64,000 nucleotides of DNA from Thelocarpon superellum (Eukaryota), in assembly GCA_026025795.1 (NCBI GenBank), contig JAPEUG010000029.1, positions 1 to 64,000 of the forward strand, written 5' to 3'. Under the pieces are notes generated by a model. The model had not been told where the DNA came from. It saw only the letters and a list, made by a program, of their open reading frames with translations, and did not search any database. Position 1 is the first letter of the stretch, and each line of letters opens with the position of its first letter. Positions 1 to 64,000 of this stretch are shown one piece after another. The translations under genes and the position numbers were made by a program.

Positions 1-98
1 GCGTTGGTTGAATCGAGACCATCGGACCCGCCCGGGCCGCAGTGTGGGTCCGACTTGCTGTCCCGATAGGTGGGAGCGTGATAGTGGACGAAATCCAT
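1..98 (-). CDS. Possible 5' end of an unidentified gene running off the left edge (MDFVHYHAPTYRDSKSDPHCGPGGSDGLDSTN...)
   Basis: ATG at 98-96 on the minus strand with an open frame to position 1. It is preceded on that strand by a long (CTC)n pyrimidine tract typical of fungal 5' leaders. No recognisable homology. Confidence 0.25.
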   Translation of the reverse strand, partial: MDFVHYHAPTYRDSKSDPHCGPGGSDGLDSTN

Positions 99-162
99 GC
101 ACGCGGGTGATGGAGAGCAGCGATACTCTCAGCAGGGCATGAAGGGGGGAAGAAGGGAAGAA

Positions 163-243
163 GAGGAGGAGGAGGAGGAGGAGGAGGAGGAGGAGGAGGA
201 GGAGGAGGAGGAGGAGGAGGAGGAGGAGGAGGAGGAGGAGGAG
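163..243. repeat. (GAG)27 trinucleotide microsatellite
   Basis: Perfect GAG run read directly, embedded in a purine-rich tract at about 141-280. Confidence 0.97.
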
Positions 244-3200
244 GAAGGGAAGCAGAGGAGGAAGGGAAGAAGAGGAGGAGGCGCTGAGGGTGACGATCCA
301 CGTTTACAATGGCCGGTAGGACGCCAGCAAAACGCAATAGTCAAACGGACAGGAACGGTGGCACGATCGTGGGCCGGGACGGAGAAGCTTGAAGTCGAAG
401 TGGCACAACGGCGGTACTAATGGCCGCGGCGATGATGGCAGCGATGGGGGGCTAATAAAAAAGCGACACGCATGACGAGCGCTTTGGCGGACGAGCAACG
501 ACCCAGCAGAGCGGCAGGGGTAGCGAGTCGTTGAAAGGTCTACCACACCGTACCATAGCCCCGGGGGGGAGACCAAGGGAAGGGTGGTCCGGGAGGGCGA
601 CGAAGGTCTAAAAACGGATTGACTTTGGCGTGCACGGTCCAATGGAATTCAATGGAGGGCGGAGGGCGACGGATAGCAAAGCGAACGAGCCGGTCAAGGC
701 TGTGCGAGGTGTGGATGTGAGTGCGGATGCGCAGGCGTGTGTGTGTGCATGTGGGTGTGGGTGTGGGTGCAGGTGCGTCTCCTATTCCTTCTGCTGAATG
801 GCGAATGGAGCCAGGGCTGGTGGCGGGCAGAAGACTCTGGGCGACGAGTGAGAGAAGCAGCGCAAGTACTACTAGGGGGCGGGCAGTGCCAGGAACGGGC
901 AGGCACGAAAGCCGCACGACCGGGGGGAGGGTGCCGGTGGAAAGGGTGGGGACCCTCGCACTGGGCCTCTAGCACCCTCGACCGTGTGGGCAGGGTGCAG
1001 GGGGCAGCGCGCAAGGCCACGGACAGCAGGGCACCAGCGCAAGTAGCAGCAGCGTGCAGCGCGGCTGTGGTGCAGCGCGCAGGTTGTAGTCGTGGGCAGC
1101 GACAAGAAGCCAATCCCAGGTGCGGGAAAAAATTCCACCGGAGTCCACGGTGCCTGCCGCCGCGACGCAGGCTCGAGGGTCAGCTGGCGGTGGGGGAGCG
1201 CGCGCGCGCTGAGTGGGGACGCGGTAGGTGTGCGTCTGGGGGCCGGGGTCCGGCAGGAAGAGTGGGGAGCGAAGCCGACCAACCATGGCCCACGGGAAGC
1301 GAAGCGAAGGGAGATCGCCCGCCGCTTGCCAGCATAGCGTGGACGCGGCGCACGGTGGGGACTGCGGCAGTCGTCCAGCAGCGGACGGGCCACCCACGGT
1401 GCTCGCGCCAACGTCCTGGCGCCCTCGGCAACTTCCATTGCTTTGCCTGTGGGAGAGGTCGCCCGGCGGGTGCCCACGCTCTAGGAGCGTCCCTATCCTG
1501 ACAAGCCTCTGACTACCGTCCTGGTACTCGTATACGCCGTGACGATTACATTGCGCCGTCGCGATGGCTGGTCGCCGTACAAATCATCCATCGGGTCCGC
1601 AATAATGTGTGCGCTCGACCCGGCGCGGAGGAAGGGGCGCGACCAAGGCCTCGACGATACAAAGCCGCCTCTGCAGCTCGGTTGGGGGACCAAGCGACGG
1701 TCGTGCGCAGGTATCAGTAGTGCATGCATGTATCCGCGAAGGTGTCCGGATGACGCCCACTGCACTTTTCTCCGAGCCCTCTCGCTCTCGGTCGCCCTCG
1801 GCCGCTCTGTCATCGTCCTACGGAGGTGGTGAGATTATCCCTGGGCACGTACTTCTTACCAGTAGAGGTCGGGTGCTTGCCACGACATGTTTGCCATCGG
1901 CTTCGCCAACCCTGGCGCGCGCGATGACGGGGCATCGGATTTGCTTATCCCCGACGCATGTCACGCCGCGCGCTCCACTCCCTGGGCTGCACCAGGTGGC
2001 GTGCATCCAATGAGGGCCCACATCAGCTCCGAAGATCGTCCCGACCGTCCTCGAGGCCCCCGGGCGTTGCAAAGTGCCCGGACTGGACGTTGATCGACCT
2101 TCAAACGGCGTGGGTTAGTTGGTGGGTCGGTCCATGCGCGTCGTGGTTCAACGCTATTGAAAACGGCCGACCACGCTGTTCCTGCCGACTGCCAACGGTA
2201 CGAGTGGTGGGCGTGACTTACAAGTACACCCGTAACCTTGCCATTCTCCCCGCTCGTTTGCCCCATTTCCCGGTCGCGACAGGGCAAGGCTCATCTACTT
2301 GTACGGGTCGACGTCGTCCTGCAGCCATAACCTTACCACATTCGTGCTCGTACCCTGCCGGGCTGAATGATGGCGAAAAGAGAGGCCCTTCGATTCTAGT
2401 ACCGAAGGGGCGAGGCGAGCAGCGGGCGTTCCTGCATGAGGACTCGGCGGGTCGAGCACGCTAGTCTCGCGTCGAACCGGCTGTCTTGGCGCCGGGCAAG
2501 GATTCGGCTGGGATCAGCCAGCGAGCTCTCCCGCACACCATGCACTTTCGAGCCCGATCGCTTCTGTGACGGGTCCTGGCACCGCTGGTACCTTGCAGAA
2601 AGGAGAGGCTAACCAGGAACAACGCCCCATTGACCCACGCTGTTGCACCTCCCCTCCGGACGTCTGCACCCCAACACCACACCAATCCGGCTACCAGTCC
2701 CTGCTGGTGCATGAGAGATAACCTTCCTTGGAGAAGCTATCGGTTTTGAGCCGCGGGGACCAGACAGCGCATCCAAGGTTTATGAAAACAAGGCGACACC
2801 CGGTCCAGCACCACGGTGGAAATTGGGGGGCCACCAGATTGGCGAGCTCGTGCGGGATAAGCCGACCCCGACGGAAGGGACAGACGGGCATTGAGGCAAG
2901 ACTTGCTCTGACCACACCTATTCTCCTTGGGCGCCAGGTACAACTTGGCACGTCTTGGCGTTCACCGTCCCCTTTTGGTCGGCTGCTTCGGCTCGACTTC
3001 CACGTTGTCGGCCTACCACACCGCGAGGAGTGGGGGTCCGTTAGGCCGGCTTGACATGAGCACACGGCGGACCGAGATCTTGCATCATTATTTCCCCATC
3101 ATTTTGGGGGACGAGGATCCCTGCCATGCCTTCGGGCACTCCGAACATGATGCGCCTCGGCGCTCGTTGTGGGCTGGTGGGCTCTGTCGGGTTGTCATCT

Positions 3201-3715
3201 CCTCCTGGCGCGCATCCACGACCGGCGCCTCCTCCCCACCGGGACTCTGACTAGGGGCGGTGGCGGTGGAACCGATGTTGGTCACACCGCAGTGCCTCTC
3301 TGGATGAGGCCTGCTGCACGCATCCGTGTGCTCGCCTCGTCATCTCATCAGCCAGATGCTGGCACGGTGCGTGGTCACCCGCGGCGGGCTTGGGCCCCGG
3401 TCCACCGACTTGGCCATGCTCCCCTAGCCTCGACGGACCATGCGAGGCAATAACTATTGTACGTCTTCCAGCGATTACGAGCACGAGGCCTGTTTACGCT
3501 GGCCGTGCATCCGATGGGCTCCGATGGAGCACCTCTGATACACCAATCCAGTCTAGCGCATGCGGCGAGGCGTGTCCCTCCCATGCCGTCGGGATTTATC
3601 GTCGACCCAACGATCCGCTCCCGTCTGCCCCTTCCCCCATCCTGCCGGCGCGCTCTCCTAACGACGGGCTTTGGGCGGTGGGTGGTAGGCGTGGGGCGTG
3701 CACCGTCGTCATCGA

Positions 3716-4581
3716 TCATTCGGCGCAGGGCCGAATTTCCACGATCATGTCCCCCGTCTTGACGTCGCATCCACGGAGGGTCACTTCCTGCAGATCCCGC
3801 ACGATCCAATCTGCGCCTGCGTCGCGCAGCTGGCGCGCATCGTGGGTCGTGGTCAGGGCGACGACGCTGCAGCCAGCCGCCTTTGCACTCCGGACGCCGG
3901 CGGGAGCATCTTCGAGCACGAGCACGGCGGCATCGGGAGCTAGGCCAAGTCGTGCGCGCCCCAGCTGGTAGCATGCCGGGTCGGGCTTGCCATGCTCCAC
4001 GTCTTCGGCCGACACCAGATGGGCCGGGTGGGCCAAGTTGAGGACGGCGAGCCAGCCATGAATGAGGGGCCGGGTGCCCGAGGTGACAATGGCCCAACGC
4101 CCTTTGTCCTTGTCCAACGCGAGCAACAATTCACGGGCGCCGGGGACGGTCTCGGCGTCCTGGCCGAACTCATGGGGGATTTGGCCTTCGATGGTGAGGA
4201 CATCTTCTGCCACGGTCAGCCACGCCTAGCCGAGCCACGGCGATGGGACGAGGAGGCACCCACACTCCCAGGTGGCGCGCTCGGTATCGTACAACCGTAG
4301 AGTGTCGATAGACCGTCGACCATGCGACGTGGCCAAGATGACCTCGGGGTCTACCTGGAGCTCTCGTGCAATCCTACGCCGCTGCTTAGTGCGCTGGACC
4401 GTGAGGCCCGCCGGGGCGCAGGGTGGGTCTCGGACTTGTGCCAATGTTTGATGATGGCCCTGGTGGAATCGACCAGGGTTCCGTCCATGTCACTGAGGAG
4501 GCCGGCGAATCTGTGTACTTGCATTTCGCACCGCGCCGACCCCGCCGCGGGGGGCGATGGCGCGGTCTCAACATTTCCCAT
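3716..4581 (-). CDS. HAD-superfamily phosphatase (glycerol-3-phosphatase / 2-deoxyglucose-6-phosphatase, GPP/DOG-like), 3 exons
   Basis: HAD motif I LSDMDGTLVDS, plus SHGRRSID, WAIVTSGT, GKPDPACY and VLEDAPAG. Introns at 4374-4435 and 4204-4263. Confidence 0.9.
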
Positions 4582-5047
4582 GGTCGCACCACGTTTGCGA
4601 GAGAAAAGACAATCTCCTCCGTAGTCCGGCCTCAGACCCCCTATCGGGCGCCCGGCGTCGGCGGTTGAAGATTGGCGTATCACCGTGGACGCATGACGCT
4701 TGACGCTGGTAGCAGGGCAAAGTCCTTCGTTGCACAGCGAGTTGAAGGACTTTCGGTGCTTGTGCGACGCATCGCTGTCGTCACGACTCGTGATTGGCGG
4801 AGGCCAGGTGGGCCGTGGGCTTGGCGAGACGCCTACGACGTTGGGCAAGTGTATGGTAGTGGGGAAGCAGAGAGCCACAACTTTTCTTCCCGGAGCCGCA
4901 AGACAAAATTGCAGATTTCAAACGCCGAATTGAAGTCGGCTTTTGCTCTCGCATAGAAGGGCGGGAGAGGCACGCACGCTCACACGCACACTCACGCCTC
5001 CGCTCAGGCTCGCCTCCACCCTCACACGGACGGAAAACGTCTCCGCC

Positions 5048-6837
5048 ATGGTCAAGCCCAGTACGTCATCTGTCTCTCCTTCGCCCGCGTCTCCCCCACT
5101 CACATCGCGTGCAGAACCCAAGTCCAAGCGGACGCCGGTGCGATTGCGACACAAGATTGAAAAAGCTAGTGCTGCTAAACAACGGAAGCAACGGAAGCAG
5201 GCCAAGAAGGTCCGTGCCGCTCCGTCCTCTCGCCGCCGTGGCAGGGTCGTCGCGCTGACCACCCGGACAGAATCCGGAATGGAGGTCGAGATTGAAGAAA
5301 GACCCCGGCATCCCCAATCTCTTCCCATACAAGGATCGGATCTTGCATGAGATCGAGGAGAAACGCCGCGTGAAGGAGGAGCAAGTGCTGCGCAAACGAG
5401 ACGAAGCTAAGGCACGGAGGCAAGGGGTTGATATCGAGCCACGTGGCAATGGAGGTGAGGAGGAGAGTGTGGATGATGACGAGGATGTCTTGATCGACCC
5501 GGAGTTGGATGAAGATGAGATGGACGAAGTAAGTTGATTCCACCGCAGACGGGAGAAAGGGCCCTGACGCTCATGGGTAGGATGAGTCGGAGAACCCCAT
5601 GGCAGCTCTGCTGGCCTCAGCCCGAGCGCGGGCGGTGGAGTACCATCGCGCGCGTGAGAGCGAGGAGGAAGAGGACGAGGACGAGGAGATGGATGAAGAC
5701 GAAGACTTGGACGAGGGCACGACCGGTGACGCGGGTACCTCATTCATGGCCGATGGGTCGGTGGAGGTGGCACCGCTCCGGAAAGAGGCCTCAAGACGAG
5801 CCTTTGACAAGATTTTCAAGCACGTAGTGGACGCAGCCGATGTGATTCTCTACGTGCTGGATGCTCGCGATCCCGAGGGAACCCGATCGAAGGAGGTGGA
5901 GAGGATGATCATGGCGGCCGAGGGGGGCCAGAAGCGGCTTCTCCTGATCGTGAACAAGATCGACCTCATCCCTCCACCCGTGCTCAAAGGCTGGCTTGCC
6001 CACCTACGACGATCCTTTCCCACGCTCCCGCTCCGCGCATCGGGCCCGGCGCCGAATGCGCAGACGTTCAACCATCGACAGCTCACGGTACCCGGGACGA
6101 CAGCGAGCCTCTTCAAGGCGCTCAAGTCCTACGCCCATTCTGCGCAGCTGAAACGCTCCATCTCCGTAGGGGTGATTGGGTACCCTAACGTGGGCAAGTC
6201 GTCCGTGATCAATGCCTTGACCGCGCGACTTGGCGGGGACGCCTCGGCGTGTCCCGTGGGCGCCGAGGCTGGCATCACCACGAGCATTCGCGAGGTGAAG
6301 CTGGATGGCAAGCTGAAGTTGCTCGACTCGCCCGGGATCGTCTTTCCTAGTGCTGCTTCCGGCTCGACGGCCGACGAGCATGCCCGTCTGGTCCTCCTCA
6401 ACGCCGTCCCCTTCAAGCAAATCGAGGATCCTGTGCCAGCGGTGTCATTGCTGCTGCGACGACTGTCGACTAATGATACCATGCTTTCGAAGCTCCTGGA
6501 CGTCTATGGACTTCCTCCGCTCATGACCTCGAATGGAGACTCGACGACCGACTTTCTGGTGCAAGTCGCTCGGAAGCGGGGCCGGTTGGGCAAGGGGGGT
6601 GTGCCCAACATCCTCAGCGCTGCTACGACAATCATCACGGACTGGCGAGATGGTCGAATTCAAGGCTGGGCCGATGCACCCACGTTGGCTCTAGCTTCTA
6701 CCACTCTGTCCGGCGGCTCTGGCACCGACGCTGAGATATCGCAGGGCAGTGGCGACATCAAGGAGATTGCTACGGAATGGGCCAAGGAGTTTAGCATTGA
6801 TGGGCTATGGGGAAACGAGGCCGAGTCTACAGAATAG
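5048..6837 (+). CDS. NUG1: Nucleolar circularly permuted GTPase (GNL3/nucleostemin family, 60S biogenesis), 4 exons
   Basis: N-terminal KPKSKRTPVRLRHKIEK and KKDPGIPNLFPYK. G-domain motifs VLDARDP, NKIDL, GYPNVGKSS and LLDSPG, plus RGRLGKGG. Three GT-AG introns join in frame. Confidence 0.93.
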
Positions 6838-7161
6838 ACGGAAGGGGAACGAGGCTTACGAGGTGACGAGGGAGGAATTGGCGTGATGATTATTGTTACA
6901 TAAGGGATCTGTCTCCTGTTCTCACACCCGTACGCGTACCGTAAAGTAGGAAGTTACTTTCGAGTGGTGCCGCGAGGCCGAAACCGGCGGCCCCGCTTAA
7001 GCAGCGAGGCGGCGCGACGACGCAACAGCGCCAAGAGTCCGGGTGGGCAACAGACGGTGGCACCGGTGGCAAAGCCGCCGCAAGCCGAGCTGCCCTCCAG
7101 CCCCAAAGCATCGTGTCGAGCATGCCATTGGTCTTCTTCATCTTCTCCGCTTGCCATCCTC

Positions 7162-9166
7162 ATGGCAGTGCCGACGTTGCTGTGTCGAATCTTTCCACGG
7201 AACTCTTTGACTCGTCTTCCGCCAAAGTCCAGCGCGATCAGCTTCAATTGCCCCACTTCCACTAGCTCTCGCCACGCCAACATGGCGACGCTCGGGAGCT
7301 TCAAGGTGCCGCGGATCAGCAATGAACCTAACGTGAGTGAATTGGTGCATTGATGTGTGATGGCGTGCTGACGAAATCGCTCTTTTAGCAACATTACGCC
7401 AAAGGCTCTGTGGAGCGTGAGAAGCTTGTCGCCGCGGTGGCAGCACGAAAGACGAGTGCACCGGTCGAGATCCCTCTCTTTGTAGCTGGCAAAGAGGTAG
7501 GGTCCTGAGCACTCGCCTTGCCGTTATCGCCCGCTGATGAAACCAGACCAAATCTTCACCAGATGCCACGCAAATCAATCCGGCCGCTCATGGCACGGTG
7601 GTGGCGAAATACACCAATGCCAGCCCGGAGCATGTGTCCAAGGCCATCGAATCGGCGTTGGCGGCCAAACCGGCATGGGAAAGCTTACCGTTTGCTGATC
7701 GAGCGGCGGTCTTCTTGAAAGCGGCGGATCTGGTGGCGAAGAAGTACCGCTACGAGCTCATGGCGGCGACGATCTTGGGGCAGGGAAAGAATGCATGGCA
7801 GGCGGAGATCGACGCGGCAGCCGAGTTGGCCGACTTTCTGAGGTATGTTGCCGTCAGATCTGGTGGGGATGTTCTGACGGGCCAGATTCAACGTCAAGTA
7901 CGCAGAGGAGCTGTATGCGCAGCAACCAGCGCACAATGCACCCGGAATATGGAAGTGAGTATTTAGGGCCCGTCCACCTCTACCTGTCTCCAGCTCCTGA
8001 CCCTCGTCAGCCGCGTGGAGTATCGACCGCTCGAGGGATTCGTCTACGCCATCACACCATTCAACTTCACCGCAATTGGAGGAAACCTGCCAGGTGCGCC
8101 GGCGCTGATGGGCAATGTGGTGGTGTGGAAGCCGTCGCCCTCGGCAATGGCCTCGAACTATCTGATCTACCAGATCCTGCTCGAAGCCGGTCTCCCTCCT
8201 GACGTGATCCAATTCGTGCCGGGGGACGCGGAGCAGGTGACAAAAATCGTGCTCGCTCATCCGGACTTCGCCTGTCTCCATTTCACCGGCAGCACGGCCG
8301 TCTTCCGCTCCCTATATGGCACGATCGCCACAGGCGTCGCCGACGGCATGTACAAGAGCTATCCCCGGATCGTGGGCGAAACGGGCGGCAAGAATTTCCA
8401 CCTGGTGCATCGCAGCGCGGACGTGGACAACGCAGTCATCAACACGGTGCGCGGGGCATTTGAATACCAAGGCCAGAAATGCAGCGCCACGTCGCGCGCC
8501 TACGTTCCGACGTCCATCTGGCCGGCATTCAAGGCGCGTCTGGTGGAAGAAATCCAGAAACTGAAAGTTGGCGACCCGCAGGACTTTGGCAACTTCATCG
8601 GGCCCGTCATCCACGAAGCCTCCTTCAACAAGCTCGCCAAGGTGCTGGAAGAGGCCAAAGCCGACGCCGACCTCGACCTGCTCGTCGGCGGCACCGCCAA
8701 CAAGGAAACGGGGTATTTCATCCCGCCCACGGTCTTCGTGACACGCTCCCCCTCGCACGCGTTCCTCAGCACGGAACTCTTCGGACCGATCCTCACGGTG
8801 CACATCTACGACGACACACCGTCCCCCTCCCCGTCCTCGCCCACCCCCGACGCCGCCTTCGACGAGATCATGCGCACCATCGATCGCACGTCCGCGTACG
8901 GCCTCACCGGCGCCGTCTTCGCCACCGACCGCGCCGTCGTCGTGCACGCTCAACGCGCTCTGCGCAACGCGGCGGGCAACTTCTACATCAATGGGAAGTG
9001 CACCGGTGCTGTCGTCGGCCAGCAGCCCTTTGGCGGCGCACGGGCAAGCGGCACGAATGATAAAGCCGGCAGTGCGAATCTCTTGGCTCGCTTCGTCAGC
9101 ATGCGCTCCATCAAGGAGGACTTTGTGGCGGCGTCTCAGGTCGAGTATCCCAGTAACGTCGTCTAG
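7162..9166 (+). CDS. PUT2: Mitochondrial delta-1-pyrroline-5-carboxylate dehydrogenase (ALDH4), 5 exons
   Basis: GQGKNAWQAEIDAAAE, ITPFNFTAIGGNL, FTGSTAVF, GETGGKNF, FEYQGQKCSA, ELFGP and GQQPFGGARASGTNDKAGS. The N-terminus is R/S-rich and acid-free, like a presequence. Confidence 0.95.
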
Positions 9167-9203
9167 TCTAGTCTAGTCTTCTCTTCTCTTCTCTTCTCTT
9201 CTC
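9161..9203. repeat. (GTCTA)3 plus (TTCTC)5 microsatellites at the PUT2 stop / 3' UTR
   Basis: Read directly from the sequence. Confidence 0.85.
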
Positions 9204-9322
9204 ACACTCATCTACTCGTACGTATCTGCATCGTGGTAACTGGCTCTATGTAGCATGCCTTTCTTCAGAGAACCGACCAATCAGTAATCCAGTCGATGCG
9301 TGAAACCAGGTACTACAACCCC

Positions 9323-10939
9323 TCACAGCCGTTCTCCTCGCTCGGCCTTCACAGCGCCGTACTTCTTGAGACGGATGGCCTGAACGGCGATAAAGCCCGT
9401 GGTATCGACGGGCTGGAACGACGAGCCGATCTCGTCCATGGAGCTCTCGGACTCATCGTACAGTTTCTCCGTCGCGGAGCTGCGGCCCAGCACGCTGAAC
9501 TGGCCCTTGTACGCCCGACACCGCACCACGCCGTTCACGTTGCCTTGCGACGCCACAATTGACGCTTCGAGGAACTCGCGCTCCGGACTGAAGTACAGCC
9601 CGTTGTACAAGACCTGCAACTAGCGTGTCAACGTCGAGTGTTGCTTGTCTGGAGACGAGAGGGGGGCCTTCTCTTGTGCCATGTGTGGACGAACGTACCT
9701 TGGCGTAGTTGAAGGTCACGAATTGGTCGCGGAGCGCGCGCACCTCACGGTCGAGCACGAGACCCTCGAGATCGAGATGGGCCGCTCGAAGACACGTCAA
9801 GCCCGGCGTCTCGTAGCACCCGCGTGACTTGATGCCGATGAAGCGGTTCTCGACAATGTCGATGCGGCCGACGCCGTGGCGACGCGCGATGCTGTTGACG
9901 GCCAGGAAGAGCGGGACGGCGTTGGTCTCTACTAGCTTCTTGGAGCCACCGTCCGTATAGTCCAGTCGCACGGGGAGACCCTTTTCGAATGTCAGAGTAA
10001 AGTCCTCGGGCGTGTTGGGTGCTGCTTCCGGGTCGACGGTCAACTTCCACATGTCCGCTGGCGGCGTGGTGTCGGGGTTTTCAAGGATACCCGCTTCGTA
10101 GGAGCAGTGCGCCAGGTTCTCGTCCATGCTCCATGGCTTGGCCTTGGTCTGGGTGACGGGGATGCCAACCTGCGCGGCGTAGGCCAGCAGATCATTGCGG
10201 CCGGCGAAGCGGTTGTAGAATTCCGGGAGGCGCCAGGGCGCAATCACCTGGATCGAGGGCTGGAGCGCGTAGTACGCCAGCTCGAACCGCACTTGGTCGT
10301 TGCCTTTGCCGGTGCAGCCGTGCGAGACGGCGACGCACTTCTCTTTCCGCGCCACTCCGATCTGGCTGCGAGCAATGACGGGTCGGGCGAGGGAGGTTCC
10401 TGGTGGTGAAGGTCAGTCAATGATCTCCTCAAGTGCTAGGAGAACTCCTTACCAAGGAGATACACGTTCTCATAGACGGCATTGCATTGCACGGCCGGGA
10501 AACACAGCTCTTTGACGAATTCCTCCCGCAGATCTTCAATATAGACCTTCTCCGCGCCAATCTTGAGAGCCTTTTCTTTGGCGGCTCGAAAGTCCTCTAT
10601 GTTCGTGTCACCATCAGCCGCGCAGTTCGTGATGATGGGACGGCAATGCTACCTTCCTGCCCCACATCAGCCACTACCACCGCATCAGTGTCACGTCTTC
10701 TCTCTGGGCCAGTTGGTCCTCACTGAAGCAAATCACGTCATATCCCTTTTCGATAAGCCACGCCACTGGACCACGCGTCAGTCTATCTTGTCGACTGCAG
10801 CTCGCACGAATCTTCTCACAGATACAGCTCGTGTCGAGGCCCCCGCTGTAGGCCAGGCACACCTAGGGTAGGGTGAGTAACGGGTCGAAAACCGTAACCT
10901 GAATGGTGCGGATATGATCTCTACCTTTTCTTTCGCCAT
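9323..10939 (-). CDS. ARG1: Argininosuccinate synthase, 7 exons
   Basis: [44 protein letters not shown] and [20 protein letters not shown]. Six GT-AG introns join in frame. Confidence 0.97.
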
Positions 10940-11606
10940 GATGAGAGTGGTGCTTTGGTTCCGTCTGGGGTGAAAAGATTTCTGGGGTTCCCCCGGGTCA
11001 ATTGAGGGGAAGATTTGAACTTGTCGGTGAGAGAGTCGCGGTTGGTGGGGCACAACAACTGGAATTTTGCAGAACCACTAGCGCGAAACTCGTCATGGTG
11101 CAGGCAGTTTTGGTGGCGTAACCGTAACGGTGCGAGTATGGGAGAAGAGCGAGCAAGCGGGGGGATCAACATGTGACCAGCTCCTTGCAGGGGAAACATG
11201 AGCAGCTTACCCCGTCACGCTCATGGCCGTGGCCATGGTCCCCAGCACTACCAACACACAGTCACGTCACTTCAAGTTTCGTCGCATCATCTACACGAAT
11301 TGATTGGTAGAAGCTGTCCACTGCTCTTCGACTATTGGTATGCGTGCCTAGGTGCCGAGCAAAGTCGCTGCTGCAGGAAAGGATGTAGGCCCACCCAAGG
11401 CAGATGGGCAGCCGTGGGCGCAGGGAGGGTGAAGAACAAGAATCATCGCCGTTGCAATCGCTATCGCCATCGCCATCGCCTTCGCCATCGCTTTCGCGCT
11501 TTCAATTTAGTCCGCGACACCACCGCTCGTCGACGTCCAAAGATCCCGCCACGGGCTAATCACCTCCATCGCGGACGCAGCGACGCGCTAACGCAGCGAC
11601 GCTACC

Positions 11607-13482
11607 CTACTCTTCGGCTTCGAGAGGAGCCTCTTCTTCGCTGTGGCATGGGTCAGCGTAGATCATGCACGAGGACCGCGAGCACCTACTACTCCTCCTC
11701 GCCCTCCGAGACCGAGGCCTCCTGGTACTGCTGGTATTCCGACACGAGATCGTTCATGTTGCTCTCCGCCTCAGTGAACTCCATCTCGTCCATGCCCTCG
11801 CCCGTGTACCAATGTAAGAAAGCCTTACGTCGGAACATGGCCGTGAACTGGTCACCCACGCGCTTGAAGAGCTCCTGGATGGAGGTGGAGTTGCCGACAA
11901 AGGTCGACGACATCTTCAGCCCACGCGGCGGGATCGAGCACAGCGCCGTCTGCACGTTGTTGGGAATCCACTCGACAAAGTACGCCGTGTTCTTGTTCTG
12001 CACATTGCGCATCTGGTCTTCCACCTCCTTCATCGACACCTTGCCGCGGCTAAATACACGGGTCAGCCCGACCGGGGGCGGGAGGGGTGGCAGACTTACA
12101 AGATGGCAGAGCACGTCAGGTAGCGGCCGTTACGGAAGTCCGAGGCGGCCATCATGTTCTTGGGGTCGAACATCTGCTGCGTCAACTCCGGCACGGTGAC
12201 GGCACGGAAGGAGTGGGCGCCGCGGCTGGTGAGCGGGGCGAAGCCGACCATGAAGAAGTGCAGACGCGGGAAGGGCACCATGTTGACCGCCAGCTTGCGC
12301 AGATCCGAGTTGAGCTGTCCGGGGAAGCGGAGGCAGGTGGTAACGCCCGACATGACGGCCGACACCAAATGGTTCAGGTCCCCGTACGACGGGTTCGAGA
12401 GCTTGAGCGTGCGCATGCAGATGTCATAAAGCGCCTGATATAAGTCAGCGTGGTGCCGCGTAGCCATCATGGCCCGCCGCTGGCGCAACATACCTCGTTG
12501 TCGATACAGAACGTCTCGTCTGAGTTCTCCACGAGCTGATGCACCGACAGGGTGGCGTTGTAGGGCTCGACGACCGTGTCCGAGACCTTGGGGCTGGGCA
12601 CGACGGAAAAGGTGGCCATCATCCGATCCGGAAACTCCTCGCGGATCTTGGAGATGAGCAGGGTGCCCATCCCGGCGCCCGTGCCGCCACCGAGCGAGTG
12701 GGTGATCTGGAAGCCCTGGAGGCAGTCGCAGCCCTCGGCCTCGCGTCGGACGACATCCAGCACCTGGTCCACCAACTCGGCGCCCTCGGTGTAGTGGCCC
12801 TTGGCCCAATTGTTGCCGGCGCCCGACTGGCCGAAGACAAAGTTATCGGGACGGAAGAGCTGGCCGAAGGGTCCGGCACGGACCGCGTCCATAGTGCCGG
12901 GCTCGAGGTCGACGAGGACGGCGCGCGGGACATACTTATTGCCGGAACCCTGGGACACGTCAGATCGGGTGGGAAGGGTCGCCGTTCATGGGCGGCTCTC
13001 ACCTCGTTGAAGTAGACATTCAGGCGCTCGAGCTGCAGATCCGAGGTCCCGTTGTATCTGTGATGGATTAGTCGTGTATTTCGAATCTGTACCCTGTGAC
13101 GGTGACGCGTACACGCCGGAGCCATCGAGTCCATGCTCGCCAGAAATGGTCTGCCTGTGGGGGGAAACCAAGAGTCAACTTCGGTCGCGATATCGCGTGC
13201 GGGAAGCTGGCGGCGAGTGGCGGCCGACGTACCAAAAGGCCGCACCGATTTGATTACCCTGCGGGGAGATGAGCCGCCATCATGACCACGAGCTAGGAAG
13301 GAAGACTTACACATTGGCCGGTCTGGAGATGGACCTGCTCGTCGCCATCACCCTCGGTCAGCCGGTGTCCTTATCCGCAATCGATTGATGGTGGGGCAAT
13401 TTAGGGGGTTTCCCAAGCGAAAAACGCGTGAAACCCGCACCGCAAACAATGACTGCAGAGGGGGACGTACGATCTCACGCAT
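11607..13482 (-). CDS. TUB2: Beta-tubulin (benA/tub2 type), 9 exons
   Basis: [41 protein letters not shown] and [20 protein letters not shown]. Spliced C-terminus [16 protein letters not shown]. Eight introns. Confidence 0.98.
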
Positions 13483-13790
13483 CTTCTCGGTGATTGCAGG
13501 AGACTCGACGGATCGAAGGTGAGATGAGGGTATCGAAGACAGCGGGCGAGATGTGTGCAACGCTTGAAGACACGAGATCACGATGTCGATTCGAGAGACA
13601 GCGGTGAGTCGGGCGAAAAAGGATGCAGTCAGTGGGTGATGGGACGGGGGTTTCACTACGGAGGGGAGAGCTGCACTAAGGGCGACCGAGCGAACTACTG
13701 CAGGCGGGCCTCGGGAGCCAATCAGCGCGACGCATCATCGGGCCCGTCAACACAGAAGAAATTACGAGTGCTCGGGTAAATAGTGGGCGG

Positions 13791-13956
13791 TGGGATAGGC
13801 AGCAGACACGTCAGGTGGGATAACCTAACCTACTAGGTTACTCGTGCTGTAGGGCAGTCGTGCTGTAGGGCAGTGGGATAGGCAGCAGACACGTCAGGTG
13901 GGATAACCCAACCTACTAGGTTACTCGTGCTGTAGGGCAGTCGTGCTGTAGGGCAG
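13791..13956. repeat. 83-bp tandem duplication (2 copies, 1 mismatch); each copy contains two 16-bp TCGTGCTGTAGGGCAG units
   Basis: Copy 1 at 13791-13873 and copy 2 at 13874-13956. The difference is taacctaacc vs taacccaacc. Confidence 0.95.
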
Positions 13957-14589
13957 ATTCCTGGACGGTAGCTCTCGAAGAGCCACACGACGAATTACTG
14001 CCGCGGCGGGTTGTGATGGGCGTGGGTGGCGGCACTATCCTCCCACACGTGCAAAGCACCTTCGGTGTACGGTACTTCGTCCTCCATCTGGCACCAACGT
14101 GGAGTAGCCTGGCTAACCAACCTACCGCTTTACCGGTTCGAATACGACCGCTGCGGTTAGCACATACACCGGACATCTAAACCGCACTTGACCCAAGACT
14201 AGCCAGCGACAGTCCAAAGTTAACGCAAATTTGCAATGGATTGGTATCGGGACCTTGAGCGAGATGGGGAAACGGAATCTTGCCATGCCCATGCGTATGT
14301 GAGGAGCCTCGTCAGGTTCCGCATTGCTGCATTCCGTCCGAGTATCTTGATATGGATCCGGACGGGTCTCGGCAAGAGTCGGAATCCACTTGCGGCGACA
14401 GGAGACATGGCGCTTGGCGGGAAAAAGCTGTCGACTCAAGGAATCAAGACATCGCGAGCAACACCAAAAGGCATGCCACACTTGCCAATCGTGTCTGCTG
14501 GGAGACATGTAGATGCAAGGACAAGTGCGTAAATACATGCACACACTCGACATGCATCATCTCAATGCCAATATCCAGGGCTCAGCCGC

Positions 14590-15518
14590 TCAGTCACTAT
14601 CTTCACCGTTATCCAACGCCTCATCATCCGGGGGCTCAGGCTCGCGTGTCTCCAGCGTGTCATCCTCTACAACCTCCTCGCCATCGCCATCGGCAACCTC
14701 GTCATCGCTTGCAAGCTCATCGGCGCCGTCCGCGTCTGCATCCTCGTCGTCCGAGATGGTGTCATCGGCGGTCTGGTCAGGATCGTCGTCCGCGCCAGCT
14801 CCTGGTGGCACCCCGTTGGTGTCTCCAGCGCCATTCGTAGATATCCTCGCCTTCTTCGCCGCAGGAGGTGAGTCTCCGTCTGCCGCACCGCCCTCGCCAT
14901 TTCCATTGAGCGTTGCCCCCTCGCTCGATGCCGCCTCGGCTGCGGGTGCCTTGTCGGCGGCCAGCTTCTTGCGATAGTTATTGCGCTTGTCGGTCTGGAC
15001 CTCGTTGTATTCTATCATGTAGATCAGTCGAGCGCGTCACACGATCGCCGTGCGACATACTCGCCAGCTCGGCCTCTAACCGCGGTAAAAAGTCCCGAAA
15101 CTCCAGCGTTTCAATCGCCTCCAAGACGTCTTTGGGCATGACGGTCTTTTTATTCTGTCGCACCGTGTTGTCGTTGGCACTGGCACATGCATCAGCGGCC
15201 GGTAAGCGCAGGGAGACACGGCCGGCGCACTCACTGGGCGGTGATGAAATTGACAAAGACGGTGGCACTCTTCGACATGGCCAGCAGCGCGTCCTTGGAA
15301 ATCTGGGTGTTCGGGGGCAAGACGCCTTTGGCCAGGCGCTGGACCATGGTTCGTGGAAGATTCAGGTCCTGAGATGTGCGCGTCAGCGCTGGCCGTAGAG
15401 TGCACGTCTACCACCGGGTGAAGGATACCTCGACGTTGACGCCATCTCCTCGCTCCTTGACCGGCGTGGCTTCATCCCCAGTCGCCGCCTTGGAGGCATC
15501 ACTCTTCCTGGGCGGCAT
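14590..15518 (-). CDS. DPB4: DNA polymerase epsilon / CHRAC histone-fold subunit, 4 exons
   Basis: MPPRKS... start; histone fold DLNLPRTMVQRLAKGVLPPNTQISKDALLAMSKSATVFVNFIT...KKTVMPKDVLEAIETLEF; long acidic C-terminal tail. Confidence 0.88.
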
Positions 15519-15937
15519 GATGCGCACAGCCGTCAAGTTCCGTGCACTGAGGAGTGGAAGACCACGAGTTGTGGACGAGAGAAGGTGGTGATGCTCAGTC
15601 TGGCCGGGTTGGTGGATGAGAAGAGTGGGCAGTCAATTCGACCATGATGCAACGGGAAGCCGCGAGGTTGAGATGCTGGCCGTCTAATTCGCTTTGTCCG
15701 TGATACTTTCCGTGGGACGACGCGCCCAAGCGTGGGGCACGCGACGCCCTAAACAGCCCGAGCTTCGGTACGAGGACCCATCCCGACCGCGCAGTCCGAG
15801 TACTCGTCCGGGTACTCGTGCTGCACCAGTCCCGACAAGCACTCCATCCCGCCATGGCCGTGAGGATCACATACTCGTGTCTGGACCGACTGCACAGTTC
15901 ATGCCAATGTTGAGCTAGGTGTACGTGATGCTCGGCC

Positions 15938-18396
15938 ATGGCTTTGCAAGACTCCAGGCCCACCGCCTTGGCACGCAACGCGACTGCGGATGCAGCTGCG
16001 AGCATGGTCGCGCACGACGGCCATGTCCAGGACTGGTGGGAGAACGCGGTCTTGGACTTGGACTTCCCCGAGCCTGCCCATCCCGCCAAGCGGAGGAAGA
16101 TCGATGCATGTGGGACGGTACGCTTCTCGATGAAGCCTCCGGTGCTGTCACGCGTCGACGCCATCACCGTCCTCCCTGCTCCCACCAGCCTGGCCTCGCC
16201 CGCGATGTGCATCGAGTCCCATCAGCCGGCCCCCAGTCCACCTGGTGAGGCGCCGGATGCGTCGGCGGTGCTCGAAATGGTTCGTTCGCAGTACCTGGAC
16301 GCCCTGTATCTATCCAAAGTATGCATCCTCCCCCCGATGCGGCGACGATGGCCCATGTCTTACTTCTGTCTCCGCAGACCTCGTTGGCATACTTTGCCAA
16401 AGGCCCGCTGTCCAGAGCTCGCGCGAGCTTCCAGACGCACGACGACCCCTCGCGCACGCCGGATCAACTGGCACTGTATCTTCGAGACTCCCTTCTGACC
16501 TTTGCCGTCATGGACAAGAAGTATCGGGACACCCTCCCCAACATGGTCCAAGCCCTGCCGCTTCCAGATCACTCGGACGATGACAATGACGACGCGGACC
16601 TACCTTCCCAATCCAAGCCGACCAAGAAGCGAAAGAGCAGGAAGGCCAAGCCCGGGAAGAATGGGCTGTATGCGCAAGAGGAAGACTACGTTCACCGATG
16701 GTGGGCGGGAGGACCAATTCCACGCGAATCCCTGGCATCGGTCAACCTCGCGAACGAAGAGATCAAGAAGGCAATCGCCGAGCTGCGAACGCGCGAAACC
16801 GAACTTCAGCTCATCCTGGTCTTGGAAGCGCTGGCCCTGCAGTCCCACGAGAACACGTTGTCGCCGACCGAGACCGGCGAGCCCGGCGGCCAGGGACGCG
16901 AAGACAAGCGTGACCGGTCCACGAAATCCCCCGACCTGGAATTGATGGTCGAATTGCTCATCGACCGACTGTGCATCTGGCAGTCAGTGAGCAATGAGGG
17001 TCATGGCGTGTCCCAATCCTCCACGCAGCATCGCACCCATGCAAAGGAGTTGGGGAGCGATCGACTACGAGACTTCAGCACTGATGTCTTTATGCCATTG
17101 TAAGTGCCCCCGCGTACGTCGGTCATGGTAGCGCGACTAATCCGGTCAACTAGCTACGCCGCGCGTCTTCCCAAGCACTGCGCGGCCATCAAGCGGAAGC
17201 TGAGAGGCTTCGGCGATCCGTCTCCGAAGAGGCCTGGCCGACCCTCGCTCCCGAAGAGTGCCAGTACTTCCAAGGTGCCCACGGCCTCGCGAGACGACGG
17301 CAAGGGTGCCTTGGCAAAGAAGGGGCGGAGAACGTTGGAACGTGTCCTGACCGACGAGAAACGGGCGCGGTCAACCTCTCAGCGGCGATCCGTCCCGCCG
17401 GCGTTGGCACGGTCGGTGACCGACCCCACCGTCCCGGGGCTCAAGCGCGAGACGAGCGAGGCGCCGCTCTCCGCCATCCCGGCCATGCTCGTCAGCCGCA
17501 GCGGGGTCCTGAACTCCAAACGCTTCAGCCAGCGGGAGGTCGACCTAGGCGGTAGCGCCACCGTGGCGGAAGGCCCGTCGAAGAAGTTGATGAGCCTAGA
17601 CGAGGAGCTTAAGAGCGCCATCACAGCCTTGAAGAAACCTAATCGCGGTTTGGCCGTCAAAGAGTTCGTCGAGAGCTCGGAGCGCCGAACGCAGGGAACG
17701 GGGCTGTTTGGCAAGGGGAGCCGTGGTACGAAACAAGCGGCAAGGATAGGAAACACGCGGGCCGTACAGGTCCAGGCAACGCCCAAGGGCAACCGGCGGC
17801 AAGACGCGTTTTTCGGCCACGGTATGCAAATGAGTCAGTCGCATGGATACGAGGAAGTCTCCCTCCCGCCGCTCATGGGCGAGCCACGTATCCCTTTCTC
17901 CTCTGGACGTCCACGAACACAACATCACCTCTCGACGGAGCAGGTGCCCAATTCCTCGCCCATCGCGCAGCGGAAGGCGGCAGCACCATCCACTTCGCTC
18001 GTCGGCGCGACCCCCGTACGCACCTCATCCCTCTCTCGCTCGACGATGACGTCGAATGCCTCGCAGATGCCTCCGCCGCTCCCCATCCCCTTTACACGCG
18101 CCTCGTCGAGCGCTTCTCTACCCAAAGAGGCTCTCATGAGCGCCACGCCCATGCATGACCTCCCTCACTTGAGAACGCCCACGCGGCAATCCCATCACGA
18201 CGCGGAGCCAACAGCAAAGCCTGCACGACTGACCCATGTCCCGTTTTCTTCATCACCGCCAGTGGTGGCCGCAAGTTCAGCAGGGGCAACGGAGCTGGGA
18301 GTTGGAGGCATCGGAGGAGACGGCAGAAGCGACGCAGCATTCGAACCGCCACGATCAATTTACGACCAACTAGGTTGGGACGACGACTTAGACTGA
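15938..18396 (+). CDS. SLD3: DNA replication initiation factor Sld3, at least 3 exons (start codon uncertain)
   Basis: QYLDALYLSK|TSLAYFAKGPLSRARA, LRTRETELQLILVLEALAL, LIDRLCIWQSV and VFMPF-YAARLP. The S/T-P-rich C-terminus resembles a CDK target region. Confidence 0.85.
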
Positions 18397-18826
18397 TGTC
18401 CAGCGTCCACCGACCAAACCACAGGGGCGTAGAGTGGACGGCAGATGCAGTTGACAAGAAAGGATCAAGTGGTACAAAGAGCAGTTGGGCAGGCAGGCAG
18501 TCAAGGGAGGGAAGGTGTCTCCATGTGAACAGCGCTGTTGTCATCACCCAGCTCTGGATTGAGCACACGAAAATGGTGAAGAGGGCGGGGGATAGGCCGA
18601 TTCGTTCGGCCTATGAAGGTTGGGCGAGCCGCCCGTATGGCGGCTAGAGTTGCCCGAACCACCCTGCCAACAACGGCTCCTTTACTGTACACGTACAGAG
18701 GGCTGGATGATGTGTGGTACAATGTACTCCGTGCAGCAAGGACCACCATACTAGCTGTACAAAGACGGTTGGTTGGGACGGAAGCCATTGAGGGGAACAG
18801 GAATGATTCCGCTTCCTTGCTTGGTC

Positions 18827-20426
18827 TCATTCGGCCTCCTTCTCCTGCTCCTGCGACTCCAACCACGTGCCGAACTGATCCAAACGTTTGCGTTCCTCTT
18901 CTGTGCCTCCGGCCCCTCCGGCCGCTCCCGCTGCATGAGCTGCTTCTCGCTCTCCTCCCTCCCCTCCATCGTCGTCGCCAAACTCCGCCTTGCGCGTTGA
19001 CGTCTTCTTGAATTTCTCGGCCCCCGTCGCGACGAATGCTTCCACTTGACTCCCTGCAAATAGCCGCCCGTTCATCACCTGTGTTCAGGCAGCCATGTAA
19101 GCTTGAGTTTGAATGTTACAAGGTAGTCAGAGGGAGCTCTCACCCGCACGCAGGCCTTCGCGGCGTCTTCGGTCCCAAATCGCACGCTGGCGACGCCCGC
19201 GGGCTCTAGGTCGAACAACACCACGTTTGTCACGTCGCCGAGTTTGGCACATTCCCCGCGGATATCTTCCTTGATGTCCAGGATCGCGGCCGGGTCCTCC
19301 TACATCGCTTGGTCAGCGTTGGTTCTGACCACCGTGCCAGTCCAGCATGCCACCCTGGTGACGTGACCACGCACCTCCAGCTCCTCCAATGTAAACATAT
19401 GCTTCAGAATGACCACCTTGTCCCATCTGGAGCTCGTCTCGAGCAAGGCGGACGGATCATCGTCGTCCCAGTCAGCCAGTAGGCTGTCCCCGTCAGCAAG
19501 CTCAACCCCTTCCTATGAAGAACAAACCCACTTATTCAGTTTCTGCGTCTTCTTCATGATCTTCTTCTTGTCCTTCATGTTGGACTTGGCCGGCGCCTCC
19601 TGCTGGTTCTTGTAGGAGAAATCGGCCGGCTGAACCTTCATCTTGCCGGATGGGCCGGCCTCTCCGAAGCGGAAGTCCGTGTCATCCAACATCTGCACCG
19701 CGAGCTCGACGGATTCCGGCCGGAAGTAGACGATCAGCGCGTCTCCCTTCAGCTGCCCCTGTTCGTCGCCGTAGAGCTTGATGCGTCGATTGCGCCCATC
19801 AATCTCCTCGGCGATGACACCACATTTCGAGAAGACCGACTGTACCTCCTCGAGGTTGGTGTCGAGTGGGAGGTTGGTGACGTAGATGGCCGTGTTCTTC
19901 CGCGGGCCAGACTCCTTCGTAGCCTTGGCCTTCTTGCTCTGACTTCGGCCATTCTCCTGCAATCGCTCCATGATCAGTGCCCGATGGAGAGGGATGGGGA
20001 CCCCTGCGGAGACTCACGTCTTCGCCATTCGTGTAGACGTTCTTACGCTTTCGCTGCGGCTGCGCCGGCTCGTTCTCGTCCACCCCGGCCATCGCGTAAG
20101 CCTCGCGCTGCTGCTCTAGTAACGCTTCGTCCATCTGCAGTGCTTCTTAATCAGCTAGGTCTCATTAGAACCAGCGATCCACACGGGTACAGCCCTGTAC
20201 GTCGCGTACGAGTTGGAAGGCATGATGCGGCGGAGCTTACCGTGGGCACCCATCGCTTCAACGCCTCGTCGTACTCAAACTCCGATCCATCTTCGGCTTC
20301 GAGGATCCATTTCTGGTCGAGCTTGGAGAAGGACACGCGTTCGTCTGCCTCGAACTCGTCGGTCGTGTGGGGAAAGGTAGAGAGGAGCCCCGGAGCTTCC
20401 GGTGCATCTACGGCCGGGTCCATCAT
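18827..20426 (-). CDS. CUS2: U2 snRNP-associated splicing factor (Tat-SF1/Cus2/Uap2), RRM + UHM domains, 6 exons
   Basis: DERVSFSKLD, NTAIYVTNLP, FSKCGVIAEE, KGDALIVYFRPESVELA, KHMFTLEEL and DIKEDIRGECAKLG. Confidence 0.88.
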
Positions 20427-21501
20427 CGCGGGGGCATTGAGGGACGGGAGGCCTCCCGAAGCATGTAAACAAATCCGAGGATCCAATCACCTAGCGGAGT
20501 GTTGGTGGGATCCCCTACGATGGAATATTCCTACCACACATCGAGAATCGAGAGGCTCCCTCAGTCATGCTATTTCTAGGCGATCGATCTAAGACTAAAG
20601 AGGTCCTATCCATTAACTTGTGTCGGGCGACCACGCTTCTCTTAACAAGCTGCTTGGACACCCGATGGGACTCAATAGGCGCTAGCTAACTACCATTTGG
20701 CTGCCACTTGCTTGAACAACGGTGTTTGCTGAATGTCGGACGTCAAGATGAATGGGAAACCCCTGCGTGGCTCTGCAATGATGTACGGATGATCAGGACG
20801 ATGGTGCCTGGCAGCTTTCTGGAATAACGTAGCAATCTGGCTGCAAGCTAGACTGCGCTTTACTCGTACGGTCTGGCACTTGCAGCTAGGTAGAGCGCGA
20901 CACCCCAGGACTACGGTCGCGAAGGCGACCAGATAAAAGATTCACGACCTCCCGACTGAATCCCTTCCCTTTCCAGTCCCAGTTCCCTTATCGAACTGGA
21001 CCATCACCCCTTCCCTGGCCATGACAGAGTGTTTTGGAGTTCCACGTCGCCAACTCCTACGGGCACCCTACGGCCTCCAGGTTTACGCGAGACGGCTCCA
21101 TTCTTCGTCGCCATCGCGAATAACGAAGCGAGGGGCACGCACAAATCCAAGAGAATCATTCAAATGAGCGCTAAGTACACGGTCGCAGATACACAATGCC
21201 AGGGTATGCAACATCTGCTCCACAATACACGCGATTCATAGCTTCTTCTCTCTGGCTGATGGTCCTGTAGACATCGTGTGCGAATGCTACCGGTTCAGCC
21301 TGTCCGTCCTGTTCCTTCTTCATACAGAGCGCCGTGTCAGATGATGGGGGAAAAAGACAAAGGAACCAAAGAAAGGACAGATGGTGGTGAAGGTGGGGGT
21401 GACCGAGAGAATTAGGATCGCCTCGAGGTAATGTCGGTACAACGAAACAAGAGAACCCATTCATTACGAGATCCAAAGGCCGCTCGCCACGCCCGTCATA
21501 T

Positions 21502-23351
21502 CTACGGATGCTCGATGGAATCCATTCGCGGGCTGAAGGACTTGCCCTCATGCAGGCCGGGGCCGTGCTCGCCCGAGAACTTCGACGTCACGTCGTCGCC
21601 ATCCGAGATGACCTCACGCGTGAGCTCAACAAAGTCATACTGCAGCACGTCAGGCGGCGGAACAAGATCCAAGGGCGCCATCGAGGGCCGGGGAAGGAAC
21701 ATACCGCGAACTCGCCAATCTCCGCATCATCGATACCCAAAATCTCCGACTCTTCCGACGCCCGAAGACTGAGGCCGGGGATCAGGTTCATGATGAAGAG
21801 GATGATGCAGGTGCCGCCAAACGAGTACAGGAATCCAGTGACGGAGTCGCCGAACTGGATCGCCAGCTGGATCCAATGGCGGTTGAGCCAGCCGCCGGGG
21901 ATGACGGTGTAGCCGTCGAGATGCGCGATGTAATCACTACCGCCTGGTGAGCACAGCCCCCATCCACCACGGGCACCGAGGAGAGGAAACTTACGCCGCA
22001 AAGAAGCCCGTGCAGAGGTTACCAACCAAGCCGCCGATGCAGTGCACCGCGAAGATGTCAAGCGTGTCGTCGATCTTCATCAGGTACTTGAGCTTGGTGG
22101 CATAGTTGCAAGCGACACCAGCTGCCACGCCGTACACCACCGCCGACCACGCCGGCACGTAACCCGATCCGGGCGTGATGGCGACAAGCCCAGCGATGAC
22201 ACCAGAGCAGAAGCCCACGGTGGACCACTTCCCCTCGAGACGGTAGTCCAGCACGCACCAGCTGATCCCGCCGACCGACGCCGCGAGGTTGGTCACCACG
22301 GCCGCCATGACAGCGCGCATGTTGGCGCTGAGCGCCGAACCGGCGTTGAAACCAAACCATCCCACCCAGAGGAAGACGGTACCAATGACGACGTGCGCAA
22401 CGTTGTGGGGGCGATAGTTAAGCTCGTGCGTGCCGTGTCCGCGACGCTTGCCCAGCATGAGCGAGTACGCCAGTGCCGCCGATCCCGACGTGATATGCAC
22501 CGGCGTGCCTCCGGCGAAGTCGAGACCGCCGAGTCGATTGACCCAGCCGTGGGGATTCCAGGTCCAGCACGCAATGGCATCATAGATCACCGTCGACCAG
22601 ACGAACATGAAGACGACACACGGCAACATTCGACCACGCTCCGCGACCGCACCGACCGCCAAGGCGACCCTGTTCCCCAGAACCTATTAGCCACGAGGCC
22701 CGACGACTCCAGCGACGGGAGAGAGCATACGTGATGGCGGCGAACATGCCTTGGTACACGGCGAAGAGTAGATCCGGGATGCGGACACTGCCCACCGACG
22801 GCTGCGCGAGCGTGTTGAGGAAACCAAAATTCTGGAGATCGCCAATGAAGCGGCCAGCCGTGTGCGAGAAGGTCAGGGAATAACCCCAGAAGAACCATTG
22901 GAACGACGTCACCGCCGTGGCCATGATGGACAGCCAGATCAGCGAGAGCGCCGACTTCCTACGCGCCAATCCTGAATAGAAGAAGCTGCGCCTTGTCAGA
23001 CACGCGTCCGCACGACGAAGAGAGCTGGTGATGGCCATACCCAACACCTGGAATCATGAGCAAGACCAACGCCGTGGACGTGATCATCCACGCGATATCG
23101 CCCGACTGCAAGAGGTCAATCGACATTCACTGCCGTCAACGCGCGCGCACGCGTCTGGGAAGACGCACCTCATAGTAGACATTGAGATTGCCGTTGAGCG
23201 AGTCGCCTCCTGTTGGTTCGGTGGAGTTGTACGGCACCAAGATGGTATAATTCAAAGCATTGAGGATTTCTTCCACGGTGAGTCCGCTCGGAAGTGAGGG
23301 CGCGACGGAAGAAGCTGACGTAGCAGTCGCGGAGCTACTGGAGGACGACAT
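21502..23351 (-). CDS. Ammonium transporter (Amt/Mep family), 6 exons
   Basis: FFYSGLARRKSAL, YQGMFAAIT, GAVAERGR, DFAGGTPVHITSG, LWVGWFGFNAGS, GLVAITPGSG, DDTLDIFAVHCIGG and GIDDAEIGEFA|YDFVEL. Confidence 0.95.
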
Positions 23352-26300
23352 CGCGACGGCAAACTGGCGCCTGGGACGGTGTCAGTGTCAAAGGTGCAGC
23401 TCAAGCGCACGCAAGGTGGTCGAAGCGGAGAAGAGAAGGAGGTCGGCCGCAGCGCTGACCAAACCACCGAGGACTGGAGGTGTGCACGAGGGGCACGGGG
23501 ACGTAGTCGGATGGGGAGTCGGGAGATACGGACCTGTTGAACGTGTGGGTGCACGTAGACGGACGTCGGACGCGGTGAGGCGGACGAAGAAGCAAGTCAC
23601 TACTTCCCTGCAGGACCCCTCTGCTTTTTGAACGATCGTGGGATCACAACCGCAGCTCTCTACGAGTCACTGTCCGTCGTCGGGGGGAGAGAGGGGCCCA
23701 GTCGACAGGGTTGGATGGCAACCCCCGTTATGTACGACCGGCGGCGATCTCGAACTGCCAACACCCTAAAGGGTGGTAAGGGACTGCAGGCCGGGATAAA
23801 TTGCGACGCCATGGGCCTACCCTCTTCGCGGTCGAGCAACCTTTGGGGCTACGCCGGGGAAGGCAAGGCGGAACGCAAGCCTAGCCGCGCCAGACCGGGC
23901 CCTCTGCCACGGACACCACCACGCTGCCTCGCCTCGACCCTAAACCCTCCACGCGCCCCGCCCGCCCAATCGTCGCTCCTTCGGCAGACGAGCCCTCTAT
24001 GCAATCGCAACGTCTTGGCACGCCGCCATGCCCCTGCCCGTCCATGATTGCTGGAGTGCACGACGGCCGCCATGGCCTCGAGGGCCTCGATGATTCCGAT
24101 CGTGATGCGTCCAGGAGGATGTGGACTGCTCCCCCCGCTCCGTTCTGTCGGGTCGTAAGAGCCCTTTGGGCGCGGTACAGCGTCTGCCCATGGTACACGG
24201 TTGGACGCAAGGCATCATGCACGGCATGGCGGTCGGCCTCGCCAAAACTCCACTAACCAGAATCCGCGCGACGAGGTCAAGTTGTGGAAGTGAATAGTGG
24301 CCGATCAGGACGCTGCACGGCGTGGACTAAGGTGGGTGGGACCTGGCGGGGCTGGTCCGCGCGCCGCCTGCGCGCCGCCTGCTGGCTGTGTGGGTCGGGA
24401 GAGGGTCTTGGTGCTGCATGGCGAACGTCGCTAGCAGTTCCAGGACCGTCCGCACCGCACGGAGCCCACCCCTCTCCAACCGGGTCGACCAGGACGTCCC
24501 CAAACTGGAGGGGAGGGGGGGTGAGCGAAGGAGCCGGTGGTGGTCGAGGTCGGGGCCCTGTGCGCTCGGATCCCATGTCTCTGGTGCGGCGGGTGCGCAA
24601 TGCGCTGGGGACGCTGGAGGAGAGGCCGGCCGGCCAAACGGGGACGTGTACTGGTAAGCGAACTCGCACGTCCCGGGGCCAGGGTGGACCAGTGGCACAC
24701 TCGGGTCAGGTCCTCGAACTTCCGTCCCCTCACTTCTCGCCGTCATGGCGGCCCATGGCGGCCCTGACCGGTGGGCACTAACCCCGACTCAGATACCTGG
24801 GCCGGCCTGAGATAAGACGAGGTATTGCATGGAAGCCCGGAACGTCGAACGACGAACGCACCAATTGTCCGACGGCGTGGATGCTGGACGGGATGGATCC
24901 CGCACCGCTGCACTAAAGGCGAAGTATTGTTGCGCTTGTAGGATTCCCGCTCTTCTACGATGATCACCCTTGGCCTCTTGGCACACAGCCGTCCGGTCAC
25001 GCTGGCGCTCACCCTGTCCTCCCAGCACGCCGGCGTCGCGGCTGCGCTCGCGAACGGGCGACGTGCGGGTGAATGAAGCTTGTCTCCGGGTTTCGCGAGC
25101 CGGTGGCACGGGTGGCGAGCGAAGGAGGCGAGCGCAGGCTGGCCTCGCCGGCCCTGAATTAACGAGAACAAGCGGAGCGACCAGGCGCCGGTGGAAATCC
25201 CCACACCGCGCTGCCTCTAGGCTCTCTGGTAGCCTTTCGCCGATTGTAGATCCAGCCATCGGGATCATCTGGCCAATTTTTGGGTGGTGTGCGATGTTTC
25301 CCTCTCTGGGGCGGCCACTTCGTCGTGTCTCAAGGCCCAGAGGTCATCACCTGAACGGATCTGGCTCCGCTCCAGCACAACGTCGCTTCCGACGGCTGCC
25401 CGCACGAAAACCTCGTACCTCGTACATAATTCGGCTACCATCGATATCGTCTCAGGAGGGGGGCGAATACTGCGCTCGTAGGAGTATAGGAGCAGGGCCA
25501 GGAACAGCCAATCACGTCCCGACAATGAAAACGACCAACACACGCAATGAATCCTTAGTAAGCCAGCCGCTCGCCGCGGCGGGTGGTGTTATATCCCGAC
25601 GGCAATGAATTTACATGGAACCAATGACGGTGGTAGTTTCGAACGCTGAAATTGGTCATGCTTCCTTCCAATGGAGCCAAACCCAGGCAGAGGCGCGTCG
25701 TTGCTGACGAGCGAGTGCTGAGCGCTGATGATAACGTCGCCACGATCATGCATGCTCTGAGCATGAGTCAGCCCTTGCGTAATCTTCGTGGGGTCGAGCG
25801 TGCCCGTCTGTGTGATTGGCCGACCACGTCGATTTGGGAGACATTGACCGGGAGCGCTTGCAGGTCATGCGGCCTATCAAAGCGTGTCCGGTGCGCACCG
25901 GACAAAAAAGCACCGGGAGTCCCCCCGCGACGTCACCATGGGTCCCTATCCGGACGAGCTTGGCCACCACTGGAGGGGCGTCGCCTCACTCACAAGGGTA
26001 CTGATAAGGGACACGCCTTCCCCAACAAATGACTCGTGATGGATATCCGATGGCCCACCGAGAACACGAGGACTGGGCGTGGGATGGGCATTCCTTGACC
26101 AACAGCTTCATCGAGTCTTGGCAGAAAAATTTGCGACCATCGGATCAAAGAGACGTGAAGACACAGACCTCGCCGGCCGCATGGCGCGTAAATGGCTCGA
26201 CTCGGCGTCCTGTGAGATGAGGATGGATACGTCTGCATCCCCAGGCATTGCCCTGAGACGTCCACGACCTTAGTGTGCCCACCCTATTCGGTTGGAATTA

Positions 26301-27310
26301 GCCTGGACGGTAGGGTCGAGGCGTGCAGCGTCGTGTCTCGAGTTATGATCCTCGCGCAATGAGGGTCGTACGACCGTCGGCGTCGCGAGATCTCGGCGTA
26401 AGCGTGGCCTGGGAATGGGTCACACGAGCGCTCATCACGGCGAAATCGCACGATGGGCCTTGGGCGGTGGCGTGCTACAATTGATGTGCCAACCCAGAGC
26501 AGGGTGTCGACGCAAGCCAAGCCTCGGCGCCTTCCGAAGTGCCGGCACTACGAACATGAGTGCGTACGCCGCGCGTGGAGGCAACGACAGGTGGAGAGTC
26601 TCCTCCTCGCCATTCGTCGTACGAACCGCCACCTGCAGCGACCCAGGACAAAATGAAATCCACGGGAGCCAGCTGCGGCATGCTGCCACATCGGATTTTC
26701 GCTGTGCATGAGACCCACAGCATGCCCTGTCCATGATGGATCTGCTTCGCAGTGTTGCCGTTTTGCAGCTTCGCAGCAGGATCGAGCACAGTCGTCCCGA
26801 CGACGCTCGAGACAGCGGGACCAGGGGCGGGTGTCTAACCCGACTCCATGGCCCATGTCGCGCTGTTTGAGAGCTGTTTAAAGGTGTAGGTTGGTAGCTA
26901 AGGGGCATCGTTCTCCTACGGCATGACCGTCCAGTCTGTGAAGTCATAGCCAGGAGACCAAAATCAGGCCGAGTCACCTGGATTGAAGTGACAACCAGGG
27001 GTACCTTGGACGATCATGCCATCTGCTGCAGCTACTGCGAGTCGATCATGACATATGCATCAAGCATCGGAAGAAGCCATCCGGACCCGGTTGCTGAATA
27101 CCTCGTAAAATGTTCAACGCTCCGTTGTCTGCATACTTGCGCTGGGGTGCACACCTGTATCTGTGCATATGTGCCATGTAGCAAGTTGCGCAAGGGATCG
27201 TCGGCAGGTCGATCCGTTGGGCAGACATGCAAACACCACAATGCGACTTGTGGTATAAAATTATGAATCTTCATACAAGTTCTGTACTTTGGGCTGCTGA
27301 GTCGCCAGAA

Positions 27311-27436
27311 GCTTGCACATGACTATTTTGTTGGCAGTTGGTGACAGATGGTGTTCAACTCAGCACGGCGAATGCTCGCACGTGACTATTTTGTTGGCAG
27401 TTGGTGACAGATGGTGTTCAACTCAGCACGGCGAAT
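27311..27436. repeat. 63-bp tandem duplication (2 copies, 2 mismatches)
   Basis: Copy 1 at 27311-27373 begins gcttgcacatgactatt. Copy 2 at 27374-27436 begins gctcgcacgtgactatt. The rest is identical. Confidence 0.95.
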
Positions 27437-28168
27437 ATTTGAGACCGCCCGACTTTTAGATAGCAGACAAAGATGGTGTATCAAGCAGCTTCTTCTGCTG
27501 TTCCTTTCCCGGGTTGCATGTGGAGCTTGAACCTCCCAGCCTGATAACGCAGTTGAAAGTGGTTGGTGGAAGGCTGCTCGAACGCCCGGGAGTTCCCCAT
27601 GGATCTAAATGCTCCTACAAACCGACGAATTTGCCCGCGTGTACCTGAGCCTCAGCGCCCGGTTTACCACAGCTCTTAGCATGGTGCTAGCGTAGGACGT
27701 GGTATTACTGACACCTGAGTGGCTGGAGAGCGCAAGACTCCCATCTGGACTCCTGGCACGGTCGGCGACCAAGCCAATGAGCGTCGGCCAAAAGCTCGAC
27801 TGCGCTGTCAATGATCGGCAGAGTCCCACCCGAATCAGGGCAGCAGTAGTGGCGACGGAACAGGTCCTGAGCTGGGCATTCGTTACTACTTGCACGACAT
27901 CAGGAAATGGCCAAACGACGTGGCTAATGGCCGTTGCATCTGCTTGTGCTGCACGCCCCGCACAACACCATCCACCGCCACACGAGCGTCCCTGACGCAT
28001 CCAGCGGTCGACTCGACCACCACGGACGCAACAAATGCTCTCTTCATCACCTCCGGTCTGGCACCAACGCGCCGCAGCTCCGCGAGCGATTCCGCGCGCC
28101 AAGCTTGCATCGTCCTCCAACGAGACCCTGAGGAGGTGACTTAGCGAGGGACGCTTCATGACTGAGGC

Positions 28169-31100
28169 ATGACCGTTGAGCCATCGCTGCGTGGCGTCAC
28201 CTCTGCTCACGTTGGTCGTGCGGGCGGTCACGGTCTCGGTGGGGTCCCACCCGTCGCAGAGGTGGTGGACCGTACACTGGACCCAGCCATCGTCCGCTTG
28301 GAAGTCAACAAGATGCCCCAGGTCATCGAACGCCCCGAGACGGCTGCGCACGACTCGGACGGATCCAACTCATCAGACGACTCTCGCCCTGGCGTGCGGC
28401 AGGCTCGGGACAGGTATGACGAAGAAGTGAACGGTCAAATTCAATTCACCCCCGGATCGACCATGGATAGCCTCTCACCCCGGAACGCTCCGCCCCCCTA
28501 TACCTGGACATCCAGCTCCCCGCGTCCCCGACGCACGAGCGGCGGCACGTCGAATGGATCCTATGACAATGCCATCATGACCCCCGCCGAGACGCCGGTG
28601 AACGGCACCCCGGCCCGAGCGCCTCGGCCGACTGCGCCTGCCCGCACGCCCTCGAGCACCTACGCCCCCCCGCGCCACCCGCCACAATACATCTCCCTGC
28701 ACGCGGCCCGCTATAGATCCGGGTCCACCTCGCGCTCACGACGAGATCCGAACGCACAATATCGCGCGCAGGAAAAGGCCTACGTGCAGCGGCTCCGGCA
28801 AGAGCCCAACGAGTACTTCTTCGGCGAGTCCTACAACCCGAGCATGGGATACAGTACCGGCTCGGAGACGGAAGATGAATCCCCCTCGTCCGAGGCCAAC
28901 TTCGACAACGACCCTTATGACCAGGACGTGCCGCTCTACTACAGTAACAACGACCTGCAACCATCGCTGGAGGAGCTCAAGATCCCGGCCAATCGCGAGC
29001 GGTTGGAGTGGCACTCGATGCTGGCGTCCGTCTTGACGGGGGACGTCGTGAAGCAAGAAAAGAAACGGCTGATCGGTGCGTCGGAGCAACAAGGCGAAAA
29101 CTCCCTCAAGACCGAGGTCTGGATCGGGGTGCGGGCCAAGATCTGCGGCCGGTCCATCGCCGCGCAGCGCCGCCTGCTGGATGACGGCCGCGCCACCATC
29201 GACGCGGTCATCGAGTCCATCATCAACTTTGAGATCAAGGGCGAGAAGGAGGCAGGGAAACCCCCGGTCCAGCAGGTGCACGACGTCGTCAGGCACATTG
29301 AGCGCTGCGAGAGCCTCTACCCAACCCGTCAGGCTCTCGAAGCCGCAAAACCCCGCGCGGCATCGCCCCCCTATCAGGCCAGCTGCGATGCCGTTGTGGC
29401 TTGGCACACGACCACGGCCCTCATCAACACGGAGCTGGCCATTCTGCAGAGCTGGGTGGGCAACGAGGAGTTGGATTTCGGCCGGCAAAAGGCCCGCTCG
29501 CCCGATGGCACCGGCCTGACTGACGTCGCGTCCTTCCTCGACCGCATCCTCAAGGAGGATGGGCTCCGGTCGCTACAGGGCGATCATAGCATGCTGATCG
29601 GCGTGAGCGAGGTGATCCGCAAGGCGAAGAAAACCCTCATCGATAACGCCGAAGCCTTTGCGATGCGCCACCTGCCACCCTACATCGAGGAGCTCCTCAC
29701 TCTTATCAACTTCCCTTCTCGGCTGATCGGCGAGGTCATCCGTATGCGCCTGCTCTACGCCAAGAACATGCGCGACCCGTCGCAGCAGAGCCCGATGATC
29801 TCGGAACAGATGATCCTGCAGTTCCAGATCTTGTTGAAGCTGGCTGTGCGCACCAAGCAGGAATACACCGTCATCTCTCAGCCCGAGCCCGGCTGGGATC
29901 TTCCGCCCTGCTTGGACGAAAATTTCGACGCGACCGTGGTGGACGCGCTGAAGTTCTACTTCAAGATGCTGAACTGGAAGCTGAGTGGGAATAAGAACAC
30001 CTTCAAAGAGGCCGAGATCCTCGAACAGGAGTGGGAATTCTCCAACGAGATTGGACGTTATGTCGAGGGCGGCGACGTCGAAGTCGCCGAGCAGTTCAGC
30101 TCGCTGACGTCCAAATCGCTTTCGCGACTCGCCGCGCACTTCGATAAAGAGCTCCAGCGCCGACCCAACGAGGCGGCGGGTGAGATGCACAAGCGGTACA
30201 AGCAGATTCTCGACTCGGTCCGCGTGCGGCAGCGCAAGCTCTTCCGCTTTTCGCGCATCCTGGGGCAACGCTTCGAGAATGCCACGGAGTTCAACATCGA
30301 CCTCATCCATGACCAGACCGCCGATCTCTACGATGCCTTGATAGAGTCGGGCCACTTCCTCGTGCACACCGTCGCGGCCAACCGCGATCACCTCTACCTC
30401 CTGGCCTCGCCGTCGCTCTACAATCGACCCAACGACATCCAGTCCATCCTCGGCACGTGCTTCCACGCGGACGACACCATGGAAGATCCCTCGAACCCCT
30501 ACGTGCTCGTCGTGCACCCGCAGGAACCCATGTTCTGGGACGGGCGGAAGGCCACCGTGGACGTGCGCGAGATGCCGTTCGACGTCAAGACGGGCCGGCT
30601 TCGGCTGGTGGCCGATGGGTCGCAGGCGCGGCTGGCCAACGCCAAGCTGGCCTTCGCGCAGGCCGTCGGCCGGCAGCTGGATGTCATCATCGAGCAACGG
30701 GCGAACTTGGCGCGGGTCAACACGGAGCTGATGCGGATCAAAAAGACGGCCTACAAGCTGTCCAACACGATCATGGACAGCGTCGAGATCATCCGCAAGC
30801 AGACGGCCGGCCTGCAGTGCCAGGAGCTGATCCAGACATGCTTCGCCTTCGCCACCGAGTTTGGGCAGCGGTCGTTGACGTACATGGACAGCAACCGGCG
30901 CGCCATGAACAACCTGAAGCTCACCCGGCTGGCGCTCGATTGGGTCAGCTTTATCGCCGACGATTGCGTCGCGGCCGACCGCAAGACCTTCCGCTGGGCC
31001 GTGGTGGCGTTGGAGTTTGCCATGGCCATGACGTCGGGACAGAACATCCTGTCCATCAGCGAGGAGGAGTACGCGCGACTCCGCGCCAAGGTAGCCGGCT

Positions 31101-32431
31101 GCATGTCGCTGCTCATCTCACACTTTGACATCATGGGCGCGCGCTCGACGCTGGCGGCGCAGGCCGAGAAGCAACGCATGGAGGCCTTGAATAATCACTT
31201 CCGGAAGATGGACTTCAGCCGGATGAAGGACGACGAAGAGTCGTCACGCTACGTGCGAGAGCAGCGCTTGGCCCAGCTGGGCGAGATTGACCAGTGCCGA
31301 CGCCAACGGCAATCCGAGCGACAGGCGCTCGGCCGAGTACTGGAGGAGTCGAGCGAGGCCGATCGGTCGCTCACTTACCTGTCGTCGTCGGCGACCAACG
31401 TCACGTTGCGCTGGCAGCAGGGACAATTTGTCGGTGGCGGCACCTTCGGCTCGGTCTACGCCGCCGTCGACCTGGACTCCGGTTTTCCCATGGCGGTCAA
31501 GGAGATCCGCCTCCAGGATCCGCAGCTGATCCCGGCCATCGCGGCGCAGATCCGCGACGAGATGGGCGTGCTCGAGGTGCTCGACCATCCCAATGTCGTG
31601 TCGTATCACGGTATCGAGGTGCATCGCGACAAGGTCTACATCTTCATGGAATATTGCTCGGGCGGATCACTGGCCGGGCTGTTGGAACACGGCCGGATCG
31701 AAGATGAGACGGTCATTATGGTCTACACTTTGCAGATGCTCGAGGGTCTCGCCTACCTCCACGCGAGCGGGATCGTGCATCGAGACATCAAACCCGAGAG
31801 TAAGTGGCCCGTCGTCGTCTTGTTGCGAGGGGCACTCGGGCGGCCAGGCTGATCGGCGTCACTAGATATCCTGCTGGACCATAACGGGGTGATCAAGTAT
31901 GTCGATTTCGGTGCAGCCAAGATCATCGCACGTCAGGGCAAGACGCTGGGGGCGGGCGAAGGCCCGACGACGCGGCACGGCAAGCTGAAGACGATGACGG
32001 GAACGCCCATGTACATGTCGCCGGAAGTGATCAAGGGGCAACGCGAAGGGCCACAAGGGGCGATCGATGTCTGGTCGCTCGGCTGCGTGATCCTGGAAAT
32101 GGCCACGGGACGACGACCATGGGCCAGCCTCGACAACGAGTGGGCCATCATGTACAACATCGCGCAGGGTAATCCGCCGCAACTCCCGGCCAAGGATCAG
32201 CTCAGCGAACTCGGCATCAACTTCTTGAAGAAGTGTTTCGAGCGGGATCCGTCTAAGCGCAGCTCGGCCGCGGAGCTTCTGCAGCACGAATGGATCATGA
32301 CCATCCGCAACCAGGTGGTCATCGATCCCGGCACGCCGAGCGACACGGCGTCGACTCCGACCTCAAGCGCGAGCAGCAGCGCTGGCGGAGGTGGAGGTGG
32401 AGGAGGTGGAGCACGTGGGAGCATCTTGTGA
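28169..32431 (+). CDS. SSK2: MAP kinase kinase kinase of the HOG pathway (Ssk2/Wis4/Os-4), 2 exons; start could alternatively be the ATG at 28313
   Basis: RERLEWHSMLASVLTGDVVKQEKKR in the N-terminal domain. Kinase motifs WQQGQFVGGGTFG, MAVKEI, HRDIKPE|NILL, DFG and GTPMYMSPE. Intron at 31800-31865. Confidence 0.95.
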
Positions 32432-35400
32432 GAGTGTTTCGTGTCACGACGACATGTCCATATCTCTGGCCCTCAATGGCCTCATTTTCTCCTAGTTTCT
32501 TTTCTCTCCCTCTCCGGGGGATGTTTTAGGATTGCATCCGGGTGCGACGGGAGCCATAGCATGCTGGAGCGCATGTTGACGTACACGAGGGCTATTCCCA
32601 CTGAGCAAGGAGTGAGCAATAACGATCGCTGTGACTACACCGGGGTCGCCATATATGTACCGTGATACCTTACCATCCTAGATCCGTTCCGCACATCGCG
32701 ACGACCAACTAATCGACCGACCAACCAACCATCCTTGTACGCGATGATGTGCATGCATAGGTACTCACGACGTCCAGCACCCGCGGGTTGATCCGTCCGT
32801 CCGTCCGTCCGTGCGGGCGTGCGAGCGGGCGGCTAGGCGGGCGGCGACGGCCTCGCATCGAGGCCCGAAATGACAGGGCGAGGGCTAGGATCCAGGATGT
32901 AGGACCTGGATCACGAGATTCGGAGCCGATGCACCCACGGTTACTCCGGGGCCCGCCAAGATCATGGGCGACCCCCGTTATCTGAGAAGGGCTTCCTCAT
33001 CACCTAGGGCCCCCATCATCTATGAGACCCTGCCATTTATAAGGGTCCCTCCATTGGCACGGGTGCTTCGTGATCTTCCTATCTGCCTGGAGTTGGTCAT
33101 ACATGGGGTACTACTTCTTCCTACTACTACGAGGAGTAGCAGCGCTCTTATAGAACCATACGTCCTTGAATCTATCATCTACCCATGGAAAAGTTGTACC
33201 AATGATAGAAACACATCTTTGGTCGGCAGTGGTTGGGGGTGAAGCGCAGCGGTGGCAGGGAGGGGGACTTTGCCTGCCAGTGAGCTTGATCACGGGAGGC
33301 GACAGACGCACCATTGCATGCGTGGGCCCCGCCACGTAGAGTCAGATGCCTGAGTACTACTCGGCTGGTAGCCATTTGAGTGTAAAGGGAGTACGAGAGA
33401 AATTACGAGGCAATCAATCTTTCTCCCCGTGACACTCTGCCTGTCCCTGGGGATGGTGGGTCATTCGAGAAACTCCGCGCGAGAAGAATTGGAGCACGGC
33501 AGCCTCCCAACTATCGTACTAGTAAGGCAGTAAGCACAGCTTGGTGCATTCCATTCTGGGCGACAAAGTCTTGTCGATCACCGGTCGATTCCTAGGATCG
33601 CCAACCCTAAATCAAATCATCCCCATGGCGGCATCGATGTCGCACGTCAAACTATGTAAGAAATGTGCGGCAGGGGTGGGATGAAAGGACCTGGCCTCCT
33701 TGCTACACGTCCCAGTATCTGCTATCCACATTCATGTCTCCGTGTTGGAAGATGCGGGTGGAGAACCTCGTCGCCATACAAACATAGAGCGCTTCCGTGA
33801 TAGCCGACGAATTGACAAGCATGTGTGTTGTAACAGTTGCCAGGTCCGCCCGCGCCGTACAGGTACATCTGTAATCTGAGATGAGCCAAGGTCCTGACCT
33901 GTCTGACGGACGGCTTGCAGCGGAAGGGACGACAAATCTTGGGACACGACCGCATGCTTGTGTATCCGAGTACGACGGTCCCAAGCCGACTACTATGATG
34001 CTTGCCTCACGGCATGGGGGCCGCGGTTCCAGCCTGGTCGGCATGGCGCCAAGCTCGGGCCAGGGTTGCGAAGACGGTGGTGGTTGTGATGCTGGGTGGG
34101 CTGCCAGCTCGTGCCCGGTGGCTGGACGGGAACTGCTCGGCTCGATCGCTCCCAGTCGGTCGCGCGATCATTGGTCGAGGGCCTGACTTGCAGCGAAGAA
34201 GGGCAACCGGATGACGAGGTGCAGTGAGCCTCAACTAGGCTCGGCGACGGAGCACGATGAGTACTCATACCATGAGTGGGAGTCTTCTAGTCGCTCGGGG
34301 CCGTCGCCATGTGCACATCGCGATGCACTGTCAAATGAGCTGACGGCACGCCATTGGCCCGCGGGCTACCGGGTGACCAGCATCGGTCCAATCACCGATC
34401 CGCAGTACCTGTCCGTCCAGGCATGATTCGCCCCGGGGTTGACCCAGCATTCGCTCCTCGCCGCCGCCATCTGGCGGCGACCTTTCCGTCTCCGTTTCAG
34501 ATCCCGCTTCGGGCGGCCCTCGTCGGCTGTGTGACCGACGGCCACCCTATGGGACCGCATGCTCATCTCGACATGCAGCCCTCATGACGGCCTTGCCTCC
34601 AACGACGTTTCCCGGCAGCATGTGCGCGGCACCCACCTGGCACCGGCCTGCACGGTGTATGCGCTCAACATGGCCGGAGACCGCGAGACCCAGCTGCCGT
34701 CAGCGTCTGGCCATGGCCATCTTGGGGTGCCGGCGCCGCCTAGCCCAACCGTCTTAGGCGGGCCACGTTGGTGGCACCCGCCCGTTGGCGGTTGTTGCAC
34801 GGAGCACGCTTCGACATGCCTGGGCTGGCCCCGCGGCCCAGACTGAGCCGTGCACTATCAATGTTCTGCAGCCCAAGTCGGCGCGCCAGGACGCGATGAC
34901 TGCCTCTAGCACCCTGCTAACGACAGGTACGAGTACAGAGAACAGACCACCCCCCTCCCCGCCTCCCCCTTCATGTCCACTCCTCACGGTGCTGCCCAGG
35001 CTGTTTGGAATAGCGGGCACGACAACGAAAGACCGAGGGCGGCATTGCGTCAGCGCGTTCGTGCAGAAGGTGTCAGGGCCCCGGTCGCCTCAGACGGAGG
35101 CGCTTGCCCGCTGCGTAAGTGCGTCGGGCCGTGAAAAGGGACTGGAGACTGGAGACTGGAGGGTTGCCCGGCCCTGGCGAAGAGGGGTACGGGTGCGGAG
35201 TCACCGCTACTTGGCAGGCACGGCAACGCCGATCTTCGCCCGAGCCATCGCGCCGGCCCTGCTTCGCTGCAGATCCAATGCGGGCATGGGTCGAGACTAT
35301 TGACGCAAACCCTCGGATGAAGGCCTTCGGCTTTGCGTAATGAGGGCTGCCCGCGCAAGCTAGCATATAACATACTTCGTAGCCCCCCCAAGCACTGACC

Positions 35401-35641
35401 AGCCGCGGGACGAGCGATCTTCACTGCTCCGGAAGCAGGGCAGCTCCCATTACGGCGAGACCTGGAGGAGACTCCCCCATAACTCGCTTTGTTTCTCATC
35501 TGCATCGTCGTCATGTATAGCCCCCGCGGCGGCCTCACGAAGTCTACGGCCTCCCGATAGCATGCCGCATCGCCAGTCGTCTTGCTGAGCCTCTTGTCAT
35601 TCCCACCCCCTCATCGCGGCGGTCGCTGAGACGGCGGCGAG

Positions 35642-36859
35642 ATGGGGCGAGAGCGGCGTGGGTTCTTGTCGGCCCTCCTCCTGACCGGCGCCTGGTCATC
35701 GATAATATGCGGGGCCATGACGGACGAAACGCCCCTGATCTCCGCTCGCATCGCTGCGGCATCAACATCCGCCACGCCCGAGGGCATCGTCATTCCTCTC
35801 TCCACCCTGTTAGGATCTTTAATCGCAACCCCGGCGACGACCTCGTCCGCATCCGTCTTCTCGGCCCCAGTCCCAGTCGCGGCTCCGGAGAAGCCGACCG
35901 CCGCCTCTATCTACAGCCCACCATCAGAGTCTCTTTCTTCGTCCTCTTCCTCGTCCTCTTCCTCACCTGCCTTCTCGACTCCCACGTCCGAATCTGCCTC
36001 GTCGGCCTCCTCGGAAACGCCGTCAACCACGTCCTCGGCGGGCGCCGGCGCTGTGGTCGTAACCACGGCATCTTCGGGGGAGATCAGCACTCCATCTGCG
36101 AGCGATGGTCATACCGCGTCCACGTCCGGTACGCCGTTAGCCGCGTCCGACTCATCCGCCCCCAGCGCCGCGGCATTACCAACCTCTTCGTCAGCAGGAG
36201 TGCCACCGAGTACACCAACGAGCAATCACACGGCGCTCATTGCGGCGCTCGCGGCGGTCTTCGGGAGCATCGCCCTCTTAGGTGTCGTCACCTTCGTCCT
36301 GTGGAGGTGGCGGCGAAAGAAGACGAACGACGGGACCGGATCTGCCGTCGACGACGACGAGATCGAAACCTGGCGTGGAAGTACCACAGTCCGGGGCAGC
36401 GGACAGAGCGAGATGCGCATTGGCAGCTTCGCCGAGATCAAAGCGGGCACGGCGGCCAACAGGAGGATTGAATCCTTCCAACGCGCGTCGACGACGCCGA
36501 GGCACTCGCCGATTCTCATCAACGTCGCCCGTCCCCCAAGCTCGGAAGGAAGCGCGAGCAATCACAGCGAACCTGGCCTACAAGGCCTGACTCCCACGCC
36601 CCAGAGATCAATTTCGAATTTGTCGAGCACGACGCCGCTGCGGAAGGCGGGCGCACTAGCTGACGGCACGGGCCAGCTTGCCACCTCCGCCTCATCATCA
36701 CCGCCACGGACCGACTCCGAAGGTACCGGGGAAGGAAATGTGGATGGACATGAAGAGGGAGAAGGGGACGAGTCCCGACCACGGACGGCGCACACGATGT
36801 CGAGGGACTTGGGATCTGAATTTGATTTTGGCACTCCAGCAGTGGAGACGGGCCACTGA
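35642..36859 (+). CDS. Type I membrane protein with signal peptide, Ser/Thr-rich ectodomain and one TM helix (Mid2/Mtl1-like cell-wall sensor architecture)
   Basis: Hydrophobic N-terminus (GFLSALLLTGAWSSIICGA), S/T/P/A-rich region, and TM segment ALIAALAAVFGSIALLGVVTFVLW followed by RWRRKK. Single 405-aa ORF. Confidence 0.8.
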   Translation: MGRERRGFLSALLLTGAWSSIICGAMTDETPLISARIAAASTSATPEGIVIPLSTLLGSLIATPATTSSASVFSAPVPVAAPEKPTAASIYSPPSESLSSSSSSSSSSPAFSTPTSESASSASSETPSTTSSAGAGAVVVTTASSGEISTPSASDGHTASTSGTPLAASDSSAPSAAALPTSSSAGVPPSTPTSNHTALIAALAAVFGSIALLGVVTFVLWRWRRKKTNDGTGSAVDDDEIETWRGSTTVRGSGQSEMRIGSFAEIKAGTAANRRIESFQRASTTPRHSPILINVARPPSSEGSASNHSEPGLQGLTPTPQRSISNLSSTTPLRKAGALADGTGQLATSASSSPPRTDSEGTGEGNVDGHEEGEGDESRPRTAHTMSRDLGSEFDFGTPAVETGH

Positions 36860-37518
36860 GTAGATGCGATGATATCAGGGGAACAGATCGGTGGGATATG
36901 AAGGAGCACGGCGCATCGTCCCACGACTCTGTTTTTCAAGCCAGCGCTTGGTGCCGGAAGTGATGTCGAGATGATAAATATGAAGCGTAGCGTAGCATAC
37001 TTTACACTCCAATACCACTTCTTATGTCTCATCGCCGCGCGGGCTCTTCAACCTGACACGTCAGGACAATGGGAGGATGTTTTCCATCGTGACCGGGAGC
37101 CCAGGGGACAATTGTATGATGGAGAAGGGAGAGCGGGGGCCCCTTCGGCAAATGCCGTGCTCGTGAGCTACGGTTGCACTCCGTCACGTTGCGATCACGA
37201 CCATCAACAAAACCAAGTACCTGCCCCACTTTCCCGCCGTGCGCTCGGGAGACAATCAAGCCACGGGCCGGTTCGACTGGGCACTGTTCTTTCTCGGTGC
37301 TCTGGACTCAATCCATCACAGACAACATACCCCGGGCATGCGCGACACTAGTACTCATACCATATCGATGTAGCTTCCTTCTCTGTCTCGTTCGCTCTCC
37401 GCCTCCATCAACCATTTAGGTACACAAACACCCGCTGTCTCTAGCCCATCATCGCGACCGTCCAGCTCGCAAAGTCAGGATCCACCAGAGACCCAGCCCA
37501 GCCTGGCTAGCCCCCACA

Positions 37519-38288
37519 ATGGACCATGTTGAAGGTGAGTGCGGCCTTTGCCATCCCAGACCTCCGCCATACTCTCTCCGCACGACTTTCCCCGTCCAGC
37601 CTCTGACGCGAGCCCCGCAGACAACCTGAGGCGCTTCCTTACCCTCTACGGAAGCTTCGCGGCGCGCACCTCCTTCCTGCCTGCACCGGCCACCGTCGCG
37701 CGCACGGTGATGCCATATCTCGGGGCAATGTACACGTCGACGCTGCCGCTGGTGAACCTCATCCTGCAGGGCAGTGTGTCGCCTGGAGACTGGCCCTCCT
37801 CGTCTTCTTCTTCATCGTCGTCGTCGTCATCGTCGTCAGCATCCAGACAATCCCAATGGTACTTCAGTCCGCGCTCGCCGCGCACGCGCGGCTCTGCCAC
37901 GGCCTCATCCGGCGCCGCGGGTCTCTCACTCGCGGACTTGAACCTGGCGTCGATTTTTGCCATGGCACTCACGGTCCTCATTGCGATACGCATCGCCGCG
38001 GCGCTTCGGCGCTACGTATGGAGCTGGATTGTGCTGGCGGTGCGGATGGGCGTGGCGGCGGGCGTGGTGGCCGTCGCGCTGGCGGTCTGGGGTCGCGGCT
38101 TTGAAAGCGCCTGGGATGATGCGTGCTGGATGGCGGCGCTGCTGGTGCGCTGGTGGTTTCGGGAGGGCAAAGAGCTCGTCGCTGCGTGGCTGGAGGGTCT
38201 TTGGGACGCGGTGGCAGGCGCAGCGGAGGGTGGGACGGGCAGAAAGAGTGGCGGTGGCAGTGGGAGCGGAAAGGCAAGGGTGCGATGA
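37519..38288 (+). CDS. Apq12-like nuclear envelope/ER membrane protein, 2 exons
   Basis: MDHVE|D with an intron at 37535-37620 (GTGAGT...CTGAC...CAG). Two hydrophobic segments are separated by RRYVWSW and followed by WGRGFE...DACW, a pattern resembling fungal Apq12. Confidence 0.6.
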
Positions 38289-38506
38289 CCTCGAATGTTG
38301 GAATCTTCTTTTGTCATCTATCTGGCCTGTCTTATCTCGGAACAATGAATGAGGCACAGGAGTTGGCCTTTAATTTCATCGTCCGGATATCTACGAATCT
38401 CAACGCCGTATGCTATGCAACTCTTGTCATCCTGATCCTCACATGTCTCACGTGAAGTGGAGAGGGACGGGTGGATTCCAATCACGTCGGTGATGCACGT
38501 CGCCGT

Positions 38507-39546
38507 TCAACTCTCTCCGTCGTCCAGGTCACCGTCCTCCACCATGTCGTCACGCGGCTCGCGGGGTTCCTGTGCCTCGTGAAACTGGATGGCTTCGTCA
38601 ATGTAGCTCAGGATCGCCCCGACGCTGTCTTCCTCCTGCACGTCGAGCTGCAGGAAGGATACCATGCTGAAGTCGTCGATAAGCTGCGCCACGGCGCGGT
38701 TCAGCTTCTTGAAGGACGTGCCGCGCATCTTGCTGGGCGTGGAAAGGGTGCCGGGATCCAAGATTGGGGCGCCGGGGCCGTCGAGTGATTCTTCATCCGC
38801 TTCGATGCCGAAGCTGTCGTCTTCGATGAGGCTGGCGTCTGGGTCGAGAAAGCGCTTGAGCTCGCGTTTGGCCATGTTTCCCTTCAAGAGGTCCATCTTT
38901 GAGAGCACGTTGACGTGCGGTAGTTCTAGCAGGATCATGGCGCTCATGGCCGAGAGCGTTCCAGCAAAGAATTTGGCTCGGTCAACCACAAAGGTCGACT
39001 CCAGGAGATATGTTGCGCACAGGTTGACGTTGAGTGACCCGGTGCGTGTCAGGTGTTTGACGAGAGTCGGAAGGATGGGGATATGTGTGTACAGCTCGAT
39101 CTGGCCGGGCATATCGATGATGATGAGGTATTCTTCTGACAAGGGGTCGAGCGCTTCAGTGAGAAAATCAAGGTTTTCAAGCAGGAATCTAATCATTGTC
39201 AGTCAACGGTCACCAGTCCCCTTCACACGAGTGGGCGAGGTTACTCAAAACAGTAGATCAAGCCTCCGTTCGGCCCCAAGCCAAGCTCTTCCATGACGTC
39301 TTCTAATGAGATCAAATCTTTGATATCGAGATCGGGTTCAAAGACGAAGTCCTCGGCGGCGGGGTCGAGATTGACGTAGAAGCAAGACCGGCGATTGGTA
39401 TGGAGATGCTGAATCAGCGCCGAACAGAAGGTGGTCTATCGAGCATCTATCAGTGCGAGAAGCGCGGCGGGGTAGCACGGAGGAAACAGGTCTCGCACCT
39501 TGCCTGATCCAGCCGGGCCCATGACCAGGACTCCATATTTGCTCAT
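38507..39546 (-). CDS. GPN3: GPN-loop GTPase 3 (RNA polymerase assembly), 3 exons
   Basis: [52 protein letters not shown] and HVNVLSKMD. Confidence 0.93.
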
Positions 39547-40007
39547 CGTGAGATGGATTGGAGCTGTGAGGGTCGGAGTCAACTGGGGTTATCGTAGGAC
39601 AGAGTCCATGTCGAACAGGTGTCACCGATCTTCGATGATAATCTCGAGCTTGAGCTTGTTGGCGTTGGAGGGAAACTACAGTCTGGGTCAATCTAGTCGC
39701 CTCTGGACTAGCGCAATTCGAACGTATGGCGACATCCCACCAAAGGATTTCTCCCCACGGCCGGTGTACTCGCTCGTGGGCGCACCAAGCATCATTACGG
39801 GGCAAATTCGGCAGCAGCACTGCGACCTTTGTCCGAGGAGCAAAGTTCCAGTTGTAGTGCGACATCGGAAAAGTTGTCTCACCGCATTGGACCCGTACAA
39901 AGTCAGGTGCAGTCACCGTTGTCTCCCGATCCCTCTCCTCCTCCAACTACTTCCCCCTCCAACTGTTCGGTAATCTATCTCGCGGGTCCACTGCAGTCTC
40001 CTTCAAA

Positions 40008-41427
40008 ATGGTTGGCGTATCCAACGGCACGAAGGGGACCTTCCTCTTTACTTCAGAGTCGGTGGGCGAAGGCCATCCCGACAAAATCGCGTTCGTGCCC
40101 ACCCCCACTAGGCGGACCACAGCTCCTAATCTATCAACTGACGGGCTCATTGAATCACAGCGACCAAGTCTCCGATGCAGTCCTGGATGCATGCTTGGCG
40201 GAAGACCGTCTCTCCAAGGTGAGTGGTCTGCGAGCTCTGGTCAGCGCAAGAGCTCGCTGACTTGACCGCCGGCACAGGTGGCTTGCGAGACGGCGACCAA
40301 AACGGGTCGGTATTCAAGCTTCCACCGCCCGAGATGAAACTAAGTAGATACCTGTGCTAGGCATGATCATGGTCTTTGGCGAGATCACGACCAAGGCCCA
40401 CCTTGACTTCCAGAAGATCATCCGAACGGCCATCAAAGATATTGGATACGACAGCTCGGAAAAGGGGTTCGATTACAAAACCTGCAACGTTCTCGTCGCC
40501 ATCGAGCAACAATCGCCCGACATCGCCCAAGGTCTGCACTATGAAGAAGCCTTGGAGAAGCTCGGCGCCGGCGACCAAGGCATCATGTTCGGCTACGCCA
40601 CCGACGAGACCCCTGAGCTCTTCCCCCTCACCCTCCAACTGGCCCACAAGCTCAACGCTACCATGGCCGAGGCCCGACGTGACGGGACCCTGCCGTGGTT
40701 ACGGCCTGACACGAAGACGCAGGTGACGGTGGAGTACGAGCACGATGGAGGTGCGGTCGTACCGAAACGCGTGGATACCGTCGTCGTCAGTGCGCAACAT
40801 AGCGAGGATATCACGACGGAGCAGCTCCGGAAAGAGATCAAGGAGAAGATCATCAAGAAAGCCATCCCGGCCCAGTATCTGGATGAGCGTACCATCTACC
40901 ACGTAAGCTCACCCATCCGTCGTCCGTCCTTCGCTGTCTTCCACGCTGATGCACGCGGCGCATGCTAGATCCAGCCATCGGGTCTCTTCATCATCGGCGG
41001 TCCGCAGGGTGATGCCGGCCTGACGGGACGGAAGATCATTGTCGACACGTACGGCGGATGGGGCGCGCACGGCGGCGGTGCCTTCTCGGGCAAGGACTTC
41101 TCCAAAGTCGACCGCTCGGCCGCCTATCTGGCGCGCTGGGTGGCCAAGTCACTGGTGCACTCGAAACTGGCCCGTCGCGCCCTGGTGCAGTTCTCCTACG
41201 CCATTGGTGTGGCCGAGCCGCTGAGCATCTTCGTCGAATCCTACGGCACCTCGGAGCGTTCATCCGACGAGCTGGTCGAGATCATCAAGAACAACTTTGA
41301 TCTACGACCGGGTGTCATCGTCAAGGAGCTGGACCTGGCCCGGCCCATCTACCTGCAGACGGCCAAGAACGGACACTTTACGAACCAGAACTTCTCGTGG
41401 GAGAAGCCCAAGACCTTATCCTACTAG
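40008..41427 (+). CDS. SAM2: S-adenosylmethionine synthetase, 5 exons
   Basis: [64 protein letters not shown] and [16 protein letters not shown]. Confidence 0.97.
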
Positions 41428-44193
41428 GAGGACGACGGCACAACGCATGAGACGGGGTCGGAAATGATTCAACGTCATTTGCATGATACCACACGTCAAC
41501 GGTGGAAGATCTCGGACCTTGTCACGTTACGATTGATGAATGGCCTGGCGCTCAACGTCGCTAGAAGGCGGACTGGACTGCAATGCATGGGAGTAGCGTA
41601 TTTGGCATCATAGACGTACAGTATCGTACCGGACCGCCATACTCTCGACATCAAAGTCATATACCCTCTCACCTGTCCGGTGACGCATCTCTCTCGTCAA
41701 TGCTGCCCGGTGACTGCCCTGACGGCTGAGATGATCTGTCACTCGTCTATGCCTTGGAGGCCCTAGAGGCTCTGCAGGCTCTGGAGGCTGTGGTTCCGAG
41801 ACGCTTGCCGAGTGCCGGAGGCACGTCATGGCGGCGCCTGACCATGGTGAGATCTGACACTGCACGGACACTGCACGGACAATGCGATATCGTTATCATT
41901 GTGCCTTCGCGGGTTGCTTTGTGCCTGGTACCCCGCATTCCGCAGGGCCATGGTCGAGGCGAAACGTTCCAGGCCTCACGCCCGTCGCAAGATCAGTCAT
42001 CCTCATGGCACGGGTCAGGTGAGCAATGCCGGCCATGAATTGCCAACTCTAGTGCGCCGGACCCACAGGACCACCCCAGTCGATGAGGATGAAGTGCCAA
42101 CGATGCCAAGCCAACTGACAGGCGGAAATGAGATGGTGGAGAATGAAACACAAGATGATGGGACCGGCGCACGAGACGAGGGCGAGCACCGGTGTTCGTG
42201 AGCGCAAGCGAGAGCGAGCCCGAGCGATCAAACCGGTCGAAACGAGAGGGAGCGATGCCGATCACCGACGGAGGCCGGCCACCAAAAGGGTCACTTGGGG
42301 ATCCCCTGGTTTGGGAGAGGAAAACGGCTGCCGAGTATCGTTTCATGTGTCGTGAATTAGCATTGGCCGAAATCCCGTGCGCATGTCTGCGGCGAAACGG
42401 GCTGAGGAGAGGTAGGGATCGGCGAATCGTAAAGCTTACTACCGGGTACGTGGGCTTATCTAACCCTGGTCACGGGAAGCGTGCGGCGTGGCATCGACCA
42501 AATTAACGAGAGACGAATGCACAAGCACTTGTAGGGCATTTGTTGGGAAGAAGTCAGCAAAAGCACCATGGCGTCCTCCTGCCAATGCCCCGTCGTCGAG
42601 TGAGATGGGATTACTGGCGCCGGTTGCCTATCGCTCGGCAGGGAAACAAGGGTGTCTTTTCATCTCGCCAAATCCTCCCGTTCGAGGGTCGGCTCGAGGA
42701 GGTTGAAAAGCGAGCGGCGGATGATAAGATTGCTCATTGCCAATCGCATTGTCAGTTGACGTCCTCCTTTATGGGCGACTTCTTTGTACGTGACCGATTA
42801 CCCGGATTGATCCCATTTGATGAGCATTCCAACGCCTGAACGTCACGGACCTGCGCTGCGCTGACAGAAGACCCTGGCGTCAGGGTGAAATATGCGAGGT
42901 AGAATCATCCGAAGGCGAGCTCGTTAGGGTCCAAGGAATTCCAGAATGGGATAGGACCGGTGCTATGTAGAGCTGTGCCTGGCGACCACCGTGACCCTAG
43001 CCGTCGGAGAATAGGAGAGCGCTCGCTCCTCGCTTGCCCTCGTCTTCCCCCTGTACGAGTGCGGTGCCTGGTAAGGGTGCCGCTGGTCCTCGCAGCATGC
43101 GACGCACAGGCCGCGGTCGACTACCGAAAGGTGCCTGGCCTAGCCTCGTCTGTCAGCCAACCGCGCGCGAGCGATGCACTCGCTCCAGCGGGAGACCCTG
43201 GTCCCTGACCACGGCGAGTCCAGCCAGTCAGAGGGCCGGATACTCGCTCCGTCGCTGGTGGGTCGCAGGTTTGGAGGGCTGTTCGACTGACTTCCAGATC
43301 GTCTGCTTGTAGAACCCCTCCGGCGGACAGTGAATGTTTTCATCCTGACGCCGGTTGAAGGGAAAGGTATTTGAACGTATGGCAGTCCACAGTCACTCGG
43401 CTAGGCAAACCATTGACAGCGGCACAGCCGACGCAACAAAGGCCAGCGTGTGTGTGCGTCAGTGCGTTCATGCCCCTCGGCGCCCTCTCGCTCCCGACAC
43501 ATTGCATGCCCAGCCTGGGAGTCGGCATGTTCCACGGCGCCACAAGAGACCAACGACGCCTCCAACGCTCCATCGTCGAGTCTAGTGATCCCTCTTCCTC
43601 CACGAGCGACCAGCCATTCCTAGTCCTGCGCAATCACACGTCGTCCCATCATACCCGGCGGCGAAAGCGAGTGCGAGTCCTCGTCTGACTGCCACCACCT
43701 ACACGACGAGTACTACGTGGTGCATCGTACGAGTAGCATACCCCCCAGCCAGTGCTGCCGGTCGCTGCACGAGCGCATCGGTCGGCCGGTTCCTAGCGGG
43801 CTGCAGCGCGGCACACGCTAACCCTTCCTCGCCCGGAGCGAGCAAGGCGAGCAGGGCAAGCCACGGCACGACCGCCGGCCGCGCCTACCTTGGCTCAGGC
43901 ACAACCAGACCACCGCGCCCCGGATACCAACAATCGGCCCAGCGCCAGCGCCGCCAGCGGGCCCGTTCCTCCACCACGCTTTTGCTCATTCAATCTATCC
44001 CCTTCCACCCCCCTTTCGCACACGCCATACGACCCTTTCGTTTCTCCCTTTTCCGCTATCCGTGGTCCCCTTCCCACCACTTGCCCTCCGCCCGTCATGT
44101 CGACGCCGCCCTGGCTCCGCGTTCGAGCACCGTAGGATGTGATCCATTCGATCGATCGCCGCTCCATACAGTGCCATCTCGCTACAGGGCGCG

Positions 44194-47100
44194 ATGAATG
44201 CCGAACCTCGACCTCCCCAGCACGCCGCCAACGCCGCCGCTGCTCGGGCTAACGGACCCCACGCTCTCTCCTCCACCTACTCGACGAGTTCCTCGTCGTC
44301 GAATCGGAGAGAGCAGAAGACACGACTACCGGTGAACGTCGCCATCCCATCCTTTTCCTCATTTCGCGCCCAGGCTGCCCCGACTTCGACGGCCTCACCT
44401 GTCCGCCGGAAGCCCGTCCCGGCCTTCTCCCCCCCGGGCCCGGCTCGCCTTGACACTTCCATCGCCGCCGTCGCCGCCGCGCCCCCCCGAGCCCCCGAGC
44501 CCTGGCCTTCCATCGGGGCCGAACCCGTTCGACAGAGCTTGCGACCCTCGTCGACCGGCTCCTCGCCGCTCATCGTGCGAGACTTGGACAGGTGAGTCGC
44601 GCTCGCACTCTCTCCCTCCTTCTCATGCCTCCAGTCATGGCTCACCCGCGCCTTCGTGGCCCGCAGGTTTCCTCACGGCCAGTCACCGGCCGTCACCCAG
44701 GGACCTGGTAGTGAGGCCGTCGCTGCCGCCGCGCCACGGTCCTACCTGTCTCGCCCCGGGGGAACTACCGTTGCGTCGCCGCGCAGTCATGAACGACTGC
44801 ACAGCGACTCCTCGGTAACCAGCGCCGCCCATCGATCCAACGCCCACCCGGCCGACATCAAGACGGCCATCGTCAACAGCCACAAGCGGGCCTCGACCAT
44901 GTCGCTCTACCAATCGTTTCACCCGGGGAAGCCAAACCTGCAGGTGGACAGCAGTCCACGAAAGGCTTCACACGACTCCAATGACTCCGACTCCACCTCA
45001 AAGCCACGCTCCCCGGGGGCCAAGCTCACCTCTTTCTTCGGCTGGAAGAGTTCCTCCCCCGGGCCGGCCTCGTCCGCGACCAGCGTGTCCGACAAGACGG
45101 GCTCGCCCGGTACCTCACCACGCTCACCCAAATCCTTTCCCTATCTATCCCAACCCTTGCGCACCCTCCCCGCCGCCATCGACGTGCCCCGAGCCAATGC
45201 CGCCCTCCAGACGCACACGGGCCAGGCCCTGCCGGCTGCCTTTGAAGAGATGGAGGCCGAGCTCCGCGAGATCAGTGCCGAGCTGGCAACATCCATCCGG
45301 CGAGAGATGGATCTGGAAGATCTCGTCGACCGGATGCAGGCCGAGGCCACCAATCCTCCGGTGCAGAACCGGCGCACGAGCGACTACTTCTCCGACTCGG
45401 GCACGAGTTCTGTGCGCTTTCCCCACGGTGAATCCGACTCGAAAGAGCTCGATCTCGAGAAATTGCAGCGTCGAACGGAGCAGGAGAAGGCACAGCTCCG
45501 CGTGGATCTGACGCAGCGCGTGCAAGAGGAACGCTCGCGGCGGATCGCATTGGAGAAGCATGTGTCGGAGATGGAGGAGCGGGTGCAACGGGTGGACCAC
45601 GACCAGCTCACGTCGTTGGATGAGTCGGGCCGTGCCCGGGAGCTGGAGGCCTCACTCGAAGACCTCCGGCGTCGTCTCGCGGAGGAGCGGCAGGTCAAGG
45701 AGAATTTCGAAGACCTGCTGACGGCCTTGCGCGGCGAGATCCACGAACACCGCAACGAGCGGGACAATCTGCGCGACGAGATCGTACCCCAGCTACGCGC
45801 CCGAGTCGAGGGACTGGAGTCCGAGGCGGCGGAGTTCCAGAAGCTGACGTACGAGAATGCGCGGATGCAGCAGGAGCTGCAGTCGCTGAAGAACGAAAAC
45901 ACCACGCTGATGAACGCGCGGAAGCTACAGCTTGAGATGCAGAGCCAGCAGTCTCGCATCAACTCCATCGCCGAGGACGGGGCCGTCAGCAGTGCGTCTG
46001 GCGGCCTCGCGCGCTCCTTTTCCTTGGCGCGGGGCACGGCGCCGACGGGCAAGGCTGCCGGTCTCTCGCGCTCAAACTCGGGCAAGGACCGCGAGTCCCG
46101 CGAGTCGCTCGCGGAGCGCGTCAAGGACATCGAGGCGCAACGCGATGCGCTCCACGGCGCGCTGAAGAGCCTGCTCCATCGACAAGACTTCCAAAACCGC
46201 GAGGCAGAGAAGAAGATGAAGGCGCTGGAGAGCGAGCGGGACCGTGCCTTGGCCGGCACGCTGCGCAAGGGATATGACCGCGAGGTGTATAACCTGCGGG
46301 AAGAGATCAACCACCTGCGACGGCGCGCCGACGATGCGCTGGAGCAGAAGTGGCAATGCGAGAAGGGCTTGAGCGGGCTGAAGATGGACCTCGACCGCGC
46401 CGAGCAGGAGACGAGCTCCCTGCGAGGTCTCCTGTCCGAACATGACATCTCGATCCCGGAGCTCCCCGGCCGGACGGGTTCCGGCTCGCTCGTCGGGGGG
46501 GCCACGTCCTCGGCCTCACTCGAGAAGTCCTACCGCGAGCTTCGGACGACGCACGCCTTGTCCCTCGCGCGCATTCGCGATCTCGAGGGTCATGGCGCGG
46601 GCAGCAACGGGTCGCAGTTGGGCTCGGCCGGCGCCGAGACGCAGCGCACCATGGACCTGCTGCGGAAGAGCATCTCGGATGCGGAGGCGGAGCGTGACTT
46701 TGCGCAAAACCAAGCGGAGCAATACCGGCTGCAGGCGGAGTCGCTCCGACGGTCCGAGAGCAAGTACATGTCCGAGGAGCAGTCGATGGCCGGGCAACTG
46801 CGCGCGTCGGCGCAGCGGGTGGAAGAGTTGGCGATCCAAGTGCGCCAACAGCTTGCGTCCAACAACACGCTGCGTCAGCGTCTGGCGGAGGCCATCGGCC
46901 GCGGCGAGCGTGAGCAGAAGACGTCGGCGGCGCGCATCAGCGAGATGCAGTCGAAGCTGAAGGCGCTCGAGGACAAGGTCATGCTGGCGCAACAGCACTC
47001 GGAGGAGACGGTGTCCAAGCACGAGGACGAGGTCAAGGACCTGCGCGAGAGCCACCGCGCCCACCTCCAGCGAATGAAGAACGGCATGATGTCGCCGCAG

Positions 47101-47474
47101 CGCTTCTCGCTCAAGGCCTCGCCCATCTCGCCCCTGTTCACCGTGCGATCGCCCCGGCTGGACGTGACGACCAGCGGACAGGGGGTGTCCATCACGGAAG
47201 AGACCAAGACGGCCTTCCTCGCCAGCAAGGTGGACGAGCTGGAGACGGCGCTGACGGTGGCGGACAAGGAGATGGAGGAGGTCGTCAGTCGGATGAACAT
47301 GGCCCAGATTGAGGTGATGGAGCTGCAGTCGGAGCGGTAGGTCCCTCCAGGATCCAATGCTCGCACCGAGCAGAGGACTAACGTGAATGTAGGGATGAGG
47401 CCATGCGACAGACACGCCGACTGCAGACCGAGATTGACCAAGAACGGCAAAAAGTCAAGGCGGTCATCACGTAA
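44194..47474 (+). CDS. Large fungal coiled-coil protein of unknown function (S/P-rich N-terminus, long heptad regions), 3 exons
   Basis: An 894-codon central exon rich in E/K/R/L heptads. GT-AG introns after ...DLDR and ...LQSER join in frame, ending DEAMRQTRRLQ...VKAVIT*. Confidence 0.82.
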
Positions 47475-48413
47475 GGTGACGGACGGAGGGCATCGCCTTT
47501 AGCGTTTTCCACATCACGACCCTTTTCATTACCATCACCATCGCCTCGGACGGTCGGGATTCTCATTTCATCGATCCAGCATAAGCACATGGGTGAAGCA
47601 TTTACAGCGATTAAAGTGGGAGTTCGTTCGGGGCGCATTGACGGGTGCGGCACACCCCACCTGCCTCTTCATGCTTTCCTCTCTATACTTTCCATTCTCT
47701 TCTTTCTCCCGTCCGCAACGTGACGACATGCGATTACCCTTATTGCTGCGCTATCTCCGGAGATGGTTCCATCCTTATCATTGTAATCCATCTTCTCCAT
47801 TTCATTTGGGCCGGCTGCTTGTTCCAGGACGGGGTGCGAAGGGACGGGGACCGAAACGGAGTCTCCGGATTTGATCCTGATCGAGGAAGGGGAGCATCAT
47901 TGGGAGAGATAGAGACCGAGCTACTACCGCATCCCTAGTACATATAATACAGCACGCAACACCTTGAGACGAGGTTACCATCGATGAGCACTGAGGATAC
48001 CGTGATGCATCCGTGGATTGTGCTTGGGCTGCAACAGCACGCTCCGTGGGTCATTGTCCGAACAGCTCATCCTCAACCATCCTGCGTCGATGACAGCTGC
48101 GCATTGGCCGTCATTGACTCAATACCATTGGCGGAGGAGAAATCATGACGGCTCAGCAACGCTGAGTCGAGAACATTGACTGGCTGGCGTAGGTCGAAGA
48201 CGGGGTAGAACACGAACCTGCTGACGTGAATAAGTTTGTTGACCACCTCGGCTGTGAGATATGGGTTTCGGACAGGCTAGCAGGAGCCGGCGAGGTGTCG
48301 TCGACTCGTCGGCGAGGCCTGCGGGGACGAAGATATCGGTGGGAAGACTATATATGGCCTTGAGTAATAGTGAGAGGCCAGGAGTCCCACGCCTCGCTGT
48401 AGGGATAGGAGAA

Positions 48414-48434
48414 GTCACGTGGTAGTCACGTGAC
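48414..48434. promoter_or_regulatory. Tandem E-boxes GTCACGTG / GTCACGTGAC (Cbf1/bHLH-type sites)
   Basis: Two RTCACGTG motifs 11 bp apart in the intergenic region upstream of the gene at 49242. Confidence 0.35.
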
Positions 48435-49241
48435 ATAGCCTGTGACCTAATACATCGTGTATATACTGTTGAGCAGAGGGAATACAGCGCAGATAGTGTC
48501 AAGGTTCAAATATATGGGAATCCCGAAAGCAGCATTTCCCACTGAGCTCTCCCATGACCAGCCACTGATTATGTCATCTTCCAACATAGCGAGGCTCAAC
48601 CGATGAAGTCGTCGGCGCTCGAGCATGAGTGTCAGGCACAAAGTCACGGCAGTAGTTAGGCATCGCGATTCCGTCGATCTTCAGAGCGGGGGATGGCTCG
48701 CTAACATCCAGTGTCAGGCTACTTTCCCCGCCTATCTGCGTGGCATCCCATGTCAGTTCTCAGATGCGATCGTCACAAGGGAGCGCATACATGCCGTGCA
48801 TCGCCCTCATGGGCACCACACGCACAAGCGCGTTGTCCGAAAGGAGGCTATGCCCAGGTGGGAAAGTGGGAGGACCTCCCGGCACGATAAGGATCGCGAC
48901 CACGATGCTTTTGGGCCTTCAATCATAGTGGGGGGTAACTTTCCGTTTCACCGCCTGCGGTCATGTCATTGCCCTCTCAATGGATGGCTTGCTGTACGAG
49001 TACCAGGACCACGCGACCGTCAAAGAAGAGGAGCCCCTCTCCACTTCTTTCCTTCCTTTCCTCCATCTTCTCTCTCCCCCTTTCTCACCGCCACGGGTCC
49101 ATTGGTGAGAGCCTGCCGCCCCTATGTTTCAGGTGATCGCTGTTCACTTGCCCGAGTAGCACGGCATGAGCTCTTACGGTGACTCGACACGGCGCGTCGT
49201 TGAAGCCGTGCTCCGGGTACAGAGCTAACGCACGATCGTCA

Positions 49242-50421
49242 ATGAGAGGCACGATAGCGGCGGCGATGGTAGCCGTGATAGTGGCCGGCGGACCGGGCCT
49301 ATTCTTTTCTCTTCTCCTCGTGCATTCCGGTCTAGCCGTCGCGGATTATTCCGACCAGGCAAACGACACGAACCAAGTCCACCGCGTGCGATACAGCCCG
49401 CATCGAAGCAATGGCGTCGAGAACATCGATAACACCGACGACTTGTACGCGGATCCGGAAAATCTATACTTTGGTGAGACCAGTGATGAGGAAGCTTCCG
49501 TCGGGAGCGACGACGACACGGCGACCGCTGTCCATGACGTGCCTCCGCCTGGGGTACGTTAGCCCGCAGCCGTCAAGGATACGCGGACCCCGCTGACACA
49601 CAGGTCAACGGCAGATTCAATTTAAAGAAATGATATGCGTGGGGCACGCGCCCGGGGGAGTCGCGGCCCTAGCCGACGAGGCTGCATTGAGGAACTCATC
49701 CGACTTACCCTCGTCCTCTTCCTCATCCTCTTTATCCTCCTCGGCCTCCCCATCCTCATCCTCATCCTCTGCCTCGGACGATGGCGACATACCCTGGCCT
49801 TCCGGCTTCTCGCCGCTGCAATTCTCCTCTCTGCGCCATCTCTGCGCTCTGCGCAACACAGGCTGTTCATGCCGCAGTCCCGCTCTGTCCGGGCGTCCAG
49901 AATGCCGCGCCCCACCAGGCCAAGTCGCGCTATACAACGCCTTCCGGCGCTTCTGCTACAACCGGTGCATGTGCGACCCTTACGTGGCGCTGAACAGCAC
50001 GGGGCCCGATGAGCAAAAAATCACACAATCCGGCGCAGATACCAGCGCCGGGGGGGCTTCTCATCCAGCCAATAGCGACGGGTCGTCGCGGCTCTCCGGC
50101 TCCAAGCGGCCCTACGACGGCAGCGGAGGCGGGACGGGAAATGGACAGGGCAAGGGAGTGACATCGCCATTTAGCAAGGCGCAGAAAGTCCAGCCGCCGT
50201 CGCGACCCGCGAAGTCATGGTCGAATCGTTGGAGCGGTCGGGCTCGGGCTCGGACTCGGACGCGGACTCGAGCGGGCGCGGGATCAGAGACGAGACCAAG
50301 GACAAAGAACGGTCGCATCTGCTCAAACACCACAATGCTATGTCCAGATCACTACGTATGCCACGCCTCGCTAGATTGGGCCGTTCCTAGCTCGCGCGGT
50401 CGGTGTCGGCTCTTGCCTTGA
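49242..50421 (+). CDS. Putative secreted cysteine-rich protein with low-complexity linkers, 2 exons
   Basis: Hydrophobic N-terminus MRGTIAAAMVAVIVAGGPGLFFSLLLVHSGLAVA. The intron at 49554-49614 (GTACGT...GCTGAC...CAG) joins in frame. Cys clusters LCALRNTGCSC, FCYNRCMC and ICSNTTMLCPDHYVC...GRC. Confidence 0.65.
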
Positions 50422-50839
50422 TCTTGTTTCTTCCTCTTCTTCCTTTCCCCTCCCCTCTCTTTCCTTCTCCTGCTGCTACTGCTGGGGCTGCTACCGCTGC
50501 TACTGCTCACGGGGGCATGTATATATCTGCACGTGTGCACCGGTGGACGTATGAATATGTATCGTCAGGTGAGTGAATGACGAGAGTGAGAAGGATGAAT
50601 AGGGTCATATGGCCATTGATTGAGTGATTGACTCCTGTCGCTGGCAAGATAACAAGCTAGCAAGTAGCTGGCCAGATTCATGCCTCTTGTCCCTTCTATC
50701 TACCCCTTTTCTCTTCTCTTGTTCTTGTCTTTCCCTTCCCGTCTCGTCTTTTACTTCTCGTCTCTTTTCCCCTATTAGAGAGCCAATAGCAGGTGTCCCC
50801 CCGCCCCAAACATTCGAGCCCTTCACTGTCGTGGTCCTT

Positions 50840-52094
50840 TCACATTCCCGCTTGTTCCGCGACCGGACTGCGCAACTTCCCCGTGAGAAGGGCAGAGCGG
50901 ACATTGGACAGGTTCCACTTCTCCATCGCGGCCTGGGTCTCGTAGGTCCACGTGCCCATGTGCGGGATGAGCATGACGTGCGGATTCGAGAGCAGGCCCG
51001 GGTGGATCTGCGGCTCCGCCTCGTACACGTCCAGTCCGCAGCTGAGTACCTTCCCTTCGTCGAGCGCCGCCACCAGTGCCGCTTCGTTCATCACCGCCCC
51101 CCGTGCGCTGTTCACTATCACCACCCCCGTCTTCATCTTGGCGAATTCCGCCGTCGAGATCATGTGGTGTGTTGCTCTCTGAAACCGTGCTCGTCAGTTG
51201 GTGCTGCTGACGAGCGAGAGGAGCAGAAGAGCACGGAGGAGATGGCGGAGAAGGGGGAGGAGGGGGAGAAGGGGAAATGAGATTTGTGTACTCACATTCA
51301 GTGGGAGGTTGAGACTGATCACGTCCGATGTCGACAGGAGCTCGTCAAACGTCACGTATTTGGCGCCACCAGACAATTCCGCGGTCAGTTCGTTGCGGTT
51401 GTGGTACTGCAGCGTCATGCCAAAGGCCTCGGCCTTCTTCTTAAGGTTCCGGCCGATGCCGCCCATGCCAAGGATTCCGAGCACCTTACCCTCGGGATCA
51501 TGTCCCAACGGCGGCGGCGGCTCACCACGCCATTTACCGTCGCGTAGAGCGCGCATGCTCGTGTAGAGTCCACGAAGCGCCCCCAGAATCAGAAACATGG
51601 TGACATCCGCCGTGGCATCGTCGACCGCCGTTGGCACATTCGACACTCGGATGCCACGGGGTGTGCAGACACTCACGTCTACTTGATCGTAGCCGGCCCC
51701 TGTCACAAATGGTCAGTCTTTCCTGAGAGTGGAGGGCAAGAGAACACTCTCGTACGTACCATTGTGGCAAATAAACTTCAGAGTCGTGGGCAAAACCGCA
51801 ACCAGTTCCTCGTCAAACCGTCCCGTCGTGCTCACCGAAGGAAAGGTCCGGTAGGTGGCGACGACGCCATCCAGTCGCCCGCTGCGACATTCCTCTATGA
51901 ATTCGGCCCGAGTCTTTGCAAGAGGCGTGATCAATGTCGCGATCTCGCCCAACGCGTTCCAGTCATCGTGAGCACTATCTCACGGTTACTCCTCACTCTC
52001 GTCGGGCCATGCTGCGTGTCGGACATGAGGAGAAAGGGAAGACCTACTGCTCGATCTCGCCCAGCAAGAGCACCTTTGGCCTGGACATACTCAT
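50840..52094 (-). CDS. D-2-hydroxyacid dehydrogenase (glyoxylate reductase, Gor1-like), 4 exons
   Basis: FICHNG|AGYDQVD, Rossmann motif LGILGMGGIG, DVISLNLPLN, VNSARGAV, GLDVYEAEP and PHMGTWTYET. Confidence 0.92.
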
Positions 52095-52383
52095 GGTTGA
52101 CACCCGGGAACACAATTGCCGTGACGAAACTCAGGCTAGGCGTAGATCGTGAGGAACGAGGGATTTGTAGATGAAGACAGTGTCAAATCCGGGAGAAGGT
52201 CGGCACCAGCACGTTCCCTACCTCTCGTAGGTGACGAAGGTACATGAAGGACGCAGGACGGTCGTGCGATATGTATTCGGCACGCGATACGCTGGCCTGA
52301 ATGCTGCAAGTCCACTGGCACTGGCCCTGGCCCTGACACTGGCCCTGCACTTTGACACGAGAGACACCGAGACCGACACCCCA

Positions 52384-52418
52384 AGTGCAGAGTGCAGAGT
52401 GCAGAGTGCAGAGTGCAG
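52384..52418. repeat. (AGTGCAG)5 heptamer repeat
   Basis: Read directly; lies upstream of the dehydrogenase gene. Confidence 0.9.
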
Positions 52419-54082
52419 ACGGAGACGCGGTCGACGACGCAAACGTCTGCACCGATGCTGCAGACTGCAGCAGGCAGATGGCGTCCCGCTACGCTGGATT
52501 GACGCTGCTTGTGATCCGTCACAGGCAGGGAGCCCCCCACCAAGGGTCAGGTCGGGGATCAGGCCGGGGCACGCGGCTTCCTTCCGACGTTTACGAATTG
52601 CAGACGTCAGACGACACGAGAGCGCGGTGAGAGACGGGGCACGGCGGAGACGGAGCGTGGGCGTCGGGGTGGCGGAGCGGTGTACCCGGCGCCATCGAGC
52701 GTTGGGCGCGGAAGATGGTGACGTGCAATTGTTGATGGAGCGCTGGGGAACGGGCACCGCAGACAGAGCAAATAGCACACACGGCACCACCGTCGCTACC
52801 AGTCTTAGGCATGCCCTGCCACGAGGATCATTGCCCTCGTTATACCAGACCACCACCCGGCTGGCGCCGAGAAGTTGTAGCTTCTACCGGCAGACCCTGC
52901 CCGAGCTAGGGTGAAGGTGGGGGTGGGGAGGGGTGGTGTGCGTGGGAGGTAGAAAATGGGCCGGGGCCGGGGGCCAAGAGGGAGCAGGACCACCAGCAGT
53001 GGCAGCAGCAACAGCGGCGAGCAGCTTCCGGTGCCGGACGCCAATACACGGGCGTATGGTGCCGTGGTAGGTGTACTGCGGCGCCGGGCCCTCAGAGGAC
53101 GGGGTGCGCAATCGGTTCCTGGCACGCCCCATCATGGAGAGTCGGAAGCCGCGCCAAGGCGCAGGACAGTGACAGTGACAGTGTGAGGGCCGGCCCCGGC
53201 GCCAGTGGGTCAAGGATTGCGGGTCTTGGGCCTCGAGCCTTGGGGACCAAGGAGCTAGTCACGGGTAGGCGAGCACAAGATTTGACTGGCGTCCTTCGGG
53301 CGGTCGCGGGCGGCGGGCGGAGGCGTAAGATGCAGATCCGCCAGCGCGATGGTCCCACGATCGGCGACGCCTCCGCCTCGGATCCATCCTCCGGAAGGCG
53401 GTTGTGCGAATCGGTAGACCTGCCTTGGAGCCATCGCCCACCAGGGCGAGGGAAGAGGGCGTGCCAGGTAAAAGCCGCCCAGCCCGGCATCCAACGTCCG
53501 TGCCAATTCTACCCAACTGTCAGGTCCGAACGGATAGGTATGACCTCACCCAGAACTTGACCCTGAACCTCTTCCTTGTCGGATGAGGTTCCCTTCTGGA
53601 CATCCTCGCCCCGTCCTACCGACCACTGTACGCATGTCGCCTCTTGCTGGCTGGTGGGTCCGCCGCCTGTCCATGGCCAGCCGGTGAGTTAGCTCGCTGG
53701 CTAGCCACCGATAACATGAGTCCGCTGTGTTTGTACCACGCGCACGCACGGCAAGCTCAGTCCAGTCTGCAATCCTCCGTCCGCGGCGTGCCCCGAGGGT
53801 GGTGAGGCCGGCACCATCACTCTCAGAGAGGGTGGGGGCACGCCCCATCCCGCGCCGTCGCCCCCGACATCCTTGGACGAATACTCGTACCGGCCCGACG
53901 TAGGTACTCAGGTACGCAGCGACCCAAGGACCCCACAGCTTGGGTCACGGTGTGTGGGCCACGGTGCGATGAGACGCGCGCACGCCCATGCTTGCTACTC
54001 GTCAGTACCCCGTTAAGTGACGACGTGCGACTGCCTCTCGTCACGTCGTGGTCGCGGCTCAATTGCTTCACCTTCTGACGTT

Positions 54083-54124
54083 CACGCCCACGCCCACGCC
54101 CACGCCCACGCCCACGCCCACGCC
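54083..54124. repeat. (CACGCC)7 hexamer repeat
   Basis: Read directly. Confidence 0.9.
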
Positions 54125-54657
54125 CGCGCCCGCAATCACGCCCGCGCCAGGGCCTAGCCCACCAAAGGCGTGGTGACGCGGCGACTCGGAAGAGCCGGCG
54201 ACGTCGGAGACGCCGGCCAGGCCAGCCACAACACCGTCGCAGTCGACGGAGCTTTCCCAATGCAATGCGACTCAGCCGTGTACGAGTCCAGGGTGATTCA
54301 TCTCTTGATTTGCTGTCGCCTATGTAGTCTAGATGTGATCTGATACCTTGTGCGACCTCGCCCAACCAACGTACGCGCCCTTTCTGCGGCCTTTTCATGC
54401 GGGTGCCGTCACCCTCGACGCCCCTTCCCACCTCCCTCCGTGTAAGGTGTGTGATGCGTCTATGTGTGCATCCCCGAACCGACCCCTCCACCAGACAACG
54501 CCGGCCCCGCTGGAATTTCTTCCCTGCCCATTTCCTTCTCGTCACCCTCGCACGTCCATCGGTCCGGTCACCGCCCACGGGAACGGCGGGCCGGACACTT
54601 TATGGCGCTTCCAACCCCCGCCAGACCCTGGGCCGAATCAAAGATGCGAGCATTGCG

Positions 54658-55894
54658 TCACGACATCGCTTCCTCGGGCTCCAATGTCTTGATGGCTGGC
54701 TCGAGCGCCTTCTCCCTGTACCACGGTGAGGGACCTATCAGGGGCAGATCACGTTCCGGAAGAAGCTTCACGGCTGGCTCCGCACACTGGCCGTCACTGC
54801 CGAGAGCGCTGGTGTGCACGGCTAGTTCAGCCTCCATGACATTCTCCAACAGCAGCTCCTTTTCCACCCATTCATTTTTCCTCTGCGCTTCGAGTGCCTC
54901 TACCTCGGCCTGGAGCTCCTGGCGCTCTTCCTCGGCCCATCGTAGCTGTCGGCGTAGCAGGCGGAAAAGCTCGCGCGGGGGCATCAAGCTCTCCTCGGGA
55001 GTCAGCTGGAGATCAGCCGGGTAGGGCTCGACGGCGTGTGTGGATGGTGTGCGACCATTAACGTCGTTCGGCCCAAGGATTTTGCGGTCGTCATCCTCCG
55101 CCTCAATTGCCGCCTCATCTCCCGGATCCGGCGGTTTGGAAGAGAGGATGAGCTTGATCCGCTGGAGCCGCGGCGGGGGGTTGGAGTGATTCCGAGGTAC
55201 GGGGTCGGAGGGCCGTAGAGCCTCTGTTTCGTGAACGGTACGCATGTGCTTGGCCAACGCATCAGAGCGCGTGAAACACCGGTCACATTCTGCGAGCTCA
55301 CGTCAGCCACGGCCCGTCGCTCTGTCTCCATGCCCATCTCTCCCAGCTTCGGCCCCTTCACCCACACGTACCAGGTAGCTGACAGAAGAACGGTTTCTCT
55401 TTGGTGTGGCTCCGCATGTGTGCCCGGAGCGCGTAGCCACTGGCGTGGGGCATGCCCTTCCGGCTGCAGTCGTCCCACTCACAGGCGTACTTCTTTTGTC
55501 GGGTGCCGATGTGGTCGTCGTGAATGTGGTCCACGAGGCTGTCCATGTTGCCTAGGTCACCTGCCGGACACCTATCCCAATGACACACCGTGACCTGCTC
55601 ATGGCCCATGGCCTCTTCATCGTGCGCCCACGAGACCGCCGTGGGCGAGCCAGGGATGTCGCCCGATGTGTCCGACGAGATGTCGGTCTCGGTATCGTTG
55701 ATCGCATGGGGGATGGACGACGTTGGGTCCCAGGCCTGCGCGAGCCGCGGGCGCTTGAGCGGCGGCATCGTCGACGCATCGTGCCTGTGGTCCGGTAGGC
55801 CATCAAAGTTCAGATCTCGGTCTTCGGTCCTGCCGTCCTCGGCGAACTCGTCCGAGGGCAAGGAAGACAGTGGAGACCCAGGTGACTCGGCCAT
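54658..55894 (-). CDS. C2H2 zinc-finger protein, INO80 complex subunit Iec1-like, 2 exons
   Basis: Three fingers: CHWDRC...HIHDDH, CEWDDC...HMRSH, and TKEKPFFCQLP|ECDRCFTRSDALAKHMRTVH. C-terminal LFRLLRRQLRWAEEE...EWVEKELLLE. Confidence 0.82.
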
Positions 55895-56584
55895 GGTGGG
55901 GAGATCCGACGATGGCAGCCTAGTAGAAGGCGGTGGGCGATACGGTTGTGTCTGGGGGTGAGGACAGCTTGAGATTGTTGTCGGCCTTTGGTCCTCGGGG
56001 CCTTTCTTAGACTCCAGCGATCTTGTTCGATCTGTCTAACGGCGATGCTGAAAGTCTTCATTGGCTATTCGCCGTTAGCCACTGATCACTACTATCTCCC
56101 TTACGTAAGCCTGGTTTCTCGACCTCGAACCCGGCCGATCCTCGCCTCGCGAAACGGTCGGTCGCTTCCCAAACCTTGGGATGTGCCAGATGAATCAATC
56201 AAAGGACACAACTTGAGTCGATCGATGTTCTTGGCAATGTGGGGAGCATCTGCTCTGTACGTCTGCAAGCCAATCTGCCATCCAATTCGGCAAGTATAGT
56301 GTGGGGACAAATGGGAACAACCTCTCTTGATAGGAACATACTCACCAGCCTGCAGTCTTGGAACGCTCCGTGGTCAAGGGGCTACCACAGCAGCCCTTAC
56401 TCGGAGCACTGGATATCTAAACGTCCCCAAGAATATCGAGAACTAATACCTACGGGTGTTTGCCCATCTCTAGACTGCCCTAGCCATCGCAAGGTCTTGG
56501 GCAGTTGCACGGCTTCACCTAGGTTGAATCGCGTCGTGTTCCGTCACTACTACATTATACATATGCATATTCCCAATGCCGTCA

Positions 56585-57927
56585 TCAAGCGCCCTTTCCA
56601 CTGGCGCGTGCCGACCGACGCCTTCCTGGTGCGGTTGCTGTGCCTGTCTCAGCACTCCGTTTCGGTTTCTTTGATCTACTCTCATCAGCCGCGACACCGT
56701 TGCCCTTGGCAGCTCCGGCCGCCTTCCGTTTCTTCGTGCTGGGGGACTTAACCGGTGGGGAGACTTTGCCGCTGGAGGTCTTCTTCGTCTCTGCGTGTCG
56801 CGCAGATTGGATTGGCTTGGCCGCGTGCTTGGCCGCGTTCTTGGTCTGGCCCTCATCCTTGATGCCTGTACTCTCGTCCAGATCTTCCGAATCGACCTCG
56901 TCCGCATCGAAGTCTCCCGCCACTGGTCCCGTCTTTTTCTGCACGCTAGGCACCACCGCACTGGTCCGTCCACCGACGGTCAGGAAGATGATCTTGTTGC
57001 CGTTGGGGAGCTTGTTGTCCTTCTTGCCCTTGCCCCATCGATATTTCATCAGCCACTCGGCCGGGAAGGCGTTCGAATCGGCGAGCGTGTCGACGGCGAT
57101 GGTGCATATATGATGCAGGGACTTATGTAGCTGCACCAGTTGAGCGTCTCTCAACGAATCCGTGTACTGTTCGGGATGGATCTTGGCGTGGTAGAGAATC
57201 TCGTCCCTAGCACAAGATGGTCAGTACAACCTCACACAAGACTGCCGGCGCATCAAGGAAAACCAACCCAACCCAATTGCCCACGCCACTGAGATTTGCC
57301 TGGTTCAGCAAAAAGGCCTTCACCGGCACTTTCTTGCTCCGGACCTTCTGCACAAACCAATCCTTCGTCACAAGCTCGCGGTCCTGCACCGGATCCGGCC
57401 CATTTTCGCTGAGAGGAGGAACCTGGCGAATCTTAGTCTGATCGCAATCCAGCAGTCGGATCCGTCCGAATCGACGCGAATCGACAAAGGCTGCTTGGCA
57501 TTTGGGCTCCTCTTTCGTCTCCAAGATGAACTTCCAATATTTTGGAGGCCATGCTTCCTCGGCGCCATTGCCTGACCTGTAGTAGGTCGTATCTTCGTTC
57601 GAAAATTTGATCCATGCTGTCATGCCCAAATGAAACAGTCCGTGGGGAGGTGCGGACATGACGAGCCTAAAAAGCGCATCCCAGTCAGCACCTTGTCACG
57701 AGGTCACGCCGGTGAAACATGCAGGAGGCCGACCAGAAGTATTTCCCTTGCTGTCGCGCATCCAAGACCTTCTTCCCAACCATTCCCTTCTGGAACTCTG
57801 CCGCCGTCGTTCCGACTTTGTTGTAGACGTTCGTGTCATCCTGCACCTTGACCGACGCCAGCGTCTTTCCGACCAGGTGCTTCCGCAGGTAATGCACCAC
57901 TCGCGCCACTTCCCCAATTTCAGGCAT
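56585..57927 (-). CDS. Formamidopyrimidine-DNA glycosylase (Fpg/MutM family), 3 exons
   Basis: Catalytic N-terminus MPEIGEV, QQGKYFW, FHLGMT, DSRRFGRIRL, GPDP, H2TH segment LLNQANLSGVGNWVG|DEILYHAKIHP and VGGRTSAVVP. Basic tail. Confidence 0.93.
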
Positions 57928-58057
57928 AATGAGATTGTGAGGGAAATCCGAAGTACGTGATAAGTACAGCCAAGACAATGACGCTGGCGGGAGGCGAGAT
58001 CCCGTTTAGACTCTCGTCGTACATGCCATCTGATTCATCGCCGCGTCGTGCGAGGAA

Positions 58058-58085
58058 ACGCGTGATCACGTGAGATATTGATTGG
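58058..58085. promoter_or_regulatory. Clustered MCB (ACGCGT), E-box (TCACGTGA) and reverse CCAAT motifs in the FPG/MIX23 divergent promoter
   Basis: ACGCGT at 58058-58063, TCACGTGA at 58066-58073 and ATTGG at 58081-58085. Confidence 0.4.
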
Positions 58086-58331
58086 TCAGGCGTTTCCATG
58101 TCTGAGACGCTGCAAGACGTCATCGTTAAACGATAGCAACCTTTCAGCTACCGTCTACGAGTCCTTTACGAAGGCCGGGACCGTCACTGCAGCCTGCGTC
58201 TGGGGAGCGGAATAGGTCGGCAAGTCGAGGTCAGGGAGAGTTCATCGATGCCGCAGCAGGCCGACTTCTTCTGGACTCGATCCGCCTTGGAAGCGTCAAG
58301 CTCTCCAACATCGTCGGGCGCCCCGCTCAAG

Positions 58332-58980
58332 ATGTCTCGGGCCGCACGGCAGCCACAGCTCGTGCCCCAATTCTGCTTCTCCACCACCGCGCTTCGAGGT
58401 GGGGTGCGCGGTCAGGTACTTCTGTGCGCTGCGGTCTAATACAATTGGCGCATCCGCAGACTTCCTCCGAACCTCACGTTCCTCGATTGACGATTCCATC
58501 ACGCAGAATCTCAATGGTCTGATCCAGCCCGCAGGCCTTGGCTTTGACCCCTCGTCTACCACCTCGCGACAAATTCGGCCCTCGCAGCGGCCGCTGATCG
58601 ATGCACGGTCATGCCAATGGTTCAAGGATGAGGTGCTCTTCCCCTCATGGCAGACTCGATCCGACGTATTGAATTACTGCGCCCTCATCGCCGCGTCGCC
58701 CGACCCCGAGGATCCGGAGTCACTTCTCCGGGAAGCCGAGAGTGCGCGAGAACGCGAACGCATCGTGGACGAGCGCTTGGACCCCTACTCTGGGCGATTC
58801 TCTCCTCGAGAGACGCGCACCGAAGTCCTGGCCGGCATCGTACGGAACGAGCGAGGCGTGGAGAACATTATTCGGGCACGGACGTGGACCCTGGTCAGCG
58901 ACCGATGCGGAATGACGGGAGAAGGCTGGGAGGTCGCCTTGAATGAATGGCGACGAAGACGGGAGGATGGACAGCGGTGA
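58332..58980 (+). CDS. MIX23: Mitochondrial intermembrane-space protein Mix23 / caffeine-induced death protein Cid2 family, 2 exons
   Basis: PQFCFSTTALR|DFLRTSRSSIDDSITQNLN, LFPSWQTRSDVLNYC, DERLDPYSGR and NERGVENIIRARTW...RC. Confidence 0.82.
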
Positions 58981-59745
58981 CGCGGCGTGGACATAGCTAC
59001 TCAGAAATCAATTCCCCCCTCACGTCGCCCACTTCTGGCCACGACCAAAGGATGTGAGGCTCCGCGCCAGTACCGGGTGACTCTCCGTGACACTACAGCC
59101 AGCTGGTCGTGATGCATTCCCTCGCGGTCGGATGCCCAGCCGAAAAGGGTGGTGGTCTCAACGAAGGGGGAAGCTCGAGCATTAACCGTGCGGCCTAAGG
59201 CGAGGGTCCTCGGGAGTACTTGTACGGGGTGTTTGGCTGCCGGCCCGGGCGATTGTCCCGCGATGAGCAGATTTCAGGTGGCCCGATGGCGTGAGATGGC
59301 GAAACTTCGGTAGCGCAGCACCGACCCACGGTACGCAACCGACTTCACACGCAACCGACCCCACTAACGAAGCGGTCAGGGGAACACGTTGGCCCTCATT
59401 TGTGCGCCGGCGAAGACGCCATAACTCGTGGCAATGGGGCGAGATGGTTGGGACAAGATGACTGATACAAGTAGTCTGTCTCCCATCGTGTGGTGGACTG
59501 GTCGGTGGACGCTGCACTCACTTTCGTTCTTCCTCTCTCATTCGCACGTTCCTTCCCCCAGCTGGCGGAACGACTCCACGCCACAGCGCCACGGTACCAG
59601 AGTACCACAGTTCCAGAGTACCAAGATACCAGACCTATTTTCATTCAGTCCGTGGTGGCTCTTTGTCTTTGCGTCAGAGTATGAACGCATTGTCGGCGGC
59701 GCTTCCCATCTCGATCGGCCCCAATTGCGGTGATCGATCACCACG

Positions 59746-60438
59746 ATGGTGATGAGCAATGACGCTCCCGTAGCCTACGATGGGGCGATGGCTCAAGCAG
59801 CATTCCAAGAGAAAGCTGGAGACGAGCGCGGTAGCAATCTCCTGGTGGTGTCGCCCTACACGAACGCCTCTCACCTTTTCGAGCTCAATTCCGTCAGCCC
59901 TCCTAATCGACTGCTCGCCCAAGCTCTGACCGTGATGAGGGCGACGCGTGATGATTACGCCGTCGGTCCCTACACCGACGTCTTCAACTGGGATGAGGTC
60001 GTCGAGCGTGTTCGCGCTCTATCCGAGGAGGAACACTTTACCTGGCGCACCGCCTCTTTCTACGTGGTCGTGTTCCGATCACGTGTGCCGCCCTGGACGG
60101 ATCGAACGCATCTAGCCGCGCTGGACATCAAGTCGCACGAAGAGGCCATCGAAAGCGGAGGCCTCCTGAAGTGAGCCTTCCTCGTGATATCACCTGCCGG
60201 AAGATTGCTGACCATCCCTCCCAGATATTGGTTCGGCGTGCCGGATGCGGATGGGCGGAACCTGGCCACGTGCGTCTGGCGAGAGCGGAACGACGCCCGA
60301 CAAGGCTCCAAGGGAGATGGTCATCGGCGCGCGGTACTGGCGACCCAAGGCCTGTACACTGAGTGGAAGCTGGAGCGACTACGACTGACGATTCACGACG
60401 ACGCTCGCGCTTGGGACATTGCCGAATGGGAGGACTGA
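59746..60438 (+). CDS. Conserved fungal protein, UPF0643 (PB2B2.08-like) family, 2 exons
   Basis: LVVSPY, LTVMRATRDDYA..PY...FNW, FYVVVFRS, LD..SH.EA..SGGLLK|YWFGVPDADGRNLATCVW. Confidence 0.72.
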
Positions 60439-61096
60439 TAGCTGGGCCATCGGCGTATCCACCCTCGACTTCTCGACCACGGTGGATTCTCCACGGACCC
60501 TTCATGGACATGAGCACGATCACTGTGCTCCCCTTCTTAATGGCTCTCTCGATCTCTCTTGCATTAGATGGCGATTTCGAGCAGGTCGGGGCGGGCGTGA
60601 CTGCGACTAGACTGCCGGGTTTGTTTCTAGACGTGCGGTGAGAATACCTACGGCGAAGGAGGAGAGCCCTTAGCGCAGGTTGACGGAAACGAACTTTTGT
60701 GCGATAGAGATCGAATCAAAAATTTCCCATCACGTCCGCTTCCTGCCTGAGACCGTGGCTCTGCATGTGTCTAGAGCGTTCCAAGAGACCCCAGTAGCGG
60801 TGGCAGATGTCGTATTCCTCATCGTCCGAGATTTGTGATGTGGCGTAATTACCCCGGGTTGGAAAAGCAAATATGCAGCGGCTGCAGCTCTTGGGGCTAA
60901 AATAGCACTCGGCCCACCGCGGGGCAGACGGCCGACTGCGGACCCCCACGACCTCTGCTTTTGCCCGCATCCTTGCACAGTCCGGAAGAATCTGTAGCTA
61001 GCAGCAGATCTTCCAATACCAACCTCTACAGCACTTTTCTGTTCCTCTCTCCACCCCCCATCTTGCGACGTGGATCTCACTCGCTCACCTTTGAAA

Positions 61097-61153
61097 GTAA
61101 GTGTGAGGCTTTGATGCCGCTGTTCCGTCGTGGGCCACCAGCTGACACCACAG
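61097..61153 (+). other. Putative 5'-UTR intron of SAH1
   Basis: Perfect GTAAGT donor at 61097, GCTGAC branch at 61141 and CAG acceptor ending at 61153. At 57 nt it matches the size of other introns here. Confidence 0.7.
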
Positions 61154-61200
61154 ATCATTGTCCCTCCCCAGCCGGCCTTGTCCATTCATCCCTGCCCGTC

Positions 61201-63040
61201 ATGAGTGCCCCCGCACACAACTTCAAGGTCGCCGACCTGGTACATTGATCCTGCGGCCGTCCTGGCGTGTGTGGAGGAGAGATCCCAGACTGATGAACAT
61301 AGAGTCTGGCTGCCTTTGGCCGCCGCGAGATTGATCTGGCCGAAAATGCAAGGAGCAGCACCGCCCTCGTGAAGCGTGGCTTTGGCTGACATGTGTCCTA
61401 GGAAATGCCGGCAGGTCTTCTCCATGCGCCAGGTCGGCCGTTACTCATCGTTCAAAGGGATTGATGGCGACGCGGGCCAAGTATGCGAAGGAACAACCTC
61501 TGGCGGGCGCTCGTACGACTTCCCGGGAGCCAAGGATGCCGAATGCTTGCTGACCTCGTCCAGGCATTGCCGGCTGTTTACATATGAGTCAGCTGGATAG
61601 TCCTCGACGGAAGCGTTGAAGCTGTGCTGATGTCCACGTCTAGCCATCCAGACGGCCGTGCTGATTGAGTACGTCTCCGCCCTAGCTCGTCGGTGCGCTC
61701 ATAATGTGACACTGACCGTCGGCAGAACGCTCACCGCTCTTGGTGCCGAGGTGACTTGGTCCAGCTGCAACATCTTCTCCACACAAGACCATGCCGCGGC
61801 GGCCATTGCGGCATCGGGAACGCCTGTGTGAGTGACGGATCGGCCGAGACGCTCCGAGACGCGCTGACTAGCGCAGCTTTGCGTGGAAGGGAGAAACGGA
61901 GGAGGAGTACAACTGGTGCTTGGAGCAACAACTGGTGGCCTTTAAGGATGGGAAGCATCTCAATCTGATTCTCGACGACGGCGGTGACCTGACGGCCCTG
62001 GTGCACGAGAAGTACTCGGAGATGCTCTCGGGGTGCTACGGGGTGTCGGAGGAGACGACGACGGGGGTGCACCATCTCTACAAGATGTTGAAGAACAAGA
62101 CCCTCCTCGTGCCCTCCATCAATGTCAACGACGCCGTGACCAAGTCCAAGTTTGACAACCTCTACGGCTGTCGGGAATCCTTGGTCGACGGCATCAAGCG
62201 TGCGACCGACGTGATGATCGCCGGCAAGGTCGCCGTCGTGGCCGGTTTCGGAGACGTGGGCAAGGGATGCGCCATGGCCCTCCACGGAATGGGGGCCCGC
62301 GTGATTGTGACGGAGATCGATCCGATCAACGCTCTCCAAGCCGCGGTGTCGGGCTTCCAGGTCGTCACGATGGAGGAGGCGGCGCCGATCGGGCAGATCT
62401 TCGTCACCACCACGGGCTGCCGCGACATCCTGACTGGAGCTCACTTTGAGGTGATGAAGAACGATGCCATTGTCTGCAGTGAGTACACTGCCTTGCGTCA
62501 GCCAGGTACGCGGCTGATGACGGCCCAGATATCGGGCATTTCGATATCGAGATTGACGTCGCCTGGCTCAAGGCGAACGCCAAGGGCGTGCAGAACATCA
62601 AGCCACAGGTGGACCGCTACCTCATGAAGAGCGGGCGTCACATCATCCTCTTAGCCGAGGGCCGACTCGTGAACCTGGGCTGCGCTACTGGTCACTCCTC
62701 GTTCGTCATGTCCTGTTCCTTCACCAACCAAGTGCTCGCCCAGATCATGCTGTACAAGTGCGAGGATGCGAAGTTTGGCCAGAAGTATGTCGAGTTTGGC
62801 AAGACGGGCAAGCTCCCCATCGGCGTCTATGTGCTGCCCAAGATCCTGGATGAGCAGGTTGCCCTCCTGCATCTTGACCACGTCAACGCCAAGCTGTCCA
62901 AATTGACGCCCAAGCAAGCCGAGTACCTGAGCCTTCCCGTCGAGGGACCCTTCAAGTCGGACATGTAAGTTGTGATCACCTGATCTCCCATCCCCCGTGC
63001 ATCGGGGTACTGACTCCCGTGCTCCAGCTACCGCTACTAG
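61201..63040 (+). CDS. SAH1: S-adenosylhomocysteine hydrolase, 10 coding exons including a 9-nt microexon (61402-61410)
   Basis: [96 protein letters not shown] and [12 protein letters not shown]. Ends PFKSDIYRY*. Confidence 0.96.
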
Positions 63041-63448
63041 ACTCGCGAACCTTCCTCTCCCGCACCCGTTACGCCATCCGATCCGATGTGTTGGGAAGAG
63101 GCTCAACCCTTCAACATGAGTTACGACGGAACATTCTAGCGGCATTGGTCCTTCAACGGCAATGTGTTTTTTTGCCACTTGCTTCTCAAAATTGGGTCTC
63201 GAGGGTATCTGGGCGCGAATGAAGTGCGACACCGTTTTCACTTGACCCTTCAACCATGGTCAAGCTCCGTCCGTCCCGGAGGCATAGAATCTACATTGTC
63301 CTTCACATCAGCGGTGATTAGATCTGGCATTGGCCCTTATCAATGAGACGTGTGACATGCATCTCCGCGCGCATCCGGCCCGAGCGTGAAGCCTCCAACC
63401 CGCTCATCTCCCCCGCACTCCACTCTCACTCCACCCCCGGCCCGGCAC

Positions 63449-63938
63449 TCAAGACATGGTAACCTGGCACCGACAAGCCGCGTCATAAGCATCTTGCTGT
63501 CCGGTCAAGCTGTACGCGCCCTGCGTGTCCGGACACTTTCCACACCCATCACAGCCCGGCGAGTCCGGAATGCACTCATACCCAGCCATCACACAGTCAT
63601 CCAGCGACGTCGGCGGCGTACCCGTATCGACGCCCGTGTAGACCAGGCTCACCGTGACCTTGACGCACTCCCTCACGACACTCTGCGTCGCGTTGTTCCC
63701 CGCCGCTTGTTTCTCCTCGCTGGGCAGCTTGACGGACCCGTACCCGTACGAGCCCAGGTGGTCTGGAGCGGCGCTCACAACGGCGCTCCGACTCCAGGAG
63801 AGGGCGTGTAGAAATAAGAAAAGCACCCCTGTAGAACACCGGCGGGTCAGCGATGGGATACTGCGACCGAAATGGCAGTGACAGCAATAGCTGGCAAGAG
63901 AGAGAGAGGAGGGGGGAGGTGAAAGTCGTACAGTACAT
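63449..63938 (-). CDS. Small secreted cysteine-rich protein (128 aa, 8 Cys), 2 exons
   Basis: caacaATG TAC T|gtacga...gctgac...ctacag|GG GTG gives the signal peptide MYWVLFLFLHALSWSRSAVVSA followed by APD. Intron at 63829-63931. Confidence 0.72.
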
Positions 63939-64000
63939 TGTTGTCGCTTTCCGACCTCCGCGCTTTGAACGCTATCCAGCAGTGGGTGATCGAGACGTGG

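Follow-up and report, generated by a model that had tools for sequence, protein, structure and literature searches.

Does the gene for S-adenosyl-L-homocysteine hydrolase (SAHH), which clears S-adenosylhomocysteine, in the lichen-associated ascomycete Thelocarpon superellum (Thelocarpales, Pezizomycotina, in NCBI taxonomy) still encode the Glu-Met-Pro (EMP) tripeptide that its deposited protein lacks, and if so, by what splicing route? The gene lies on the plus strand within the final 3 kb of the window, by which we mean the whole 64,000-nucleotide stretch analysed, and is the last gene in it. A preliminary description of this DNA placed EMP on a 9-nt exon between two consecutive GC-AG introns and interpreted the arrangement as a weak, tunable splicing module that may couple SAH1 output to SAM/SAH status. 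The annotation of this locus and the idea of regulation both depend on whether that exon, and the two GC donors around it, can be taken at face value.

Rebuilt from the sequence, the SAHH gene comprises ten exons and nine introns of 47–63 nt and encodes a 449-aa protein with the C-terminus YRY. Exon 1 (61201–61239, 39 nt) begins at the ATG and is separated by intron 1 (61240–61302, 63 nt, GT-AG; exon/intron junction ctg/GTACAT, branch CTGAT, acceptor TAG) from exon 2 (61303–61347, 45 nt), whose last codons read AEN. Introns 2 and 3 have GC-AG boundaries, and the remaining seven of the nine are GT-AG. Intron 2 (61348–61401, 54 nt) starts at aat/GCAAGG, contains the branch element GCTGAC and ends in CCTAG; intron 3 (61411–61457, 47 nt) starts at ccg/GCAGGT, contains the branch-like TACTCAT and ends in CAAAG. 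Between them lies exon 3 (61402–61410), the 9-nt sequence GAAATGCCG encoding Glu-Met-Pro, which qualifies as a microexon by its length (at most 15 nt), its introns on both sides and its necessity for the conserved reading. Exon 4 (61458–61512, 55 nt) then opens with codons for GLM. Further downstream, exons 5 (61564–61587, 24 nt), 6 (61644–61668, 25 nt), 7 (61726–61827, 102 nt), 8 (61877–62478, 602 nt) and 9 (62529–62964, 436 nt) are delimited by the GT-AG introns 4 (61513–61563, 51 nt), 5 (61588–61643, 56 nt), 6 (61669–61725, 57 nt), 7 (61828–61876, 49 nt) and 8 (62479–62528, 50 nt). Intron 9 (62965–63027, 63 nt, GT-AG; cat/GTAAGT) precedes exon 10 (63028–63040), whose 13 nt supply the last base of an Ile codon, YRY and the stop codon TAG; reading through its donor would add M and then a stop. 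Of the 120 models listed as best, 17 terminate in D/E-M, the ending that translation across a GTAAGT-type donor would produce.

The assignment of the gene to the SAHH family is supported on several counts. On the deposited protein (P0002), the family profiles PF05221 and PF00670 score 406.7 bits (cut-off 25) and 276.6 bits (cut-off 27), the translation of exon 8 matches P0002 at every one of 200 aa, and 49 distinct PDB SAHH sequences match an SAHH orthologue at E ≤ 1e-50. Over the rest of the gene, identity to other ascomycete SAHH orthologues is about 89–91%, and apart from the deposited model no protein more than 90% identical to the query was found among the matches listed. A repeat, introner-type or duplication origin of the introns was considered and is not indicated, because none of the nine introns has a second copy within the window beyond chance matches of 11–15 nt and no match was seen between the two GC introns.

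We then asked how tightly the sequence constrains the route from exon 2 to exon 4. All GT or GC donors were combined with all AG acceptors in 61330–61475, allowing one or two introns of at least 40 nt, and a path was kept if it joined exon 2 to exon 4 in an open frame. This left twelve paths. AEN-EMP-GLM appeared in one of them, the path that uses both GC donors. A single path had a GT donor, namely removal of 61369–61457 on the plus strand (GT-AG, 89 nt; ctc/GTGAAG to CAAAG), in which ARSSTAL replaces EMP; the other ten relied on GC donors and gave aberrant peptides. As the sequence itself shows, displacing the boundaries of either GC intron by a single base would produce CA..GG or GG..AA, which leaves GC-AG as the sole standard choice. 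A 33-nt GT intron (61369–61401) would keep EMP after a seven-residue insertion; we rejected it because even the shortest of the 30 reference introns has 43 nt, and the second GC donor would still be required.

Departures from the double-GC path have distinct consequences. Retaining intron 2 introduces an in-frame TGA at 61387–61389, retaining intron 3 shifts the frame into a TGA at 61462–61464, and skipping the microexon (61402–61410) keeps the frame and loses EMP. The preliminary description had anticipated all three outcomes (an in-frame stop, a frameshift and an in-frame protein without EMP, the last reproduced in our enumeration), and its coordinates, its intron lengths of 54 and 47 nt and its GCTGAC and ACTCAT elements proved correct base for base. 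Its claim that LAEN-EMP-GLM can be assembled in only one way likewise held, as the one path in twelve for which both GC donors are needed. The GT path 61369–61457, in frame and used by the public annotation, had escaped its notice.

That GT path is the one in the public record. P0002 is a 453-aa protein annotated as S-adenosyl-L-homocysteine hydrolase, and a coding sequence rebuilt with the single intron 61369–61457 reproduces it exactly: in its annotation, exon 2 is extended by 21 nt to the nearest GT and the microexon is skipped. P0002 and the rebuilt model are equal over the first 28 residues and the last 418, and the sole difference, ARSSTAL against EMP, is a matter of direct observation. 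Should the deposited model represent the real mRNA, the SAHH of T. superellum would contain ARSSTAL at the EMP position. Such an mRNA would follow the one path that combines an open frame with a GT donor, would share its branch region and acceptor with the second GC intron, and has the public annotation behind it.

Conservation weighs heavily against that mRNA. EMP was present in 102 of the 104 models covering the N-terminus among the best 120 fungal and related matches, and the two exceptions were P0002 itself and the Sarcosagium campestre protein P0089. We searched a collection of bacterial and archaeal genomes with a degenerate DNA pattern for the AAFGR..EI..E stretch; it yielded at least 120 loci, and in all 120 bacterial SAHH loci among the matches listed EMP followed the uninterrupted motif. 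None of the at least 120 pattern loci listed was an interrupted, fungal-type SAHH gene. Both animal PDB structures with printed alignments also have EMP. The tripeptide is invariant from bacteria to fungi, as observed in these sets, and the deposited path deletes it. Paths were also scored on an N-terminal profile of 97 orthologues, these being the members of a set of 118 (P0002 and P0089 excluded) that matched anchor expressions. The EMP path scored 119.6 bits and the deposited path 97.2, a loss of 22.4 bits, with the other ten at 87.5–102.9.

Splice signals discriminate in the same direction. Both GC introns have a U2-type donor core (GCAAGG and GCAGGT, with a purine at +3 and G at +5) and lack the U12-type ATCCTT, and their lengths fall inside the local range of 43–106 nt. 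Donor contexts were scored with a matrix built from 30 GT introns of the window, positions +1 and +2 omitted. The 30 local GT donors averaged 2.87 bits (sd 3.24); intron 2 scored 0.8 bits and intron 3 scored 1.93. This comparison is partly circular in that 24 of the 30 reference introns were chosen by a rule rewarding R at +3, G at +5 and T at +6. Both GC donors are within one standard deviation of the local GT mean, though below it. GC donors usually come with a better-than-average context; here no such compensation was seen. The deposited GT donor at 61369 lacks G at +5 and, on the same partly circular matrix, scored −5.22 bits, below all 30 reference donors. Of the 30 reference introns, 28 are shorter than its 89-nt intron, and the presence inside it of an intact GAAATGCCG between CCTAG and GCAGGT would be an unexplained coincidence. 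Taken together with the conservation of EMP, these features make it very improbable that the deposited model corresponds to the real mRNA. The public T. superellum SAHH protein is probably wrong at the EMP site. The most likely cause is a predictor unable to use GC donors; automated predictors are known to mis-model GC-AG introns (Rep et al. 2006, as quoted in an excerpt of PMC8703528).

A related error seems to have been made in Sarcosagium campestre. Its deposited SAHH (P0089) reads AEN-A-R-N-A and then RIAGCLHM, losing EMP and 17 further residues. Since alanine codons are GCN, the Ala after AEN places a GC directly behind the Asn codon; from this deposited protein, the first GC donor appears to be common to Thelocarpon and Sarcosagium, and after the Asn codon the predictor evidently could place no donor. 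Both genera are among those included in the redefined Lichinomycetes (PMC12238968, excerpt). Sarcosagium ranked 33rd by SAHH identity (88.7%) among the matches listed. We discarded SAHH identity as a guide to the closest relative of Thelocarpon, the protein being too conserved to give resolution. Three further fungal records (P0064, P0086 and P0091) have AE-x-EMPGLM contiguous and carry leader sequence or in-frame intron-like insertions elsewhere, so that they look like uninterrupted genomic translations. Because EMP is contiguous with its neighbours in these three records, introns around EMP would not be general in ascomycete SAHH genes, and the GC-microexon arrangement, judged from these sequences, is restricted to some lineages.

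The Sarcosagium record also bears on whether the GC donors are real. Assembly or consensus errors might have turned two GT donors into GC, or the locus might be a decaying pseudogene, and the metagenome-derived origin of the genome (a MAG) lends this some plausibility. Yet two independent T-to-C errors would be needed exactly at +2 of neighbouring donors, the coding sequence is otherwise intact over 449 aa, with no stops and with canonical splice sites everywhere but at the GC pair, and the Sarcosagium record, which comes from an independent assembly, points to GC behind the Asn codon as well. We consider an artefact of either kind extremely unlikely.

How unusual, then, is the arrangement? 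The statement in the preliminary description that GC-AG introns are a small minority in fungi is borne out by their share of annotated fungal introns, 1.009% (PMC7072748, Table 1; excerpt). By our own arithmetic, the chance that both members of a given adjacent intron pair are GC would be about 1 in 10,000, a figure that assumes independence and was calculated post hoc. The adjacency of two GC donors is improbable under independence, and a neutral reading gives no explanation for it. Within the window, a conservative gene finder, also run with control dinucleotides substituted for GC, predicted 24 introns with a GT donor and one with GC (23 GT and one GC outside SAHH). Because the control dinucleotides were called 2–5 times each, a single GC call is at noise level. 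That call, at 57751–57667 on the minus strand, was set aside in favour of a GT donor at 57733, 18 nt downstream, which retains residues covered by the Pfam family Fapy_DNA_glyco; the match to this family spans all 64 residues of the exon. Outside SAHH, a GC donor is required by none of the 24 modelled introns, a sample too small to give the genome's own rate. With GT at seven of the nine SAHH introns, this also agrees with the earlier report of GT donors at all other introns. Three other approaches were discarded: a coding-flank filter applied to all 16 donor dinucleotides and a signal-only scan, neither of which separated GT from controls, and a first version of the gene finder, which produced spurious intron chains (129 GT and 127 GC).

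Each element of the arrangement has counterparts. Filamentous ascomycetes have U2-type GC-AG introns (Rep et al. 2006, via an excerpt of PMC8703528; frequencies in an excerpt of PMC7072748) that resemble the Thelocarpon pair in having GC at +1/+2 and an AG acceptor, in A at +3 and G at +5, in their short length and in a tendency to be mis-modelled by predictors; they also have a branch site near the 3' end, for which intron 2 offers GCTGAC and intron 3 only the branch-like TACTCAT. The Thelocarpon introns differ in being adjacent, separated by a 9-nt exon, and in having a donor context no stronger than that of local GT donors. Intron-rich fungi commonly have microexons: 1,165 gene models of Coprinopsis cinerea have an internal exon of at most 15 nt (PMC12230235, excerpt), and there, as here, omission of a very short internal coding exon damages the model. 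The Xlr2 microexon switch of Trichoderma virens (PMC11121469, excerpt) shows condition-dependent inclusion, unlike the Thelocarpon exon, which is probably constitutive. In contrast to the Coprinopsis and Xlr2 microexons, skipping in Thelocarpon is in frame and deletes three invariant residues. The terminal YRY-tail exon of ascomycete SAHH genes offers a parallel within the same family, as a very short coding exon often missed by automated models; its intron, unlike those at the EMP microexon, is GT-AG here and is correctly handled by the deposited Thelocarpon model. The GC-AG/microexon arrangement adds one more example to feature types already described, uncommon but ordinary as gene structure.

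The proposal that the locus is regulated was examined separately. It holds that the weak GC donors make SAH1 output follow the state of the spliceosome, for example through SAM-dependent U6 m6A, with retention and skipping varying with methylation potential. Several features point that way. The two donors, with C at +2, sit in contexts at or slightly under the average, and the branch site and acceptor of intron 3 are weak. Retention of either intron leads to a premature stop, so that output would fall with mis-splicing. Chance does not account for the two adjacent GC donors, and the first GC is apparently common to Sarcosagium. In addition, intron 2 combines A at +4 with an exon end other than AAG (aat); in Schizosaccharomyces pombe, introns of this class respond most strongly to loss of U6 m6A (PMC8163875, excerpt). 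There is also a parallel in the splicing control of mammalian MAT2A (METTL16) and in the 3' splice-site m6A of Caenorhabditis elegans sams genes (METT-10; PMC8208822, excerpt), SAHH too being a methyl-cycle gene in which mis-splicing would lead to premature stops, and a partial one in the U6 m6A/A4 introns, one Thelocarpon donor having A at +4 with a weak exon end (PMC8163875, excerpt).

Other observations speak against the proposal. The 136-nt segment 61335–61470 has no unusual RNA structure (z = +0.49; 138 of 200 shuffles folded at least as well), and no Rfam family matched within 60600–63400 at E up to 1. The METTL16 substrate motif is UACAGARAA. No site of this type occurs in the SAHH gene; the window contains one match, at 34934 outside the gene, and at least one match arose in 21 of 100 shuffles, which is chance level. 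Unlike the genes under MAT2A/sams control, the Thelocarpon gene encodes SAHH and not a SAM synthetase, no METTL16-type motif or hairpin was found, and its second donor has G at +4. That intron 2 carries A at +4, as the preliminary description pointed out in connection with U6 m6A, is correct; the argument built on it weakens because the second donor has G and because A at +4 is common, occurring in five of the nine SAHH donors and in about half of S. pombe introns, where A4 introns are the commonest class (2539 of 5056) and the most sensitive to U6 m6A loss (PMC8163875, excerpt). In the same excerpt, introns with G at +4 are reported as less strongly affected than T4 and as the group of smallest change. 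EMP is contiguous with its neighbours in the three fungal records described above and present in 102 of 104 models built by standard predictors, and neither splicing control nor microexons of fungal SAHH were reported in the literature searched.

A module coupling SAH1 output to SAM/SAH status thus drew no support from the fold, Rfam, motif and +4 checks, and we judge regulation of this kind to be improbable. What stands of the preliminary interpretation is that EMP can be recovered only through a 9-nt exon between two GC-AG introns; the tunable module built upon it is speculative. A more specific version, in which the uncompensated GC pair was selected in the Thelocarpon/Sarcosagium lineage as a kinetic valve, strikes us as a distant prospect. 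In that scheme the two introns would be removed in order, slow use of the 5' splice sites would set the amount of productive SAHH mRNA, and the A at +4 and weak exon end of the first donor would tie it to SAM-dependent U6 m6A; premature-stop or EMP-less products would absorb the remaining SAHH transcripts.

A less elaborate possibility is that the EMP mRNA is made while a sizeable share of transcripts skips the microexon, uses 61369 or retains an intron, as noise and not as control. Intron 3 is the sole SAHH intron without CTGAY (present in eight of nine), having only TACTCAT, a misfit to the branch consensus CTRAY that was sought 5–30 nt upstream of the acceptor, and the sole one with an AAG acceptor; its donor has G at +4, whereas that of intron 2 has A. 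Because of these three weak signals (G at +4, TACTCAT and the AAG acceptor), splicing of intron 3 may be inefficient or partly alternative. Weak signals at both GC introns, the several competing in-frame paths and the size of the exon, across whose 9 nt the two flanking sites would be hard to recognize at once, would all fit mixed output. Against it, SAHH is a highly conserved housekeeping enzyme with about 89–91% identity to ascomycete orthologues, which argues for efficient expression. On balance, a substantial noisy fraction seems unlikely.

The reading we favour, and consider likely, is that this is a single-copy-type SAHH gene whose productive mRNA is reached through nine short introns, including two adjacent U2-type GC-AG introns around the EMP microexon, and that P0002 is wrong there. 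Productive SAHH mRNA would arise by removal of all nine introns. Those at 61348–61401 and 61411–61457 would be processed as U2-type GC-AG introns flanking the 9-nt exon for the invariant Glu-Met-Pro, and conservation together with signal quality suggests that the junctions 61347/61402 and 61410/61458 are used in vivo. Since the exon is only 9 nt long, the two GC introns would be removed one after the other, each recognized as a unit by intron definition. The GC donors would then be tolerated, lineage-restricted variants of ordinary donors and not a dedicated sensor. We infer constitutive splicing for the pair, which is probably an ordinary feature of this gene.

The immediate practical value of this analysis is an annotation correction for T. 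superellum SAHH, and probably also for that of Sarcosagium campestre. The class of error has been known since 2006: GC donors and very short exons are ignored, and the resulting mistakes are passed on to alignments and protein databases. In a housekeeping gene, a microexon set between two neighbouring GC-AG introns is a rare configuration. Condition-dependent splicing here, should it be demonstrated, would be the first case known to us in which SAHH is controlled at the level of splicing. The locus may also offer a natural system for studying how fungi with short introns manage splicing over an exon of 9 nt when the donors are weak.

The 5' end of the S-adenosylhomocysteine hydrolase (SAHH) gene (61201-61830, plus strand) is unusually intron-dense: seven introns fall within the first 100 codons, and the exons there include ones of 9, 24 and 25 nt. 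A further intron of 57 nt may precede the start codon (61201): within the 5' leader, a GTAAGT donor, a GCTGAC motif and an ACAG acceptor mark a possible intron at 61097-61153 on the plus strand. Three database 'proteins' among the best matches (P0064, P0086 and P0091) resemble uninterrupted translations of fungal genomic DNA. Because these records carry leader sequence and in-frame retained introns, the intron positions of other fungi can be read from them. Introns are present between HM and T and between VC and N, with none around the Glu-Met-Pro (EMP) motif. In the stretch matching 61201-61830 the three records have one or two introns at most.

Two deposited protein models lack this motif. 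In P0002, the public NCBI protein of Thelocarpon superellum, ARSSTAL stands where the invariant EMP is expected; the intron in this model (61369-61457) starts at a GT lying 21 nt into the first GC-AG intron, and the 9-nt exon is left out. The Sarcosagium campestre counterpart, P0089 (429 aa), lacks EMP together with the next 17 residues, and is also missing the C-terminal YRY. At the EMP site it reads AEN-ARNA-RIAGCLHM, which implies that GC directly follows the Asn codon in Sarcosagium campestre.

Near SAHH, a gene at 56699-57927 on the minus strand, whose protein begins MPEIGEV and matches the N-terminal Pfam domain Fapy_DNA_glyco (E = 4.1e-15), encodes an Fpg/Nei-type DNA glycosylase; its gene model contains two or more short GT-AG introns, among them 57733-57667 and 57267-57207 (minus strand). 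Antisense to SAHH exon 8 runs an open frame of 278 codons (61731-62567, minus strand), which is unsurprising in coding DNA of 60% G+C, and no evidence in our analysis of the window marks it as a gene.

At the opposite end of SAHH, inspection of 62965-63040 placed a single base, the YRY codons and the stop on a final coding exon of just 13 nt (63028-63040). Among the matches listed (P0001-P0120), 17 of 120 SAHH models terminate in D/E-M instead of YRY. Such termini are the expected product of reading into a GTAAGT-type donor, so models ending in this way represent a second recurrent annotation error in the SAHH family.
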